From assembly GCA_965116905.1 (NCBI GenBank), contig OZ220732.1, positions 384,001 to 448,000 of the forward strand: 64,000 nt of DNA, in the 5' to 3' direction. The translations under genes were made by a program, and so were the position numbers. The DNA comes from Longimicrobiales bacterium (GTDB lineage Bacteria; Gemmatimonadota; Gemmatimonadetes; Longimicrobiales; Gaopeijiaceae). The notes below the pieces were generated by a model. That model had not been told where the DNA came from, did not search any database, and worked only from the letters and a program-made list of their open reading frames with translations. How positions within the stretch are numbered: position 1 is the stretch's first letter; the number at the start of each line of letters is the position of its first letter. This document shows positions 1 to 64,000 of the stretch, piece after piece.

Positions 1-368
1 CGTCGAGTCTCCCCTTGCGGGCGGCCCTGGCGGCGTCGCTGGACCTCGCCGAGGCGATGGATCCGGCGAATGTGGCCGCGCGCGCACGCTACCTCTCCGA
101 CCACCTGAAGTCCCGTCTGACGGCCATGCGGGGCGTCACGATTCTCAGCGGGCCCACCCCGGCAACCTCGTGCCCCGGCTCCACGATCTTCGAGCAGGAG
201 GGCGTGGACGCGGTCGAGGCCGTGAGCCTCGTGGCCGAGCGTGGCCGAGTCCACATCGACGAGCATCAGCGCGATGGCCACAACGCCATCCGGATCTCGA
301 CCCACGTGTACAATACCACCGCCGAGATCGATCGCCTGGCCGAAGTCCTCGAAGGGCTCCCCGCCTGA
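1..368 (+). CDS. Class V PLP aminotransferase, C-terminal part (truncated at window edge)
   Basis: C-terminal IRISTHVYNTTAEIDRL is typical of the cysteine desulfurase/class V fold. Confidence 0.75.
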   Translation, partial: SSLPLRAALAASLDLAEAMDPANVAARARYLSDHLKSRLTAMRGVTILSGPTPATSCPGSTIFEQEGVDAVEAVSLVAERGRVHIDEHQRDGHNAIRISTHVYNTTAEIDRLAEVLEGLPA

Positions 369-403
369 TTCGATCCGTCACCCCACGCCAAGGAGCTGTC
401 CCG

Positions 404-1459
404 ATGTTCTCCTCAACGGTCCAACAAGTCCGTGGCACGGCGAGCCGGTGCATGCCGGCAGTCATCGCGTTCGCCTCGGCCGTGGCGCTCGCGTCCTGTG
501 AGATCCAGCCGATCCCGGACGAGTCCGCTTCGCAGATTCCGGTCCCCGACTTCACGCTCGGAACCGAGAACACGCATAACCGGTGGAGCGCAACGATCCC
601 TCCGCAGCTCACCGTCCCCTCCGGCGCCGTCGTCGAGGTGTGGACGAAGGAGGCTTCGGACGGCCAGATCACCGAGTCGACGGTCGTTGACGACCTCGCC
701 AATGTCGATTTCGGCCTGATCCATGCGCTGACGGGACCCATCTACGTTGAGGGCGCCAGCCCGGGCGACCTGTTGGCGGTGACCGTGCACGACGTCCAAG
801 TGGAAGGGTGGGGATGGGCGACGATCCTGCCCGGGTTCGGTTTTCTCGCCGATGAGTTCACCGAGCCGTGGATTCGCGGCTTCCCCATGGAGTCCGGCGC
901 CACCGAGGTCGCCTTCAACGAGAACATCACGATCCCCCTGGACCCGTTCGCGGGCGTGATGGGCGTCGCTCCCGCCACCGATTCCATGCTCGTGACCATT
1001 CCCCCGCGGGCCAACGGCGGCAACATGGACAACCGGCACATGAAGGCCGGCGCTACCGTGTACTTCCCGGTTCAGGTGGAGGGCGCGCTCTTCTCGGTCG
1101 GTGACGCGCACGCCACCCAGGGCGACGGCGAGGTCTCCGGCACCGCGATCGAGACCCCGATGCGGCTCGTGCTCGAAGTCGAGGTCATGGAAAACCCCCG
1201 CGGGATCGTCGAGCCCCAGTACGAGACCGACGACTTCTACGCCGTGACCGGCTTCGCCACGACGATCGACGAGGCGGCCCGCAAGGCGACCCGCTACATG
1301 ATCGACTATCTGGTCGCCGAACACGGACTCACCCGCAACGAGGCCTATGTGCTGTGTTCGCTGGTGGGCGACCTGAAGATCTCGGAGACGGTGGACGTGC
1401 CGCACATGCTGGTGAGCATGCACGTGCCGAAGGGGATTTTCGGGGCTCCCCAGGACTGA
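404..1459 (+). CDS. Acetamidase/formamidase family protein, probable lipoprotein
   Basis: HALTGPIYVEGA, GGNMDN and GDAHATQGDGEVSGTAIE motifs; AGGAG at 391-395 before ATG 404; lipobox-like ALASC. Confidence 0.88.
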   Translation: MFSSTVQQVRGTASRCMPAVIAFASAVALASCEIQPIPDESASQIPVPDFTLGTENTHNRWSATIPPQLTVPSGAVVEVWTKEASDGQITESTVVDDLANVDFGLIHALTGPIYVEGASPGDLLAVTVHDVQVEGWGWATILPGFGFLADEFTEPWIRGFPMESGATEVAFNENITIPLDPFAGVMGVAPATDSMLVTIPPRANGGNMDNRHMKAGATVYFPVQVEGALFSVGDAHATQGDGEVSGTAIETPMRLVLEVEVMENPRGIVEPQYETDDFYAVTGFATTIDEAARKATRYMIDYLVAEHGLTRNEAYVLCSLVGDLKISETVDVPHMLVSMHVPKGIFGAPQD

Positions 1460-1482
1460 GGGACCACGCCGGGTACGAGCCG

Positions 1483-4434
1483 TCAGCCCAAAGAGCCGCG
1501 GGTCGTGTCCGGCCGAATGGTGTCCCCGGCTGAAGTCCCGGCCGAGTCGGTTGCGGCCCCGGCCCCGGTATCGCCCGCCTGACCAGTACCGGCCGAGTCG
1601 GTGGCCACGCCCGGCTCAATCTCGCCGCCTGCGTCGGGATTTGCATCCGGATCTGCGTCGGTCGCGGGCTCACCCTCCCCCTCCGTGCCCTCCTGAAGCG
1701 TCACCGTCCGCACCTCGCCGCTCTCGGGGTCAATGGCCACAGCGGTCCGAATCATCGCCCGATCCGACAACATGCGGATGTTGGGCGCCAGTTCGGCGGG
1801 ACGCATGAAGTAGCGCTGACCCACCAGTTCGCCGGGTCGCAGGTGATGTTCCACGACCACAAGATCGAGGCTGGCGCTGACGCTGGCGCCCGCGCCGCTG
1901 CGGTCGAAGTCGAGGAGGATGCTCCCTTCAGGCGTGCCCCAGTACGTGATCTGCCCGGGGCGATCTCCGCCACGTATCGGCCTGCCGTTCACTGCGACCA
2001 GGGGCGGGCCCTGGGTGGGGAGGCGGAGTAGCAGCATCTCCGCGCCGACCTGGGACGAGACGCTCACGCGAACGACCCCGTCCGCGACCGTGGTGTCGCT
2101 GACAACCGCGACGGCGGGAGCGGGGAGGTCGACCGGGTCCGCCGGCGCGAGCGCGTAGGCGATGCCCCCGGGCGTGAGGTCGCTTTGCGACACCTCGCCG
2201 AACGCGCCCACCGCCGCGACTGCCCACGTGACGCCCGGGTCGGAGTCGTCCCGTGTGGGGTCGGTGCCCCAGTAGGCGGAGCCGGATTCCCGGTCGAGGG
2301 CGTACACGAGCGTCGAGGGGGCCGGACGGGCGGCAGACGGTGTGGCGGTCGACATCCCGACCGCGAGGAATGCGCCCGCGAGCACGAACCCCGCCACCGG
2401 CGCCCACCATCCGTTCGGCTCCCGCACCACGTCAAGCGCGGGAAAGACCAGGATGCAGACGAGCCATGCGAGCGCCACGATCGCCGGCGCCAGCGTCAGT
2501 CCCATGGCAAGCCAGACGCTTTCGGTAAGCGGGACCAGCACCGCGACAACGGGCAGCGTGGCCAGCAGGGCCACGAGCCAGCGCAGGGTTCCCATCCGCC
2601 CATCACCCGGCAGCCCCGCCACCGCAAAGGCTCCGACGCACCCCGCAAGAACCGGCCACTGAAGGTTGACCGCGGCCATCGGGAACATCACGGTCGCCAG
2701 GGCCGCCAGCACAGTGGGGACGAACAGAGCGCCCACCGTCAACTCCGATGGAGAACACCACCGGCGAACCAGCGGAAGCGTGGTGAGGACCAGCGCGAAC
2801 CCGAACGCCACGACGGCCAGCACGTACCAGCCTTCGCTGTGGAAGGAGCCCGCGTGGAGCGCGCCGACCTCGACGTGCGCGTCAACCCGCCACCCGTGGA
2901 GGTAGCCGGCCGCCACGGCCGTCAGGGCGAGACAGACCGCCGACGCCACGCAGCCGAGCAGCATTCTCGCCGGGCGTGCGCCACCGCGCTTCGCCAGGAA
3001 GAATGCCAGTGTCCAGAACGCGGCGGTCGCGAACCCGAGCACCCATATCCACAGCCGGCCGTACGTCACCAGACCCACGTACCTGATCGAGATGTAGCTG
3101 ACGTCCGGGGCGTTTACGGCCGCCAGCCCGGCATCTCCGAAGTGTCGGAGCATCGCGAGCGCGTGCGTGCCGTGGTGCTGCACCGTCGCCTCGGAGAGGT
3201 TCTCCGGCGAATCGTACGCCTGGTGGTACACGTGTGGCCGACCGACGCCCGCGAAGTTCAGCCCCTGCGTCCCGGCTTCCTTGAACGGTGTGAAGTCCGT
3301 GTCGTTCGGCATGCGCCGATAGATCTCGAACGCCACCGAATTCGCGGACGGATACGGATCCGCCTGGCGCAGCGCGTCGATCACCCAGCCGTTGGCCGCG
3401 CCCGTCTCGAACATCATCGAGGCGCCGCCGCCGCCGCGCATCTCGAACGACAGCACGACTGCTACGTCCTGCATCCACGGGTGTTCGTCGACGAAGGCGC
3501 GCGCGCCGAGAAGGCCGATCTCTTCGGCGTCGGTGAAAAGGACGATGAGGTCGTTGCGCAGGCCCGGCCCCGCGGCCAGCGCCCGCAGAGACTCCAGGAT
3601 CGCGGCCAGGCCCGAACCGTCGTCTGCCGCGCCGCGTGAAATCTCCCGGCTGTCGTAGTGGGCGGTGACCAGGACCGCCCGGCCACCCGCTTCGGATCCG
3701 GGAATACGCGCCAGCACGTTGCGCACGGTGGCCGCGGTCAAGGAACCGCCGTCCCCCGTGATCGACGTGGCGGTCTGGACGGTCGGCTCATGCCCCAGGC
3801 GTCGGAGTTCCTCCAGGAGGTACTCACGCACCGCGGCATGCGCCGGGGAACCGGGCGGATGCGCCTCGGCAGCGATCCGGTGCACATGCGCCATGGCGCG
3901 AGCCGACGAGAACACCGTGTCGGCCGCGCTCGCCGGGACCGGATCCGGCATCATGCCGCCCGAACGAGACAGCCACGCGGCGACAAGAAGCACCAGCAGC
4001 GTCACCGGCCCCCGCGCTCCCCTCCAGGGGGCGGAACTCACATCTCCCTTGCCGGCAGCCGACGCTCCCGCAGTCTCCCCGCGGGCCTCTTCAGCCCCCG
4101 GAGCCACGTCATCCCGCGCAGTCTTCCGCCGTGCTTCCTTCCGCGCGGACCACCGTCCAGCTCCACCCCCGCGGGCTCGCCGCGGCGCCTCACCGGGACC
4201 CGCGGCCGCCTTCCGGACCGCCGCCGGACGGGGCTTCGAGGCGGCTTCCGACTCCGCTGGCGGGTCTCCCGCGCCCCCGGAAGCGTCCCGTTCCGGCCCC
4301 GGGTCATCCGATTCCGATTCGCCGCCCCCTTCCTCGGCCTCCTTCGCGATCTCGCGCTCCAGCTCCTCGATTTCGTCCTCGCTGATCCCCAACTCCGCGA
4401 AGGATGGAATTCTGGGCAGCTTGTCGTCACTCAT
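1483..4434 (-). CDS. Membrane-bound M28 family metallopeptidase (ERMP1-like)
   Basis: TAHYDS, GAADDGSG, DAEEIGLLGA, NDTDF and YH motifs followed by multiple TM helices. Confidence 0.88.
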   Translation of the reverse strand: MSDDKLPRIPSFAELGISEDEIEELEREIAKEAEEGGGESESDDPGPERDASGGAGDPPAESEAASKPRPAAVRKAAAGPGEAPRRARGGGAGRWSARKEARRKTARDDVAPGAEEARGETAGASAAGKGDVSSAPWRGARGPVTLLVLLVAAWLSRSGGMMPDPVPASAADTVFSSARAMAHVHRIAAEAHPPGSPAHAAVREYLLEELRRLGHEPTVQTATSITGDGGSLTAATVRNVLARIPGSEAGGRAVLVTAHYDSREISRGAADDGSGLAAILESLRALAAGPGLRNDLIVLFTDAEEIGLLGARAFVDEHPWMQDVAVVLSFEMRGGGGASMMFETGAANGWVIDALRQADPYPSANSVAFEIYRRMPNDTDFTPFKEAGTQGLNFAGVGRPHVYHQAYDSPENLSEATVQHHGTHALAMLRHFGDAGLAAVNAPDVSYISIRYVGLVTYGRLWIWVLGFATAAFWTLAFFLAKRGGARPARMLLGCVASAVCLALTAVAAGYLHGWRVDAHVEVGALHAGSFHSEGWYVLAVVAFGFALVLTTLPLVRRWCSPSELTVGALFVPTVLAALATVMFPMAAVNLQWPVLAGCVGAFAVAGLPGDGRMGTLRWLVALLATLPVVAVLVPLTESVWLAMGLTLAPAIVALAWLVCILVFPALDVVREPNGWWAPVAGFVLAGAFLAVGMSTATPSAARPAPSTLVYALDRESGSAYWGTDPTRDDSDPGVTWAVAAVGAFGEVSQSDLTPGGIAYALAPADPVDLPAPAVAVVSDTTVADGVVRVSVSSQVGAEMLLLRLPTQGPPLVAVNGRPIRGGDRPGQITYWGTPEGSILLDFDRSGAGASVSASLDLVVVEHHLRPGELVGQRYFMRPAELAPNIRMLSDRAMIRTAVAIDPESGEVRTVTLQEGTEGEGEPATDADPDANPDAGGEIEPGVATDSAGTGQAGDTGAGAATDSAGTSAGDTIRPDTTRGSLG

Positions 4435-4528
4435 GGTCCTGGTGTCCGCTGGATTCCTGGCGTCCCGCTGCTCGCACTCCCCGGCCAGTCACCCTACGGT
4501 GGACTACCCCGGCCGGGCTTCAAGGCGA

Positions 4529-5986
4529 CTACAATGGGCCATCCCCCCACGGTCCCCACAAGGCATAGGTCCCGCTCGGCCGGCGGCCCCCGCGCTCCCG
4601 GGAACCCTGCACGTTGAAGAACATCACCCGCCCGTCGGGGCTGAAGCACGACCCCGCAAACTCGCCCGGCTGCGGCGCGCCCTCCGGCCGCGGCGCCCGC
4701 ACCAGGTTGACGATCTTGCCTTCGCGGTCCAGTCCCCGGACGAACTGGTCGTCCTCGCCGTCCTCACACATCACCAGCCCGCCCCGCGGACTCAGTACGA
4801 TGTTGTCGGGACTGTCGAGGACTTCCTTGGAGGGCGACTCGAAGACGAGGGTCAGTTCGCCACGATCCATCGACGTGGGCCGGTAGTGGAAGACCTGTCC
4901 GGCCCGGGCATCACCGCCGTTGGTCGACACTACGTAGATGCCCTCGTCGCCGTGGAACGCGCCCTCCAGCCGCGCGAACCGCGCCGCGCCCCTGGCGACG
5001 CCCTGTCTGAACACGGCCAGCCGGTCCTCCTCGGCGTTGGCCGGGTCCGGGTCGTCGATGTCGACCCAGTGCGCCGGCAGCACCTCGCCCGGCGTCTGGC
5101 CCCGCGCAGTCAGATATTCCGGCTGGCCCGTCACCGCCATCATCTGCAGCCTGCCGCCCGCGGCGAGCACGCCCGGCTGGTCCGGGATGAAGCGATAGAG
5201 TCCGGCCCCGGGCAGGCGGTCGGGCACGTACCATGTGTCCTCGGTCTCGTAGACGATGCCCGTGTCCGGATCCACCGCCACGGCCTCGTGAATGAACCGC
5301 CCCATGGCCTTCAGCGGCACGGGGTCGACCGGACCGGTGGCGTCCGCGGGCACTTCGAAGATGTAGCCGTGCGGCTTGCCGAATCCGGCGTCCGGCCCGT
5401 CCGTGATCTCCTCGCAGGAGAGCCAGCTCCCCCAGGGTGTGGGACCTCCGGCGCAGTTCACCCGGGTCCCCGCCAGCGACACGAATTCGTCCACCAGCTC
5501 CACCGCCAGGTCACCGTTCCGCTCCGAAACGCGCACCTCCAGCGATGTCGTGCCCCCCGCACCCCGGTCATCGTAATAGGGCGCACCGATCGCTTGCGCC
5601 CCGTCGGCGTCGTCGACCATCTCGTGGTTGCGGATGAGACGCACGTTCCCGTTGGGAAGCGGAAAGGCGGCCATGCCGTCGAATGCGTTGGGGACGGTGA
5701 GGCCATCCCGGACCGACGACGGCACGCCGCCCGAGCTGATTCTCACGCAGCGAAAGCTCTCCGGGATTTCCAGTTCGGGGCAATCGACGCTCGGCACCAG
5801 TTCACCATAGGGCTTGATGAAGGGACCCGAGGCGGCGGCCTCCCCCCGGGCACCTCCGGCGCGCATGGGTCTGTGCTGGGCGCCGGCGCGGCTGTGGATG
5901 GCGAGTCCGGCGAGCGAGGGCGTCAGTATGGCCCCTCCGCTCGCCGTGGCAAACCTCTTGAGGAAGGTACGGCGGGCTATTGTCAT
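4529..5986 (-). CDS. phoX: PhoX-type (DUF839) alkaline phosphatase, Tat-exported
   Basis: ARRTFLK twin-Arg signal; RNHE, NCAGG.TPWG.WLSCEE, GRFIHEA, RLEG and PDNI motifs. Confidence 0.85.
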   Translation of the reverse strand: MTIARRTFLKRFATASGGAILTPSLAGLAIHSRAGAQHRPMRAGGARGEAAASGPFIKPYGELVPSVDCPELEIPESFRCVRISSGGVPSSVRDGLTVPNAFDGMAAFPLPNGNVRLIRNHEMVDDADGAQAIGAPYYDDRGAGGTTSLEVRVSERNGDLAVELVDEFVSLAGTRVNCAGGPTPWGSWLSCEEITDGPDAGFGKPHGYIFEVPADATGPVDPVPLKAMGRFIHEAVAVDPDTGIVYETEDTWYVPDRLPGAGLYRFIPDQPGVLAAGGRLQMMAVTGQPEYLTARGQTPGEVLPAHWVDIDDPDPANAEEDRLAVFRQGVARGAARFARLEGAFHGDEGIYVVSTNGGDARAGQVFHYRPTSMDRGELTLVFESPSKEVLDSPDNIVLSPRGGLVMCEDGEDDQFVRGLDREGKIVNLVRAPRPEGAPQPGEFAGSCFSPDGRVMFFNVQGSRERGGRRPSGTYALWGPWGDGPL

Positions 5987-6209
5987 TTGGGGGACTCCGC
6001 GTCCATTTGGGGCAACTCCGCGTCGTTTGCGGTTGAGGGGCCAGCGACCTCTCGGCCGGCGAGTGTTCACGAGACGCGCACGACACCCGCACCGTTCAAG
6101 CTGGACAGACGGAAAATACCCTGCAAGAAGCACGGTTGTTTCGGAAAGCGTAGCGAGTCCGTACCTTTTCTGTCCGCAATGCCCCCGCAGTGCAAAGGCA
6201 GGCAGAGGA

Positions 6210-7376
6210 ATGCTCGTACAGAACCGCCGCGATTTTCTGAAAGCCACCGCGGCCGCCGCAGGGGCCTTCGGCCTCGGCGCGGCTTGCGCCCCATACGCAG
6301 ACCAGGGTGACGGCTCCCCCGCCCCCATGACCATCCTGGTCCTGGGCGGCACCGGGTTCATCGGCCCCCACATGGTCGAGTACGCGGTGTCACGGGGACA
6401 CACCGTCTCGCTCTTCAACCGCGGCCGCACCAACACCCACCTCTTCCCCGACCTCGAAAAGCTCGTCGGCGACCGGGACGGCGACCTCGCCGCGCTGGAG
6501 GGCCGGCGCTGGGACGCGGTCATCGACAACTCGGGTTTCTTCCCCCGGCACGTGCGCGACTCGGCCACGCTGCTCGCCGACTCGGGCCGCTACATGTTCG
6601 TGTCGTCCATTTCCGCCTACAAGGACCTGACCCCTCACGGCATCACCGAGGACTACGAGGTCGGACGGATGGAGGACCCCACGGTCGAGGAGATGACCAA
6701 CACCACCTATGGCCCCCTCAAGGCCCTGTGTGAAGAGGCCGTTCAGGAGATCTTCGGCGAACGGGCGAACATCGTGCGCCCCGGCTACATCGTAGGGCCC
6801 GGCGACGGCAGCGACCGGTGGACCTATTGGCCGGTGCGCGTGGCGGCGGGTGGCGACATGGTCGTGCCCGGTCTGCCCGAGGACCCGGTCCAGTTCATCG
6901 ACGCCCGCGACCTTGGCGGGTGGATGGTGCGCATGTTGGAGAACGAAGTCGGCGGCGTGTTCAACGGGGTGGGCCCGGCCGAGTCCGTGAATATGCGTCA
7001 GATGGTGGAGGCTTGCCGGGACGTGAGCGGCAGCGACACCGCGTTTCACTGGGTCGACGCCGATTTCGTCGAGGATCAGGGCTGCATGTTCCCCATATGG
7101 AACCCCACGACGGGAGACTGGGGCGGCGCGCACCTGGTCGACCATTCCCGTTCGATTGCGGCCGGGTACACGAGCCGCCCGATCGCCGACACGATCCGCG
7201 ATACGCTGGCGTGGTGGAACGGACTGACCGATGAGGACCGGCCCGGCGGCGGAATGCGGAGCGGCTTGCGCAAACGGCCCGAGCCGGGCTCCGAAATGCG
7301 GCCGGGTCCCGTGACGATCGAGGAGATGATGGAAATCGAGGCGGCACTGCTCGAGGCCTGGGCAGCGCGTGCTTAG
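6210..7376 (+). CDS. NAD(P)-dependent epimerase/dehydratase (SDR-like) with Tat-like leader
   Basis: NRRDFLK; GGTGFIG; YGPLK; RPGYIVGP. Confidence 0.85.
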   Translation: MLVQNRRDFLKATAAAAGAFGLGAACAPYADQGDGSPAPMTILVLGGTGFIGPHMVEYAVSRGHTVSLFNRGRTNTHLFPDLEKLVGDRDGDLAALEGRRWDAVIDNSGFFPRHVRDSATLLADSGRYMFVSSISAYKDLTPHGITEDYEVGRMEDPTVEEMTNTTYGPLKALCEEAVQEIFGERANIVRPGYIVGPGDGSDRWTYWPVRVAAGGDMVVPGLPEDPVQFIDARDLGGWMVRMLENEVGGVFNGVGPAESVNMRQMVEACRDVSGSDTAFHWVDADFVEDQGCMFPIWNPTTGDWGGAHLVDHSRSIAAGYTSRPIADTIRDTLAWWNGLTDEDRPGGGMRSGLRKRPEPGSEMRPGPVTIEEMMEIEAALLEAWAARA

Positions 7377-7399
7377 GAACAGACGAGGAGAAGGCTGAC

Positions 7400-7747
7400 A
7401 TGGAGGTGAACTGGTCGCGGAACGAAGGTGTGCTGATCGCGAAGCCCGTGGGGCGCATCTTCAGTTCGAACTACCTGGAATGGCAGAGTGAACTCGAGTC
7501 CGGCATCAAGCCGGGCGACAATGCGATGGTGGTCGATTTCGAGCAGGTCCCGTACCTCAGCAGCGCGGGATTGCGCGTTCTGTTGACCACCGCCAGGCAG
7601 TTCGACGGACCCGACCAGGCGTTCGGCATTTCCACCCTCACCCGCGCGGTGCGCAAGGTGCTGGCCGCCAGCGGCTTCGATCAGATGATCACCGTGTACG
7701 AATCCGAGGCGGCGGCCGTCGCCGCGATCAACGGCAGCCGCTCCTAG
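7400..7747 (+). CDS. STAS-domain anti-sigma factor antagonist
   Basis: VDFEQVPYLSSAGLRVLL with the conserved phospho-Ser; GAGGAG RBS. Confidence 0.88.
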   Translation: MEVNWSRNEGVLIAKPVGRIFSSNYLEWQSELESGIKPGDNAMVVDFEQVPYLSSAGLRVLLTTARQFDGPDQAFGISTLTRAVRKVLAASGFDQMITVYESEAAAVAAINGSRS

Positions 7748-7753
7748 CCGGGC

Positions 7754-8605
7754 CTAGTCGGGCCCGGCCCCGGCCTTCCAGCGGTCGTACCGCATTCTCA
7801 GGGTGACCACCGGGTTGGCGTTCTCGCCCTCCTCGATGTTCTCGTCGGTGACGTCGATAAAGAGCGAATACTCGCCGTCGTTGAACGACTCCCCTTCCGG
7901 ATCGTCCGCGTTCGCCACGAGGATGTAGGCCACGTGTGAGGTCTTGCCGTCGCAGGGGACGTGGTCGAGTACCGGCTCCGATTCGCAGGTACAGCGACCG
8001 TCGCCACCCGCCGCATCAGCGGCCTCCATCGCGGCCATGACCCGGTCGGCCATTGTGCCGCCCTCGGATTTGAACGCCTCGACCGCCAGGTGCACCACGT
8101 CGTCCGAGGCCAGGATGTTGCCCTGCACCGAGAAATGGATCCCCGCATCGGGAACGCTGTCGGCCACGGCCAGCGACGCCTCCCGGTTGCCGCTCCCCGA
8201 GTGGCCCGCACAGCGTCCCTGCAGGTCCACGATCCCGAACTGGCGGCTTTCGAAATCCGGATCCTCCGAGAGCATCTCGATGATCTCTTCGGGTGCCGTG
8301 CCCGCCCTGAGTTCCCGGTAGATCAGTTCCTGGTTGGCACGCGTGCGATCGACTCCGGCCTGCGCCGCCGCGACCGCCACCCCCGGCACCACGATGGCCT
8401 GAATGTCCATCAGGCCCTTGGCCGGGAATCTGGGGAACCGCCCCTGCGCCACGCACGTCGCCGACGCGATCACCACCTGTCCGGTGCGCGTATCGATCGC
8501 AATCACGGACCACGTGGCGGATAGCAACGCGGGGAAAAGCGCGAGCACAACGAGCGAAGCGAGCAGGCCGCGGGCTTGCCGTCCCAAACCGTAGCGGGTC
8601 ATCAT
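7754..8605 (-). CDS. DUF1028 (Ntn-hydrolase-like) exported protein
   Basis: Signal peptide then [21 protein letters not shown] and GGDGRC motifs. Confidence 0.8.
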
Positions 8606-8732
8606 AACCTCCGTTTTGGCGTTCTTGAGTCGACAAACGTTCGAGAACGGAACCGGTCGCGCAAGGCGGCCCCGCACTCACACCGGCCGGAAAGCCGCAG
8701 CGCTCGGCCCCCCGGCCAGGGAGCAGCTAGAG

Positions 8733-10220
8733 GTGTCCGACAAGATCACTCGCAGAACCTTCGTCGACCACGGGTCCAGGCTCGCCATGGGCGCGATGAT
8801 CGTCCCTCGCCACGTGCTGGGCGGCCCGGGATACCAGGCGCCGTCCGACCGCCTCAACATCGCGATCATCGGAGTCGGCGGGCAGGGCACCGAGAACGCC
8901 CAGGAGTTCGGGACCGAGCACATCGCCGCGATCTGCGACGTGGACTTCGGCGTCGTGCACAGACGTGTCCAGGAGCGCATGACCGATGGCGACGGCAATC
9001 CACGCGAAAAAGGCTACCGCTGGCGCGACCAGTTCTTCGAAGCCCGCCAGTACACGGACTTCCGCGAGTTGCTGGACCGCGAGGACGACCTCGACGCAGT
9101 CCTCGTCGCCACCCCCGATCACCTCCACGCCCCCATCGCGAAGGCTGCGATGGAAGCGGGCAAGCACATCTTCGTCGAGAAGCCGCTGACCTACACCGTC
9201 CACGAGGCTCGCGCGCTCGCCGAGATCGCACAGCGCACAGGCGTCGTCACCCAGATGGGGAACCAGGGCCATTCGGGAGACAGCGCGCGCCTTGTCAACG
9301 AGTGGGTCCAGGCCGGGGTCATCGGCGACGTGACCGAGGTGCACATCTGGACCAACCGGCCGATCTGGCCGCAGGGGATCCATCGTCCGGAGCGCTGGGA
9401 GGAAGGACTGAACCCCGGCTGGTACCAGCAGTGGCACCAGGGCGCGATCCTGTCGGTGGCGGCGGACGTCATGGACGCCGGCTACGCCCTGCCCGAGGGC
9501 ATGGACTGGGACCTCTACCTGGGGCCGACCACGAAGGAGATCCCCTACCATCCCATCTACCACCCCTTCAACTGGCGCGGCTGGGTCGACTTCGGGGTCA
9601 GCGCGCTCGGCGACATGGGCGCGCACCTGGTCGACCACCCCTACTGGGCCCTCGGCCTCACCTACCCGACCACCGTCGAGGCCACCTCCACCCCCTGGGG
9701 CGGCCCGCAGGACGATCCCGCTTCCTTCCCGCTGGCCATGCGCGCGCACTACGAGTTCCCGGCCCGCGGCTCCATGCCGGCGCTCGACCTGCACTGGTAC
9801 GACGGCGGCCTCATGCCCCCCCGCCCGTCCGCACTTCCCGACGACGTCGACCTCAACCGCACGGGCGGCGTCATGTTCGTCGGCGACCGCGGCATCCTGA
9901 TGCACGGCACCTATGGCCGGAATCCCCGGCTCTTCCCCGAGTCGCTGGCCGCCGAAGCCGCAGAGGTCCCCCAGACCCAGCCGCGGATCGAGGAGACCCA
10001 CCAGATGAACTGGGTGAAGGCCTGCAAGGAGGGCGGCGAGGCGTCATGCCCCTTCGACTACGCGTCCCGTCTGACCGAGGTCATGCTCCTGGGGATCGTC
10101 GCGCTCCGCACCGGACAGGGGAAGAAGATCCGCTATGACGCGGACGCGATGCGCGTGACGAACGTCGAGGAGGCCAACCGGTATCTGACGCGCGAGTATC
10201 GGGCGGGCTGGGAGGTCTGA
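8733..10220 (+). CDS. Gfo/Idh/MocA oxidoreductase with Tat-like leader
   Basis: [33 protein letters not shown]. Confidence 0.9.
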
Positions 10221-10260
10221 GGCTCGCGGGCTCCGGGTAGGCCCGTCGTACCGACCGGTA

Positions 10261-10302
10261 TTGACAGGTATGGTAGATTACATATATCGTATATTGACGA
10301 TA
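10261..10302 (+). promoter_or_regulatory. arsR promoter with overlapping inverted-repeat operator
   Basis: TTGACA at 10261-10266; AT-rich -10 region overlapped by TATCGT-N6-ACGATA (10285-10302). Confidence 0.7.
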
Positions 10303-10339
10303 AACGATCTCACCACGCAAACGGGAGAACGGGAGACCG

Positions 10340-10678
10340 ATGGGAGTCACCAGAACACGCAAGACCGGCTTTGCTGCCGAGGTCGTTCGGACCGCGCGTT
10401 GGGGGAGGGCGCTCGCGCACCCCGCCCGCGTGACGATTCTGACCTTGCTTGCCGAGCGGCGAACGTGCGTGTGCGGTGAGATCGTGGACGACCTTCCCCT
10501 GGCGCAGTCGACCGTCTCCCAGCATCTGCGGGTGCTTCGCGAGGAAGGCCTGATCAAGGGAGAAGTGGATGGAACGCGATCATGCTATTGCATCGACGCG
10601 GAACAGGTCCGGGCCATGATGGCGGACCTCGGTCGGCTCGGCGCCAGCCTGGCGCGGGAGGCAGCCTGTGACTGCTGA
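10340..10678 (+). CDS. arsR: ArsR/SmtB metalloregulator
   Basis: [34 protein letters not shown] and C-terminal CDC. Confidence 0.9.
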
Positions 10679-10726
10679 CCGGATGAAAGCAGGACCAACA
10701 CGTCAACCCCAATCATGGAGGACACG

Positions 10727-10786
10727 ATGACAAACGTCTGCGGTTGTTGCTGCGACGGCGGCTGTTGCTGCGGCCCCTGCTGCTGA
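10727..10786 (+). CDS. Cys-rich micropeptide MTNVCGCCCDGGCCCGPCC (candidate metal/metalloid-binding peptide)
   Basis: GGAGG RBS 5 nt before ATG; 9 of 19 codons are Cys; lies between arsR and a hairpin; in-frame alternative ATG at 10715. Confidence 0.7.
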   Translation: MTNVCGCCCDGGCCCGPCC

Positions 10787-10816
10787 GCGACCCCGGCAAG
10801 CTTCCGACGCTTCAAA

Positions 10817-10847
10817 GGGGGTCGGTCAGCCGGATCGGCCGACCCCC
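10817..10847 (+). terminator. GC-rich hairpin closing the arsR-peptide unit
   Basis: GGGGGTCGG...CCGACCCCC stem; no U-tract. Confidence 0.5.
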
Positions 10848-10929
10848 AGGGGCTTGCGACAACCCCATTCCCGCCCCGATATCTGATTAACAGCTCCAGG
10901 CCCGAGAACGTGCAATCAGGGAATCCGAC

Positions 10930-12072
10930 ATGACTCACACGCGCCGCCGCTTCCTTGCCACCTCCGCCGCCGCTGCTGGCGCTGCCGCCCTCACGCCTGG
11001 CCAGGCGTTGTCCGCTGAGGGTTCGCGGGCGGGCTCCCGGGGCGGCACCGCCCCACACCCCGCCCCGCCCACCACCTCCTCCCGCAACCCCCTCCGGATC
11101 CTCATCCTGGGCGGCACCGGCTTCATCGGCCCGCACCAGGTGCGGTACGCCATGTACCGGGGCCATGAGGTCACGATCTTCAACCGCGGCCGCACCGCTC
11201 CCGACCTCTTCCCTGGCGTGGAGGCACTCATCGGGGACCGCGACGGCCAGCTCGACGCCCTGCGCGGCCGCACATGGGACGCCGTCATCGACAACAGCGG
11301 CTACGTTCCCCGCCACGTGCGCGACTCGGTGGCCCTCCTGCAGGATTCCGTCGGGCGCTACCTCTTCACGTCCACCGGATCGGTCTACAGCTTCGACCAG
11401 GACGAGATCACCGAGGACGGCGTGCTGCTTCCCATCGAGGACCCCGACAGCGAGGACGTCAACCGCTACTACGGGCCGCTCAAGATCCTGTGTGAGAACG
11501 CGGTCACCGACGTCTTCAGGGAGCGCGGCACCGTGCTGCGCCTGCACGTCGTGGCGGGGCCCGGCGACACCACCGACCGATACACCTATTGGCCCGTCCG
11601 GATCGACCATGGCGGCGAGATCATCGCGCCGGGCAGCCAGCACACGCCGGTGCAGTACATCGACGTGCGCGACCTGGCCGAGTTCATGATCCTGTGCCTC
11701 GAGCGCGACATCGGCGGCACCTACAACGCGGCAGGTCCCAACCTCGACCCGACCTCGATGGCCGAGTTCCTGTACGGCGTGCGCGCCATCACCGGCACGC
11801 CGCTGTCGTTCACCTGGATCGACGAGCAGTTCCTGGCGGATCGGGAAGCCCGCTTCCAGCTGTGGTATCCGCCCACCGAAGGCCCGATCCGCGGCCTGTC
11901 ACGGGTGCGGTCCCACAAGGCGGTCGCCGCCGGCCTCAAGTTCCGGCCGCTGGCGGAAACGGCGCTGGACACGCTGCACTGGTTCAAGTCGCTGCCCGAG
12001 GAGCGCCGGAACGCCTTCGAACTCAACCTGGAGCGGGATCAGGCGATCCTTGAGGAGTGGAAGGCGCGGTAG
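10930..12072 (+). CDS. Second NAD(P)-dependent epimerase/dehydratase with Tat-like leader (paralog of 6210-7376)
   Basis: TRRRFLA; GGTGFIGPH; YGPLK; shared WDAVIDNSG and TYWPVR. Confidence 0.85.
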   Translation: MTHTRRRFLATSAAAAGAAALTPGQALSAEGSRAGSRGGTAPHPAPPTTSSRNPLRILILGGTGFIGPHQVRYAMYRGHEVTIFNRGRTAPDLFPGVEALIGDRDGQLDALRGRTWDAVIDNSGYVPRHVRDSVALLQDSVGRYLFTSTGSVYSFDQDEITEDGVLLPIEDPDSEDVNRYYGPLKILCENAVTDVFRERGTVLRLHVVAGPGDTTDRYTYWPVRIDHGGEIIAPGSQHTPVQYIDVRDLAEFMILCLERDIGGTYNAAGPNLDPTSMAEFLYGVRAITGTPLSFTWIDEQFLADREARFQLWYPPTEGPIRGLSRVRSHKAVAAGLKFRPLAETALDTLHWFKSLPEERRNAFELNLERDQAILEEWKAR

Positions 12073-13864
12073 GGTCCCCATAGAACCGCCACGCCGCCCG
12101 GAAGTCCCGCGGCGGCGCCTCGCCAAGCAGCCGCGCCCGCACCATCTCGATCGGCATGCGCCCTCCCTGCAGGATCGTGTCGTGGAACTCCCGCTCGGTC
12201 ATCTGGCCGCCGCCGACCAGCTGCTCCTGCAGTGTGCGGATCTGCAGGCCGCCCAGCATGTACGCGGCCTGGTACAGCGGCGAGTAGTTCCCGTTGAAGG
12301 AGCGGCGCACCTCGGCCGTCGCGTTCGCGGGCTCGTGGCCGACCCGGTCCACCAGGAAGGCGATCGCTTCGTCGGGCGTCATCTCGCCCAGGTGAAAGCT
12401 CAGCGAGAAGATGATCCGGGCGGCCCGGTGCATGCGCCAGAACAGCATCCCGATCCGGTCCTCGGGCGTCGACGGGAACCCCATGTCCCACAGCCGCATC
12501 TCCCAGTAGAGCGCCCACCCCTCGCCCCAGAACGGCGTCCGGAAGAGGTTGCGGTGCGAGTTGTAGCGCTCGGTCATGAAGCCCTGCAGGTGATGCCCGG
12601 GGATCAGTTCATGGTGCACCGTCGCGCGCGCGAAGTGGATGTTGTTTCCGCGCATGCTCATGCGTTTCTCGTCGTGCGTCATCCCGTCGGTCGGGAACGA
12701 GACGCGGATGACCTCGCCGCCCAGGAAGAACGGCGCCACGCGCTGACGTTCGGGTGACATCATCTCCAGCCGCCACACCTCGTCCGCCAGCGGCGGAAGC
12801 GTCAACAGGTCCCGCTCCTCGAGGAAGTCGACCGCCTCCTGCGCCAGCTCCACGATCAGTTCGGGCTGCCGGCCCGGCTCCACGTGCAGCGTCTTCACGT
12901 GCTCCAGCGCCGCCCGCCAGTCGTCCCCGTACCCCAGGTCCCGCGACGCCTCCAGCATGCGAGCGTCGCACCACGCGAACTCGCGCTCGGCGATCGCGAT
13001 CAGCTCTTCGGGCGTGTACGGGATCATCTCGTAGATCAGGTCCGCCTCCATGCCGTCCCGCCCGATCGGGTCGCCCACGATCGGCTCCTCCGCGCCCTCG
13101 GGCCAGCCGACAATCCGCTCGCGCAGCGTCAGCAGGTAACGGTCCAGCGCCCCGTCGGCCTCTCCGTACGGCTGCCGGGCCCACCAGGTGAAGAGGGGGT
13201 CGTAGCCCTCGTAGTGGCGGTACCACGCGCCGAGAGCCCTGGTGTAGGATTCGAGGAGCCGCACGGCCCGGAGTCCGGTGATCGGCGTCGGGGTCGGCTG
13301 CCCATCCCCGTCCCCCCCAGCCCCCCCGGCGGCTGCGCGGGACTTCAGCGCGCGGTCGGCGGCGGCCACCGCTTCGGCCAGCGCCGCCAGTTCCCCTGCG
13401 ATCGTCTGCCCGTCGACCTCCTTGCGCGAGTGGCGAATATCCAGCAACCCGACGAGGTCGTCCGCGAAAGGCAGCAGCGGAAGCACCTCGGCCACCATGC
13501 GCCCCTCCCGCTCGAGCAGCTCGCGGCGATACCGCACCTCACTGCCGAGCAAAACGAGATCGATGCTGCCGTCCACGTCGTCGGGAGCGACCCGAAGCGC
13601 GTCCAGCTCCTTGGCCCACCCGGCCAGGAATCCGCGCATGCGGTCCTGGCGCGCCGCCGAATAGGGGATGTCGGCCCACCGGCGCTCCAGTACACCCAGG
13701 TCGGAGCTGAAGCGCTCGACGACCTGCGCCAGGCTGGATTCCTGGAAGGCTGCGATTCCCTCCAGGCCCGGGGTGGGCGCGCTGGCCTGTCCCGATGCTG
13801 TTCCCGGCGCGGCCACCACCGCTGCCAGTGTCCACAGAAGCCGTCCAAGGCGATGAGTTTTCAC
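12023..13864 (-). CDS. DUF885 family exported protein (putative peptidase)
   Basis: HHELIPGHHLQ, EGWALYWE and YMLGGLQI motifs; GAGGAGG before GTG 13864; signal peptide. Confidence 0.82.
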   Translation of the reverse strand: MKTHRLGRLLWTLAAVVAAPGTASGQASAPTPGLEGIAAFQESSLAQVVERFSSDLGVLERRWADIPYSAARQDRMRGFLAGWAKELDALRVAPDDVDGSIDLVLLGSEVRYRRELLEREGRMVAEVLPLLPFADDLVGLLDIRHSRKEVDGQTIAGELAALAEAVAAADRALKSRAAAGGAGGDGDGQPTPTPITGLRAVRLLESYTRALGAWYRHYEGYDPLFTWWARQPYGEADGALDRYLLTLRERIVGWPEGAEEPIVGDPIGRDGMEADLIYEMIPYTPEELIAIAEREFAWCDARMLEASRDLGYGDDWRAALEHVKTLHVEPGRQPELIVELAQEAVDFLEERDLLTLPPLADEVWRLEMMSPERQRVAPFFLGGEVIRVSFPTDGMTHDEKRMSMRGNNIHFARATVHHELIPGHHLQGFMTERYNSHRNLFRTPFWGEGWALYWEMRLWDMGFPSTPEDRIGMLFWRMHRAARIIFSLSFHLGEMTPDEAIAFLVDRVGHEPANATAEVRRSFNGNYSPLYQAAYMLGGLQIRTLQEQLVGGGQMTEREFHDTILQGGRMPIEMVRARLLGEAPPRDFRAAWRFYGDPTAPSTPQGSPDPAPG

Positions 13865-13954
13865 GAGTCCCTCCTCATGAGCGTACATTGGACGCCCCGG
13901 CCGGGGCCGCGCTCCTGCGACCCTCGTGCCGACGCCCACTTGGACTCTGAACCC

Positions 13955-15220
13955 ATGCAGGTATTCGGGCAACACGAGCAGCAGACGCTGGGCCAGCTCA
14001 CGCGCGTCGCGCAGCGGGCCGAACACGCCGCGCTGATGGCAGACGGCCACCTCGGCTACGTCATGCCGATCGGTGGCGTGGCGGCCTACCGCAACCAGGT
14101 GAGCGTGGCGGGCGTGGGGTTCGACATCGCGTGCGGGAACGCGGCGATCCGCACGGATCTCGGCCTGGACGACCTCGGCGACCGTCCCGGCGGTCTCCGG
14201 CGCAGCCTCGACCGCATCGGCGACGAGATTCAGGATGGCCTCACCTTCGGGATCGGCGGCACGAACAAGTCATCCGATGCCCCCGCGGACCACCCCCTCT
14301 TCGAAGACCCGGCCTGGAAAGCCGTCCCGTCCCGGCATCGCGCGGCCCTGCGCGACAAGGCCCGCAAGCAGCTGGGCACGGTGGGGTCGGGCAACCACTA
14401 CGTCGACGTCTTCGCCGACGAACAGGACCGCATCTGGGTGGGCGTCCACTTCGGGTCGCGCGGCTTCGGCCACACCGTCGCCTCGTCGTTCCTCGCCATC
14501 GGCCAGGGCGCCGAATGGGGCACCCGTGTGCCCGAGGCGGAGATCATCCTCGACCTGAACGCACCCGTCGGCCACGACTACTGGCACCTCATGAACCTGG
14601 CGGGCCGCTATGCGTACGCCGGGCGCGAGTGGGCGGTGCGCAAGGCCGTCGAGATCGTCGGCGGGCGCGAGGTCGAACTGGTCCACAACCACCACAACTT
14701 CGCCTGGGAAGAGGAGCACTTCGGCGAGACGTTCGTGGTGGTGCGCAAAGGGGCGACGCCGGCGTTCCCGGGTCAGAAGGGGTTCGTGGGCGGCTCGATG
14801 GGGGATGATTCGGTGATTCTGGAGGGGACGCGGGTAGACGAGGGCCCGACAGGCCGTCGCGAGCACGGCGGACGCCGCGGCCGCGGGCCTTCAGGCGACC
14901 CGCTCCCCACCACCAACACACTCCAGGCCCGGGCCCTGTATTCCACCGTCCACGGTGCCGGCCGCGTCATGAGCCGCACCGCCGCGCGCGGAAAGCGCCA
15001 CCGCCGCACGGGCAAGGTGCTGAAGCACGGGAAGGTGTCCCGCGAGATGATGAACGACTGGGTGGATCGCAAAGGTGTCGTGCTGCGCGGCGGCGGAACG
15101 GACGAGAGTCCTCACGTGTACCGGAGGCTGTCCGAGGTGCTGGCCGCCCAAGGCGACACGGTCAAGGTGCTGCACACGCTCCGGCCGTTGGTGGTGGTGA
15201 TGGCGGGTGCGGGCTGGTAG
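13955..15220 (+). CDS. rtcB: RtcB family RNA ligase
   Basis: MADGHLGY, DIACGN, GSGNHY, HFGSRGFG, HNHHN, RKGATP, HGAGR and DESP motifs. Confidence 0.92.
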   Translation: MQVFGQHEQQTLGQLTRVAQRAEHAALMADGHLGYVMPIGGVAAYRNQVSVAGVGFDIACGNAAIRTDLGLDDLGDRPGGLRRSLDRIGDEIQDGLTFGIGGTNKSSDAPADHPLFEDPAWKAVPSRHRAALRDKARKQLGTVGSGNHYVDVFADEQDRIWVGVHFGSRGFGHTVASSFLAIGQGAEWGTRVPEAEIILDLNAPVGHDYWHLMNLAGRYAYAGREWAVRKAVEIVGGREVELVHNHHNFAWEEEHFGETFVVVRKGATPAFPGQKGFVGGSMGDDSVILEGTRVDEGPTGRREHGGRRGRGPSGDPLPTTNTLQARALYSTVHGAGRVMSRTAARGKRHRRTGKVLKHGKVSREMMNDWVDRKGVVLRGGGTDESPHVYRRLSEVLAAQGDTVKVLHTLRPLVVVMAGAGW

Positions 15221-15255
15221 GGGCGGACTGGCCGGGCTCGGCAAAGGACTCAAGC

Positions 15256-15921
15256 ATGATCAGTGCCACCGATTTCGGTCAAGGACCAAATGGCTCCGGC
15301 GACGCGCCCGCCTGCCCCTGCCGCTGGCGGCTAGCGCGAGTCGCCGCCGTCACCCTGGCGAGCGCGCTCACACTCGGTTGTGCCAGCCGTGTCGTCGGAG
15401 CGGGCTCGGACACCGTCGAGGGCCAAGCCATTCTGGCAGCGCTTGAACACGTGGCCGAGATCATGTGGGAGCCCGAGCGGGAGATTGTAGTGGGCGGGAG
15501 GGCGGCCATCGCCCATGACGGCGAAAGGTCGCTTACGGCGTCCACGCGCAGCTTCCTGGATACAGCCTTCGAAGCCCGCAACTGGCGGTGGTCCACGGAA
15601 AACCCGCTCACTACGGAGAATTGCAGGTTCCCAACGGACTTCTGCCGACTGAAGGATCCGACGGAACTGCATCTGAGCTTCGCCGTGTGGCCCTGGCCCG
15701 GAGAGGAAGACTACGCTGGTGATGCATCCTCGCTTTCGGCCAACGGATTCGTCGTGCAGCCCGTCGCGGGCAAGGAGGGGTACAAGGTCCACGTCGAATG
15801 GCTGAGCAGCCTTGCCCTACGGGAAGGCGGGCACCGCGCAGTCCTGGGTGGCGAGGAATTGCTGGTCACCCGGCAACCCGAAGGATGGGTGGTCGAGGTC
15901 ATGGGGAGCTGGATCAGCTGA
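15256..15921 (+). CDS. Hypothetical probable lipoprotein
   Basis: Hydrophobic stretch ending LTLGC; AAGGA RBS; less GC-biased codons. Confidence 0.55.
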   Translation: MISATDFGQGPNGSGDAPACPCRWRLARVAAVTLASALTLGCASRVVGAGSDTVEGQAILAALEHVAEIMWEPEREIVVGGRAAIAHDGERSLTASTRSFLDTAFEARNWRWSTENPLTTENCRFPTDFCRLKDPTELHLSFAVWPWPGEEDYAGDASSLSANGFVVQPVAGKEGYKVHVEWLSSLALREGGHRAVLGGEELLVTRQPEGWVVEVMGSWIS

Positions 15922-15968
15922 GGCAGGACAGACGCGCCGGACACAGCGAGGAACCGGGATGAGAAAAT

Positions 15969-15991
15969 GGATTGGCCACCCAGGCCAATCC
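15969..15991. terminator. Hairpin between convergent genes
   Basis: Perfect 9-bp stem GGATTGGCC-ACCCA-GGCCAATCC. Confidence 0.55.
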
Positions 15992-16002
15992 TGGCGCCCC
16001 TA

Positions 16003-17094
16003 TCAGAACACCAGCCGGTACCTGGCGATTCGCCACGGCGGGATGTCCGGATTCAGCAGCACATGGAGATACCTGCCACCGCCCAGCACCTTCGCACCCT
16101 CCGGCAACGGCACGGTCTCGAACAGCTTCCGCCCCGTGTGGCGATCGTACGCTTCGACGGACACATCGAGTTCCCTGAAAAGAAACCACGGCCTGGCCGG
16201 ATCCAGCTTGCCGACCGTGAACACGAGATAGCTGTCACCGACGATGTCCATGCTCGTGACGAGGTCAAAGCTCTCGATCAGTCGCTTGATCGGATTGCCC
16301 GCCTGGGCCCCCGGCCCCTCGGCGCTGGTGAACGCAAAGGCCCCCGCCTCGATCTCGGGCACCCTGCGAAACCCCGCTGGGGGCGTCCCGATCGTGCCAA
16401 CCGAGTCGCCGGCGCCGTTCAGGATAGTCGCTGGGTACAGGAGACCTTCCATCACGTACAGGGAGTCCCCGCGGATCGCAGCGTGGAGACCACCCAGACC
16501 ACCCCAATACGGTTTGCCGCCACCCGGCGACTTCCAACTGGTCCACGCAACCGCCCCGTCAACCAACCGGTGAAAGTTGCCGGCCATTTGAGTGACATCG
16601 ATATCCGTTCGCAGCCCACTGAAAACCATGTCTCGCCACAATGGCAGGACCATCTGCGGCACATGGTTCTCGATCAGCGCCATGCTGTCAGGTGTCAGGT
16701 CCGGAGCCAGGTAAGTCAGCGCCCCGCTCTGCGCACCGGTCACGACGATTCGACCGTCTGCCATCTCCGCCACACTCCGGACCCTACGGAACTCCCACGG
16801 GCCGTCTCCGAAGCGCCCAAAGCCGGCCTGGAGCGACCCGTCGGCCCGGTAGGTCCGCACCCGCGGAAGGTATCGATCCGCGATGATGAACCCGCCATCC
16901 CGCCTCTCGACAAACTCGCCGACGGCCGCGATCGAATCGGACGGATCTTCACCCAGCTCGATGACCTCCACCAACTCGAAGACTTCCTCGAACGGCGGCG
17001 AGGGCACCTGTGTGGGCTGCTGCTCACAAGCGAAGAGTGAAAGCAGCGCCACAAGAGCCAGCGCTGCCGTGACGCCTCGTCCCGCCTCTACCAA
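16003..17094 (-). CDS. Beta-propeller-like (NHL/6-bladed) lipoprotein
   Basis: LSLFAC lipobox; FIIAD...RVRTY..DG....FGRFGDGPWEF blade pattern; start uncertain. Confidence 0.6.
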   Translation of the reverse strand: MVEAGRGVTAALALVALLSLFACEQQPTQVPSPPFEEVFELVEVIELGEDPSDSIAAVGEFVERRDGGFIIADRYLPRVRTYRADGSLQAGFGRFGDGPWEFRRVRSVAEMADGRIVVTGAQSGALTYLAPDLTPDSMALIENHVPQMVLPLWRDMVFSGLRTDIDVTQMAGNFHRLVDGAVAWTSWKSPGGGKPYWGGLGGLHAAIRGDSLYVMEGLLYPATILNGAGDSVGTIGTPPAGFRRVPEIEAGAFAFTSAEGPGAQAGNPIKRLIESFDLVTSMDIVGDSYLVFTVGKLDPARPWFLFRELDVSVEAYDRHTGRKLFETVPLPEGAKVLGGGRYLHVLLNPDIPPWRIARYRLVF

Positions 17095-17867
17095 CCCGCG
17101 GCCGCCCTCCCCGCCATCAGCGCGGCTGAATCGCTCACGATGATCATCCGGAAGCCCTGCTCCATGCGCTCGGCGATGTCGTCCACACCGGCGGTGATGC
17201 CGCACGGAACCTGATAGGCCTGACACGCGGCCAGCACGCTTTGGATGGCGGCCTCGAAGGCCTCCACGTCATCCACATAGGACTGGCGCAGGTCGTCGGG
17301 ACCCGCAAAGACCACGCTGACGCCCTCGGTGCCAACGATCTCGTCGACCCTTTCCACTCCGGCCCGGGTTTCTACGATGAGCATGCTGAATCGCGAGCCC
17401 GAGGGGTTGCCGGGCCAGTGGTCATCGCCCATCGCGGCAACTGCGACGGCCGCGTCCTCGGCCGATTCCACGTGCGGGAAGAAGATCGCCGCCACGCCCT
17501 CGTCGAGCGCTGCGGCCACGTTCGCCTCGGCCGTCTCCACGCCGTCGCGGATCGGCGGGATCCTCAGGACGACAGGGTCAAATGGACCTGCCTCCAGGGA
17601 GTGGAACACCAGGTCGAGTTCCTCGCCAAGGCCCGCGAGCGCGCCTTCCCCCGGGGTCGTTGCTCCCGAGAAGACGGCGAAGACAACTTGCTCGCTGCCG
17701 ATCAACTCCACCACGGTGGACGGGCTTGGCGCCGCGGACTCGGTTGCGGCGTCGCTGGCCTGCTCGGGAGCAGAGCACGCGACGGCGGCCCCGAGGGGCA
17801 TGACAAGGGCCGTCGCCAGTGCAAATGGCGACGTCCGTGGCTGGGAGAGCGGACTGGTGTTCGCCAT
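17088..17867 (-). CDS. HpcH/HpaI aldolase-like protein with lipoprotein signal
   Basis: ALDEGVAAIFFPHVES, IVETRAGVERVDEI, FAGPDDL and GFRMIIVSD; AAVAC lipobox. Confidence 0.75.
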   Translation of the reverse strand: MANTSPLSQPRTSPFALATALVMPLGAAVACSAPEQASDAATESAAPSPSTVVELIGSEQVVFAVFSGATTPGEGALAGLGEELDLVFHSLEAGPFDPVVLRIPPIRDGVETAEANVAAALDEGVAAIFFPHVESAEDAAVAVAAMGDDHWPGNPSGSRFSMLIVETRAGVERVDEIVGTEGVSVVFAGPDDLRQSYVDDVEAFEAAIQSVLAACQAYQVPCGITAGVDDIAERMEQGFRMIIVSDSAALMAGRAAAGW

Positions 17868-17873
17868 CCCCCT

Positions 17874-19136
17874 CTACCCTCGAATCTCCGCGTCAATTCC
17901 CTCCTCACCCTCCCATCTGCCGACCACCGCCGCCGCGCACGAGTCGCTGTAGACGTTGACGGCCGTCCGGGCCATGTCCAGCGGCCGGTCGATCGAGAGC
18001 ATCGCGGCGACGATCAGCATCGCCTCGGGATTGTCGCCGATTCCGATCGCGCCCAGGATGATGAAGATCACCACCAGCCCGGCAGAGGGAACCGCCGCGG
18101 CACCGATCGACGCCAGCAGCGCCGTGAGGACGACGACGACCTGGGTCGCAAAGCCGATGTCGGCTCCCAGCGCCTGCGCGATGAAGAGCGCGCCCACGCA
18201 CTCCATCACCGCCGTGCCGTCCATGTTGACGGTGGCGCCCATCGGCAGCGTGAACGACGACACGCGATCGGACACCCCGACCTTTTCCTGCACCGTCTTC
18301 AGGGTGACCGGCAGAGTGGCCGCGGACGAACTCGTCGAGAACGCCACCAGCAGTGGCTCCCTCATGTTCATCGCGTGCTTCCACGGAGACACGCGCGCCC
18401 AGAAGTACAGCAGGAGAGGCAGCGTGATGAAGAAGTGGATGGCGAGACCGGAGGTCAGTCCCACGACGTATTGGGCCAGGTTGCCGAAGGCCATCAGGCC
18501 CGTCTCGGTGACCATGGTGACCATCAGCCCGAAGACCCCGATCGGGAGCAGCTTGATGATGCCCGTCGTCAGCGCCATCATCGCCTGGAAGAGCGCGCCG
18601 ATCAGGTCCGTGATCTTCGTGCGGGGACCCTCGGGCAGGGTCGTGACGGCCGCTCCGAAGACGATGCAGAAGAAGATGACCATCAGCATGTCGCCGGCCG
18701 AGGCCGCCCCGAGGAAGTTGTCCGGAACGATGGTGTACAGCAGATCGACGAACGACTCCGGCGTGGCGAGGTCGGGGGGCTCCGCTCCGGTGTCTGTCAC
18801 CGGATAGCCCCGGCCCGGATTGATGATGTTGAAGAGGAGCAGCCCGGTAAGCGCGGCCAGGAGGCTCGACACCAGGTAGTACCCCAGCGTCTTGCCGAAC
18901 ATCCGGCCCACGGTGCGCCCGCTGCCGGCCGATGCCACTCCCGAGATGATCGAGGCGATGACCAGCGGAACGATGATCATTCGCAGCAGACGCATGAACA
19001 GGCCGCCAACCCAGCCGACGTTGTCCGCGACGGCTGGCCCCCCTGGAGACAGGCCGATGCCGATGCCCAGAATCATCGCGATCACTACCTGCCAATGAAG
19101 ACGCTTGTACCAGGGGTTGTCGGGATTGTATTCCAT
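17874..19136 (-). CDS. Dicarboxylate/amino acid:cation symporter (DAACS, GltP-like)
   Basis: AFSTSSSAATLP, GATVNMDGT and DMARTAVNV motifs. Confidence 0.93.
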   Translation of the reverse strand: MEYNPDNPWYKRLHWQVVIAMILGIGIGLSPGGPAVADNVGWVGGLFMRLLRMIIVPLVIASIISGVASAGSGRTVGRMFGKTLGYYLVSSLLAALTGLLLFNIINPGRGYPVTDTGAEPPDLATPESFVDLLYTIVPDNFLGAASAGDMLMVIFFCIVFGAAVTTLPEGPRTKITDLIGALFQAMMALTTGIIKLLPIGVFGLMVTMVTETGLMAFGNLAQYVVGLTSGLAIHFFITLPLLLYFWARVSPWKHAMNMREPLLVAFSTSSSAATLPVTLKTVQEKVGVSDRVSSFTLPMGATVNMDGTAVMECVGALFIAQALGADIGFATQVVVVLTALLASIGAAAVPSAGLVVIFIILGAIGIGDNPEAMLIVAAMLSIDRPLDMARTAVNVYSDSCAAAVVGRWEGEEGIDAEIRG

Positions 19137-19274
19137 GGGTCTCTCTTTGGGAGCGGGAGGCTGGCAACGGCGGGCTTCGAGCCCGGCGCGAATGGCCGCA
19201 GGTCTATGTCAACGCGGGAAGGTGGTGGCCGCGATTCCCATCCGTCAAGTTCCACCGGCGGTGTCGCGTTGGCG

Positions 19275-20270
19275 TCAGCGTCGAATCATCCGCACTACGC
19301 TCCCGTGCCGGTCGTAGGAAGCGGCCGGGAAGGCCACCACATCTCCGGTCAGATCGGTGGCAGGAGTGAGCTCCGCCGCACGCGCCGCCGCGCTGGACCC
19401 CGGCACGATGAACCTGTCCGCCTCCGCCAGATCGACCGTGTAGCCGATGTCCGCCAGGGACTGAATCGTGATCGCGCTGAGCGGATCCGCGACATTCTGG
19501 TCCAGCCAGGGAGCCATCAGCTCGGTGCCGAACACCGACTTCCGCCAGTGGTAGTCCACGGTGCCATTGGTCCAGTAGTTCTCGACGGGGACCTTGCCGC
19601 CGGTGTAGTTGGCACCCCCTGCGGCGACAAAGGCTGCGGTCGCCCTGGATCCGGTGAAGTGGGTGTCGGCGCCTTCGTTATCCCATGCCGGGTTGCGCAG
19701 CAGATCCAGATCTTCCCAGGACAGGCCGAATCCCAGCATGTGTCCGAACTGGTGGAGGATCAAATCGTCCACGTGGTCCTCGGGGACCCCTTCGATGTCG
19801 AGAAAGACGGCCCCGACCAGCGGCAGTTTGGAGGACTCGCGGTATCCGCAGATCCGCACCCCCGAACCTGTGGTGGGTCCCGTGAAATAGTCTCTGACCG
19901 AGATCATGATGAAGACATCGTCAAGCACATCCTTCTGATAGTCGTGCTGAAGGCCTCCACAGCTGATCGTGCCCGGTTCCCATTCGATGTCCTCCAGGTC
20001 GCTGCCCTCCACGACTCTGGCCCAGCGGTCCGCCTGGGCGCGGATTCGGGCGGCCAGCTCGCGCGCGCCCTCGTCCATCAGAACGATGTCGAACTGGAAT
20101 TGATGGGGCGTTTCGTCGGCGGCGGCGGCCGCAGGGTCAGGGGCGTCGTCAGACGACGGGACGGTTGTGGCCGTGGGGACTTCGGGCGCTACGGGCGGGA
20201 TGTCACAGGATGCGGTGCCGGCCGCGACCAGGGCGATGAGGGCGATGATGTATTGTCGTTGCGTGTTCAT
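19275..20270 (-). CDS. Leishmanolysin (M8)-like lipoprotein with HQxxH in place of HExxH
   Basis: GTASC lipobox; ILHQFGHMLGFG; HWRKSVFGTELM; LSAITIQSLADIGY; AGGAGG RBS. Confidence 0.75.
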   Translation of the reverse strand: MNTQRQYIIALIALVAAGTASCDIPPVAPEVPTATTVPSSDDAPDPAAAAADETPHQFQFDIVLMDEGARELAARIRAQADRWARVVEGSDLEDIEWEPGTISCGGLQHDYQKDVLDDVFIMISVRDYFTGPTTGSGVRICGYRESSKLPLVGAVFLDIEGVPEDHVDDLILHQFGHMLGFGLSWEDLDLLRNPAWDNEGADTHFTGSRATAAFVAAGGANYTGGKVPVENYWTNGTVDYHWRKSVFGTELMAPWLDQNVADPLSAITIQSLADIGYTVDLAEADRFIVPGSSAAARAAELTPATDLTGDVVAFPAASYDRHGSVVRMIRR

Positions 20271-20451
20271 GATTGTCACCTCCTGGCGAGGGATTAGGTA
20301 TGTCACCGTACACGGGCCGGGTCCCATTGTTTCCAGGTTCCACGCCTTGCGGCTGCCACCCCCTCAGGGTCCCCAGACGCACACCTCTTGGCGCCGCGGG
20401 GCGTTCTCGGCTAGTGTTGCGGCCACGAACTCCAACTCCGGAGGCGCATTG

Positions 20452-22059
20452 ATGTACAGATCCGTCCGCTACCTGGCAGGACTGCTCGTATTCGCTCTTG
20501 TTCCGGTGCTGGCCGCGTGCACCGTTGCCTACGAGGACGACGAAGGGGAGGGCACCCGCATCCGTGTTGGCTCCGCCGACTCGCCGGAACCCCTCCGCTT
20601 CGCCGTCGCCCGCTTCCAGCACGAGACCTGCACCTTCTGTCCCGGCGGCGACACGGAAGTCGACGACTGGCTGCGGGCCAGTGAACCCCTGTCCGGCGAG
20701 GCGCTGCTCTCGTCCGGCGGGTACGTGGGCGGGTTCGTCAAGCGCGCGCGGGAGTTCGGCGACGTCGAACTGGTGCCGCTGACCTCGCCGGTCGGCGTCT
20801 ACGGCGGGTCGTCCAGGAGCTGGAACACGAAGGAGACCTTCGACCACTTCCTCGAGATCATGCTCGCCGAACTGCGGGAGCAGCTCCCCGTCGACGGGGT
20901 CTACCTGGCCCTGCACGGCGCGATGGCGGTGCGCGACGTCCCGCGGCCCGAGGCGGAGATCGCGCGCCGCTTCCGCGAGGTGGTCGGGCTCGGCGTCCCC
21001 ATCGCGGGGGCCTTCGACCTGCACGGCAACGAGGACGCCGAGTTCCTGGAGCACGGCGACTTCTCCTTCGTCACCAAACGGTATCCCCACTACGATTCCT
21101 ACATCCAGGGCGAGCGCGCGGCCCGGGCGCTCAGGCTCGCGGCGCTGGGCGAATACCGGTCCACCACGGCCACCCGCAAGCCCGGCGTCATCACCGCCAC
21201 CGTGCTGCAGTGGACCGGGCAGTCCCCATCGATGGACATCATGGAGCGCGCCCGGCGGTGGGAGGCGCGGGAAAACGACGTGTACGTGAGCGTCTTCTAC
21301 GGCTATCCCTGGTCGGACGTACCCGACGTCGGCGCGACCGTGCAGGTCATGACCAACGACGACCAGGCGCTCGCCGACCGGATCGCGGACGACATGGACG
21401 ACTTCATCTGGCGCGTGCGCGAGGACTTCGCGGTGGGTGGCTACCCCGGCCCGGATGAGGCCGCCCGGATCGTCGCGACGGCCGTCGCTCGCGGCGAGAC
21501 CCCCGTGGCCGTCGGCGACCACAGCGACCGTCCCGGCGACGCAACCCACATCCTGAACGCCTTCGAGGCGGCCGGGATCGGCAACGTGCTGTACGGGACG
21601 ATCACCTCGCCCGCCACCCTGGAGGCCCTCGGCGCCGCAAACGCCCGGGCCGGCGACCCCTTCGACATGGAGATCGGCGGCTTCACGCCGTCGGGGGGTT
21701 CACCCCGGCGCATCGTCGGCACGGTGGAGTACTTCGGCGAAGGCTTCGGCTACGACGCTATCGCCGCGGTCTCCTTCGGCGACGGCAACGTCGTCTTCCT
21801 CACGCCCGCCTACACGCAGGTGCTCTACCCTGACGCCTTCCGCTACGGCGACATTGAGCCCGACGACCACGACGTCTTCGTGGTCAAGTCACGCGTCCAC
21901 TTCCGCCGCGGCTTCGACGAGACCGGCTACGCCCGCACGATCGTCATCGTCGAGGCGCCCGAGCCCTTCGTGGGAACGACCTTCCTGGACGCGTTATCGT
22001 ATGAGCACGCGAATCTGAGCGAACAGTATCCCTACGGAACGCCGCCCAAGCGACGGTGA
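20452..22059 (+). CDS. M81 (MlrC-like) metallopeptidase, lipoprotein
   Basis: VLAAC; HETCTF, LALHGAM, DLHGN, YPHYD and VKSRVHFR motifs. Confidence 0.85.
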   Translation: MYRSVRYLAGLLVFALVPVLAACTVAYEDDEGEGTRIRVGSADSPEPLRFAVARFQHETCTFCPGGDTEVDDWLRASEPLSGEALLSSGGYVGGFVKRAREFGDVELVPLTSPVGVYGGSSRSWNTKETFDHFLEIMLAELREQLPVDGVYLALHGAMAVRDVPRPEAEIARRFREVVGLGVPIAGAFDLHGNEDAEFLEHGDFSFVTKRYPHYDSYIQGERAARALRLAALGEYRSTTATRKPGVITATVLQWTGQSPSMDIMERARRWEARENDVYVSVFYGYPWSDVPDVGATVQVMTNDDQALADRIADDMDDFIWRVREDFAVGGYPGPDEAARIVATAVARGETPVAVGDHSDRPGDATHILNAFEAAGIGNVLYGTITSPATLEALGAANARAGDPFDMEIGGFTPSGGSPRRIVGTVEYFGEGFGYDAIAAVSFGDGNVVFLTPAYTQVLYPDAFRYGDIEPDDHDVFVVKSRVHFRRGFDETGYARTIVIVEAPEPFVGTTFLDALSYEHANLSEQYPYGTPPKRR

Positions 22060-22073
22060 CACTGAAAGGCCGA

Positions 22074-23099
22074 ATGAAGATCGACCGCGAGCAGGTGCGA
22101 CACTGGAAACGAGTCCTGTCTCCCTACTTCGGCCCGGATGATCGCCGGAGCGCGTGGCAGATGGGTTACACCGCCATCCTCTTCGCATCCGCCTGGGCGC
22201 TGATGTACTGGAGCCTCGGCGTCGGCTACTGGCTGACGCTGCTGCTGGCGATCCCCGCCGCGGGCCTGGCGATGCGCCTCTTCATGTTCCAGCACGACTG
22301 CGGGCACGGGTCCTACTTCAACTCGCGGCGGCTGGCATGCATCACCGGCTCGGTGATCGGCGTGCTCACGCTTACCCCCTACCACTACTGGCGGAAGACG
22401 CACGCGATCCACCACGCGCATTCGGGCGACCTGGACGTCCGCAGTTTCGGTGACATCGTCACGGTCACCGTCAAGGAATACGAGGCGATGTCGTTCCTGC
22501 AACGCTTCGGATACCGGTTCTACCGCAACCCATTCATCCTCTTCGGTCCCGGCGCGGCGTTCCAGTTCTTCGTCAAGCATCGGTTCCCGTGGGATGCGCC
22601 GAGAGGATGGAAACGGGAGTGGCTCTCCGTGTGGTGGACCAACGCCGCACTGGTCGCGATCCTGACCGTTGCGTGGCTCACGATCGGGATTGGCACCTTC
22701 CTCATGGTCCAGTTGCCGATCACCCTGATCTCCTGCTCGTTCGGGGTGTGGCTCTTCTACGTCCAGCACCAGTTCGAAGACGCATACTGGCACTGGCGCG
22801 ACGACTGGAACTACTTCGACGCCGGCCTTCACGGGTCCTCGTTCCTGCGCCTCCCGAAGGTCCTGCAGTGGTTCACGGCGAACATCGGGCTCCACCACGT
22901 CCATCATCTGAGCGCGCGGATCCCCAACTACCGGCTCCAGCGCTGCCACGACGAGAACCCGGAACTGTGGCAGGCCCCGACGATGACGCTGTGGGACGGA
23001 CTCAAGACCCTTCGCCTGGCTTTGTGGGACGAGGGACGGCGGAAGCTGATCTCGTTTCGCGAGTATCGGCGGCTGCGGACGGCGGGCGCACATTCGTGA
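22074..23099 (+). CDS. Membrane fatty acid desaturase
   Basis: Three His boxes HDCGH, HAIHH and HHVHH; FYVQHQFE. Confidence 0.9.
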   Translation: MKIDREQVRHWKRVLSPYFGPDDRRSAWQMGYTAILFASAWALMYWSLGVGYWLTLLLAIPAAGLAMRLFMFQHDCGHGSYFNSRRLACITGSVIGVLTLTPYHYWRKTHAIHHAHSGDLDVRSFGDIVTVTVKEYEAMSFLQRFGYRFYRNPFILFGPGAAFQFFVKHRFPWDAPRGWKREWLSVWWTNAALVAILTVAWLTIGIGTFLMVQLPITLISCSFGVWLFYVQHQFEDAYWHWRDDWNYFDAGLHGSSFLRLPKVLQWFTANIGLHHVHHLSARIPNYRLQRCHDENPELWQAPTMTLWDGLKTLRLALWDEGRRKLISFREYRRLRTAGAHS

Positions 23100-23575
23100 G
23101 ATCGTCGGTGAAGGAATCGAGAAAACGGGTCCGTGGAGCGGTCGGTCTGCTGATCGCCGTAACCGCGCCCATAGCATGCGGAGATGATATGACCGGTCCT
23201 GAGAGCATCGAGCAGGCCCAGTTCGCGGCCTCGCTGGATATCGACCTTGCGGACTTTACGCGCACTTCGTCCGGCCTCTACTACGATGATGTCGAGCCGG
23301 GGACGGGCGACCCGGCGGCCTCCGGCCAGAGCGTGCGCGTCGCCTATACCGGCTGGCTGACCAGCGGCGCCCAGTTCGACAGCGGCGAGTTCGCGTTTCT
23401 CCTCGGGGCCGGCCAGGTCGTACCCGGCTTTGACGAAGGCGTACAGGGGATGCGCGTCGGAGGGATTCGCAGGATCATCATCCCGCCGGAGCTGGGGTAC
23501 GGGAACCGTGGCAGCGGACCCGTTCCTCCCAACGCGATCATGATCTTCCGGATCGAGGTGCTGTCGATCGGGTAG
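23096..23575 (+). CDS. FKBP-type peptidyl-prolyl isomerase, lipoprotein
   Basis: YTGWL, FDS, VVPGFDEGVQGM and IPPELGYG; PIACG lipobox. Confidence 0.9.
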   Translation: MRSSVKESRKRVRGAVGLLIAVTAPIACGDDMTGPESIEQAQFAASLDIDLADFTRTSSGLYYDDVEPGTGDPAASGQSVRVAYTGWLTSGAQFDSGEFAFLLGAGQVVPGFDEGVQGMRVGGIRRIIIPPELGYGNRGSGPVPPNAIMIFRIEVLSIG

Positions 23576-23596
23576 GGGTCCGGACGGCGGGCGCGC

Positions 23597-23971
23597 TCAA
23601 TCCGCCGTCGACACTCCCAGTTCGCTCAACCTCGTGAAGTCGTCGCGATTAGCGGTGGCAACCGGCGCGTCGTCGGCCAGGGCCACCGCCGCGATCATGC
23701 AGTCGATGAGCGACCCCCGTCGACGACCCGATTCGTTGTAGAGTCGTGCGGCGGTCTCCGCATCGCTCCTGGTGAAATCCCGGTGCTCATCGATGATCGC
23801 TCCCGCCACGGCCAACTCCGACGACGTCAGCGGCCCGCACTGAAACTCGGCCCAGGCCACCGAGCACACTGCCAGCGACTCGCCGTTGGCAATCCATCGC
23901 CGAAGCGCCCGATCCTCCGGTGTGCCGCGACCGAGGGCGCGGATCAGGAAGCTCGTATCGAGGTGGATCAT
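23597..23971 (-). CDS. vapC: VapC PIN-domain toxin
   Basis: MIHLDTSFLI, AEF, DCMIAA and TAN.DDF; ATGA overlap with the antitoxin. Confidence 0.88.
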   Translation of the reverse strand: MIHLDTSFLIRALGRGTPEDRALRRWIANGESLAVCSVAWAEFQCGPLTSSELAVAGAIIDEHRDFTRSDAETAARLYNESGRRRGSLIDCMIAAVALADDAPVATANRDDFTRLSELGVSTAD

Positions 23972-24255
23972 TCGGATCCGACCCAGGGCCGCCCCCCTGC
24001 TGCGGCACGCTCGGCACCGAGGTCCTTCTCCCACTGGCCGAGGTCGACCCCGCGCTCGCGCACGGTGTCCTGGAGCCGGGTGAGCGCCTCCAGAGCGACG
24101 CTCTCGTCCCCGTCGTCACCCGCTACCAGCGCAATGCGGAGCGCACGGCGGATGACTTCGGACTTGGACACGTCCCAACGCCGTGCGAGCGCCTCGAGGG
24201 TGCGGACCGAGTCCACGTCGAGGGAATAGGTGGATTTGATGGTAGTTATGGCCAT
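23968..24255 (-). CDS. vapB: CopG/RHH antitoxin
   Basis: STYSLD...LEALARRWDVSKSEVIRRAL, directly upstream of vapC. Confidence 0.85.
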   Translation of the reverse strand: MAITTIKSTYSLDVDSVRTLEALARRWDVSKSEVIRRALRIALVAGDDGDESVALEALTRLQDTVRERGVDLGQWEKDLGAERAAAGGRPWVGSE

Positions 24256-24291
24256 ACTCAATAGTATGGCCTTACTCCAATCCCTCGTCAA
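24250..24291 (-). promoter_or_regulatory. vapBC promoter with palindromic operator (apparently leaderless)
   Basis: TTGACG-17-CATACT-7-ATG; perfect IR GGCCATACT-N4-AGTATGGCC at 24250-24271. Confidence 0.7.
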
Positions 24292-24392
24292 ACCCTCGGG
24301 CCCGGTTTCCAGCATCCGATGACTGCCGCGGCCGCCCCCGCCCACACCCGGCTTCGCCGCTCGGATGCCGGGGGGATCTTGTCCACGGGCCC

Positions 24393-24857
24393 CTAAGCCC
24401 CCACCAGCTCCCCCAGCACGAACACGTCGGTGAGCAGTGCCCTCACGTGGATCGACGCGTTGAGGTTGTCGATCAGCTGGGACGAAACGGAAGCCTGCGC
24501 CGCCACCAGCCTCACCAGCGCCCGGGAGGCCTCCGCGTCTCGCCGGAGCACGTCCAGCGCCGCCTCCACGGCCGCAGGGTCCGCGCCGGGTGCGTCGCTC
24601 GTCGCCGCGCCCGCGGCCGCGCCCTCACCGCCGCCAGGTTCGGCCGACCCTGCCGCGCCGCCCGCTCCAGCCTCCAGCAGGCGCCCCCGGAAAGCCTCGT
24701 CCAGTCCGTCGAGAGCCTCTTCGAAGCCGCGCAGGAACGTCCGCACCTGTTCCCCCGCCTTACTGGCCGAATCGTCCGCCAGGCCCTGCGCGGCGTAGGC
24801 GAGGAAGAACTCGTAGCCCTCCTCGATCGCGTCAATCCTGCGCTTCAGGTCGTCCAG
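24393..24857 (-). CDS. Hypothetical helical protein, last gene of the Mo-enzyme operon; probable CTG start
   Basis: Frame stays open upstream of GTG 24746 with coding-like DDLKRRIDAIEEGYEFFLAYAAQG; CTG lies 1 nt after the cytochrome b stop. Confidence 0.6.
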   Translation of the reverse strand: MDDLKRRIDAIEEGYEFFLAYAAQGLADDSASKAGEQVRTFLRGFEEALDGLDEAFRGRLLEAGAGGAAGSAEPGGGEGAAAGAATSDAPGADPAAVEAALDVLRRDAEASRALVRLVAAQASVSSQLIDNLNASIHVRALLTDVFVLGELVGA

Positions 24858-24858
24858 G

Positions 24859-25695
24859 TCAGTCGCCCTCAGCCTCGGCCGCCTGCGTGCCCGCCTCCGG
24901 GACCGTCCAGCGTGCGGGGTCGTGGTTTTCGAGGTAGCGGTCGCGGTCGATCCAGCCGTTGATCATGGACCAGGTCATCCAGCGCTTCTCGGGGCGGATC
25001 GCGAAGTACACGTGCGCGATCACGAGGAAGATCAGGCCGATGCCGCAGATGCCGTGGATCACGTAGATCCAGCCCCAGGCGGTGTCGCTGAACATGTACG
25101 TCCGCTCGGCCCAGAGGAAGTTGTCGATCCGGAACATCATCAGGACGCCGGTGACAACGGCGCCGAGCGTGGCGACCATGGCGGCATGGTGGAACATCTT
25201 CTGGTCCACCGGATACTTGCCGGAGCGCGGGCGTTCGGCGTCGGATTGGCCCAGCGCAGCCTTCAGGCCGAGCTTGCCCTCTTCGATGTCGCGGCGGTCG
25301 ATCCACATCGTCCAGAAGTCCTGCTTTGCGAAGACGTGGTAGATGTGGTAGATGACCGTCAGAATGAGCAGGACGCCGGCGATCCAGTGGATGGTGACCC
25401 AGGGAAACTGGATCCCGATCACCGGGAAGAAGGCGGTGATCAGCAGCGCGAACATGGTCGCGCTCATCGACCAGTGGAATCCGCGCGCGCCGGGCTTGTG
25501 ACGCTGGAGCTTCTCGGGGAGCCCCTCCGCCTCGTCGGGGTCGATCTCGCCCGTGCCGACCTTCTTGGGGACCATGAGCGCGTGCACTACCACGAAGACG
25601 GCACCGATGATCACGGCCGCCCAGATCAGGTCCCACGAGACCCCGATCGGGACGTCTTCGCCCCAGGGGTTCAGTGCCCGCCGAAGGAATTCCAT
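24859..25695 (-). CDS. Cytochrome b, formate dehydrogenase gamma (FdnI)-like
   Basis: TM helices with His residues FHWS, IHWIAG, IHGICG and AHVYFA; GKYPVDQK. Confidence 0.85.
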   Translation of the reverse strand: MEFLRRALNPWGEDVPIGVSWDLIWAAVIIGAVFVVVHALMVPKKVGTGEIDPDEAEGLPEKLQRHKPGARGFHWSMSATMFALLITAFFPVIGIQFPWVTIHWIAGVLLILTVIYHIYHVFAKQDFWTMWIDRRDIEEGKLGLKAALGQSDAERPRSGKYPVDQKMFHHAAMVATLGAVVTGVLMMFRIDNFLWAERTYMFSDTAWGWIYVIHGICGIGLIFLVIAHVYFAIRPEKRWMTWSMINGWIDRDRYLENHDPARWTVPEAGTQAAEAEGD

Positions 25696-25710
25696 GGTCT
25701 AGTCTCTCCG

Positions 25711-26712
25711 TCAGACCGCGTCGCGAATCGACCGCCGCACCAGGTTCCGCGTGAGGGCGATCTTGTAGTCGTTGTGCCGGAGCGCGCGGGCGTCCTCGAC
25801 CGCGATTTCCCCGGCCATCTGTCCGGTCTCGTCGCTGGGCTCGCGTCCGCGGATCGCCGCCTCGACCGCGCCCATCCGAACCGGGTACGGAGCGATGCTG
25901 TTCACCACGATCCGCGCGTCCTGGATCACGCCGCCCTGCACGTTGATCACCGACGCGACGCTCACCAGCGAGAAGTCCCATGACTTGCGGTCACGGATCT
26001 TCTCGAAGTACCACCGCGCGCCCTCCCACGGGGCGGGCAACACAACGCGGGTGAGGAGGTCGCCGGGCTCGAGCACGGTCATCCGCTCGATGTCGATGTC
26101 CGGGCCGATGAAGAAGTCGGCGGCCGGGTAGGTCCGCTCGCCGGAGGTGCTGACCACCACCATCTCGGCGTCGAGGGCGACGAGTGCGGGGGCGGTGTCG
26201 GAGGGGTTGACCGCAACACAGCGGTCCGCGCCCACGATACAGTGTTCCCGGTTCATCGAGCGCCGCGTGGCGGCGTAGCAGATGTTGCCCCCCGCGCGGT
26301 AGCACGGCCACCCGCTCCGGTAGTACCAGCAGCGGGTATCCTGCACGATGTTGCCGCCGAGCGTGCCCTGGTTGCGGATCTGCGGCGTGGCGACGAGGCC
26401 GGCCGCATCGGCGAGGAGCGGGTACCGGCTCTGCACGTCGGTGTGTTCGGCCACGTCGGTGAGACTGGTCATGGCCCCGATGTCGAGCCCGCCGTCGTCG
26501 GCGCCCGCGATGCCGCGGATCTCGTCCACGCCCCCGAGGTCGATCACCGCCGCGGGACGCTTGATGCGGTCCTTGAACCAGTCGAAGGTGTCCAGTCCGC
26601 CGGCCAGCACCCATCCGTCGCTTCCGTGCTCGTCCATCAGACGCACCGCGTCGTCGACGCCCGCCGGCTGATAGAGCTCGAACGGCGGGATCATGTCACG
26701 TATGACAGCCAC
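25711..26712 (-). CDS. Xanthine dehydrogenase family FAD subunit with 4Fe-4S insert (PaoB/YagS-like)
   Basis: AGGLD, QIRNQGTLGGN; CWYYR..CYRAGGNIC...C.AVNPSD. Confidence 0.9.
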   Translation of the reverse strand: MAVIRDMIPPFELYQPAGVDDAVRLMDEHGSDGWVLAGGLDTFDWFKDRIKRPAAVIDLGGVDEIRGIAGADDGGLDIGAMTSLTDVAEHTDVQSRYPLLADAAGLVATPQIRNQGTLGGNIVQDTRCWYYRSGWPCYRAGGNICYAATRRSMNREHCIVGADRCVAVNPSDTAPALVALDAEMVVVSTSGERTYPAADFFIGPDIDIERMTVLEPGDLLTRVVLPAPWEGARWYFEKIRDRKSWDFSLVSVASVINVQGGVIQDARIVVNSIAPYPVRMGAVEAAIRGREPSDETGQMAGEIAVEDARALRHNDYKIALTRNLVRRSIRDAV

Positions 26713-26747
26713 TTTGATTCTCCTTGGTCAGCCGTGCGTGTTCACGG

Positions 26748-29144
26748 TCAGACGTGGGTGTCCAGCAACCCGTAGGGACGGGGCCGGTCTTCCAGCTCCG
26801 CCAGGATCATGTCGGAGGTCAGCGGGGTCCGGCAGAGGCACATGCCGCCCATGGCGTCGGCCACCGCGCAGACGTAGGCCGCTTCCCCGGCTCCGACCGG
26901 CGGCTCGCCGATCCCCTTGGCTCCGACCGGGGTGTGCGGGTCCGGCTCGTTGACCGCCGCAAAGCGCGGGCTCAACGGCACATCGAGGATGCCCGGGGGC
27001 CGCGCCGTGTAGAACCGTTTGGTGAACGGGATGCCCCACTTGGGGTCGAAGACCCAGCGCTGGCTCTTCGCCATCCCGATCCCCTGGAAGACGCCGCCGT
27101 TGGTCTGCGCGGCCAGGCTGCGCGGGTGGATCACGGTGCCGCAGTCGGTCGCCGACGCGATATCCACGATCTCGACCTCGCCGGTTTCGATGTCGAGCTC
27201 GACCTGGGCGAAGGTGGCCACCCAGGTGAAGACCGCGCCTTCGCGCGGGTAGTTGTCGCGGGCCGCGGCGATGAGGCCCTGGCCCGCCAGCCCGGCGACC
27301 GCCGCCTTGGTGGCGTCGTTGAGGTCTTCGGGGACGACTTCGCCGCTGAACTTGCCGCCTCGCGCCATGGCGCGCTCCGCCGCCTGTGCGAAGCTCAGGC
27401 CGGACGCGCGGTTCCCGGCGCGGAAGACCCGACCGTCGGCGACGCGGTAGTCGCCCGGTGAGCCGCCCAGCTCGCCCGCGGCCAACTCCTGCAACAGGCC
27501 TACCATGGCGGTTGCCGCCGCGTGGTTGGCGCGGGTGTGGGCATGCGTTGTCTGACTGCCCGCCTGCACCGTGCTGAAGGGCAGGTGCTTGCTGGTGTCG
27601 CCCCAAACGATCACGACGTCGTCCCAGGAGAGGTCGAGGACGTCGGCTGCGGGGCGGGCGGTGTCGGCAATCGAGTGCGTGCCCAGGTTGCCGATCCCCT
27701 GGTGCACATGGAGCTTGCCGTCGGGACGGATGACCAGAAGGCCGTCGCGGCCCGCGCTTCCGGCGGTGAAAGGACTCAGGCCCATGCCGACGCCGGTGAC
27801 CTTGGTGCCGTTGCGCTGTCCGGAAAGCTGACTCTTCTCTTCCCAGTTGAAGAGCTCGCCGCCCAGATCGAGCGCCTCGCGCACGTACGCGCTGGTGAAC
27901 GGGTTCCGGTTTTGTCCCAGCCAGCCGTCGTGGCCCGGTGCGTTGATCTTGCGGATCTCCAGTCGGTCGACGCCGAGCTCTCGCGCGGCCTTGTCCACCA
28001 CCGGCTCCAGCATGGCGACGATCTGCGCGCCACCCGGGGCCCGCTGGGCCGAACGCGGGGGCGTGTTCGTGTACACTGGCACGCCGCGGAAACGCATGTT
28101 CTCGGGTTGGTACGAAGCGGTGGCCACGGTCGCCGCCGTGAAGAGGTCGCTGGCCCCGTACGACCCGCTGTCCTGAACCAGATACAGGTCCAGCGCGGTC
28201 ATGCGGCCGTCGCTGCGGAATCCGATCCTGGCCCATCCCTGGAAGCCGGCGCGCGCCCGCCCAATGTAGTTCTCCTCGTAGCGCGTGATCCGCAGCATGA
28301 CCGGCCGGCCGATCTTGCGGGATAGTACCGCGGGCACCGCCATGATGGGCACGCCCGCGATCTTGCTGCCGAAGCCGCCGCCGCAGTACTCGCCGATCAT
28401 CACCACGTCCTCGACGTCGACGCCCGCCATCGCGGCCACGGGTCCCCGCGTGCGCTCCGTGCTCTGCGTGGAGCCGTGCAGGAAGAGCTTGCCGTTCTGC
28501 CAGTACGCCATGCAGGAGCGGGGCTCCATGGGGTGGTGAGTGACCGATTGGTGGACGATGGTCTCTTCGACGATCACATCGGCCTCTCCGAACGCCGCGT
28601 CCACGTCGCCCATGGCCCACTCGGCCGTCGGCTCGCCCATGGGCAGCCGGTCCGATCCCGCCTCTTCGAAGACGCTGCCGGGCCACTTGAGCGACGTCGG
28701 CCCGTCCTCGCCGGGGACGTTACCGTCCAGGCGCGCGTTCGGGCCGCCTTCGCGGAGGCTGTCGAGCGGATCGAGCACGAAGGGAAGCGGCTCCAGGTCG
28801 ACCCGGATCGCTTCGACGGCCGCGGCCGCCGTCGTCTCGTCCACTGCCGCCACCGCCAGAATGGGCGCTCCCTCGTACAGGGGCTCGTCGGACAGCGCGC
28901 CTTCGCGCGTGCCCTGCTCCGGCCGCGGCAGCTCCGACGCCCTCAGGATGCCCAGCACGCCCTCCATCGCCTCGGCCCTGCTGGTGTCCACGCTGCGGAC
29001 CCTGGCGTGCGGCATCGGGCTCAGCAGGAGCTTTGCGAAGGCCATGCCCTCCGCGTGGAAGTCCTCGGCGTAGCGCGCCCGCCCCGTGATCTTCGCGTGA
29101 AGATCCGGTGGGGAGATGTCGGTGCCGATTACGTTCTCAGCCAT
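26748..29144 (-). CDS. Xanthine dehydrogenase family molybdopterin-binding subunit
   Basis: KITGRARY, GGGFGSK, QRAPGG and GAKGIGEPP motifs. Confidence 0.92.
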   Translation of the reverse strand: MAENVIGTDISPPDLHAKITGRARYAEDFHAEGMAFAKLLLSPMPHARVRSVDTSRAEAMEGVLGILRASELPRPEQGTREGALSDEPLYEGAPILAVAAVDETTAAAAVEAIRVDLEPLPFVLDPLDSLREGGPNARLDGNVPGEDGPTSLKWPGSVFEEAGSDRLPMGEPTAEWAMGDVDAAFGEADVIVEETIVHQSVTHHPMEPRSCMAYWQNGKLFLHGSTQSTERTRGPVAAMAGVDVEDVVMIGEYCGGGFGSKIAGVPIMAVPAVLSRKIGRPVMLRITRYEENYIGRARAGFQGWARIGFRSDGRMTALDLYLVQDSGSYGASDLFTAATVATASYQPENMRFRGVPVYTNTPPRSAQRAPGGAQIVAMLEPVVDKAARELGVDRLEIRKINAPGHDGWLGQNRNPFTSAYVREALDLGGELFNWEEKSQLSGQRNGTKVTGVGMGLSPFTAGSAGRDGLLVIRPDGKLHVHQGIGNLGTHSIADTARPAADVLDLSWDDVVIVWGDTSKHLPFSTVQAGSQTTHAHTRANHAAATAMVGLLQELAAGELGGSPGDYRVADGRVFRAGNRASGLSFAQAAERAMARGGKFSGEVVPEDLNDATKAAVAGLAGQGLIAAARDNYPREGAVFTWVATFAQVELDIETGEVEIVDIASATDCGTVIHPRSLAAQTNGGVFQGIGMAKSQRWVFDPKWGIPFTKRFYTARPPGILDVPLSPRFAAVNEPDPHTPVGAKGIGEPPVGAGEAAYVCAVADAMGGMCLCRTPLTSDMILAELEDRPRPYGLLDTHV

Positions 29145-29157
29145 CTCGATTCTCCTC

Positions 29158-29811
29158 TCAGGCCCGGGAACGGGACAGCTCGGCCGCCCGCATCGCCGTG
29201 TTCAGGATCTTGTCGTAGTCGCCGCAGCGGCAGAGGTTGCCCGAGAGCAGGACCGCCGCCTCTTCGCGGGTCGGGGCCGGGTTCTTGTCGAGCATGCCGA
29301 CCATGCTCATCACGAAGCCCGGCGCGCAGAAGGCGCACTGGAAGCCGCCCTCGTCGATGACCGCCTGCTGGACCGGGTGCAGCTCTCCGTCCTGCTCCAG
29401 CCCCTCGATCGACGTGACCTCCCGGCCCGCCACCGAGTGCGTCAGGATCGAGCAGCCGTAGTGGGTGACCCCGTCGAGGAGCACCGTGCAAGCGCCGCAT
29501 TCCGCGCGGTCGCAGCCCAGCTTGGTGCCGGTGAGGCCGAGCTGGTAGCGGAGCGTCATGGCGAGCGTCTCGTGCTTGGGAACGTCCACGCGGCGCTGCT
29601 GCCCGTTGATGTTGAGGGTGATGAGCCGCTCCACCGCGTCCTGGGCGGAGAGCATGGGCGCCAGCACGCCACTGCCGCGGAACAGGTAGCCCGCGGCCGA
29701 TGCGGTGGCGCCGGTGGCGATCACCCCCTTGATGAACTTGCGGCGGGTGAAGCCGCCTCGGCGTGACTGGATGACTTCGGGTTGCAACATCTCGCTCTGC
29801 ACCTCACTCAC
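29158..29811 (-). CDS. (2Fe-2S) subunit with Tat signal (PaoA/YagT-like)
   Basis: FTRRKFIKG; CDRAECGACT; QCAFC; NLCRC; start may be ATG 29790; TATAAT on the minus strand at 29844-29849. Confidence 0.9.
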   Translation of the reverse strand: MSEVQSEMLQPEVIQSRRGGFTRRKFIKGVIATGATASAAGYLFRGSGVLAPMLSAQDAVERLITLNINGQQRRVDVPKHETLAMTLRYQLGLTGTKLGCDRAECGACTVLLDGVTHYGCSILTHSVAGREVTSIEGLEQDGELHPVQQAVIDEGGFQCAFCAPGFVMSMVGMLDKNPAPTREEAAVLLSGNLCRCGDYDKILNTAMRAAELSRSRA

Positions 29812-29904
29812 GGATGAAGGGCGGGGCCGGTAATCTGGCTGACATTATACGGCGGGGTGGGCGATCCGGCCAACCGGGGGGGTGGAGAGCGGCATGGGCG
29901 CGCG

Positions 29905-30357
29905 TCAGTCGCTGAGAGACGGCGTCAACCGGATTACCGCCACCGCGTCGCGTCCCTGCGGACCAGCGAGTTCAGCCAAGCCACGGTCGAAGGATGCCAG
30001 GCGTCCGCCATGCCGAAGGGCCAGTGCGAGCAGGTGGGCGTCGGTGACCTGCCGGTAGCCGGTGACGCGCCCGAATGGGGCGGCCTGCGGATCAGCCGGC
30101 GAGATTTCGTCCGCCCAAAAGACGTGGCCTGGCAATCCCCGAATTCGCCGGAGTAGGGCGATGGCTTCACCTGGCGTGCATGCTTTCGGTATGGCGCGCC
30201 GGTTGCTCGAGACCCTCACAAAACCGGACTCGGTGACTGGACAGGTGGCCCAGCCACGGTTCCGATTCGCCCGGAACCACTGATGCGCAGCGGCGTGGTG
30301 CACATGATTCGGCCACGCCAGAGCGACAAGGACATTGACGTCCAGGAGGCTGGTCAG
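29905..30357 (-). CDS. vapC: VapC PIN toxin; probable CTG start overlapping the antitoxin stop
   Basis: LLDVNVLVAL..P.H.HH, TESGFVRV, QVTDAHL and SFD motifs. Confidence 0.85.
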   Translation of the reverse strand: MTSLLDVNVLVALAWPNHVHHAAAHQWFRANRNRGWATCPVTESGFVRVSSNRRAIPKACTPGEAIALLRRIRGLPGHVFWADEISPADPQAAPFGRVTGYRQVTDAHLLALALRHGGRLASFDRGLAELAGPQGRDAVAVIRLTPSLSD

Positions 30358-30578
30358 ACGTCCTCCAGTGCGTCGCGCACCATGTCGGAGGTGAGCGGCG
30401 ATGCATCAGGCCCCACATCGAAGACCGGGAATCCGTCGGCGCGGACAGCGGGCTCGCGCGGACGGAGCGCCTCCCGAACCAGCATGGACAGTACGGTCCC
30501 CATGCTCTCGCCGCGTTCGCGGGCGATACTCCGGGCCGCTCGGTAGACGTCAGGGTCCAGCGTCAGTGTCGTTCTCAT
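30354..30578 (-). CDS. vapB: VapB-type antitoxin
   Basis: MRTTLTLDPDV...ESMGTVLSMLVREAL...GFPVF. Confidence 0.85.
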   Translation of the reverse strand: MRTTLTLDPDVYRAARSIARERGESMGTVLSMLVREALRPREPAVRADGFPVFDVGPDASPLTSDMVRDALEDV

Positions 30579-30588
30579 GGTGTGTAAC

Positions 30589-30617
30589 ATCATAACATCA
30601 CCGCATCATGATGTCAT
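30589..30617 (-). promoter_or_regulatory. Second vapBC promoter with TGATG repeats
   Basis: ATGACA-17-TATGAT, 10 nt before ATG; palindrome CATCATGATG at 30604-30613. Confidence 0.55.
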
Positions 30618-31016
30618 CTTCGCGTCCAGCGTCATCTCGTCCTCGTCGATGGTGCCCCACAGGAGCAGGGCCGCCGCCGCGATGATCGCGGACGGGTAGA
30701 AGAGCACGTTCGAGCCCTCCAGGACCCAGCCCCACGGGTCGATGATCGACTTCCAGACGCCGAGCGCGGTGATGGCCACGACGATGAACGCCACCGGGTA
30801 CGCGCGCCTGCGCCACAAGCCCAGGACGACCAGGGCCCCGAGGATGATCTGGAGGACGCCGAAGACGTTCTGGACGATCGCCTGCGTGCCGATCCCGAGG
30901 TAGAACGCCTCCGCGACGGCCTGTCCGTGCGCGACGTTCACGAGCTTGTCGAGTCCCCACATGACCAGCAGCCAGCCCATGGTCACCCGCAGAAGGAAGA
31001 GTCCCCAGCGTTTCAT
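30606..31016 (-). CDS. DoxX family membrane protein
   Basis: LLRVTMG.....WGLDKL plus four hydrophobic helices. Confidence 0.75.
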   Translation of the reverse strand: MKRWGLFLLRVTMGWLLVMWGLDKLVNVAHGQAVAEAFYLGIGTQAIVQNVFGVLQIILGALVVLGLWRRRAYPVAFIVVAITALGVWKSIIDPWGWVLEGSNVLFYPSAIIAAAALLLWGTIDEDEMTLDAKMTS

Positions 31017-31079
31017 GATTTGCCCTTTCGTGTGGCAGGTATCCTGAACGCCGACCCGGTCGGCGTTCCGTCTTCCGTG

Positions 31080-34000
31080 CTACCGTCCCCCGTTCGGCCT
31101 GCGCCAGCGCACCGGCGGCGGCGGCTCGTCCGCGAAGGTCACTTTGCCGCCGCTGTCCAGCAGGCGCAACGCCTCGCGCACAGCCGTCTCCAGCTGCGGG
31201 TCGCCACCGGCGATCACCGGGGCGGGGTCGTTGCGCACCTCGATGTCGGGCGCCACGCCCTCGGCTTCCACGGCCCACTCGCCGTTCACGTCGAAGAAGC
31301 CGCCCCGCGGGGCCACGAACCCGCCTCCGTCGATGAGCGGCGGCGTGTCCCAGGTTCCGACCAGCCCACCCCACGTCTTCGTCCCGACCAGGGGACCGAT
31401 CCCCCGGAAGCGGAACAGATACGGCAGGAGGTCGCCCCCCGACCCCGCGCGCTCGTTGATCACCATGACCTTGGGTCCGAAGAGACCGGCCATCGGCTGG
31501 GTCCAGGGCTTGCGGTCGCCGGCGCGCGAGTTGAAGTAGCCGGTGAGCTCGCGGTCCAGCATGTCCACGATGTAGTCGGCCGCAGACCCCCCGCCGTTGT
31601 TGCGCTCGTCGATGACCGCACCCTCGCGGTCCTGCTGCGCGTAGAACATGCGGTTGAAGTAGGTGTACCCGCCCTGGCCGGTGTTGGGTAGCCACACGTA
31701 GGCCAGACGGCCGCCGCTCATCTCGTCGACGCGTGCCTGGTTGGCCTCGACCCACGCCCAGCGCCGCAGCTGGCCCTCGTTGCCGGTGGGCTCGACCACG
31801 ACGTTGCGGGTGTCGTCGGCGGAGGGTGAGGACGCCACGGTCAGCGTGATGGTGCGGCCGGCGGTGCCTTCGAGCAGGCGGTAGGGATTGGCGGGCGCGC
31901 GCAGTTCGGCCCCGTCGATCGCGAGCAGATAGTCGCCTTCGTGCACGTCCATCCCGGGATGCGAGAGCGGTCCGGCCAGCCCGGGCGTCCAGTCGCCTCC
32001 GTCGTAGATGCGGGTGATCCGGTAGAAGCCGTTTTCTTCCTCGAGGTCGGCGCCGAGGAGGCCGGTGCGCGGGTTGTCCAGGTCCGGGTAGTCACCGCCG
32101 CGCACGTAGGAGTGCCCGACCGCGATCTCGCCCGAGAGCATGTCCAGCAGCTGGTTGAAGTCCGAGCGGTGCCGCACGTCCGGGAGCCACTCCGAGTACC
32201 AGTCCCAGACGTCGTCCCACGGCGCCCCGTGCTGGTTGTCGACGTACAGGAAGTCACGCATGAAACGCCAGCCGTCGCGGAGCATCTGCGCGTATTCGGC
32301 CGTCGGTTCCACGCGTACGCGCAGGTTGCCGAGGCTGAGCGCGCCGTCGCGGCCCGAGGGCGGACGGGCGGTGCTGACGATGTTCCAGCCCCCGCTGTAG
32401 TAGAGCAGGCTGCCGCGGTCGTGGGAGACGGCGAGGCGCCCGCCACTCTCGAGGAAGTCCTCGGCCTCGCGCTCCTCGATCGAGTACTTGAGCACGGGGC
32501 CACCGCCGAAGCCGCCGCTCTCCAGGACGAAGACCGATCCGGCGGGTCCCGGCACCAGGCCCGCGTAGTCGTCCACGTCCAGACCCGGGGCGTCGATGAT
32601 GCGCGCGGCGATGTTGTCGAAGTCGATGACGACTGCGGGCGGGTCGTCGGGGTCGTCGGCAGAGTCGTCGCCAGCGTCGTCGCCGCCGGCCTCCTCGTCG
32701 CTCGCGGGAAGAAAGGGGGACGGCTCGTCGGCGCTGAGGAGCGCGAGGTAGAGGGCGCGCGTCACCGGCCGTTCGTACGAGGTCATGTCCAGCCAGCCGG
32801 TGTTGAGCGCGAAGTTGGTGGAGGCGAGGAAGTAGAGGTACTTGCCGGACTCGTCCCATACCGGCGTGATCGCGTCCGACATACCGTCGGTGAGCTGGCG
32901 CGTGTCGCCGGATTCGGTGTCGTGCACGAAGACCGCGCGGAGCTGGTTGTCCAGCCGCCGGGCGTACGCGAGCCACCGCGAGTCGGGGGACCACACGGGG
33001 TTCATGGTGCGCTGCGGGTGCGCGAAGCGGTCGGTGTCGACGTGGTCCACCTCGCCGGACTCGAGCTCCAGCACCAGCACGCGGTAGTGGGTGTCGGTGA
33101 ACGCCAGCCTGGTCCCGTCCGGCGACCACTCGGGGCGGAAGTAGAAGGACGGCTCGGGGATCTCGATTCGCCGCGGGTTCGATCCGTCCTGCGCGGCGAT
33201 CACCAGGCCGTACTCGTCGCCGTCGTCGTTGAACCAGGCGACCTGCGATCCGTCCGGCGACCAGACGGCGTGCCGGTCGGCCACACCGGGGCTGCGGGTG
33301 AGGTTGCGCCACGATCCCTCATCGGCGGGCACGCTGAAGAGCTCGCCGCGCCATTCGAATAGCGCGCGCTTGCCGGTGGGCGAGAGGCGGGCGTCGCGGA
33401 GTTGGACCGCCGGGACGGACTCCCAGCGCGGGCGGGACCAGTTCATGTCGCCGGTCACGTTGATCACGAGCTGGCGTGAGGCGCCGCTGGCCGGGTCGAG
33501 TTCGTGCAGGTAGCCGGCCTGCTCGTAGACCACGGCGCCGTCGCCCGCACCGAGGGACTTCACGTCGAAGTCGGCGTGGCGCGTGAGCTGCCGCTCGGTG
33601 CCGGTGTTCGGGTCGAACGACCACACGTTGCTCGCCCAGTCGCGCTCGGACATGTAGTAGACGACGCCGTCCATCCACACCGGGTCCATGTGGCGTTCCC
33701 CCTCCCAGGGCGGCGTGGTGCGCTCCCAGGTCGACGTCGACACGATGCCGATCGGCTGCGCCTGGCCCCCGCGGTAGTTCCGCCACTCCGGGTCCCAGTA
33801 GCCGATCTCCTGGTACGCGATGTGCGCGCCGTCGGCGGACATGCCGCCCAGATAGGCCTGGGGCAGCGCGAGGGGCGCGGGCAGCCCGCCCTCGGGCGAG
33901 ACCGTGTAGAACTTCCAGAGCTGCGTGGGGACTCCGTCGCGCCCCGACTGGAAGAGGATGTCCCCTTCGGGCGTCCACCCCTGCACGACGTCCGCCGACG

Positions 34001-34397
34001 GATGCCAGGTGAGCCGCGTCGGCTGTCCCCCCTCGACAGGCATGAGGTAGACGTCCGTATTGCCCCCGTACTGGCCGGAAAACGCGATCCAGCGCCCGTC
34101 CGCGCTGAAGGCGGCGTCGGTCTCGGCGCCGTCGGAGCTGGTGAGCCGTGTCGCGTCGCCCCCGTCGCGCCCGACCAGCCAGAGGTCGTTGGCGTGCGTG
34201 AAGACGATGTGGGTGGCGCTCACGTCGGGCTGCCGCAGGAAGCGCGTGCCCTGGGCGTGGGCGGGGGCGGGGGTGAGAGCGGTGAGCAGGGCGGTCAGCA
34301 GGACGGCGAGGGAGGCCGAGCCTGCCAGGGTGAGGGTCGGGGCGGGGTGGCGCGGGGAGGGGGCGGGGTGGCGCGGGGATGGGGCGGCGTGGGACAT
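31080..34397 (-). CDS. Tricorn-like S41 protease (PD40 propellers, PDZ, S41)
   Basis: FLRQPDVS, repeated WSPDG, IDERNNGGG, AGSGGD and KTWGGLVG. Confidence 0.93.
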   Translation of the reverse strand: MSHAAPSPRHPAPSPRHPAPTLTLAGSASLAVLLTALLTALTPAPAHAQGTRFLRQPDVSATHIVFTHANDLWLVGRDGGDATRLTSSDGAETDAAFSADGRWIAFSGQYGGNTDVYLMPVEGGQPTRLTWHPSADVVQGWTPEGDILFQSGRDGVPTQLWKFYTVSPEGGLPAPLALPQAYLGGMSADGAHIAYQEIGYWDPEWRNYRGGQAQPIGIVSTSTWERTTPPWEGERHMDPVWMDGVVYYMSERDWASNVWSFDPNTGTERQLTRHADFDVKSLGAGDGAVVYEQAGYLHELDPASGASRQLVINVTGDMNWSRPRWESVPAVQLRDARLSPTGKRALFEWRGELFSVPADEGSWRNLTRSPGVADRHAVWSPDGSQVAWFNDDGDEYGLVIAAQDGSNPRRIEIPEPSFYFRPEWSPDGTRLAFTDTHYRVLVLELESGEVDHVDTDRFAHPQRTMNPVWSPDSRWLAYARRLDNQLRAVFVHDTESGDTRQLTDGMSDAITPVWDESGKYLYFLASTNFALNTGWLDMTSYERPVTRALYLALLSADEPSPFLPASDEEAGGDDAGDDSADDPDDPPAVVIDFDNIAARIIDAPGLDVDDYAGLVPGPAGSVFVLESGGFGGGPVLKYSIEEREAEDFLESGGRLAVSHDRGSLLYYSGGWNIVSTARPPSGRDGALSLGNLRVRVEPTAEYAQMLRDGWRFMRDFLYVDNQHGAPWDDVWDWYSEWLPDVRHRSDFNQLLDMLSGEIAVGHSYVRGGDYPDLDNPRTGLLGADLEEENGFYRITRIYDGGDWTPGLAGPLSHPGMDVHEGDYLLAIDGAELRAPANPYRLLEGTAGRTITLTVASSPSADDTRNVVVEPTGNEGQLRRWAWVEANQARVDEMSGGRLAYVWLPNTGQGGYTYFNRMFYAQQDREGAVIDERNNGGGSAADYIVDMLDRELTGYFNSRAGDRKPWTQPMAGLFGPKVMVINERAGSGGDLLPYLFRFRGIGPLVGTKTWGGLVGTWDTPPLIDGGGFVAPRGGFFDVNGEWAVEAEGVAPDIEVRNDPAPVIAGGDPQLETAVREALRLLDSGGKVTFADEPPPPVRWRRPNGGR

Positions 34398-34508
34398 CGG
34401 CTGGGACTCCGGGCGGATGGGGAGGGTGTGGCGCTGGTCGGGAAAGCTGGCAGGTTGTGGGGCGGGGGCAAGTGGGGGAGTTGGCGCCCACAACGACGAC
34501 CGCCCGTT

Positions 34509-34901
34509 TCAGCCCCCCCGCCGTTGGCGATGGTTCCTGGTCTCCCGCACCGCGATTGCCCTTGCCTCCGCAGCATCCAGTCTGGCGCCTGAACGCGCCT
34601 GGGCCACGACGCCCTTGGCCTCTTCGCGTTCCCTGCGCACCTTCGCCAACTCGAAGCTCGCCTGCATTCGCATCCAGTGATCAGCGCTACCCCAACCAAT
34701 GGCCTCTAATGCCAAGGCCATTGTCGGAGATACTCCTGCCCGGCCGTTCAGTAGGCGCGATAGTGTTCCCCTTTCGCACCCCAGGTGCTCCGCCGTCTCC
34801 GTGACGCTCCATCCGACCTCCTCCATGCTCTCCCGGATCAGTTCGCCCAGGTGCGGCGGATTCAGCATCGGACCTACGTGCTCGCTGCCGGTAGCACTCA
34901 T
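34509..34901 (-). CDS. higA: HigA-type HTH antitoxin
   Basis: PPHLGELIRE...LSRLLNG.AGVSPTMAL...WMRMQASFEL. Confidence 0.88.
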   Translation of the reverse strand: MSATGSEHVGPMLNPPHLGELIRESMEEVGWSVTETAEHLGCERGTLSRLLNGRAGVSPTMALALEAIGWGSADHWMRMQASFELAKVRREREEAKGVVAQARSGARLDAAEARAIAVRETRNHRQRRGG

Positions 34902-34920
34902 ATTCAATTCTCCTGATCGG

Positions 34921-35193
34921 TCAGTGGTAGTCGATCAGGTCCACATCCACGGCTTCGCGATCCTCGAAACGGAACACCACGCGCCAGTTGCCGGATACGC
35001 GCACCCTCCATTGGCCCAATCGATCGCCCTTCAACGGATGCAATCGAAAGCCTGGAGCATCGGCGCTGCCGGGATGCGTCGCTTCCTGTAACCGGAAGAG
35101 AATCCGTCGAAGCCGTGGCACGAGATGCGGTGGCAACCGGGCCCGATCGTCCCGCTCGTGCAGCGCCCGCAGCCCCTTGTGCCTGATCTTCAT
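34921..35193 (-). CDS. higB: HigB (RelE-family) toxin
   Basis: IRHKGL, RLHPLKGD, VSGNWRVVFRF and DYH; toxin-first gene order. Confidence 0.92.
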   Translation of the reverse strand: MKIRHKGLRALHERDDRARLPPHLVPRLRRILFRLQEATHPGSADAPGFRLHPLKGDRLGQWRVRVSGNWRVVFRFEDREAVDVDLIDYH

Positions 35194-35198
35194 CGGAG

Positions 35199-35233
35199 AT
35201 TGTAAGGTGAGGCGCTACACGCTGCAAGTGTAG
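35199..35233 (-). promoter_or_regulatory. higBA promoter/operator (apparently leaderless)
   Basis: TTGCAG-17-TACAAT-5-ATG; IR CTACAC-N7-GTGTAG flanking the -35. Confidence 0.65.
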
Positions 35234-35413
35234 TCACCCAACCCTCCCCCACGTCACCCCGCCCCCTCGCCGCCAATCACCCCCAATCCGCTTGCGCCCC
35301 CGCCCACCCCTGCCCCATTCTGTCCTCCCGGTCTGCGGCGGCGCTGCTCAGGCGCGAGGAGTCGGTCGGCGCGGGCCGCAGACTCGTCCAACTACCCTTT
35401 GCTGGAGGCGCCC

Positions 35414-35883
<470 letters not shown>

Positions 35884-35887
<4 letters not shown>

Positions 35888-38241
35888 GCGGCAACGGCAC
35901 CGGAATCGGCGCATCGGTCAAGCGCAAGGAAGACACCCGCTTTCTGACGGGGCGCGGCCGTTACACCGACGACATCAATCTGCCCGGGCAGCTGTACGGG
36001 TACATCCTCCGCTCGCCGGTCGCGCACGCCAACATCGGCGGGATCGACACCAGCGCGGCGATGGCGGCGCCGGGTGTGCACGCGATCTTCACGGGCAAGG
36101 ACATGGAGGGCGTGGGCGGCATCCCGACGGGGTGGCTGATTCACAGCAAGGACGGCTCGCCGATGGTCGAGCCGGCGCATCCGGCGCTGGCGCTGGGCAA
36201 GGTGCGTTATGTGGGGGACTGCGTCGCGATCGTCGTCGCCGAGACGAGGGAGCAGGCGAAGGAAGCCGCGAACCTGGTCGACGTGGACTACCAGGACCTT
36301 CCGGCGGTGGCCTCGATCGAGGCGGCCGAGGCCGAGGGGGCAGCGCAGGTCTTCGACGAAGCGCCCGGCAACGTCTGCTACGACTGGGAGGTGGGCGACA
36401 GGGCGGCCACGGACGCGGCCTTTGAGGAAGCCACGCATGTGGTCTCGATCGACGTGGTCAACAACCGGCTCATTCCCAACGCGATCGAGCCCCGTGCCGC
36501 CATTGCCAACTACGACCCCGCGACGGGGGACTACACCCTCTATACCACAAGTCAGAACCCCCACCTGATCCGTCTGCTCCTCGGTGCGTTCGTACTCGGG
36601 CTGCCGGAGCACAAGCTGCGGATCGTGGCACCGGACGTGGGCGGCGGATTCGGCTCGAAGATCCCGCACTACGCGGAAGAGGCGATTCTGACGTGGACCG
36701 CCGGACAGCTGGGGCGGCCGGTGAAGTGGACGTGCGAGCGGATCGACGCCTTCAAGTCGGACACGCACGGGCGCGATCACATCAGCACGGCCCGTCTGGC
36801 CATGGACGCGGACGGCAAGTTCCTGGGGTTGCACGTCTCGACCAGGGCGAACCTGGGCGCGTACCTGTCGACGTTCGCCACCTGCGTGCCGACGTACCTG
36901 TACGGGATCCTGTTCGCGGGGCCCTACACGACGCCGGCGGTCTACTGCGAGGTCAAGTCGTTCTTCACGAACACGGTGCCCGTGGATGCACTGCGCGGCG
37001 CGGGACGGCCCGAGGCGACGTACCTGCTCGAGCGGCTGGTCGACAAGGCGGCCGCGGAGCTCGGGATGGACCGGGTGGAGATTCGCCGCAAGAACTTCAT
37101 CCGCGAGTTCCCGTACCAGACGCCGGTCGCGCTGCAGTACGACCAGGGCGACTACGACGCGACGCTCGATCTGGCGCTGGAAGCGTCGGACTGGGCGGGC
37201 TTCGAGGCGCGGCGGGCCGAATCGGCGGCGCGCGGGAAGTGCCGCGGCATCGGGATTTCGACCTTCATCGAGGCGTGCGGGATCGCGCCGTCGGCGGTGG
37301 TGGGGTCGCTGGGCGCGCGGGCCGGGCTGTACGAGTCGGGCAGCGTGCGGGTGCATCCGACGGGCTCGGTCTCGGTCTTCACCGGGACGCACAGCCACGG
37401 GCAGGGGCACGAGACCACGTTCGCGCAGATCGTCTCCGACATGCTCGGGGTCGACTTCGATGCGGTGGACGTGGTGCACGGCGACTCGGCCAAGATCCCG
37501 TTCGGGATGGGGACGTACGGCTCGCGCTCGCTGGCGGTGGGCGGGACCGCGATCTACCTGGCCGTCGAGAAGGTCATCGAGAAGGGCAAGAAGATCGCCG
37601 CGCACCTGCTGGAGGCTTCGGCAGAGGACATCGAGTTCGAGAACGGGTCCTTTACCGTGGCCGGGACGGATCGGTCGAAGTCGCTCGGCGAGGTGGCGCT
37701 GACCGCCTACGTGCCGCACAACTACCCCGAGGGGCTGGAGCCGGGGCTGGAGGAGACGGCGTTCTACGACCCGCTCAACTTCACCTTCCCGGCGGGCACG
37801 CACGTGGCCGAGGTCGAGGTGGATCCGGAGACGGGCGAGGTGGAGGTCGTCGCGGTGACGGGGGCCGACGATGTCGGGCGCGTCATCAACCCGATGATCG
37901 TGGCCGGCCAGCTGCACGGGGGGCTCGCGCACGGGATCGGGCAGGCGCTGCTCGAGGAATGCCTCTACCAGGAGGACGGGCAGCTGCAGACGGGGTCGTA
38001 CCTGGACTACACGATGCCCCGCGCGGCGGACCTGCCGTCCTTCAGCATCAACCACAACACGACGCTCTGCACCCACAATCCGCTCGGCGTGAAGGGGGTC
38101 GGTGAGGTGGGATCGATCGGGATTCCTCCGGCGGTGATCAACGCGGTGATCGATGCGTTGCGCCCGCTCGGCGTGAACGACATGGCGATGCCCGCCACCT
38201 CGCAGAAGGTGTGGCAGGCGATTCAGCAGGCCCGCGGCTAG
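35884..38241 (+). CDS. coxL: Form II CoxL-like molybdopterin subunit
   Basis: S-L-M gene order; active-site loop [21 protein letters not shown]. Confidence 0.88.
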
Positions 38242-38277
38242 CGGCCCGCGGACAGAGACGAACGGGAGACGAGACCT

Positions 38278-39078
38278 GTGAACGATTTCACATACCACGC
38301 ACCGACATCGTTGGACGAGTTGCTCGCGGCCCTGCGCGGCGGCGGTGACGGCGCGAAGCTGATCGCGGGCGGTCACAGCCTGCTGCCGGTCATGAAGCTG
38401 AACCTTGCCGCACCGACCGACCTGGTGTCGCTGGCGGGCGTGCCGGGGCTGGGGGACATCGCCGACGGAGGCGACTCGGTGACGGTGGGGGCGATGTGCT
38501 CCCACGCGCAGGTGGCCGGGTCGGCGGTCGTGCGGGCGAGGATTCCGGCGCTGGCCGCGATGGCCGACGGGATCGGCGACGCGCAGGTGAGGAACGCGGG
38601 CACGATCGGCGGGTCGGTGGCGCACAACGACCCAGCCGCGGACTACCCGGCGGCGTGTGTGGCGCTGGGGGCGACGATCGTGACCGACCGGCGCGAGGTC
38701 CACGCCGACGACTTCTTCCAGGGCATGTTCGCGACCGCCCTGGCCGACGACGAGGTGATCACGGCGGTGCGGTTCCCGGTGGCGGCGCGCGCGGCCTACG
38801 CGAAGTTCGCCAACCCCGCGTCCAAGTACGCGGTGGCGGGTGTGATGGTCGCCGACGGGCCCGCCGGGGTGCGGGTGGCCGTGACGGGCGCATCGGGTGA
38901 CGGCGTGTTCCGGGTGGCCGAGATGGAGGCCGCGCTGGGGGCGTCGTTCAGTGGTGAGGCGGTCGCCGGGGTTGCGGTGTCGTCCGACGGGATGCTGTCG
39001 GACACGGCGGCCGGCGCCGACTACCGGGCGCACCTGGTGACGGTCATGGCGAAGCGCGCGGTGGAGGCTTGCGGATAG
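38278..39078 (+). CDS. coxM: CoxM-like FAD subunit
   Basis: AGGHSLLPVMK, QVRNAGTIGGS and DPAADYP. Confidence 0.9.
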   Translation: MNDFTYHAPTSLDELLAALRGGGDGAKLIAGGHSLLPVMKLNLAAPTDLVSLAGVPGLGDIADGGDSVTVGAMCSHAQVAGSAVVRARIPALAAMADGIGDAQVRNAGTIGGSVAHNDPAADYPAACVALGATIVTDRREVHADDFFQGMFATALADDEVITAVRFPVAARAAYAKFANPASKYAVAGVMVADGPAGVRVAVTGASGDGVFRVAEMEAALGASFSGEAVAGVAVSSDGMLSDTAAGADYRAHLVTVMAKRAVEACG

Positions 39079-39148
39079 CGGCGGGCGCTGGAAGCCTGCG
39101 GACAGCGGGCGCCGCCGCCTGCGAGACTGGCTGCGGGCCGACGGTAGC

Positions 39149-40120
39149 GTGACGCCTCGCCAGCAGGCCCCCGGGCCGCGTCCGGCCTCGGTCGAGGACG
39201 CGGTCGCGCTGTTGCGCGGCCAGGGCTACGTGGCCGACGTGGGCCTCGGCACGGCCCTGTTCCTGTCGCTGGAGCTTGGGCGTCCCCTGTTGCTGGAGGG
39301 AGAAGCCGGCGTCGGCAAGACCGAGGTCGCGAAGACGCTGGCGGCAGGGCTTCGGCGGCCGCTGATCCGGCTGCAGTGCTACGAGGGGCTCGACCTGGCG
39401 TCAGCGGCCTACGAGTGGAACTACGCGAAGCAGATGATCCATATCCGGGCGGCGGAGGGTGGGGGCGGCCCGGCTTCGGGGGTTGGCGAGGCTGGTGCGG
39501 CCGCCGGACCGCCCGCCGACACCGGCGCCGCGCCCGCCAACCTCGCCAGCGATGTCTTCTCGGACGACTTCCTCATCCGCCGCCCCCTGCTCTCGGCGCT
39601 CGACCCCGCGGACGGTGTCGCCCCGGTGCTGCTGATCGACGAGCTCGACCGCACCGACGAGCCCTTCGAGGCCTACCTCCTGGAGGTCCTCTCCGACTTC
39701 CAGATCACGATTCCGGAGATGGGCACGGTGACCGCCGCAGAGGCGCCCCACGTCGTGATCACGTCCAACCGGACCCGCGAGATTCACGACGCCCTCAAGC
39801 GCCGCTGCATCTATCACTGGATCGACTACCCGACGGCGGCGCGCGAGCTTGAGATTCTGGCCTCGCGGGTTCCGGATGCTCCCGAGCAGCTCGGCCTTCA
39901 GGTGGTCGCGTTCGTCCAGAAGGTCCGCGAGCTCGAGCTGTTCAAGCGGCCTGGAGTGGCCGAGACGCTCGACTGGACGCGGGCGCTGATGGCGCTGGAC
40001 CGCCACACGCTCGACCGGGAGACCGCGCACCGCACGCTGGGCGTGCTGCTCAAGTACCAGGACGACCTGGAGCAGATGGCGGAAGGCGGGGTGGAGGAGG
40101 TGATGGGGACGGTGCGCTAA
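39149..40120 (+). CDS. coxD: MoxR AAA+ ATPase (CoxD-like)
   Basis: GEAGVGKT, RLQCYEGLD, LIDELDR and DALKRRC. Confidence 0.9.
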   Translation: MTPRQQAPGPRPASVEDAVALLRGQGYVADVGLGTALFLSLELGRPLLLEGEAGVGKTEVAKTLAAGLRRPLIRLQCYEGLDLASAAYEWNYAKQMIHIRAAEGGGGPASGVGEAGAAAGPPADTGAAPANLASDVFSDDFLIRRPLLSALDPADGVAPVLLIDELDRTDEPFEAYLLEVLSDFQITIPEMGTVTAAEAPHVVITSNRTREIHDALKRRCIYHWIDYPTAARELEILASRVPDAPEQLGLQVVAFVQKVRELELFKRPGVAETLDWTRALMALDRHTLDRETAHRTLGVLLKYQDDLEQMAEGGVEEVMGTVR

Positions 40121-42168
40121 CGCACCCGCCCGAACCTCACATCCCGCGTCCGGCCATTCGACAGGTAGAACCCGATTACCAGCCCGTTGCGGTCGCGCTC
40201 GAAGGCGAACGACATGCCGCCGCCGGAGAAGTTGTCCTTCTCGCCGGGCATGAGCGTCGCGCTGTCCAGCCGGCGCTGATGCATGACCAGTTCGCCCTCT
40301 TCGACCGCGAACGTGTAGAACGTCTCGATCTCCTCGCTGAAGAACCGGCCCGCGAAGTCGGCCAGATCCTCCGCCCCCGGCTCCCACGCCTCGGCGTCGT
40401 CGGCCAGACGGGTTGCGCGCTGATCGCCACCGTTCCCGTGCAGCACCGCCGCTTCAACCGCTCCGTCCTCTCCGCGCACGAACGTGACCGACGCCGAGGT
40501 CCCGGGCAGACGGAACGTCGAGTCGGACACGGGCACCATTTCGATTCGTTCCTGTCCCGGCGGCTGCCCGTAGAGGGTGCTGCCATCCCGCGTGAAGGTG
40601 AAGATGATCGCCGGCGATGAGTCCAGCGCATAGCGGCCGGCGAATTCGTCGAAGTCCTCGGGGTCGTAGTCTTCCACGTCGAAGTCGTCGGTGGCTGCGG
40701 CGTCGGCCTCGTCGCCCTCCTCCTCCAACTCCATCGCATCCTTGAAAAACGCCTCGGCCAGCTCGAAGGCCGTGTCGCTGTCGAACTGCGCGTGGTTGCT
40801 CTGGGTGGTGATGCCCGCGTTGATCTCCGGGTAGTACACGAGCATCGAGCGGTGCGCCACGTCCGCGCCGCCGTGGTGAACACGCCGCAGTCCCCCCTGC
40901 TCGTCGATGAACAGACCGTAGCCGTACCCCGTCTCCTCCCCGTCGGTGAGCACGAACGAGGTCATCATCTTGTCGATGCTCCCGCGGGTGCCGACGCGGG
41001 GGCTGGCGTAGTTCTCGATCCAGATCTGCAGGTCCCCGATCGTGCTGTAGACCGACCCCGCCCCGACCGCACCGCCCAGGTCGCCGATCTGGCGGTAGCC
41101 GTCCCCGGTGGGCGTATAGCCCTCGGACATGTTGGGGACCATGTGGCGCGGCGAGGGGCGCACCATCGAGCCGGTCATGCCCAGCGGCCCGAAGACGTGC
41201 TCTTCCATGAAGACGTGGAAGTCCTGGCCCGAGGTGCGCTCGACGATGGTCGCCGCGAGCCCGAAGGCCGTGTTGTTGTAGTTCCACTCGGCGCCGGGGG
41301 CGTTCTGGAGCGCCGGCTGCCGCTGCACGATGTCGATGAGCTCCGAACGGTCGATCCAGTCGCCGCGGTCGAGACGGCGGCCCGTCATGCGCAGCAGGTT
41401 GAGGAACTCGCGCAGGCCGGACGTGTGGGTGACGAGGTGCCGAACCTGGATCGTTCCGTCGAATTCGGGGAGTTCGGGGATGTGGGTGCGGGTGTCGTCG
41501 TCGAGGGATAGCAGCCCGCGCTCGGCCTGCAGCATGATCGCGAAGGCGGTGAACTGCTTCGAGGTCGAGCCGATGTTGGTGCGCGTGTCGGGGCCGAAGG
41601 GGATCCCGTAGGTGAGGTTGGCCGTGCCGTAGGTCTGCGAGTAGATGGTCTCGCCGTCCCGCCACACCCGGACCGCCGCGCCCGGCGACTCGGGGCCGTC
41701 GAAGCGCGCCATCATCTGGTCGGCGAGCTCTTTCGGGTCGGTGGCTATGGGTTCGTGGCGCAGCAGGGTGATCTCGTAGCTGCCGGCGGCGGCATCCTCG
41801 TCCTCCTCGTCCCCCGCGACAACCAGCTCGACCGTGTGCGTGCCCGCGCTCCCGGTGCGGGCGCTGAAGCGCTCGGGGCCGCGCCCGAGCCCGCCGAACT
41901 GCCCGATCCGCTCCCCGGCCGGGTCGAGAATGCGAATGTCCACGTCAACCGAGATCTGGTCCACTTCGCCCAGGAAGAACTCGTTCTCGTCGGCGTCGAT
42001 CGTGTAGCGGACCGTTTGTCCGTGGGAGAGAGCGCCCGCCACCATGCTGCCCGGCCGCAGTTCCGTGGTTTGTCCCCACGCCTGACAGCCTGCGATAAGG
42101 ATCGGGACTGCGGCACAGAGGGTGGACCGCACGTGGCGGCCGGGGCGGCGGCGGGTGACCGGCTTCAT
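40117..42168 (-). CDS. Exported serine hydrolase (beta-lactamase class C-like) with N-terminal PPC-like and C-terminal DUF3471-like domains
   Basis: STSK (SxxK), YNN, HGG and THTSGL; LIAGC. Confidence 0.85.
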   Translation of the reverse strand: MKPVTRRRPGRHVRSTLCAAVPILIAGCQAWGQTTELRPGSMVAGALSHGQTVRYTIDADENEFFLGEVDQISVDVDIRILDPAGERIGQFGGLGRGPERFSARTGSAGTHTVELVVAGDEEDEDAAAGSYEITLLRHEPIATDPKELADQMMARFDGPESPGAAVRVWRDGETIYSQTYGTANLTYGIPFGPDTRTNIGSTSKQFTAFAIMLQAERGLLSLDDDTRTHIPELPEFDGTIQVRHLVTHTSGLREFLNLLRMTGRRLDRGDWIDRSELIDIVQRQPALQNAPGAEWNYNNTAFGLAATIVERTSGQDFHVFMEEHVFGPLGMTGSMVRPSPRHMVPNMSEGYTPTGDGYRQIGDLGGAVGAGSVYSTIGDLQIWIENYASPRVGTRGSIDKMMTSFVLTDGEETGYGYGLFIDEQGGLRRVHHGGADVAHRSMLVYYPEINAGITTQSNHAQFDSDTAFELAEAFFKDAMELEEEGDEADAAATDDFDVEDYDPEDFDEFAGRYALDSSPAIIFTFTRDGSTLYGQPPGQERIEMVPVSDSTFRLPGTSASVTFVRGEDGAVEAAVLHGNGGDQRATRLADDAEAWEPGAEDLADFAGRFFSEEIETFYTFAVEEGELVMHQRRLDSATLMPGEKDNFSGGGMSFAFERDRNGLVIGFYLSNGRTRDVRFGRVR

Positions 42169-42351
42169 CGTGGAACTCCAATCGCTGAAAGTGACGAGGA
42201 CGACGCGGACAGGTTACGGCGGGATCGTGCAACCGGGCAAAGGGAAGGCCCCTGGCGGGGACACCGGTCCAGCACGATTCGACCGCCCGGCGTCGAGTTC
42301 GACTTCGCCGACGAGTTCGACTTCGCCGATGTTGCACCGTATTGATTGAGC

Positions 42352-43599
42352 ATGACCAGCACTCTCAGCCACCCCGGCCGCCTCCCCGAAAACGTCGCAC
42401 ACTTCGTACGCCTTCTGCGCGCCGCCGGGCTGCCTGTGGGACCCGGCCACACAATCACCGCCGCCCGGGCGCTCGCGGCCGTGGACATCACGAGCAAGCG
42501 ACAGTTCTTCTGGGCTCTCCACGGCACCCTCGTCTCGCGCCACGAGCACCACCACATCTTCGAGAGCGCGTTCCGGCTGTTCTGGCGCGACCCGTTCGGC
42601 GCGGACGAGGCATTGGCCGCACTGCTCTCGCGCTCGCAGATCCCGGCCGAGAAGCCGACGCGGAAGGCACCGGCCCGGCTGGCACCCGAGCACGAGGCGA
42701 CAAACCTGCCCGCCGGCGAGCTCGCGGGCGACCCGGTCGAGCAGTTTCCGTTGCGAATGGCGTTCTCGCCGGGCGAAGTCTCCCGCACCAAGGACTTCGA
42801 GGAGATGACTCCCGCCGAGGTACGGCAGGCCAGGGACGCGATGCGGAGACTCGAACTCGACCTGCGGCCGGTGCGCACACGCCGGCACCGTCCTGACCCG
42901 GAAGGACGCCTGATCGATTTGCGGCGCACCCTGCGGACGACCGTGCGCACTGGTGGCAATCCGTTGCCGCTCCAGCGCCGGTCAATGGCGACACGGCGCC
43001 CCGTCCTGGTGACGCTCTGTGACATTTCGGGGTCGATGGAGGCCTATTCGCGCATTCTGCTCCATTTCTTCCACGCGCTCACGAACGCCGGCGACCGCGT
43101 CCACACGTTCGTGTTCGGCACGCGGCTGACCAACATCACGCGACTCCTGAAGGACCGCGACGTGGACCGCGCGCTAGACCGCGTGGGAGGCACCGTCACC
43201 GACTGGTACGGGGGCACGCGGATCGGAGCCGCGCTGGGCGCATTCAACCTGCTCTGGTCCCGCCGGCTCCTCGCACAGGGGGCGGTGGTGCTGCTGGTGA
43301 CGGACGGACTGGATCGGGAGGGGGGGACGGGGATACGACTGCAGGCACGCCGCCTGCGCAAGTCGTGCCGAAGACTGATCTGGCTCAATCCCCTGCTGCG
43401 CTACCGGGACTTCGCCCCCAAGGCGGCCGGCATCCGTGCGCTTCTCCCGGAGGTGGACGAACATCGGCCCGTGCACAACCTCGACAGCCTGGAGCGCCTG
43501 GCCGACGCGCTGAGCGGCCGCAACCCACCGCGCCCGACCGCCGTCAGGCTGCCGGGAGCGAACGCCAGGGATGGAGTCGTTGAGGACGCTGCTGGGTGA
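42352..43599 (+). CDS. coxE: CoxE-like VWA domain protein
   Basis: MIDAS DISGSME, FGTRLTNIT, GGTRIG and WLNPLL. Confidence 0.9.
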   Translation: MTSTLSHPGRLPENVAHFVRLLRAAGLPVGPGHTITAARALAAVDITSKRQFFWALHGTLVSRHEHHHIFESAFRLFWRDPFGADEALAALLSRSQIPAEKPTRKAPARLAPEHEATNLPAGELAGDPVEQFPLRMAFSPGEVSRTKDFEEMTPAEVRQARDAMRRLELDLRPVRTRRHRPDPEGRLIDLRRTLRTTVRTGGNPLPLQRRSMATRRPVLVTLCDISGSMEAYSRILLHFFHALTNAGDRVHTFVFGTRLTNITRLLKDRDVDRALDRVGGTVTDWYGGTRIGAALGAFNLLWSRRLLAQGAVVLLVTDGLDREGGTGIRLQARRLRKSCRRLIWLNPLLRYRDFAPKAAGIRALLPEVDEHRPVHNLDSLERLADALSGRNPPRPTAVRLPGANARDGVVEDAAG

Positions 43600-44557
43600 A
43601 GACGATCAGCTCCTGTTTCTCGCGCCGCGGGAGCCGGTAGCGCGGGGGCGCGGGCCACGATACCATGGGCACCTCCGGCCCTGGTCCGGTTTCGCCATTC
43701 GCCTGCCCGGCGTGTGTCGCGGGAACGAATACCGGTGCGCCCGGCTCCGGGCCATCGGCAATCTCCGAGGCAGGCAGCGCAACGACCTCGGTGGCCCATT
43801 CCCTGAAGCGTCGAATGACCCGCTGCGAGTCCTGTCCGGCCACCGCCAGGGTGCAATCCAGGAAGCGCGCGCTGTATCGCTCCAGCGTGCGCCGGCGCAC
43901 ACCCAGTCTCCGGGCAACGGTGCTCCACCTGTTCAGCTGCCGCTCGCGCAGCGCCCACATGAGAGTCGCCCAGCTCAGGAATTCCTTCAGCGTGCATTGG
44001 ACTGGCGATTCCGTGTTCCAATAGCGCCGCAGAGCTCTCGGGTTCAGCTTCGCCTGCTCGGCCAAGGCGGTGACGCTTGTGACCGGCACCAGCGAATCGT
44101 CATCGGCATCGGTCCGGCAAACCCGTCGAATCACGTCCGCGAGCGAACGGTGCAGCGAACGGTGAGCCAGCATTCGTCGACCCAGGACGCTAACCGGATC
44201 CCTGTGCCACGGGTCGATTCGCGCGACCACGCGCATCAATCGCTCCTGCGCTTCCTCGGCCCAGACGATCTGGCGCTCGCTGTCGCCGGACGCGCGCATC
44301 CACTGCACCCAATCCAGGGACACCGGCACGATCAGCACAAACGAAGGACCCGCGGGTCCGCCTTGGGCGGACAAGGTCCGAAGCCACTGGATATCCTCGG
44401 GGGAATACTGCTCCAGGACCACGACAGCCACGCTCGCCCCGCCGAGCAGGGACTCCTGAAACGTCCTTCGACAGTCCGTCGCCGTGCAATCGACGCTTGC
44501 CAGCGCTTCCTTCAGTCGCCGCCTCGTCTTCCGCTTCCCACAATATAAGCCGACCAT
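43544..44557 (-). CDS. Putative AraC-like double-HTH transcriptional regulator
   Basis: SVTALAEQAKLNPRALRR and WSTVARRLGVRRRTLER HTH-like segments after a receiver-like N-terminus. Confidence 0.55.
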   Translation of the reverse strand: MVGLYCGKRKTRRRLKEALASVDCTATDCRRTFQESLLGGASVAVVVLEQYSPEDIQWLRTLSAQGGPAGPSFVLIVPVSLDWVQWMRASGDSERQIVWAEEAQERLMRVVARIDPWHRDPVSVLGRRMLAHRSLHRSLADVIRRVCRTDADDDSLVPVTSVTALAEQAKLNPRALRRYWNTESPVQCTLKEFLSWATLMWALRERQLNRWSTVARRLGVRRRTLERYSARFLDCTLAVAGQDSQRVIRRFREWATEVVALPASEIADGPEPGAPVFVPATHAGQANGETGPGPEVPMVSWPAPPRYRLPRREKQELIVFTQQRPQRLHPWRSLPAA

Positions 44558-44658
44558 CGCAGCAAAATAGGCGGGAGGCGCGCACGCGGCAATGACGCGG
44601 CAACCACGCGGACGTCAAGTGTTCCCGGACGTGATGACCGGCGCGGCGGCCCGCTCTT

Positions 44659-44729
44659 ACCGGCGCGGTGTCCCGTACTCACTGGCGCGGTGTCCCGTAC
44701 TCGCCTAAGATGCACTCGGATGCACTCGC
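44659..44729. repeat. Direct repeats in the divergent promoter region
   Basis: GGCGCGGTGTCCCGTACTC x2 (44662, 44684; period 22) and GATGCACTCG x2. Confidence 0.85.
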
Positions 44730-44751
44730 AACCGCATGAGGAGAGTTGAGT

Positions 44752-45921
44752 ATGAACACCAGGTTTTCTCGCCGTCACTTCATGGGCAGTGCCGCAGCGG
44801 CGCTGGGCGCCCTCGGCCTGCGGCCCGCCACCGCCCTCGGCGCCGGCATCCGGCCCCCGCCTCCGGGGATCGAGCCGCGCGATCCCTACGACGACCTCGC
44901 GAAGCTTTCTTCGAACGAGAATCCGTACGGCCCGTCGGAAAAGATGATGGCGTCCATGAACGCCGCCTGGAAGTATTCCAACCGGTACGGGTACCCCGAT
45001 GGCGACGTGCTCGAGAAGATCGCGGAACACCACGGTGTCGACACCCGCAACATCATCATGCATGCGGGGTCCGGAGAGACGCTGAAGGTCGCCGCGCTCG
45101 CGTTCCTGCGGCACGAAGAGAAGGTGGTCGGCGTCGAGCCCACGTACCTGACCGTGTACCGGGCCGCCTCGGGCGTGGACGCCGATGCGATCACCCGTCC
45201 GCTCCTTCCCGACCACACCCAGGACATCGACGACCTGATCCAGGTCACGAAGCGCAACTACCGCGACGTCGGCATGGTATACGTCTGCAACCCCAACAAC
45301 CCGACCGGCGTGGTCGTCCCCGATGCGGACATCCGGCGCCTCCTCGACAACATCCCCGAGGACATCCCAGTCCTGATCGACGAGGCGTACCATCACTTCG
45401 TGCAGGATCCGCGCTACGCGACCGCGGTTCCCTACATCAAGGAGGGGCGCAAAGTCCTCGTGACCCGCACCTTCTCCAAGATCTACGGCATGGCGGGCCT
45501 GCGCCTCGGCTACGGGATCGCCCCGCCCGAGATGATCGACGAGATGCGGACCTACACGACCGGCACGATCAACGCGCTCGTCAAATGGGGCGGCGTGGCC
45601 GCACTCGAAGACAACGAGTCCGAAGCCTGGGTCAGGGACACGACCATCGCGTTGCGCGAGGCCACGGCGAACGAGCTTAGCAACCAGGGCTTCGAGGTCA
45701 TCCCCTCCGAGACCAACTTCTTCATGGTGCACACCGGCCGGCCCGCCTCGGAGGTCCGCGCCGAGTTCCGCAAGCATGACGTTGCCGTGGGACGCGACTT
45801 CCCGCCGATGCTGGACTACCTGCGCGTTTCGATCGGCACGGAGGAAGAGATGAAGCGCTTCCTGACGGCCTGGAACCAGATCTTCCCGGACGGAATGACG
45901 GCAACGGGCAACAGTCGGTAG
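44752..45921 (+). CDS. HisC-like class I/II PLP aminotransferase with Tat signal
   Basis: FSRRHFMG; SNENPYG, CNPNNPTG, DEAY and TFSKIYGMAGLRLG. Confidence 0.88.
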   Translation: MNTRFSRRHFMGSAAAALGALGLRPATALGAGIRPPPPGIEPRDPYDDLAKLSSNENPYGPSEKMMASMNAAWKYSNRYGYPDGDVLEKIAEHHGVDTRNIIMHAGSGETLKVAALAFLRHEEKVVGVEPTYLTVYRAASGVDADAITRPLLPDHTQDIDDLIQVTKRNYRDVGMVYVCNPNNPTGVVVPDADIRRLLDNIPEDIPVLIDEAYHHFVQDPRYATAVPYIKEGRKVLVTRTFSKIYGMAGLRLGYGIAPPEMIDEMRTYTTGTINALVKWGGVAALEDNESEAWVRDTTIALREATANELSNQGFEVIPSETNFFMVHTGRPASEVRAEFRKHDVAVGRDFPPMLDYLRVSIGTEEEMKRFLTAWNQIFPDGMTATGNSR

Positions 45922-45926
45922 GCCGG

Positions 45927-46787
45927 TTGTCTCGGCCCGGTGTGGTCCTTGCCCTGGCGGCGGGGACCGTCGCTGGCCTGTGCGGGCCTGCCACGCGGGG
46001 CAACGCTCAGGAAGTCGCCTGTCCCACCGACCTCGAACTCCTCGTCGAGCGCCCCTATGCGGCGCGGGCGGGAATCGGGGTCGGGTCCACCGTGCTCGTC
46101 CGTGCCAGACCCGATGCAAGTCCGTGCTCGGCGCGGGTCGCGGGCATCCTTGAACTGGCGGCGGACCCGTCCCGGCTCATGGCCACGCGGCCGCGCGTCC
46201 TGCTTCACCTTGCCCATCTCCAGGCGCTGACAGGACGAACGGACGAGGTGGACTATTTCACCGTCCAGCTTCGACGCGGAGCCGATCCCGGTGTGGTCGC
46301 CGGCGAGCTGGAACCGCTCCTTGTCGGCACCCGGGTCCATCTCACGACCGAGGTCACCGATCGGGCCTCGGAGACCTTTCGCGTCGTGAGCCGATTCCAC
46401 GCGGCCATCGCGGGCATCACGCTGGTCGCAGGCGGGGTCTTTCTGGCGTGCATCATGGTCCTCAAGGTGCAGGAGCGGCGCGACGCCGTGGCCGCAGCAC
46501 GGCTGGCCGGCATCCCCCGCCGCATTCTGCTGGGGTGGACGGTCGCCGAAGCGGCGCTTCTGTCAGCCCTCGGCGGAGGGGCCGGGCTGGGTGTCGGCTT
46601 CGCGGGGTCGGCGGCGGTGAACGCGTACTATCAGCGCGCCTACGACACGACGCTGGTGTTCTCGGTCGTCACCGGCGAGATGGTCGTGCAAGCGCTCCTG
46701 CTCGCCGTGGTCCTCGGCATGGCCGCAGGGGTTGTCGCCGGCTTCCGAATGTTCGCATCCGACCCGCTCGAACAGCTGGGCGTGTAG
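45927..46787 (+). CDS. FtsX-domain ABC permease lacking the N-terminal half (own signal peptide)
   Basis: Signal peptide; distal half of periplasmic domain; VQERR....RLAG...EAALL.ALGG FtsX pattern. Confidence 0.8.
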   Translation: MSRPGVVLALAAGTVAGLCGPATRGNAQEVACPTDLELLVERPYAARAGIGVGSTVLVRARPDASPCSARVAGILELAADPSRLMATRPRVLLHLAHLQALTGRTDEVDYFTVQLRRGADPGVVAGELEPLLVGTRVHLTTEVTDRASETFRVVSRFHAAIAGITLVAGGVFLACIMVLKVQERRDAVAAARLAGIPRRILLGWTVAEAALLSALGGGAGLGVGFAGSAAVNAYYQRAYDTTLVFSVVTGEMVVQALLLAVVLGMAAGVVAGFRMFASDPLEQLGV

Positions 46788-46799
46788 TCGTCCACGGCC

Positions 46800-47993
46800 A
46801 TGATGCTCGCGCTCAATTCGATTCGTGAACTCCGGTACCGGCCGCTGCGAACCGCGCTCACCCTTGGCGGCGTGACCGTGGCCACCGCCATGCTCTCGGA
46901 CATGCTGATGCTCGGAGGCGGAATCCAGCGGAGTTTCGGCGAGGCGCTCGAGTCGGTCGGATACGAACTGCGCCTGTCCCCGAAGGGCACCTTGCCGTTC
47001 GACACGGAAGCCACGATCCGCGGGATCGGTGGACTTCGTGACACCGTGGAATCCGTTGCGGGAGTGGAAAGCCTGGTGCCGGTGCTGGCGCAGACGCTGA
47101 CCATCGTGGCCGGCGGCGGCGGACCGGCCGCGGCGGACGCCGGTCGGCAGACGCTGGCGCTGGGACTGGACACGGAAGAGGAAGGACTCTACACACTGCT
47201 CGCCGGCCGTCCGCCCGGCGCCGGGGAAATCCTGCTCGATCCCGCGATGGCCGCGCTCCTCGACGTGCGGTCCGGCGACCGCCTGAGCCTGGGTGTCAGC
47301 AGCCGGTTCGGCACCTGGGGCAGCGACGCGACCGCCGAAGTCTCCGGGACCGCCGAGTTCATCTTCGCCACCCGGCGAGACATGCCGGTCGCCCTTCCGC
47401 TGGCCGACCTGCAGACGATCTCGGGTCGCGTGGACCAGGCCTCGTTCGCCATGATCCGCGTGCGCGGGGGCCACGCTCCCGAGTCCGTTCGGGAGGCCAT
47501 CACGGCCGCGACCGACCGCGTCGAGGTCGTGACGCTGGCCGGCATCGCAGAGCAGGTCGACGAACGGCTTTCGTACTTCCGGCAGCTCTCGGCGATTCTC
47601 GCCAGCGTCAGCCTGCTGGTGGCCGCACTCCTCATCGGGACGATCAGCGCCGTGTCCGTGAGCGATCAGTTGGGGACCATCGCCGCTCTCCGCGCCATCG
47701 GCGTGTCGCGGCGAAGAATCGTCGGTGACCTGACGGCCGAGAGCGCGGTTCTGTGCGGCGTCGGCGGCGGGCTGGGAATCGGGCTCTCGATCGCGGTCGC
47801 GCACTACCTGGAGTCGATCCTGGCCGACTTCCCGGGGCTCCCCGTCGCCGTGCGCTTCTTCGTGCTGAGCCCTGGGAGCCTCGCTGCCGCGTACGGCCTC
47901 GTGGTCGCCGCAGGGGTCGTCGCGGGTCTGTTGCCCGCACTGCGCGCCACGCGGCTCGAGGTGACGACGCTCCTCCACCGGGAGGAACCGTGA
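46800..47993 (+). CDS. MacB/FtsX-type ABC permease (complete)
   Basis: RPLRTALTLGGV TM1; periplasmic domain; IAALRAIG..ES; PALRATRL. Confidence 0.9.
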   Translation: MMLALNSIRELRYRPLRTALTLGGVTVATAMLSDMLMLGGGIQRSFGEALESVGYELRLSPKGTLPFDTEATIRGIGGLRDTVESVAGVESLVPVLAQTLTIVAGGGGPAAADAGRQTLALGLDTEEEGLYTLLAGRPPGAGEILLDPAMAALLDVRSGDRLSLGVSSRFGTWGSDATAEVSGTAEFIFATRRDMPVALPLADLQTISGRVDQASFAMIRVRGGHAPESVREAITAATDRVEVVTLAGIAEQVDERLSYFRQLSAILASVSLLVAALLIGTISAVSVSDQLGTIAALRAIGVSRRRIVGDLTAESAVLCGVGGGLGIGLSIAVAHYLESILADFPGLPVAVRFFVLSPGSLAAAYGLVVAAGVVAGLLPALRATRLEVTTLLHREEP

Positions 47994-48685
47994 ACCGGGG
48001 AGCGGTCGTCGTCGTCCGCGACGCCACGCGTGACTATCGCCAGGGTCAGACGGTCGTGCGGGCGCTCCGGGGCATCTCGGTCACGGTGGACCAGGGTGAT
48101 TTCCTGGCGGTGACGGGCCCGAGCGGATCGGGCAAGTCGACCCTGCTGCACCTGCTCGGAGGCGTGGATGTCGCCACGGCGGGCGAGGTGCGCTTTCTGG
48201 GCCGGGATCTGGCAAAGATGACGGTGGAGGCGCGTGCCGCGCTGCGCCTCCGCGAAGTCGGCCTCGTGTTCCAGCGCTTCCACCTGCTGCCCATGCTCAC
48301 CGCGCTCGAGAACGTGGAGTTGCCGTTGGCCGCGGCGCGAGTGCCGCGCCGGGAGCGTCGCGACCGCGCTGCCGCGGTGCTCACACGCGTGGGGCTCGCG
48401 GATCGTCTGCGCCATCGTCCCGCCGCGCTTTCCGGTGGGCAACGGCAGCGCGTCGCCATCGCCCGCGCTCTCGTCAACCGACCCGCACTGGTCCTCGCGG
48501 ACGAACCCACAGGCGAACTCGACCGCGCGGCCTCGCGCCGCGTGCTGGACCTCTTCCGCGACCTCAACGCCGCCGGAACGACCCTCGTGGTCGCCACCCA
48601 CGACCTGGAATTCGCGGCGGGCGCGCGCCGCCGGATCGAGGTCGTCGATGGGCGGATCGCCCGGAACTCCGCGGACTCCCGATGA
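47990..48685 (+). CDS. ABC ATP-binding protein (LolD/MacB-type)
   Basis: GPSGSGKST, LSGGQRQRVAIARAL, ADEPTG and THD. Confidence 0.95.
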   Translation: MNRGAVVVVRDATRDYRQGQTVVRALRGISVTVDQGDFLAVTGPSGSGKSTLLHLLGGVDVATAGEVRFLGRDLAKMTVEARAALRLREVGLVFQRFHLLPMLTALENVELPLAAARVPRRERRDRAAAVLTRVGLADRLRHRPAALSGGQRQRVAIARALVNRPALVLADEPTGELDRAASRRVLDLFRDLNAAGTTLVVATHDLEFAAGARRRIEVVDGRIARNSADSR

Positions 48686-50151
48686 TCGCGCGTCTCGTCC
48701 GGGCCTCCTTCCTGCAGCGCCCCGGGCGCAGTCTCCTGCTGCTGGCCGGCTACGCGCTCGGCGTCGGCGTCACGATCGTCCTGCTCTCGGTGGGCGGCGC
48801 GCTCGAGGACCAGGCGAGGGACAGGGAACTCGTGGGCGGCGGCGACCTGGTCGTCCTCCCGGCGGGCATCGACCTGGAGACGCTCAAGACCGGAGGCGTC
48901 AGCTCGATGTATTTCACCATCGAGCAGGCTTCCCTGCTGTATCGGGACGTGCTGAGCACCCGCTTCAAGGATCGGGTCGACGCTGCCGTCCCCTGGATCA
49001 TGGACGAGCTGCTCTACCTCGAAGCGGACACGGGAGTGGTGGCGCTTTCCGCCGGGGCCACGATCCCGGGGCTCGCGGAGCAGCTCTCGGTGTCGCCCGA
49101 GCTGCTCGAGGGCACCTGGCGCGACCTCGATGACGGTCTCAGCTGGCGGAGTCCGTCCGACGCCGAGCTCTACCGTTCGCTGGACGCGCTGCACGTGCCG
49201 CGGGGCGCGGCCGCGTCCGACTCGACATGGGCCGAGTGGCACTACTTCAACGTCCTGATCCCGGACGCGGGATGGCTCTACCTGACCTACATGGTCGCCG
49301 GCGAGGTTCCCGACGGCCGCTGGGGTGGCCGCCTGCTCGCGACCCGCGTCGAGCCGGGGACCGCGGAACGCGCGTATCTCGAGACGGTGCCGGCGTCCGA
49401 GGTCCGCTTTACGGAGGGGGAGCCCGACCTCTCGATCGGGCGCTCCAGCGTCGCGGTCCAGGACGACGGCAGCTATCGCCTTCATGCCCGTATTCCCTCC
49501 GAGACCGGTGGGGCGCCGCTTGGGGTCGACCTGACCGTCACGGCCCGTTCGCGCCGGTATCTCCCGCCGGTCGATATCGGCACGGAGCAGATCGTGTCCG
49601 GCTACACCGTCCCGCTGCTCGATGCGGCGGCAACCGGCCAGGTGTGCGAGGGTACCCGGTGCCGGTCGCTCGACAGCGCCCGTGCCTACCATGACCACAA
49701 CTGGGGCACATGGTCGGGTGTGACCTGGGACTGGGGTCAAGCGTACCTGGGCGACTATTCGGTGCTGTATGGAGGCGTCGCCTCTTCGGACGCCCCCGGG
49801 CCCGCCGCGGACGAACCGCCGGATGAATCCAGCGGGCCACGCATTCTCTACCTGGCGGACGACAACGGCTTCGCGGGCATCCTGCCGATTCGCCAGCTCC
49901 GCGTCGAGCGTCCGGGCGGCGACAGGCGGACCGCCCCCGAATCGATCGCGATACTGGCGACGAACGGGGCCGATTCCCTCGCGCTCGAGATCACAATCGT
50001 GCACGCGCGCTCCACGCAGGTTCCGGTCGCTGCAAGCACCCTGGATCCCCTCTTCTTCCAGATGCGTGGAACGGCCGTGCTGTCCGGCCGCTTGCGCGGC
50101 TCGCCGATTCTCGAATCGGGAGACGGGTTCTTCGAGACCTGGACCCGCTGA
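48682..50151 (+). CDS. Fusion of an ABC-permease N-terminus with an AttH/CrtC-like lipocalin-fold domain
   Basis: RPGRSLLLLAGYALGV TM1; later WAEWHYFN, AYHDHNWG and WDWGQ. Confidence 0.7.
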   Translation: MIARLVRASFLQRPGRSLLLLAGYALGVGVTIVLLSVGGALEDQARDRELVGGGDLVVLPAGIDLETLKTGGVSSMYFTIEQASLLYRDVLSTRFKDRVDAAVPWIMDELLYLEADTGVVALSAGATIPGLAEQLSVSPELLEGTWRDLDDGLSWRSPSDAELYRSLDALHVPRGAAASDSTWAEWHYFNVLIPDAGWLYLTYMVAGEVPDGRWGGRLLATRVEPGTAERAYLETVPASEVRFTEGEPDLSIGRSSVAVQDDGSYRLHARIPSETGGAPLGVDLTVTARSRRYLPPVDIGTEQIVSGYTVPLLDAAATGQVCEGTRCRSLDSARAYHDHNWGTWSGVTWDWGQAYLGDYSVLYGGVASSDAPGPAADEPPDESSGPRILYLADDNGFAGILPIRQLRVERPGGDRRTAPESIAILATNGADSLALEITIVHARSTQVPVAASTLDPLFFQMRGTAVLSGRLRGSPILESGDGFFETWTR

Positions 50152-50277
50152 TTCACCCGCCCGGCGGTCTGGCGCCGTCACGGGCGCCGGGGCGCGGGTC
50201 CGCAATGCTTGGCGACGTGTGCCGATATGCCCGATATTCCCGGTCCGCACTCCCGACGCCCCCTGTCCCGCCAGCCC

Positions 50278-51720
50278 ATGAACCCACCTTCCCTCCGGCA
50301 GACCGCCGCCCGCGTACGGCGCGGCGACATCACCGCCCGGAGCGTTGTCGAAGAGGCCATCCGGCGCCACGAGGAGAGCGATCTCGGCGCCTACATCGTA
50401 TTCGACCCGGAGGGTGCCCGCGCCCGGGCCCGCGCAATCGACGCGGCAGTGGCGCGCGGAGAGGACCCCGGACCCCTGGCCGGAGTCACCGTCTCGGTCA
50501 AGGACCTGTATGGCGTCGAGGGCCTGCCGATCCGCGCCGGGACCAGGCGGGAGCTTCCCGCACACTGGCGCCGGGAGGGCTTTCTGGTCCGTACCATGCG
50601 AGAACTCGGGGCCGTGATCGTCGGAAAGACGCACACGGTGGAACTGGCGTTCGGAGGCGTCGGCCTGAACCCGAACACGGGAACCCCCGTAAACCCCTGG
50701 GACGCCGACGAACACCGCGCGCCGGGAGGCTCTTCGGCAGGTGCGGGTGTGAGTCTGTGGGAAGGATCGGCCCTCATCGCGCTGGGAAGCGATACGGGAG
50801 GATCGGTGAGGATACCGGCTTCGGCCACGGGGGTGGTGGGCCACCGCCATACCACGGGAAGGTGGCCGACCAGTGGCGTCGTCCCCCTGAGCACCACCCT
50901 CGACACGGTTGGGCTCCTGACGCGCACGGCGGCGGATTCACGATACGCGTTCGGGCTGATCGACACGCGGGCCGCCAGCCCACCCGGGGCAGGCCGCGGT
51001 GCCGGGGACGCCCCCCCGCCCGCCGGCGGCCCGGGTCACCCGGCAACGACCGTCGCCGGCCTCCGGATCGGCCTTCCCCGCTCCGACCTGTGGAGGCGGG
51101 CCGCGCCCGATATCGCCGCCGTCGTCCGCCGCGCACTCGGCGAACTGGAGGCCGCGGGCGCGCACGTCCTCGAAGTCGAAGCCCCGGAACTGGACGAGGC
51201 CGGCGAGCGGTACCTGGCGGGCGAATTGGTGCAGCCGGAGCGCTTCGAGTCACTGGAACGGGATCTTCCCGGCTGGACTCCCATCCTGGACCCCACCGTG
51301 GGCAAGCGGCTGGAGTCCGCCCGGGACGTGAGCGCCGTGGACTACGTGGCCGTGTTGCGCGCGCGCCGCCGGCTCTCGGAAAGCATCCATGCCAGAATCG
51401 AAGCCGGGCGCATCGACGTGCTCGCCACGCCCACCCTCCCCATCACCCCGCCCCCGCTGTCCGCCCTGTCCAGGCTGGATGTCTACCGCGCGGTCAACCG
51501 CGACATGCTGTCCGGCACCGGTCCGGCCAGCATGCTGGACATGTGCGCCGTGAGCCTCCCCGCCGGCCTGGATGAGCACGGCATCCCCGTCGGCTTGCAG
51601 CTCATCGGCCCGTCGGGCGGCGACCACGTCCTCCTGGAGCGGGCGGGCGCGGTGGAAGCCGTGCTCGGGACGGCACACGCGCGGCTGGGCACACCGCCCC
51701 GCCTCACGGCCTCACCCTGA
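50278..51720 (+). CDS. Amidase signature family enzyme
   Basis: VSVKDL, GGSSAG and GSDTGGSVRIPAS; start may be 50227. Confidence 0.92.
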   Translation: MNPPSLRQTAARVRRGDITARSVVEEAIRRHEESDLGAYIVFDPEGARARARAIDAAVARGEDPGPLAGVTVSVKDLYGVEGLPIRAGTRRELPAHWRREGFLVRTMRELGAVIVGKTHTVELAFGGVGLNPNTGTPVNPWDADEHRAPGGSSAGAGVSLWEGSALIALGSDTGGSVRIPASATGVVGHRHTTGRWPTSGVVPLSTTLDTVGLLTRTAADSRYAFGLIDTRAASPPGAGRGAGDAPPPAGGPGHPATTVAGLRIGLPRSDLWRRAAPDIAAVVRRALGELEAAGAHVLEVEAPELDEAGERYLAGELVQPERFESLERDLPGWTPILDPTVGKRLESARDVSAVDYVAVLRARRRLSESIHARIEAGRIDVLATPTLPITPPPLSALSRLDVYRAVNRDMLSGTGPASMLDMCAVSLPAGLDEHGIPVGLQLIGPSGGDHVLLERAGAVEAVLGTAHARLGTPPRLTASP

Positions 51721-51760
51721 GTCCCGAGTGCCGAGTCCTGCGTCCCGAGTCCTGAGTCCC
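51716..51760. repeat. Heptamer tandem repeat (CCYGAGT-like) x6 between convergent genes
   Basis: cctgagt cccgagt gccgagt cctgcgt cccgagt cctgagt. Confidence 0.85.
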
Positions 51761-52440
51761 TACAGGCGCAGCGCGCCGATCACCTCCGCCAGCACCGCCA
51801 CGGCGATCTCCTCGGGTGTGCGCGCACCGATCGGCAACCCGATGGGGCCATGGATGCGGTCCAGGTCGGCTGCGCTGAAGCCCAGCGCGCCCAGCCGCTC
51901 CCGTCTGGCAGCCTGCGTCTTGCGGCTCCCCAGCGCGCCCACGTAGAACGCGTCGCTCCGCAGCGCGGCCACGAGCGCCGGGTCGTCAATCCTGGGATCG
52001 TGGGTGAGTGCGACGACGGCCGTGCGTGCGTCCAGCTGAAGCGTGGCTATCGCCTCGTCGGGCCACTGCCGAAGCAGCACCGCTCCGGGGAACCGTTCCG
52101 CCGTGGCGAAGCCTTCCCGCGGATCCAGCACCGTCACGCGAAAGCCCGCCGATGCGGCCATCCCGACGAGTGCCTGGGCGATGTGGACCGCGCCCACCAC
52201 GACGATCCGCGGCGAGCGGATGTAGGGGCGCAGAAAGACCGCCCCCTCCGGTGTCTCGACCGTCCGCGACTCACCCGTGCGGAGCGCGTCGCCGACCTGC
52301 GTGGCATCGAGCGACAACCGGCGGGGCGCGTGCCCCGCCTCGATCAGTTCCTGCACACCGTCGGTCAGGCGGGTCGCCAGCAGCACGTCGCGCCCCGCCT
52401 CCTGTGCCTCGACCACGCCCTGCAGCACCGCCGTCCTCAC
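51760..52440 (-). CDS. XdhC/CoxF family, C-terminal Rossmann part
   Basis: VGAVHIAQ, THDPRID, YVGALGSRK and PIGLPIGA.TPEEIA. Confidence 0.9.
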   Translation of the reverse strand: MRTAVLQGVVEAQEAGRDVLLATRLTDGVQELIEAGHAPRRLSLDATQVGDALRTGESRTVETPEGAVFLRPYIRSPRIVVVGAVHIAQALVGMAASAGFRVTVLDPREGFATAERFPGAVLLRQWPDEAIATLQLDARTAVVALTHDPRIDDPALVAALRSDAFYVGALGSRKTQAARRERLGALGFSAADLDRIHGPIGLPIGARTPEEIAVAVLAEVIGALRL

Positions 52441-52477
52441 GCGGCGGCCTCCGCGCCCGCACCTGGCATCCGGCCGG

Positions 52478-52822
52478 CTACCCCGCGACCGGCTCGACGA
52501 ACAGATGCACCCTGCCTCCGCAGGCCAGCCCCACCTCCCACGCCATCTCGTTCGTGACGCCGAATTCCATCGTGCGGGGCTCGCCCGACTCGATCACATC
52601 GAGCGCGGTCTCGATCACCGCGCCCTCGATGCACCCACCCGATACCGATCCGGAGAAGTCGCCATTCGCGGCGATCGCCATGTGACTTCCGGCGCGCCGC
52701 GGGGCCGATCCCCATGTTTGCGTCACCGTGGCGAGCGCGACCCGTCGGCCCTCTTCGAGCCATGCGGCCGCTTGCGCCAGAACGGGATCGGCGTTCGTGT
52801 TCCTGCTGTTCGATTGGTTCAT
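52478..52822 (-). CDS. XdhC/CoxI family, N-terminal domain
   Basis: ATVTQTWGSAPR, GSVSGGCIEG and VGLACGG. Confidence 0.9.
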   Translation of the reverse strand: MNQSNSRNTNADPVLAQAAAWLEEGRRVALATVTQTWGSAPRRAGSHMAIAANGDFSGSVSGGCIEGAVIETALDVIESGEPRTMEFGVTNEMAWEVGLACGGRVHLFVEPVAG

Positions 52823-52860
52823 GGGACTGGAAGCTACCCCTCGGGGGATGGAACGCAACA

Positions 52861-53307
52861 TTGACGGCAACCCGCAGCGATGAGCTAAACCAGGCCGTCA
52901 TCCGGGATCACTTCCGGCGGCCCCGCAATCGCGGCTCCCTCGAGCCCCCCGCCACCGGAGGGCACGCCCACAACCGGTTCTGCGGTGACACGGTGCGCAT
53001 CTGGGCGCGCGTCGAGAACGGCTGCCTTGCCGAAGTGACCTTCGACGGCCGCGGGTGTGCGATATCCCAGGCCGCGGCATCCATGCTTACCGCCGTCGTG
53101 CGCGGAAAGGACGTGGACGCCGTCGCGAGGCTTCGGCAGACCTTCGTCGACGGGCTCGCGGCCAAGGGCTCGACCCTCCCCAGGGAACTCGGAGACCTTC
53201 GTGCCCTGGCCGGAGTCCGGCGTTTTCCGAGCCGGATTCGCTGTGCGGTGCTCCCTTTCGACGCTCTGGAGGACGCACTCGGCGGAGGTCCGGCGAAAGA
53301 GGAATAG
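52861..53307 (+). CDS. sufU: SufU/NifU-like Fe-S scaffold or sulfur-transfer protein
   Basis: DHFRRPRNRG, CGD, GCAISQAAAS and RIRCA. Confidence 0.85.
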   Translation: MTATRSDELNQAVIRDHFRRPRNRGSLEPPATGGHAHNRFCGDTVRIWARVENGCLAEVTFDGRGCAISQAAASMLTAVVRGKDVDAVARLRQTFVDGLAAKGSTLPRELGDLRALAGVRRFPSRIRCAVLPFDALEDALGGGPAKEE

Positions 53308-53430
53308 CGGCCCGCGGACAGGTAACTTCCCGCCCCGGCGCCTTTCCCCGTCCTGCCTCCCGGCGCTAATGTAGGCGGCAAACATATCCGCTTCACCCCG
53401 TATTACGCCCAACAGCACCGAGGAGTCTCC

Positions 53431-56172
53431 ATGACAGCGGGCCGCAACACCCTTCCCTTGCCCCGATTCGCGGCTTCCTTCGCCGCGGTTTTGACCATCG
53501 CCGCCCTGGCTACGCCCCAGGCGCCGGCCGCCGCCCAGCTGACCACCCCCGAGGAGCAGTTCGGCTACCGCCTCGGCACCGACTACCAGCTCGTCAACTA
53601 CGAGGGCCTGACCGAGTACTGGCACCTCCTCGCGGAGCAGTCGGACCGCATGACGCTGGAGTCGATCGGCCTCTCCGAGGAGGGTCGCGAGCAGTGGATG
53701 GCCACGATCACATCGCCGGCCAATCGGCCCAATCTCGACCGCTACCGGGAGATCGCCCGCCGCCTCGCACACGCGGAGGGCGTCACCGAGGAGGAGGCAC
53801 GCGCGCTGGCCGCCGAGGGCAAGGCCGTCGTCTGGATCGACGGGGGTCTCCACGCCACCGAAGTCCTGGGAATCCAGCAGCTCATGGAGCTCGTGTGGCA
53901 GATGGTCAGCCGGGACGACGCCGAAACGATGCGCTTCCTCGACGACGTCATCCTTCTGGCCACGCACGCCAACCCCGACGGCCACGCCCTGGTCGCCAAC
54001 TGGTACATGCGCCACGACGATCCGCTCGAGCGCTCCTCGCAGGGCGTGCCGGTCCTCTACAACAAGTACGCGGGTCACGACAACAACCGCGATTTCTACA
54101 TGGCCTCGCTCTCCGAGACCGAGAATATGAACCGGGTGATGTACCGCGAGTGGTTCCCCCAGATCGTCTACAACCATCACCAGACCGGTCCCCAGGGCAC
54201 GGTCATGTTCGCCCCGCCCTTCCGCGATCCGCCGAACCACAACCTCGATCCCCTCATCATCACCAGCCTCGACCAGGTCGGTTCCGCCATGCACCACCGC
54301 ATGGTCATGGAGGGCAAGGGCGGCACCACCATGCGGCGCGGCGCCAGCTACTCCACCTGGTGGAACGGCGGTCTGCGCACCACGCCCTACTTCAAGAACA
54401 TGATCGGCCTGCTGACCGAGACCATCGGCCATCCCACCCCCATCGAGATTCCCTTCCTGCCGAACCGCCAGATCACGCACGCCGATCTGCCTCTTCCGGT
54501 CACCCCCGGGCGCTGGCACTTCCGCCAGTCGGTCGACTACTCGCAGACGGCCAACCGGGCGGTGCTCGACTACGCGTCGCGCAACCGCGAACACCTCCTC
54601 TTCAACATCTGGCGCATGGGCATGAACTCGATCGAGCGGGGCAGCCGCGACTCGTGGACCGTCCTGCCGAAGTGGATCGACGAGGTGACCGACGAGGTGG
54701 GCGCGCGCGCCACGCAGGAGGACTACGACGCCTATCTTCGCGACCCCGGCAAGCGCGACGCCCGCGGGTACATCCTGCCGTCGGACCAGCGCAGCTTCTC
54801 GACCGCGACCCGCTTCGTGAACGCGCTGCTCAAGGGCGGCGTAACCGTGCACCAGGCCACCGCCGACTTCACCGTCGCGGGCAGGAACTACCCCGCCGGG
54901 TCGTACGTCGTGGTCACGGCGCAGGCCTTCCGGCCGCACGTGATCGACATGTTCGAGCCGCAGAACCACCCCAACGACTTCCAGTATCCGGGCGGTCCCC
55001 CGATCGCGCCCTACGACAACGCCGGATGGACGCTCGCGCTCCAGATGGGCGTCGAATTCGACCGCGTCCTCGACGGGTTCAGCGGACCCTTCGAGCCGAT
55101 CGCCTGGCTCGCCGAGCCGCTTCCCGGAACCGTGGCGGGTGCCGATTCCCCGGCAGGCTACGTGGTCGATCACGTCAACGAGGCCTTCACGGCCGTCAAC
55201 CGCGTGCTCGCCGCCGGTGGAGAGGTTCATTGGATCGAAGGGACGTTCGACGCTGCGGGCATCTCGTTAGCGCCCGGCGCCTTCTACATCCCGGCCGGGG
55301 CCACCACCCGGTCCCAGCTGGAAGACTGGGCCCGCGAACTGGGCATCGGCTTTCATGGCGTCACGGCGGCCCCCGAGGCCGCGTTCGAACTGACCCACGC
55401 GCGGGTCGGCCTCTGGGACCGCTACGGCGGCTCGATGCCGTCGGGCTGGACCCGTTACGTGCTGGAGGACTTCGAGTTCAACTTCGAGGTCGTCTACCCG
55501 CCCGACATCGACGCGGGCAACCTCAACGATCGCTTCGACGTGATCGTTTTGCCCGACGGCGCCCTGGGCGGCGGGCGCGGCTTCCGCTTCGGCGGACCCG
55601 ACGAGGACTTCATGGCCAGCCTGCCGGACTCGCTGCGCGGCCGGCTGGGCTCGCTGAGCGACGACACGAGTCTGCCCGCGCTCCGCGAGTTCGTGGAGAA
55701 CGGTGGGGCGGTCGTCGCGATCGGGTCCTCCACGGCCCTGGGAAGCCGGCTCGGACTACCCCTCTCCAACTTCATGGTCGACGACGAAGGCAACCCGCTC
55801 AGCCGCGACGACTACTTCACGCCGGGATCGATCCACGACATCCGCGTCGATCACGGCAGCCCGATCACCCACGGCCTGGGCGAACGGGTACACGTGCTGC
55901 ACAGCCACAGTCCGGTCTTCCAGATCGACGACGGCGCGGCGAACGTCCGCCGCCTCGCGTGGTACGACACCGCCGAGCCGCTGGTGAGCGGCTGGGCCTG
56001 GGGACAGGAACACCTGGAGGGCGGCACCAGCATGGTCGAGGCGGACCTCGGCGCCGGGAAGCTGTTTCTCTTCGGGCCCAAGGTCACGTTCCGGTCCCAG
56101 CCGCACGGCACCTTCCCGCTTCTCTTCAACGGAATCCACTATGGTGCCGCCAGACGGAGGCCGGTGAGCTGA
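53431..56172 (+). CDS. Exported M14 zinc carboxypeptidase family protein
   Basis: Signal peptide; GLHATE, NPDG, HDNNRD and NHHQ. Confidence 0.88.
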   Translation: MTAGRNTLPLPRFAASFAAVLTIAALATPQAPAAAQLTTPEEQFGYRLGTDYQLVNYEGLTEYWHLLAEQSDRMTLESIGLSEEGREQWMATITSPANRPNLDRYREIARRLAHAEGVTEEEARALAAEGKAVVWIDGGLHATEVLGIQQLMELVWQMVSRDDAETMRFLDDVILLATHANPDGHALVANWYMRHDDPLERSSQGVPVLYNKYAGHDNNRDFYMASLSETENMNRVMYREWFPQIVYNHHQTGPQGTVMFAPPFRDPPNHNLDPLIITSLDQVGSAMHHRMVMEGKGGTTMRRGASYSTWWNGGLRTTPYFKNMIGLLTETIGHPTPIEIPFLPNRQITHADLPLPVTPGRWHFRQSVDYSQTANRAVLDYASRNREHLLFNIWRMGMNSIERGSRDSWTVLPKWIDEVTDEVGARATQEDYDAYLRDPGKRDARGYILPSDQRSFSTATRFVNALLKGGVTVHQATADFTVAGRNYPAGSYVVVTAQAFRPHVIDMFEPQNHPNDFQYPGGPPIAPYDNAGWTLALQMGVEFDRVLDGFSGPFEPIAWLAEPLPGTVAGADSPAGYVVDHVNEAFTAVNRVLAAGGEVHWIEGTFDAAGISLAPGAFYIPAGATTRSQLEDWARELGIGFHGVTAAPEAAFELTHARVGLWDRYGGSMPSGWTRYVLEDFEFNFEVVYPPDIDAGNLNDRFDVIVLPDGALGGGRGFRFGGPDEDFMASLPDSLRGRLGSLSDDTSLPALREFVENGGAVVAIGSSTALGSRLGLPLSNFMVDDEGNPLSRDDYFTPGSIHDIRVDHGSPITHGLGERVHVLHSHSPVFQIDDGAANVRRLAWYDTAEPLVSGWAWGQEHLEGGTSMVEADLGAGKLFLFGPKVTFRSQPHGTFPLLFNGIHYGAARRRPVS

Positions 56173-56173
56173 C

Positions 56174-57157
56174 GTGAGCGACACCGCCGCTCCGCACGGC
56201 CCCGACGCGTACCCGCCGCGCGAGGACCCGCCGCGCGAGGGCCCACGCGACAATCCGTTCGAACGCGTTCGCAGCCGCTGGCTCCTCCCGTGCGCGTTCG
56301 GCGCGGCCGTGGCCGTCCTCCTGCTGCTGATGCTGGCGACCGGGATCATCGGCCTGGCCACGGGGGGCGCCTTCGGGGACGACGACGCGACCAGGGAGAT
56401 CCTGGCGATGCTTGCGGGGTACGGAGGCATGGTCGCCTGGCTTCTGTGGGCATGCCGGCGTGCGGGGGTGAACCTCCGACGGCTGATCGGCCGCGTACCC
56501 GCCGGGCACGACTGGGCGGTCACGGGGGCCTTGCTGGCGGTGACCATGGCCTTCTCGTACGGATCGTGGGAGCTGGTCGCGTGGATTCTGTCGCGCGCGG
56601 CGCCGGAGGTGTTGAACTGGCTGGTGCAGATGCTGCCCGACAGGCCGGCCGGCAACCTGGGTCACGACATCTTCACCGTCCTCATCGTCGTCGTCGCGGC
56701 CCCGCTCGTCGAAGAGGTTCTCTTCCGGGGCGTTCTGGTCAATCGCTGGGGGGTCAAGTGGGGTCTCGGGGCCGGAATCGCGGTGTCGGCGGTGGCGTTC
56801 GGAATCCTGCACGCGAACGTCATCGGCATCGGCGTGGTCGGGCTGGTGGCGGCCATCCTGTACATCCGGACCCGCACGCTGATCGTGCCGATCGCCTTTC
56901 ACGCCACGAACAACACGATCGGAGCCGTCGGCATGTACCTGCCCGGCGGCTCCGACACGGCCGTGATCATCGACGGCGACGGCTGGCTCGGGTTCCTCCT
57001 CGTCTTCGTCACCCTGCCCGTGCTGATCTGGTACGTGTGGCGCTTCTGGCCGAAGCGCGATGCCGCGATCCCGTATATGGCCGAGGACGACCCGGCCGAG
57101 GACGACCCGGCCGCCGCCGAGGACGACCCGGCCGCGTCCGTGGAAGGATCTCCGTGA
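56174..57157 (+). CDS. CPBP (Abi/CAAX) intramembrane metalloprotease
   Basis: EEVLFRG, FGILH and HATNN. Confidence 0.9.
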   Translation: MSDTAAPHGPDAYPPREDPPREGPRDNPFERVRSRWLLPCAFGAAVAVLLLLMLATGIIGLATGGAFGDDDATREILAMLAGYGGMVAWLLWACRRAGVNLRRLIGRVPAGHDWAVTGALLAVTMAFSYGSWELVAWILSRAAPEVLNWLVQMLPDRPAGNLGHDIFTVLIVVVAAPLVEEVLFRGVLVNRWGVKWGLGAGIAVSAVAFGILHANVIGIGVVGLVAAILYIRTRTLIVPIAFHATNNTIGAVGMYLPGGSDTAVIIDGDGWLGFLLVFVTLPVLIWYVWRFWPKRDAAIPYMAEDDPAEDDPAAAEDDPAASVEGSP

Positions 57158-58236
57158 CCGAATCGGCCCGGTCGCCGTTTCCGGTGCGCGTGGCCGCCAT
57201 CGACGCCGGTTCCAACGCCATCCGCTTCGTCGCGGCCGACTTCACCGCTCCGGGCAGGTACGACATCGTCCACAAGATCCGCCAGCCGATCCGCCTGGGT
57301 CACCGCGTCTTCACGCACGCGGAGCTGGACGAAGACACCATGGGATGGGCCGTGGCCGCCTTTCGCCAGTTCCGCCGCGAGATCGAGGCGCTGAGCGTCG
57401 ACCGATTCCGCGCCGTGGCGACCAGCGCCACCCGCGAGGCGGCCAACCGCGACCGTTTCCTGGACAGAATCCGTGAGGAGTCCGGCATCGTCCTCGAGCC
57501 CATCAGCGGGGCCGAGGAAGCGCGCCTCGTTCACCTGGCCGCGCGCAGCCGGGTCGACCTCTCCCAGGGCCGCTGGATCCTGGTGGATCTGGGGGGCGGA
57601 AGCGTCGAGGTCTCGCTGGTCGACGACACGGGCATCCTGTGGAGCGAATCCTACCGCGTCGGCACCGTGCGCCTCCTGGAGACCCTCGCCGAGGCCGAGG
57701 GCTGCCACGACTCCCTGCGCGAGTGGGTCGGCCGCCAGCTCCGCCCCTTGACGATACCGCCGCCGGAGGCCTACCCGGGTCCCACCGGGTTGGCGGCGAC
57801 CGGAGGCAACATCGAAGCCATCGCCGAACTGGCGCTCAGTTACGTCGATCCGCTGAAGCTCGCGCTGCTGTCCATCGACCGCCTCGACGCCGTCATCCAC
57901 CTCCTCTCGGCGATGACCGTCCCCGAGACGATCCGCGAGCTGCGGCTCCGCCCCGACCGGGCCGACGTCATCCTGCCCGCGGCGCTTGTCTACCGGCACT
58001 TCGCCGACCTCGCCCGCGCAGACCGGATAGTGGTGCCGAGCGTGGGCGTGAAGGAGGGGGTGCTTCTCGACGTGGCGGCCAACCCGGGTCTGTATGCAAC
58101 CGTCCGCACACCAGGGCGGCCGGCGCGGCCGGCGCGGCCGGCGCGGCCGAAGTTCGACGTGCCGGTTGCCGCTTCTACCGCCCCCACGCCAGGTAGCGGA
58201 TCTGCTGGATCGCGACCGACAGGCCCGCCAGGCTGA
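57154..58236 (+). CDS. ppx: Ppx/GppA phosphatase (short form, no HD domain)
   Basis: IDAGSNAIR, ATSATREA, EEAR, DLGGGSVE and RADVI. Confidence 0.88.
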   Translation: MTESARSPFPVRVAAIDAGSNAIRFVAADFTAPGRYDIVHKIRQPIRLGHRVFTHAELDEDTMGWAVAAFRQFRREIEALSVDRFRAVATSATREAANRDRFLDRIREESGIVLEPISGAEEARLVHLAARSRVDLSQGRWILVDLGGGSVEVSLVDDTGILWSESYRVGTVRLLETLAEAEGCHDSLREWVGRQLRPLTIPPPEAYPGPTGLAATGGNIEAIAELALSYVDPLKLALLSIDRLDAVIHLLSAMTVPETIRELRLRPDRADVILPAALVYRHFADLARADRIVVPSVGVKEGVLLDVAANPGLYATVRTPGRPARPARPARPKFDVPVAASTAPTPGSGSAGSRPTGPPG

Positions 58237-61200
58237 CTGGCTCCTCGGCCTCGACCTCGGACAGGATATCGTGGAACCGGGCGAGCTGTGACTCGTCTTC
58301 GTCGAAACCGAGTGCCCCCGAAAGCGCGTCGCTGCCCCCCAGGGCGTCCTGCGTCAGGTTGCGCCGAATCGCACCCAGGTCGTTGATCAGGCCGAGCGCC
58401 CAGCGCTGCTGCCACTTGCCCTCGCCGCTCACACGCTCGATACAGCCGGTCAGCCACGGAATCCGCAGCTCCTCGGTGACCCAGTAGTAGACCCGCGCGG
58501 CACTCACCGGATTGGTTCCGGTGGTGCGCGCCAGCCGCAGGATCTCGAGCAGGTGATCCAGGAAGCGCAGCGCCACGAGGTTCCGGACAAAGGCCTCGTC
58601 CCCGGCCTGGGGCATCAGCGCGGCCACCCGCGTTTCGAAGTTCGCCCGGTCCTCGCCGGCCACGATGTCGTGGAACTGCCCGCGCAGGGCTTCGAGACCG
58701 TTCAGGCTGCCCTCGATGAGGGCGGTGGTCGACTCCTCCGGGTCGCAGTTGGTCAACACCCAGCGCGTCGTCCGTTCCAGCACCCGCGCCAGACCCATCG
58801 TCCAGCGGTAGGTCACGGCGGCGGACACCTGTCCTTCGCGCGACCGGATGTCCGCGAGCAGCGAGTCATGCCGGGTGAGTCTCGCGGCCACCAGCCACGC
58901 CCGCGCGATCTCCGCCGCGCCGCGGCCGGTCTCGCGCATCAGGCGGTCGATGAATACCGACCCCATGAGGTCGACGAGGTCGTTGGTGAGCTGGCACGCC
59001 ACGATCTCACGGCGCAGACGGTGGTTGGCCGCCCGTTCAAGGCCGACCAGCTCCAGGGCCTCGCCCGGGAAGTACTCGTGGAAATAGCCGGAAGCCGACG
59101 GGTCGTCGGGGAGATCCGAGGCGAGCAGCGCCGACTTGAGGTACAGCTTGGCATAGGCCAGCAGCACGGACAGCTCCGGCCGCGTGAGCGACTGGTTGGC
59201 CTCCTGGCGCGCGGTGAGCTCGTCCCAGGACGGCAGTCCCTCCGCGTCGCGGTCGAGGAGGCCCGTGCGGGACAGATGCCCCATCAGCGCCCAGTAGTGG
59301 TCCATGCCGCGGCGGGCGCGGTACTCGTCCAGCGACACCGCCTGGCAGCCGGACTCGTTGTCCGCAAGCACGAGCGAGGCGACCGTGTCCGTGAGGCGGT
59401 GCAGGAGTTCGTTGCGCTCCTCCCGCGTGACCAGTCCGGCGCCGAGTGCCTCGTTCAGGAGGATCTTGAGGTTGACCTCCCGGTCCGAGAGGTTCACCCC
59501 GCCCGAGTTGTCGAGCGCATCGGTGTTGATCCGCCCGCCCGCGAGCGCGTACTCGACCCGGGCCGCCTGGGTGAACCCCAGGTTCCCGCCCTCGCCCACC
59601 ACCTTCGCCCGCAAGTCGCCCACGTCGATGCGCACCGCGTCGTTCGACGCGTCTCCGGCGTCAGCGTGGCTCTCCGTGGTCGCCTTCACGTAGGTGCCGA
59701 TCCCGCCGTTCCAGAGCAGGTCCACGGGTGCCGACAGCACGGCCCGGATGAGACTCTCACCGTCCAGCGTCGCGACGTCCGGCTCCAGACCCAGCACGGC
59801 CCGCACCTCATCGTTCAGGTCGACCGACTTCACCCCGCGCGGCACGATCATCCCGCCCCGCGAGAGTTTCTCGCGGTCGTAGTCGTCCCATGACGAGCGG
59901 CCCAGCCGGAAGAGACGCTCGCGCTCCCTGAAGGAGCTCTCCGGATCCGGACTCGGATCGAGGAATACGTGGCGGTGGTCGAAGGCCGCCACCAGGTGGA
60001 TGGCCCGCGAGAGCAGCATGCCGTTGCCGAACACGTCCCCGCTCATGTCGCCGATGCCCGCCACCGTGAAGGCGTCTTCCTGGATATCCCTGCCCATCTC
60101 CCGGAAATGCCGCTTCACCGACTCCCAGGCGCCGCCGGCGGTGATGCCCACCTTCTTGTGGTCGTATCCGTTGGAGCCGCCCGAGGCGAAGGCGTCGTCC
60201 AGCCAGAAGCCGTAGTCCGCCGCGACCCCGTTGGCGGTGTCCGAGAAGGGGGCCGTGCCCTTGTCCGCCGCCACGACGAGATAGGGGTCGAAGCCATCGT
60301 GCCGGATCACGCCGTCGGGTGGCTCGGACTCGCCGTTGAGGTTGTCCGTGATGTCCAGCAGTCCGCGCATCAGGGTGCAGTACTGTTCACGGGCCTCGTG
60401 GGCCATGGCGTCGCGGTCGGGCAGCGACCGCAGGCAGACGAAGCCGCCCTTCGACCCGCTGGGCACGATCACCGCGTTCTTGACCATCTGCGTCAGCACC
60501 AGCCCCAGCACCTCGGTGCGGAAATCGTCCGGCCGGTCCGAGTGCCGTATCCCGCCCCGGGCAACCGATGCCCCACGCAGGTGAATGCCCTCCATCCTCG
60601 ACGACCTCACCCATACTTCGTACTTGAGACGGCTCCTGACCACGCTTTCGAGAAGCTCGGAGTCGAACTTGAACGAGATGTACGGGACTCCGCCCGACCG
60701 CACCGTCGGCGCCCGGCCGCCGGTCCGATAGTAGTTCGTGCGCACGGTGGCCTCGATCACCTTCTGGAACGCCCTCAGCGCGCGGTCATGAGCGAGCGAG
60801 CTCACCCCGACCAGCTCTTCGGCGATGCGGTCGGCGAGGTCGGGGGCCCTGGGGTGGCGGACCTCCCGCGCCCGGCGGCCGTCCGTCCCGCCGCCCGCGG
60901 CACCGTCCGGGTCGAATCTCGCCTCGAAGAGCCGGAAGAGCAGCAATCCGATCGCCGGGTGGCTGTCGAGCGCGGCGCGCAGCACCTGCCGGCTCGGGAC
61001 CGCCCCGATCTGGAACGCGTAGTGCGCGTACGCCCGCAACACCTCGACCTCGCGCCAGGCCATCCCGGTGGGCCGGATCAGGCGGTTGAACCCGTCGTTC
61101 GTGGCCTCGCCGTTGCGGATCGCCAGGATCGCCTCGGACAGAACAGGCCCCCGGGCCTCGATATCGATCCGGGTGCCGTCCGCGGTCTGCACGTCGAAGC

Positions 61201-63109
61201 TGTAGATCGACGAGTCGGCATGACCGCCCCCCTCCCGCAGCTCGAACAGCGAAACGTTGATGATGCGGAGCCCGCAGTTCTCCAGAACCGGCATGAAATC
61301 GGACAGAACGATCTGGTGCTCCCGGATATAGATCTTGAGCTCGCAACCGTCGACCGTCTCCGCGTTCTCGAAGAAGCGGACCGACTCCATGCGCCCGTCC
61401 ACCTTCATGGCCTCGATCTGGGCGATGTCCCGCACCGCCGCCGCCGCCTCGGTCGCGGCACGGTACTCCGGCGCAAACGCACCGGCGTAGTGGCGGGCCA
61501 TGCGACGGGCCTCGTCCGGGGGCCGCATCTCGCCCAGGAGGTCCCGCACCTCGTCCAGCCACGACCGCGTCAGGCTGGTCACGGTCGCCTTCAGATCGCG
61601 CCAGTCGATCTCCGCCAGCCGCTTCGGCGGACCGCCGAGGTAGAAGTGCAGCCGCGCCTGGTCCCCGGCGCTCAACGCCAGATGGTAGTTGAGTACCTCG
61701 ACCTTGTAGCGCTTCCCCAGCGACGCTTCGAATTCCCGCCGGAAGGCCCCCGAGAACCGCGTCCGGGGCATGACGACCATGATCGACACGCCGCGCCCCA
61801 GCGCATCGTGACGCACCGAGACGAAGATCTCGGCGGTGTTGTACCGGGTCAGGATCGTGCGGATATCCTTGGCGACCTCCTCCGCCGACGCCAGAAAGAG
61901 CTCCTCCTTGGGCAGCGACCCGAAGATCGTGATGATCTCCTTGTAGTCGTGCTGTCCCTCGGACACGCCCGCCTGTTCCAGCACCTCCTCGAGCTTCTGC
62001 CGGAGGATCGGAATGTCCTGCGCCGGCTCCGAATACGCCCGCGAGGTAAACAGCCCCAAAAAGCGGTGTTCGCCGGCGACCGAGCCGTCGGCGCGCAGCT
62101 TCTTGACGCCGATATAGTCCATCCTCGCGCGACGGTGAACGGTCGACTCGGCGTTGGTCTTGCTGATGATCAAGAGCGGCCCGGACAGCGCCCGCTCGCG
62201 CATCTGGTCGGACAGCGCGCTCATGGGCACGGGACGTGCGAATGCCGACGCCTGCTCTTCCTGCAGAATGCCCAGTCCCGACCCGACGTCGACCATCACG
62301 GCGTCCTCGCCACCCGGTTCATGCGGCCCGAAGGTGTAGGACCGGTAGCCGAGGAAGACGAAGCCCCCGTCGCGCAGCCACCTCAGGAACGCCTGGATCT
62401 CGCGGAACTCGTCGCGGCGGTCCCGCACGTCGCGCATCCGGAAGCCCAGCTCCGAGACGACATCGGCGATCTTGTCCACCATGAGGCCGAAGTCGTCCGT
62501 GGCCTTCACCACGTCCTCCAGCCGCCGGGCCGTCTCCGCGCGGAGAGACTCGCGGGCCTCCTCGTCCGCGACGCGGGCCAGTTCGACGTACACCACCGAT
62601 TCGGTGTTGTCGGGGGCGTCCGGCGCGTTCAGGTCCGTGATCCACCCGCCCTCGTCCCTTTCCACGGTCATCAGCGGGTAGACGAAGTGCGCGATCTGGA
62701 GGTCCTGCGCCGACAGAAACTCCCGGATCGTGTCCACGATGAACGGCCGCTCGGAAACGTTGGTCTGAAGGATCGTGACCGGCGCCTGCCAGCCGGCGTC
62801 CTCCAGGTCGGGGTTCAGGACCTCCACATCGACCCGGTCCGGACGGCTGCGATCCAGGAAGTCGAGCGACTCCACGCACATTCGGGCCAGGTCCTCCGGC
62901 TTCCGCTCCTCCAGAAGCTCCATCGTGGCCTTGCCGAGGAAGAAGGGAACGAACTTCCGGAGGAGTCGATAGCGATCGTCCTCCACCGAGTCCTTGAGGA
63001 ATTCGAGCACCGCTGCAATTGCCTGGGTGCTGGCCGGGGACGCGGAAGGATCGCCTGTCTGGGTCATTCGTCGCGGATTCGCTCGGCGTGGACGGTGGCG
63101 GGACGTCAT
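58175..63109 (-). CDS. Large NAD-specific glutamate dehydrogenase
   Basis: About 1630 aa; RGGIRHSDR, VKNAVIVP.GSKGGF, AADKGTA and GIGDMSGDVFGNG; start may be 63067. Confidence 0.93.
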   Translation of the reverse strand: MTSRHRPRRANPRRMTQTGDPSASPASTQAIAAVLEFLKDSVEDDRYRLLRKFVPFFLGKATMELLEERKPEDLARMCVESLDFLDRSRPDRVDVEVLNPDLEDAGWQAPVTILQTNVSERPFIVDTIREFLSAQDLQIAHFVYPLMTVERDEGGWITDLNAPDAPDNTESVVYVELARVADEEARESLRAETARRLEDVVKATDDFGLMVDKIADVVSELGFRMRDVRDRRDEFREIQAFLRWLRDGGFVFLGYRSYTFGPHEPGGEDAVMVDVGSGLGILQEEQASAFARPVPMSALSDQMRERALSGPLLIISKTNAESTVHRRARMDYIGVKKLRADGSVAGEHRFLGLFTSRAYSEPAQDIPILRQKLEEVLEQAGVSEGQHDYKEIITIFGSLPKEELFLASAEEVAKDIRTILTRYNTAEIFVSVRHDALGRGVSIMVVMPRTRFSGAFRREFEASLGKRYKVEVLNYHLALSAGDQARLHFYLGGPPKRLAEIDWRDLKATVTSLTRSWLDEVRDLLGEMRPPDEARRMARHYAGAFAPEYRAATEAAAAVRDIAQIEAMKVDGRMESVRFFENAETVDGCELKIYIREHQIVLSDFMPVLENCGLRIINVSLFELREGGGHADSSIYSFDVQTADGTRIDIEARGPVLSEAILAIRNGEATNDGFNRLIRPTGMAWREVEVLRAYAHYAFQIGAVPSRQVLRAALDSHPAIGLLLFRLFEARFDPDGAAGGGTDGRRAREVRHPRAPDLADRIAEELVGVSSLAHDRALRAFQKVIEATVRTNYYRTGGRAPTVRSGGVPYISFKFDSELLESVVRSRLKYEVWVRSSRMEGIHLRGASVARGGIRHSDRPDDFRTEVLGLVLTQMVKNAVIVPSGSKGGFVCLRSLPDRDAMAHEAREQYCTLMRGLLDITDNLNGESEPPDGVIRHDGFDPYLVVAADKGTAPFSDTANGVAADYGFWLDDAFASGGSNGYDHKKVGITAGGAWESVKRHFREMGRDIQEDAFTVAGIGDMSGDVFGNGMLLSRAIHLVAAFDHRHVFLDPSPDPESSFRERERLFRLGRSSWDDYDREKLSRGGMIVPRGVKSVDLNDEVRAVLGLEPDVATLDGESLIRAVLSAPVDLLWNGGIGTYVKATTESHADAGDASNDAVRIDVGDLRAKVVGEGGNLGFTQAARVEYALAGGRINTDALDNSGGVNLSDREVNLKILLNEALGAGLVTREERNELLHRLTDTVASLVLADNESGCQAVSLDEYRARRGMDHYWALMGHLSRTGLLDRDAEGLPSWDELTARQEANQSLTRPELSVLLAYAKLYLKSALLASDLPDDPSASGYFHEYFPGEALELVGLERAANHRLRREIVACQLTNDLVDLMGSVFIDRLMRETGRGAAEIARAWLVAARLTRHDSLLADIRSREGQVSAAVTYRWTMGLARVLERTTRWVLTNCDPEESTTALIEGSLNGLEALRGQFHDIVAGEDRANFETRVAALMPQAGDEAFVRNLVALRFLDHLLEILRLARTTGTNPVSAARVYYWVTEELRIPWLTGCIERVSGEGKWQQRWALGLINDLGAIRRNLTQDALGGSDALSGALGFDEDESQLARFHDILSEVEAEEPVSLAGLSVAIQQIRYLAWGR

Positions 63110-63188
63110 GGCAATCTCGGAAAACCCGACCGATGCCGCCAGACGTTACCTTAGAACGGTCGGCCTACCCGTACCCCGAGGCGGCGCA

Positions 63189-64000
63189 TTGCGTTTCATC
63201 CACATCGCCGATGTTCACCTCGACACCGCCTTCGCGGGCCGGTCGGAAGACGTGCGAAGCCGGCTGCGTAAGGCCGCCCGCGAAGCGTTTGCGAGGTGCG
63301 TCGATACCGCAGTGTCGGAAGGAGTTCACGCGGTTCTCATCGCGGGCGACCTCTTCGACGGGCCGCGTCTGTCGTTCGGCGACGAGGGTCTCCTGTTGCG
63401 GCAGCTCGGCGCCCTGGAACGCGCGGGCATCCAGGTGGTATTCGCAACCGGCAATCACGACCCGGGGAGCGGGCAGAGCGTGCGGGACCTGGCCTGGCCG
63501 GACAACGTCACGGTGATTGCCGACGGCGAACCGGTCACGGCAGCCATCGTGAACCGCGAGGGCGATCCGGTCGGGTACGTGACCGGCGCGGGGCACGCGA
63601 CCGCCCGCGAGACCGCAGACCTCGCCCGCCGCCTCAGGCCGCCCGCCACGACCACGAGCCGGCTGCCCCGGGTGGCCTTGCTCCACACCCAGGTCACGTC
63701 CGCCAGCGGCAGCGAGCTTCACCAGCCCTACGCGCCGTCCAACCTGGAATTCCTGCGCGGCGCGGGCTTCGACTACTGGGCGCTCGGACACGTCCACCAG
63801 CGTCAGGAGCTCTCGACCGATCCGCCCGTCCACTACCCCGGCAACCTTCAGGGCCGCAACCCCCGCGAGACGGGGGCCAAGGGCGGCCTGCTCGTCGATC
63901 TTCACGACCCTGGGCATCCGGAGGTGGAATTCAGGGAGTTCACGCGCGTGCGCTGGGAGAAGCTCGCCCTCGCGGGACCCGAGGGAGCGCGCACGATGGA
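63189..64000 (+). CDS. SbcD/Mre11-like (YhaO) metallophosphoesterase nuclease, partial
   Basis: Translated by hand: FIHIADVHLD, AGDLFD, GNHD, ALGHVH and YPGNLQGR; runs off the window end. Confidence 0.88.
   Translation, partial: MRFIHIADVHLDTAFAGRSEDVRSRLRKAAREAFARCVDTAVSEGVHAVLIAGDLFDGPRLSFGDEGLLLRQLGALERAGIQVVFATGNHDPGSGQSVRDLAWPDNVTVIADGEPVTAAIVNREGDPVGYVTGAGHATARETADLARRLRPPATTTSRLPRVALLHTQVTSASGSELHQPYAPSNLEFLRGAGFDYWALGHVHQRQELSTDPPVHYPGNLQGRNPRETGAKGGLLVDLHDPGHPEVEFREFTRVRWEKLALAGPEGARTM

Follow-up and report, generated by a model that had tools for sequence, protein, structure and literature searches.

The closest described relatives of the locus analysed here are the attEFGH, Rv0986-Rv0988 and NE1404-NE1406 systems, which combine a type VII ATPase with two permease repeats and a double barrel of the AttH fold (PMC3982062, PMC2954199). 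In these papers, the role of AttH on attEFGH machines rests on gene neighbourhood (PMC3982062, PMC2954199), and NE1406/AttH is interpreted as a lipocalin-like lipid binder tied to LolD-like ABC systems (PMC2954199). A precedent for an extractor-enzyme complex is E. coli YbbAP-TesA, in which the hydrolase, TesA, is a protein of its own and YbbP carries its two repeats on one uninterrupted chain (PMC12646458). The double-barrel fold itself is shared by the carotenoid 1,2-hydratase CrtC, kievitone hydratase (7A0Q), the hydroxy-GDGT synthase Hgs, 25-phosphosteroid lyase (9FZN) and the Diels-Alderases CghA and Fsa2, and among the examples of the fold that we compared, whether solved or from plasmids, none is fused to a transporter.

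We analysed a window of 64,000 nucleotides from a Longimicrobiales bacterium (assembly GCA_965116905.1, contig OZ220732.1, positions 384,001 to 448,000) that contains four adjacent genes, A-B-C-D (Table 1), which, judged from their domains, form a type VII (MacB/LolCDE-like) ABC operon. Like LolCDE and MacB, it has a 4-TM permease fold, a LolD-like ATPase and a predicted heterodimeric membrane part, but here that membrane part is made of three chains and the LolCDE equivalog cut-offs are failed (240 bits for gene C against a TIGR02211 cut-off of 308; 27 against 362 for TIGR02212). Unlike attEFGH, one subunit is cut within its periplasmic domain with the barrel fused at the cut, and unlike YbbAP-TesA, the partner is an AttH-fold domain that forms a covalent part of the split subunit. 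We found no description of this split-permease and fused-barrel layout in the literature searched, most subscription journals and supplements lying outside that search.

Table 1. Genes and features of the operon, numbered by position in the window
Feature	Position	Strand	Content
Gene A	45927..46787	+	286 aa, TTG start; at about residues 1-27 a likely Sec signal peptide, then the second half of a MacB-type periplasmic domain and TM2-4 (FtsX; PF02687 160-278)
Predicted signal peptide of A	45927..46007	+	Short run of hydrophobic residues that ends in G-N-A, followed by Q28; putative cleavage
Gene B	46800..47993	+	397 aa; intact 4-TM type VII ABC permease
Gene C	47990..48685	+	LolD/MacB-like ABC ATPase; PF00005
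Gene D	48682..50151	+	489 aa; TM1, first half-domain and barrel
Gene D, N-terminal part (residues 1-143)	48682..49110	+	TM1 (residues 19-37), then the first periplasmic half-domain; PF12704 profile 1-111
Gene D, C-terminal part (residues 146-489)	49117..50151	+	AttH/kievitone-hydratase-type double beta-barrel (AF2 model, fold comparison, hhalign)
E185-W-H-Y188 motif	49234..49245	+	Conserved; EWWY in canonical AttH
Y336-H-D338-H-N-W-G342 motif	49687..49707	+	Invariant; Y-x-D aligned with the CrtC Tyr/Asp pair
E485	50134..50136	+	Invariant

A permease subunit divided between genes A and D

Gene B passes both Pfam cut-offs, for MacB_PCD (PF12704, residues 18-236) and FtsX (PF02687, 266-387), its best PDB sequence matches are MacB, LolF and LolE, and between its TM1 and TM2 lies the large periplasmic domain that characterizes 4-TM permeases of the type VII class. 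Genes A and D jointly cover the same span, and an ATPase of the LolD/MacB/FtsE type is encoded alongside the permease genes. B and C overlap by GTGA and C and D by ATGA; gene A has an alternative in-frame start, GTG at 45942. An assembly error was ruled out as the source of the split: contigs of runs X2 and X3 cross all four genes with zero indels within 45927-50151, the contigs from RNA libraries (X3, X10) serving as contigs only and not as a measure of transcription.

The original prediction held that the N-terminus of D resembles B from TM1 onwards, and that A begins where this match ends and supplies the FtsX helices. Single-sequence BLAST of D against B gave no significant match (best E 0.75), so the resemblance seen by eye needed profiles to be borne out: in profile-profile alignments D1-133 matched B1-129 (probability 95.5%) and A34-285 matched about B141-393 (99.7%), with zero overlap on B. 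The gap of about 11 residues (B 130-140) outside both alignments is spanned by D134-147, as judged by eye and from the Pfam match. The Pfam boundaries agree, in that A matches FtsX only (160-278), with MacB_PCD absent, and D, which has one TM by hydropathy, matches only positions 1-111 of the 207 in the MacB_PCD profile (residues 17-147, E 2.4e-4, below the cut-off). Both A and the N-terminal half of D align better to B than to the AttF/AttG repeats, in comparisons whose profile depths differ. Taken together, these alignments support the reading of A and D as complementary halves of one type VII permease subunit, cut at a site that presumably lies in the Sabre subdomain.

The signal peptide claimed for A also fits the N-termini of its relatives. 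No upstream match to the N-terminal half of B was found in any of 87 closed A frames, and their best 19-residue hydropathy has a median of 1.72, whereas TM1 reaches 2.35 in B and 2.38 in D. A 9-residue hydrophobicity count is positive for 84 of the 87, a figure without a chance control, and a crude pattern finds an AxA-Q/LLQ-type site in only 32. The start of A is thus likely a Sec signal peptide, its cleavage being inferred.

When the A-D pair alone was modelled, D1-175 and A28-286 gave a predicted complex with a score of 0.63, compared with 0.00 for the best of three controls; since the halves of split genes often pass through resemblance to solved MacB/Lol structures, this score speaks of fit and not of binding. 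The mark that the pair reached is attained by 116 of 157 solved pairs and by 2 of 215 mismatched pairs. Prediction runs agreed in at least 93% of contacts, with a partner pLDDT of at least 78, and the closest contacts set strands D56-59 and D101-106 against A109-114. On these models, A and D are predicted to fold together.

The barrel of gene D and its relatives

The C-terminal domain of D had been called AttH/CrtC-like, and as regards fold this was correct. The AF2 model (pLDDT 90.7) aligns with 2ICH over 286 residues (Z 24.0, rmsd 3.5), followed by CghA (Z 24.0), kievitone hydratase (23.5) and 25-phosphosteroid lyase (21.6), with the next entry at 10.3; enzymes account for five of the six best fold matches, and the solved relatives (Z 21.6-24.0) share 12-13% identity with the barrel. 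Foldseek gives E 1.2e-10 for the AttH-like fold, and the model superposes on NE1406 with the pair of flattened, orthogonally set beta-barrels that define the AttH-like superfamily.

Assignment to the canonical AttH subfamily failed. At E 0.1 neither PF07143 nor PF17186 matches D or any of 27 relatives, whereas a canonical AttH protein gives 209 and 150 bits. The barrel falls into no named family of Pfam or NCBIfam, its relatives giving weak Tocopherol_cycl, DUF2804 and Rv3169_fam matches only, and PDB sequence searches found matches confined to TM1. In the canonical att loci (11 of 11 fetched) the ATPase gene comes first, a two-repeat permease second, and AttH follows as a gene of its own whose product has a hydrophobic N-terminus; the D barrel, by comparison, is not encoded by a separate gene with an export signal placed after an intact permease. 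Canonical AttH and the D barrel have in common the motifs EW-x-Y, W-x-W and, at the C-terminus, G-x-G-x-x-E, but D has YHDHNWG where AttH has WMDREW. By hhalign the barrel is closest to a stand-alone, signal-less family of about 345 aa (E 7e-45, compared with 8e-9 for canonical AttH), and its profile scores a median of 138.6 bits on that family against 2.5 on canonical AttH. Because of this far greater nearness to the stand-alone family, the system is probably a separate pairing rather than a rearranged attEFGH operon, a derivation that we downgraded on these bit scores and on the closer likeness of the two halves to B than to AttF/AttG. The label 'AttEFGH-type' in the original prediction is therefore apt for a working likeness but not for membership. 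Long ORFs of 1247 and 1269 aa that cover canonical AttH were rejected as fusions, being overlapping frames.

Within the barrel, D168, H171, E185, Y188, Y336-G342, W349, W351 and E485 are invariant in all 108 rows kept, a conservation that is partly selection bias as 74 of 116 rows were retrieved by the patterns YHDHNWG or TWAEWHY. The invariant Glu, Asp and His residues suggest that the barrel is an enzyme. The essential Tyr-x-Asp of CrtC corresponds to Y336-x-D338 of D, an equivalence to the R. gelatinosus numbering inferred from a 27-residue spacing, whereas the essential His-x-Trp of CrtC, 27 residues upstream, is not conserved at the aligned position. D shows neither the NF045922 match nor the crt gene context that marks CrtC itself.

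Recurrence of the split

The split and the gene order recur in other genomes. The split is present in 101 of 159 fetched loci, and the order is A-B-C-D in 86 of the 87 informative loci, that is, those in which 3.3 kb or more of sequence precedes D; one locus (L010) has B-C-D and no A within 6 kb upstream. Among 301 Gemmatimonadota genomes, D accompanies A in 108 of 108 cases (intact in 105, truncated by a contig end in 2 and frameshifted in 1), and in the only genome with an intact D and no A the contig stops at B. The system is absent from about 64% of these genomes and is thus not essential. The split site is kept in Gemmatimonadota and Acidobacteriota, and the half-domain of D, with its conserved residues, is retained across phyla. 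We detected no unsplit D-A fusion among the 120 longer A homologues listed (272 of 7990 candidates passed) or the other proteins collected, although this is weak evidence. One protein, P0279, is an apparent frameshift artefact. The flanks of the operon differ by lineage (aminotransferase/amidase, MntR/Nramp, EVE, rhomboid) and name no pathway, and no LolA-, MacA- or TolC-like gene is among the recurrent annotated neighbours.

A proposed mechanism and its alternatives

On balance, we think it probable that the A and D halves reassemble near B and two copies of C, with the barrel as a likely tethered periplasmic enzyme acting on a hydrophobic, possibly isoprenoid, substrate. The isoprenoid link is based on the fold relatives and on one sister-family locus, in which a stand-alone barrel lies three ORFs upstream of IPP isomerase. 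An intact 4-TM permease has both chain ends in the cytoplasm, and because of this a split would free a periplasmic chain end for fusion. TM1 of D is predicted to take the first half-domain and the barrel to the periplasm, the second half-domain would be exported by the signal peptide of A, and one periplasmic domain would be built from strands of both chains. By analogy with YbbAP-TesA, ATP-driven mechanotransmission may pull a lipid-like molecule out of the inner membrane into the periplasmic head and pass it on to the barrel, where, as CrtC and kievitone hydratase would suggest, Asp338 with Tyr336, Glu185 and the histidines could protonate a prenyl-type double bond for hydration, cyclisation or elimination.

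The same reassembled complex might instead carry the barrel as a non-catalytic binder of lipid or ligand, an acceptor or chaperone with a LolA-like role on the periplasmic head. The missing His-x-Trp pair of CrtC is consistent with this, as are the LolD-like ATPase, the resemblance of B to LolE/LolF and the view of NE1406/AttH as a lipocalin-like lipid binder linked to LolD-like ABC systems (PMC2954199). We nevertheless consider it unlikely, given that a barrel anchored to TM1 is unable to shuttle through the periplasm, that the invariant acids and histidines suit catalysis better, and that enzymes dominate the fold matches. It is more improbable still that ATP-driven motion activates the barrel, or a hydrolase fused to it, on an envelope polymer or periplasmic substrate with no extraction from the membrane. 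FtsEX acts in this way on EnvC, and in 5 of the 120 listed homologues (P0097, P0102-P0104, P0114), as well as in P0131, D runs on into a serine hydrolase domain that resembles class A beta-lactamases; such fusions are rare, however, and those fold relatives that have been characterised use small hydrophobic molecules as substrates.

We give very little credence to the idea that A and D are independent, A being a short permease with a hydrophobic N-terminus in place of TM1 and the permease-like start of D a mere anchor. While the 19-residue hydropathy at the N-terminus of A is at least 1.8 in 37 of the 87 cases, the boundaries of A and D are complementary, D keeps a half-domain with conserved residues across phyla, A occurs without D in 0 of 301 genomes and the predicted sheet takes strands from both chains.

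The division of one subunit between A and D marks a natural split site within a type VII ABC periplasmic domain and shows a route by which such machines can gain a covalently attached periplasmic partner. The D fusion is Rosetta-stone evidence that AttH-fold barrels can act directly on type VII machines, and the chemistry of the barrel is open to direct test through its invariant residues and the soluble sister family. More tentatively, and with some doubt on our part, the permease split may have captured a cytoplasmic isoprenoid-modifying barrel, giving a three-chain, ATP-driven machine that extracts and modifies prenyl lipids at the outer face of the inner membrane and that arose independently of attEFGH while perhaps sharing its job. 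Such an extract-and-modify activity, if true, points to a function for attEFGH-type systems, and a shared job would explain why this operon and canonical attH never occur together in one genome here.

A permease subunit divided between two genes

Four tightly coupled genes in the window, here called A to D, make up the operon, and it was originally predicted that A and D are complementary halves of one permease subunit standing beside the intact permease B and the ATPase C. When profiles made from the genome loci are aligned, this division becomes clear: D1-133 corresponds to B1-129 (95.5%) and A34-285 to about B141-393 (99.7%). Pairwise BLAST recovers the match between A and B (E 1e-8) and gives no support for one between D and B, so the claimed likeness of the N-terminus of D to B fails at the pairwise level and stands at the profile level. 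The operon is free of internal indels in two independent assemblies spanning it, and the assemblies carrying it are, where a source is named, sponge metagenomes.

Features of the operon and its surroundings, in window coordinates
Feature	Coordinates	Strand	Content
A	45927-46787	+	FtsX only
B	46800-47993	+	ordinary 4-TM type VII permease
C	47990-48685	+	LolD-like ATPase
D	48682-50151	+	MacB_PCD profile positions 1-111 of 207 only
Aminotransferase	44746-45921		class I/II, twin-arginine-like N-terminus; upstream of operon
Amidase	50209-51720		downstream of operon
Direct repeat	44660-44705		short; upstream of aminotransferase
Genes on both sides of operon	35794-43599 and 51760-53307		presumably molybdo-hydroxylase (Cox/Xdh-like) and accessory genes

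Complex prediction for D1-175 and A28-286 gave 0.63, against 0.00 for the best of three controls, a score attained by 116 of 157 solved pairs and 2 of 215 mismatched pairs. Contact agreement between runs was at least 93% and partner pLDDT at least 78, with about 450 predicted contacts running along TM1 and the two halves of the MacB-type periplasmic domain (first half in D, second in A), the tightest joining the D56-59 and D101-106 strands to the A109-114 strand. The fragments therefore co-fold in prediction, as proposed; since the halves of a split gene often pass such a test through their resemblance to solved MacB/Lol structures, the models show that the A and D pieces fit together rather than that they bind. 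We regard it as very probable that the complex comprises A plus D, B and two copies of C, with the C-terminal barrel of D on one periplasmic head. Among the homologues looked at no unsplit D-A form was found, an absence that is weakly supported. In one of 101 loci (L097:2193-4382) A and B share a frame and the tail of A is some 12 residues shorter; this could be a genuine fusion or an assembly error.

The N-half of B upstream of the shared part has no match in any of 87 closed A frames, of which 40 have a stop within 60 codons and 65 within 100. A short hydrophobic stretch is present in 84 of the 87 A N-termini (a count made without a chance control), with weaker hydropathy (median 1.72) than TM1 of B (2.35) or of D (2.38), and an AxA-Q or LLQ-type site occurs in 32. 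A putative cleavable signal peptide on A is likely.

Distribution and gene order

Homologues of D number 1806 among 7994 scored candidates, with 906 representatives at E 0.001. Across the 159 loci fetched (79 from genomes, 78 of these titled Gemmatimonadota, and 80 from metagenomes) the layouts were A-B-C-D in 101, B-C-D in 18, C-D in 19 and D only in 21, the incomplete ones mostly because contigs end. Among the 87 loci that have 3.3 kb or more of upstream sequence, 86 have A-B-C-D, so the expectation that the split and gene order recur in other genomes held. The exception, L010, is a B-C-D locus with 6 kb upstream lacking A; its record is titled chromosome, and its A may sit at another site or be missing altogether. 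Of ten metagenome clusters looked up, two contain members named Vicinamibacterales or Acidobacteria, and Armatimonadota-named homologues exist for D itself. The most divergent D found (P0244, 24% identity) has an N-half above the MacB_PCD cut-off.

Intact D occurs in 106 and A in 108 of 301 genomes of the phylum (counts that include G155, flagged unpublished); both are intact in 105, and A accompanies a cut or frameshifted D in three. In G168, D lies on a contig ending at B.

The barrel and its relatives

The model of D (pLDDT 90.7) matches NE1406, the solved AttH structure (2ICH; Z 24.0, rmsd 3.5, 286 aligned), and also CghA, kievitone hydratase, Fsa2 and 25-phosphosteroid lyase (Z 21.6-24.0 with NE1406 included), the next entry falling to Z 10.3; the AttH/CrtC-like character ascribed to the C-terminal domain is thus borne out by fold. 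A feature search with D150-489 pointed to clusters of CrtC, Diels-Alderase and Svf1, which we treat as no more than a lead. Homology to canonical AttH, the separate protein of attEFGH-type operons, begins at about D145 (95.8%, E 8e-9), leaving essentially no linker between half-domain and barrel.

An alignment of 116 barrels, reduced to 108 by removing eight frameshifted or partial rows, is invariant throughout at D168, H171, E185, W186, Y188, G307, Y336-G342, W349, W351, G352 and E485; 74 of the 116 rows were fetched by two of these motifs, and D168, H171, W349, W351 and E485 lie outside both. CrtC requires H239, W241, Y266 and D268, according to PMC4717167. In a comparison with six CrtC sequences (five plasmid proteins beside crtD and one Gemmatimonadota relative), the CrtC Y-x-D aligned to Y336-x-D338 of D and the H-x-W was not kept at the aligned place. 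A CrtC-like gene in G104 (L186:1030-2223; NF045922 E 1e-12, below cut-off) has both H-x-W and Y-x-D, and a glycosyltransferase-like gene comes after it.

A D-type barrel lacking the permease part is encoded in G053 (L193:851-2137, contig C8); it is a member of a stand-alone AttH-fold family (P0467-P0540), about 345 residues long, that lacks a signal peptide and has no Pfam name; at this sole locus seen for the family, an IPP isomerase lies three ORFs downstream (170 bits, cut-off 127). The family search gave 78 matches, 74 of stand-alone length or fragments and four of D length. All 69 members of 320-380 residues used here contain YHDHNWG and only one has a hydrophobic N-terminal stretch; the family is probably cytoplasmic. 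The D profile finds it with probability 100 (E 7e-45) and a median of 138.6 bits, against 2.5 for canonical AttH (n=10) and 1.4 for CrtC (n=6), making it the nearest kin of the tethered barrel.

Canonical AttH was found in 17 of these 301 genomes, and each of the 11 loci fetched for it runs ATPase, permease, then AttH as a separate gene. All 17 genomes lack both A and an intact D. The naive probabilities of this exclusion, 0.0005 when genomes are counted and 0.007 when genera are counted, are inflated by kinship, so the exclusion is only suggestive. One genome with a canonical attEFGH-type locus, G237, also carries a broken D fragment (C42:6232-6621, locus L180) that contains two TGA stops and has neither A, B nor C in its vicinity.

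Proposed function and genomic neighbours

The system is real and conserved; its function we infer by analogy. The operon would work like attEFGH (PMC3982062) and YbbAP-TesA (PMC12646458), and by membership it is neither canonical AttH, CrtC nor LolCDE; no description of this layout turned up in the literature searched. As in YbbAP-TesA, movement driven by ATP would draw a hydrophobic molecule out and offer it to the barrel, which might then carry out acid-catalysed chemistry at a prenyl-type carbon, of the kind performed by CrtC, kievitone hydratase and Hgs (bioRxiv 10.1101/2025.10.20.683597). We lean moderately towards this combination of extraction and barrel chemistry. The barrel could instead be a non-catalytic lipid binder (compare PMC2954199), or the whole an activator-type machine, as hinted by rare fusions in which D continues C-terminally into a class A beta-lactamase-like serine hydrolase domain (PF13354; P0097, P0102-P0104, P0114 and P0131, being five of 120 listed homologues and one representative).

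Neighbouring genes vary between lineages and gave no pathway clue. The aminotransferase and amidase are neighbours of the operon in close relatives alone (7-9 loci), and 22 bases are missing at the direct repeat in a contig from run X3. In many Gemmatimonadales loci (L012-L079) the upstream flank holds an MntR/DtxR-type regulator (31 loci) and an Nramp transporter (27 loci), which may be synteny only.
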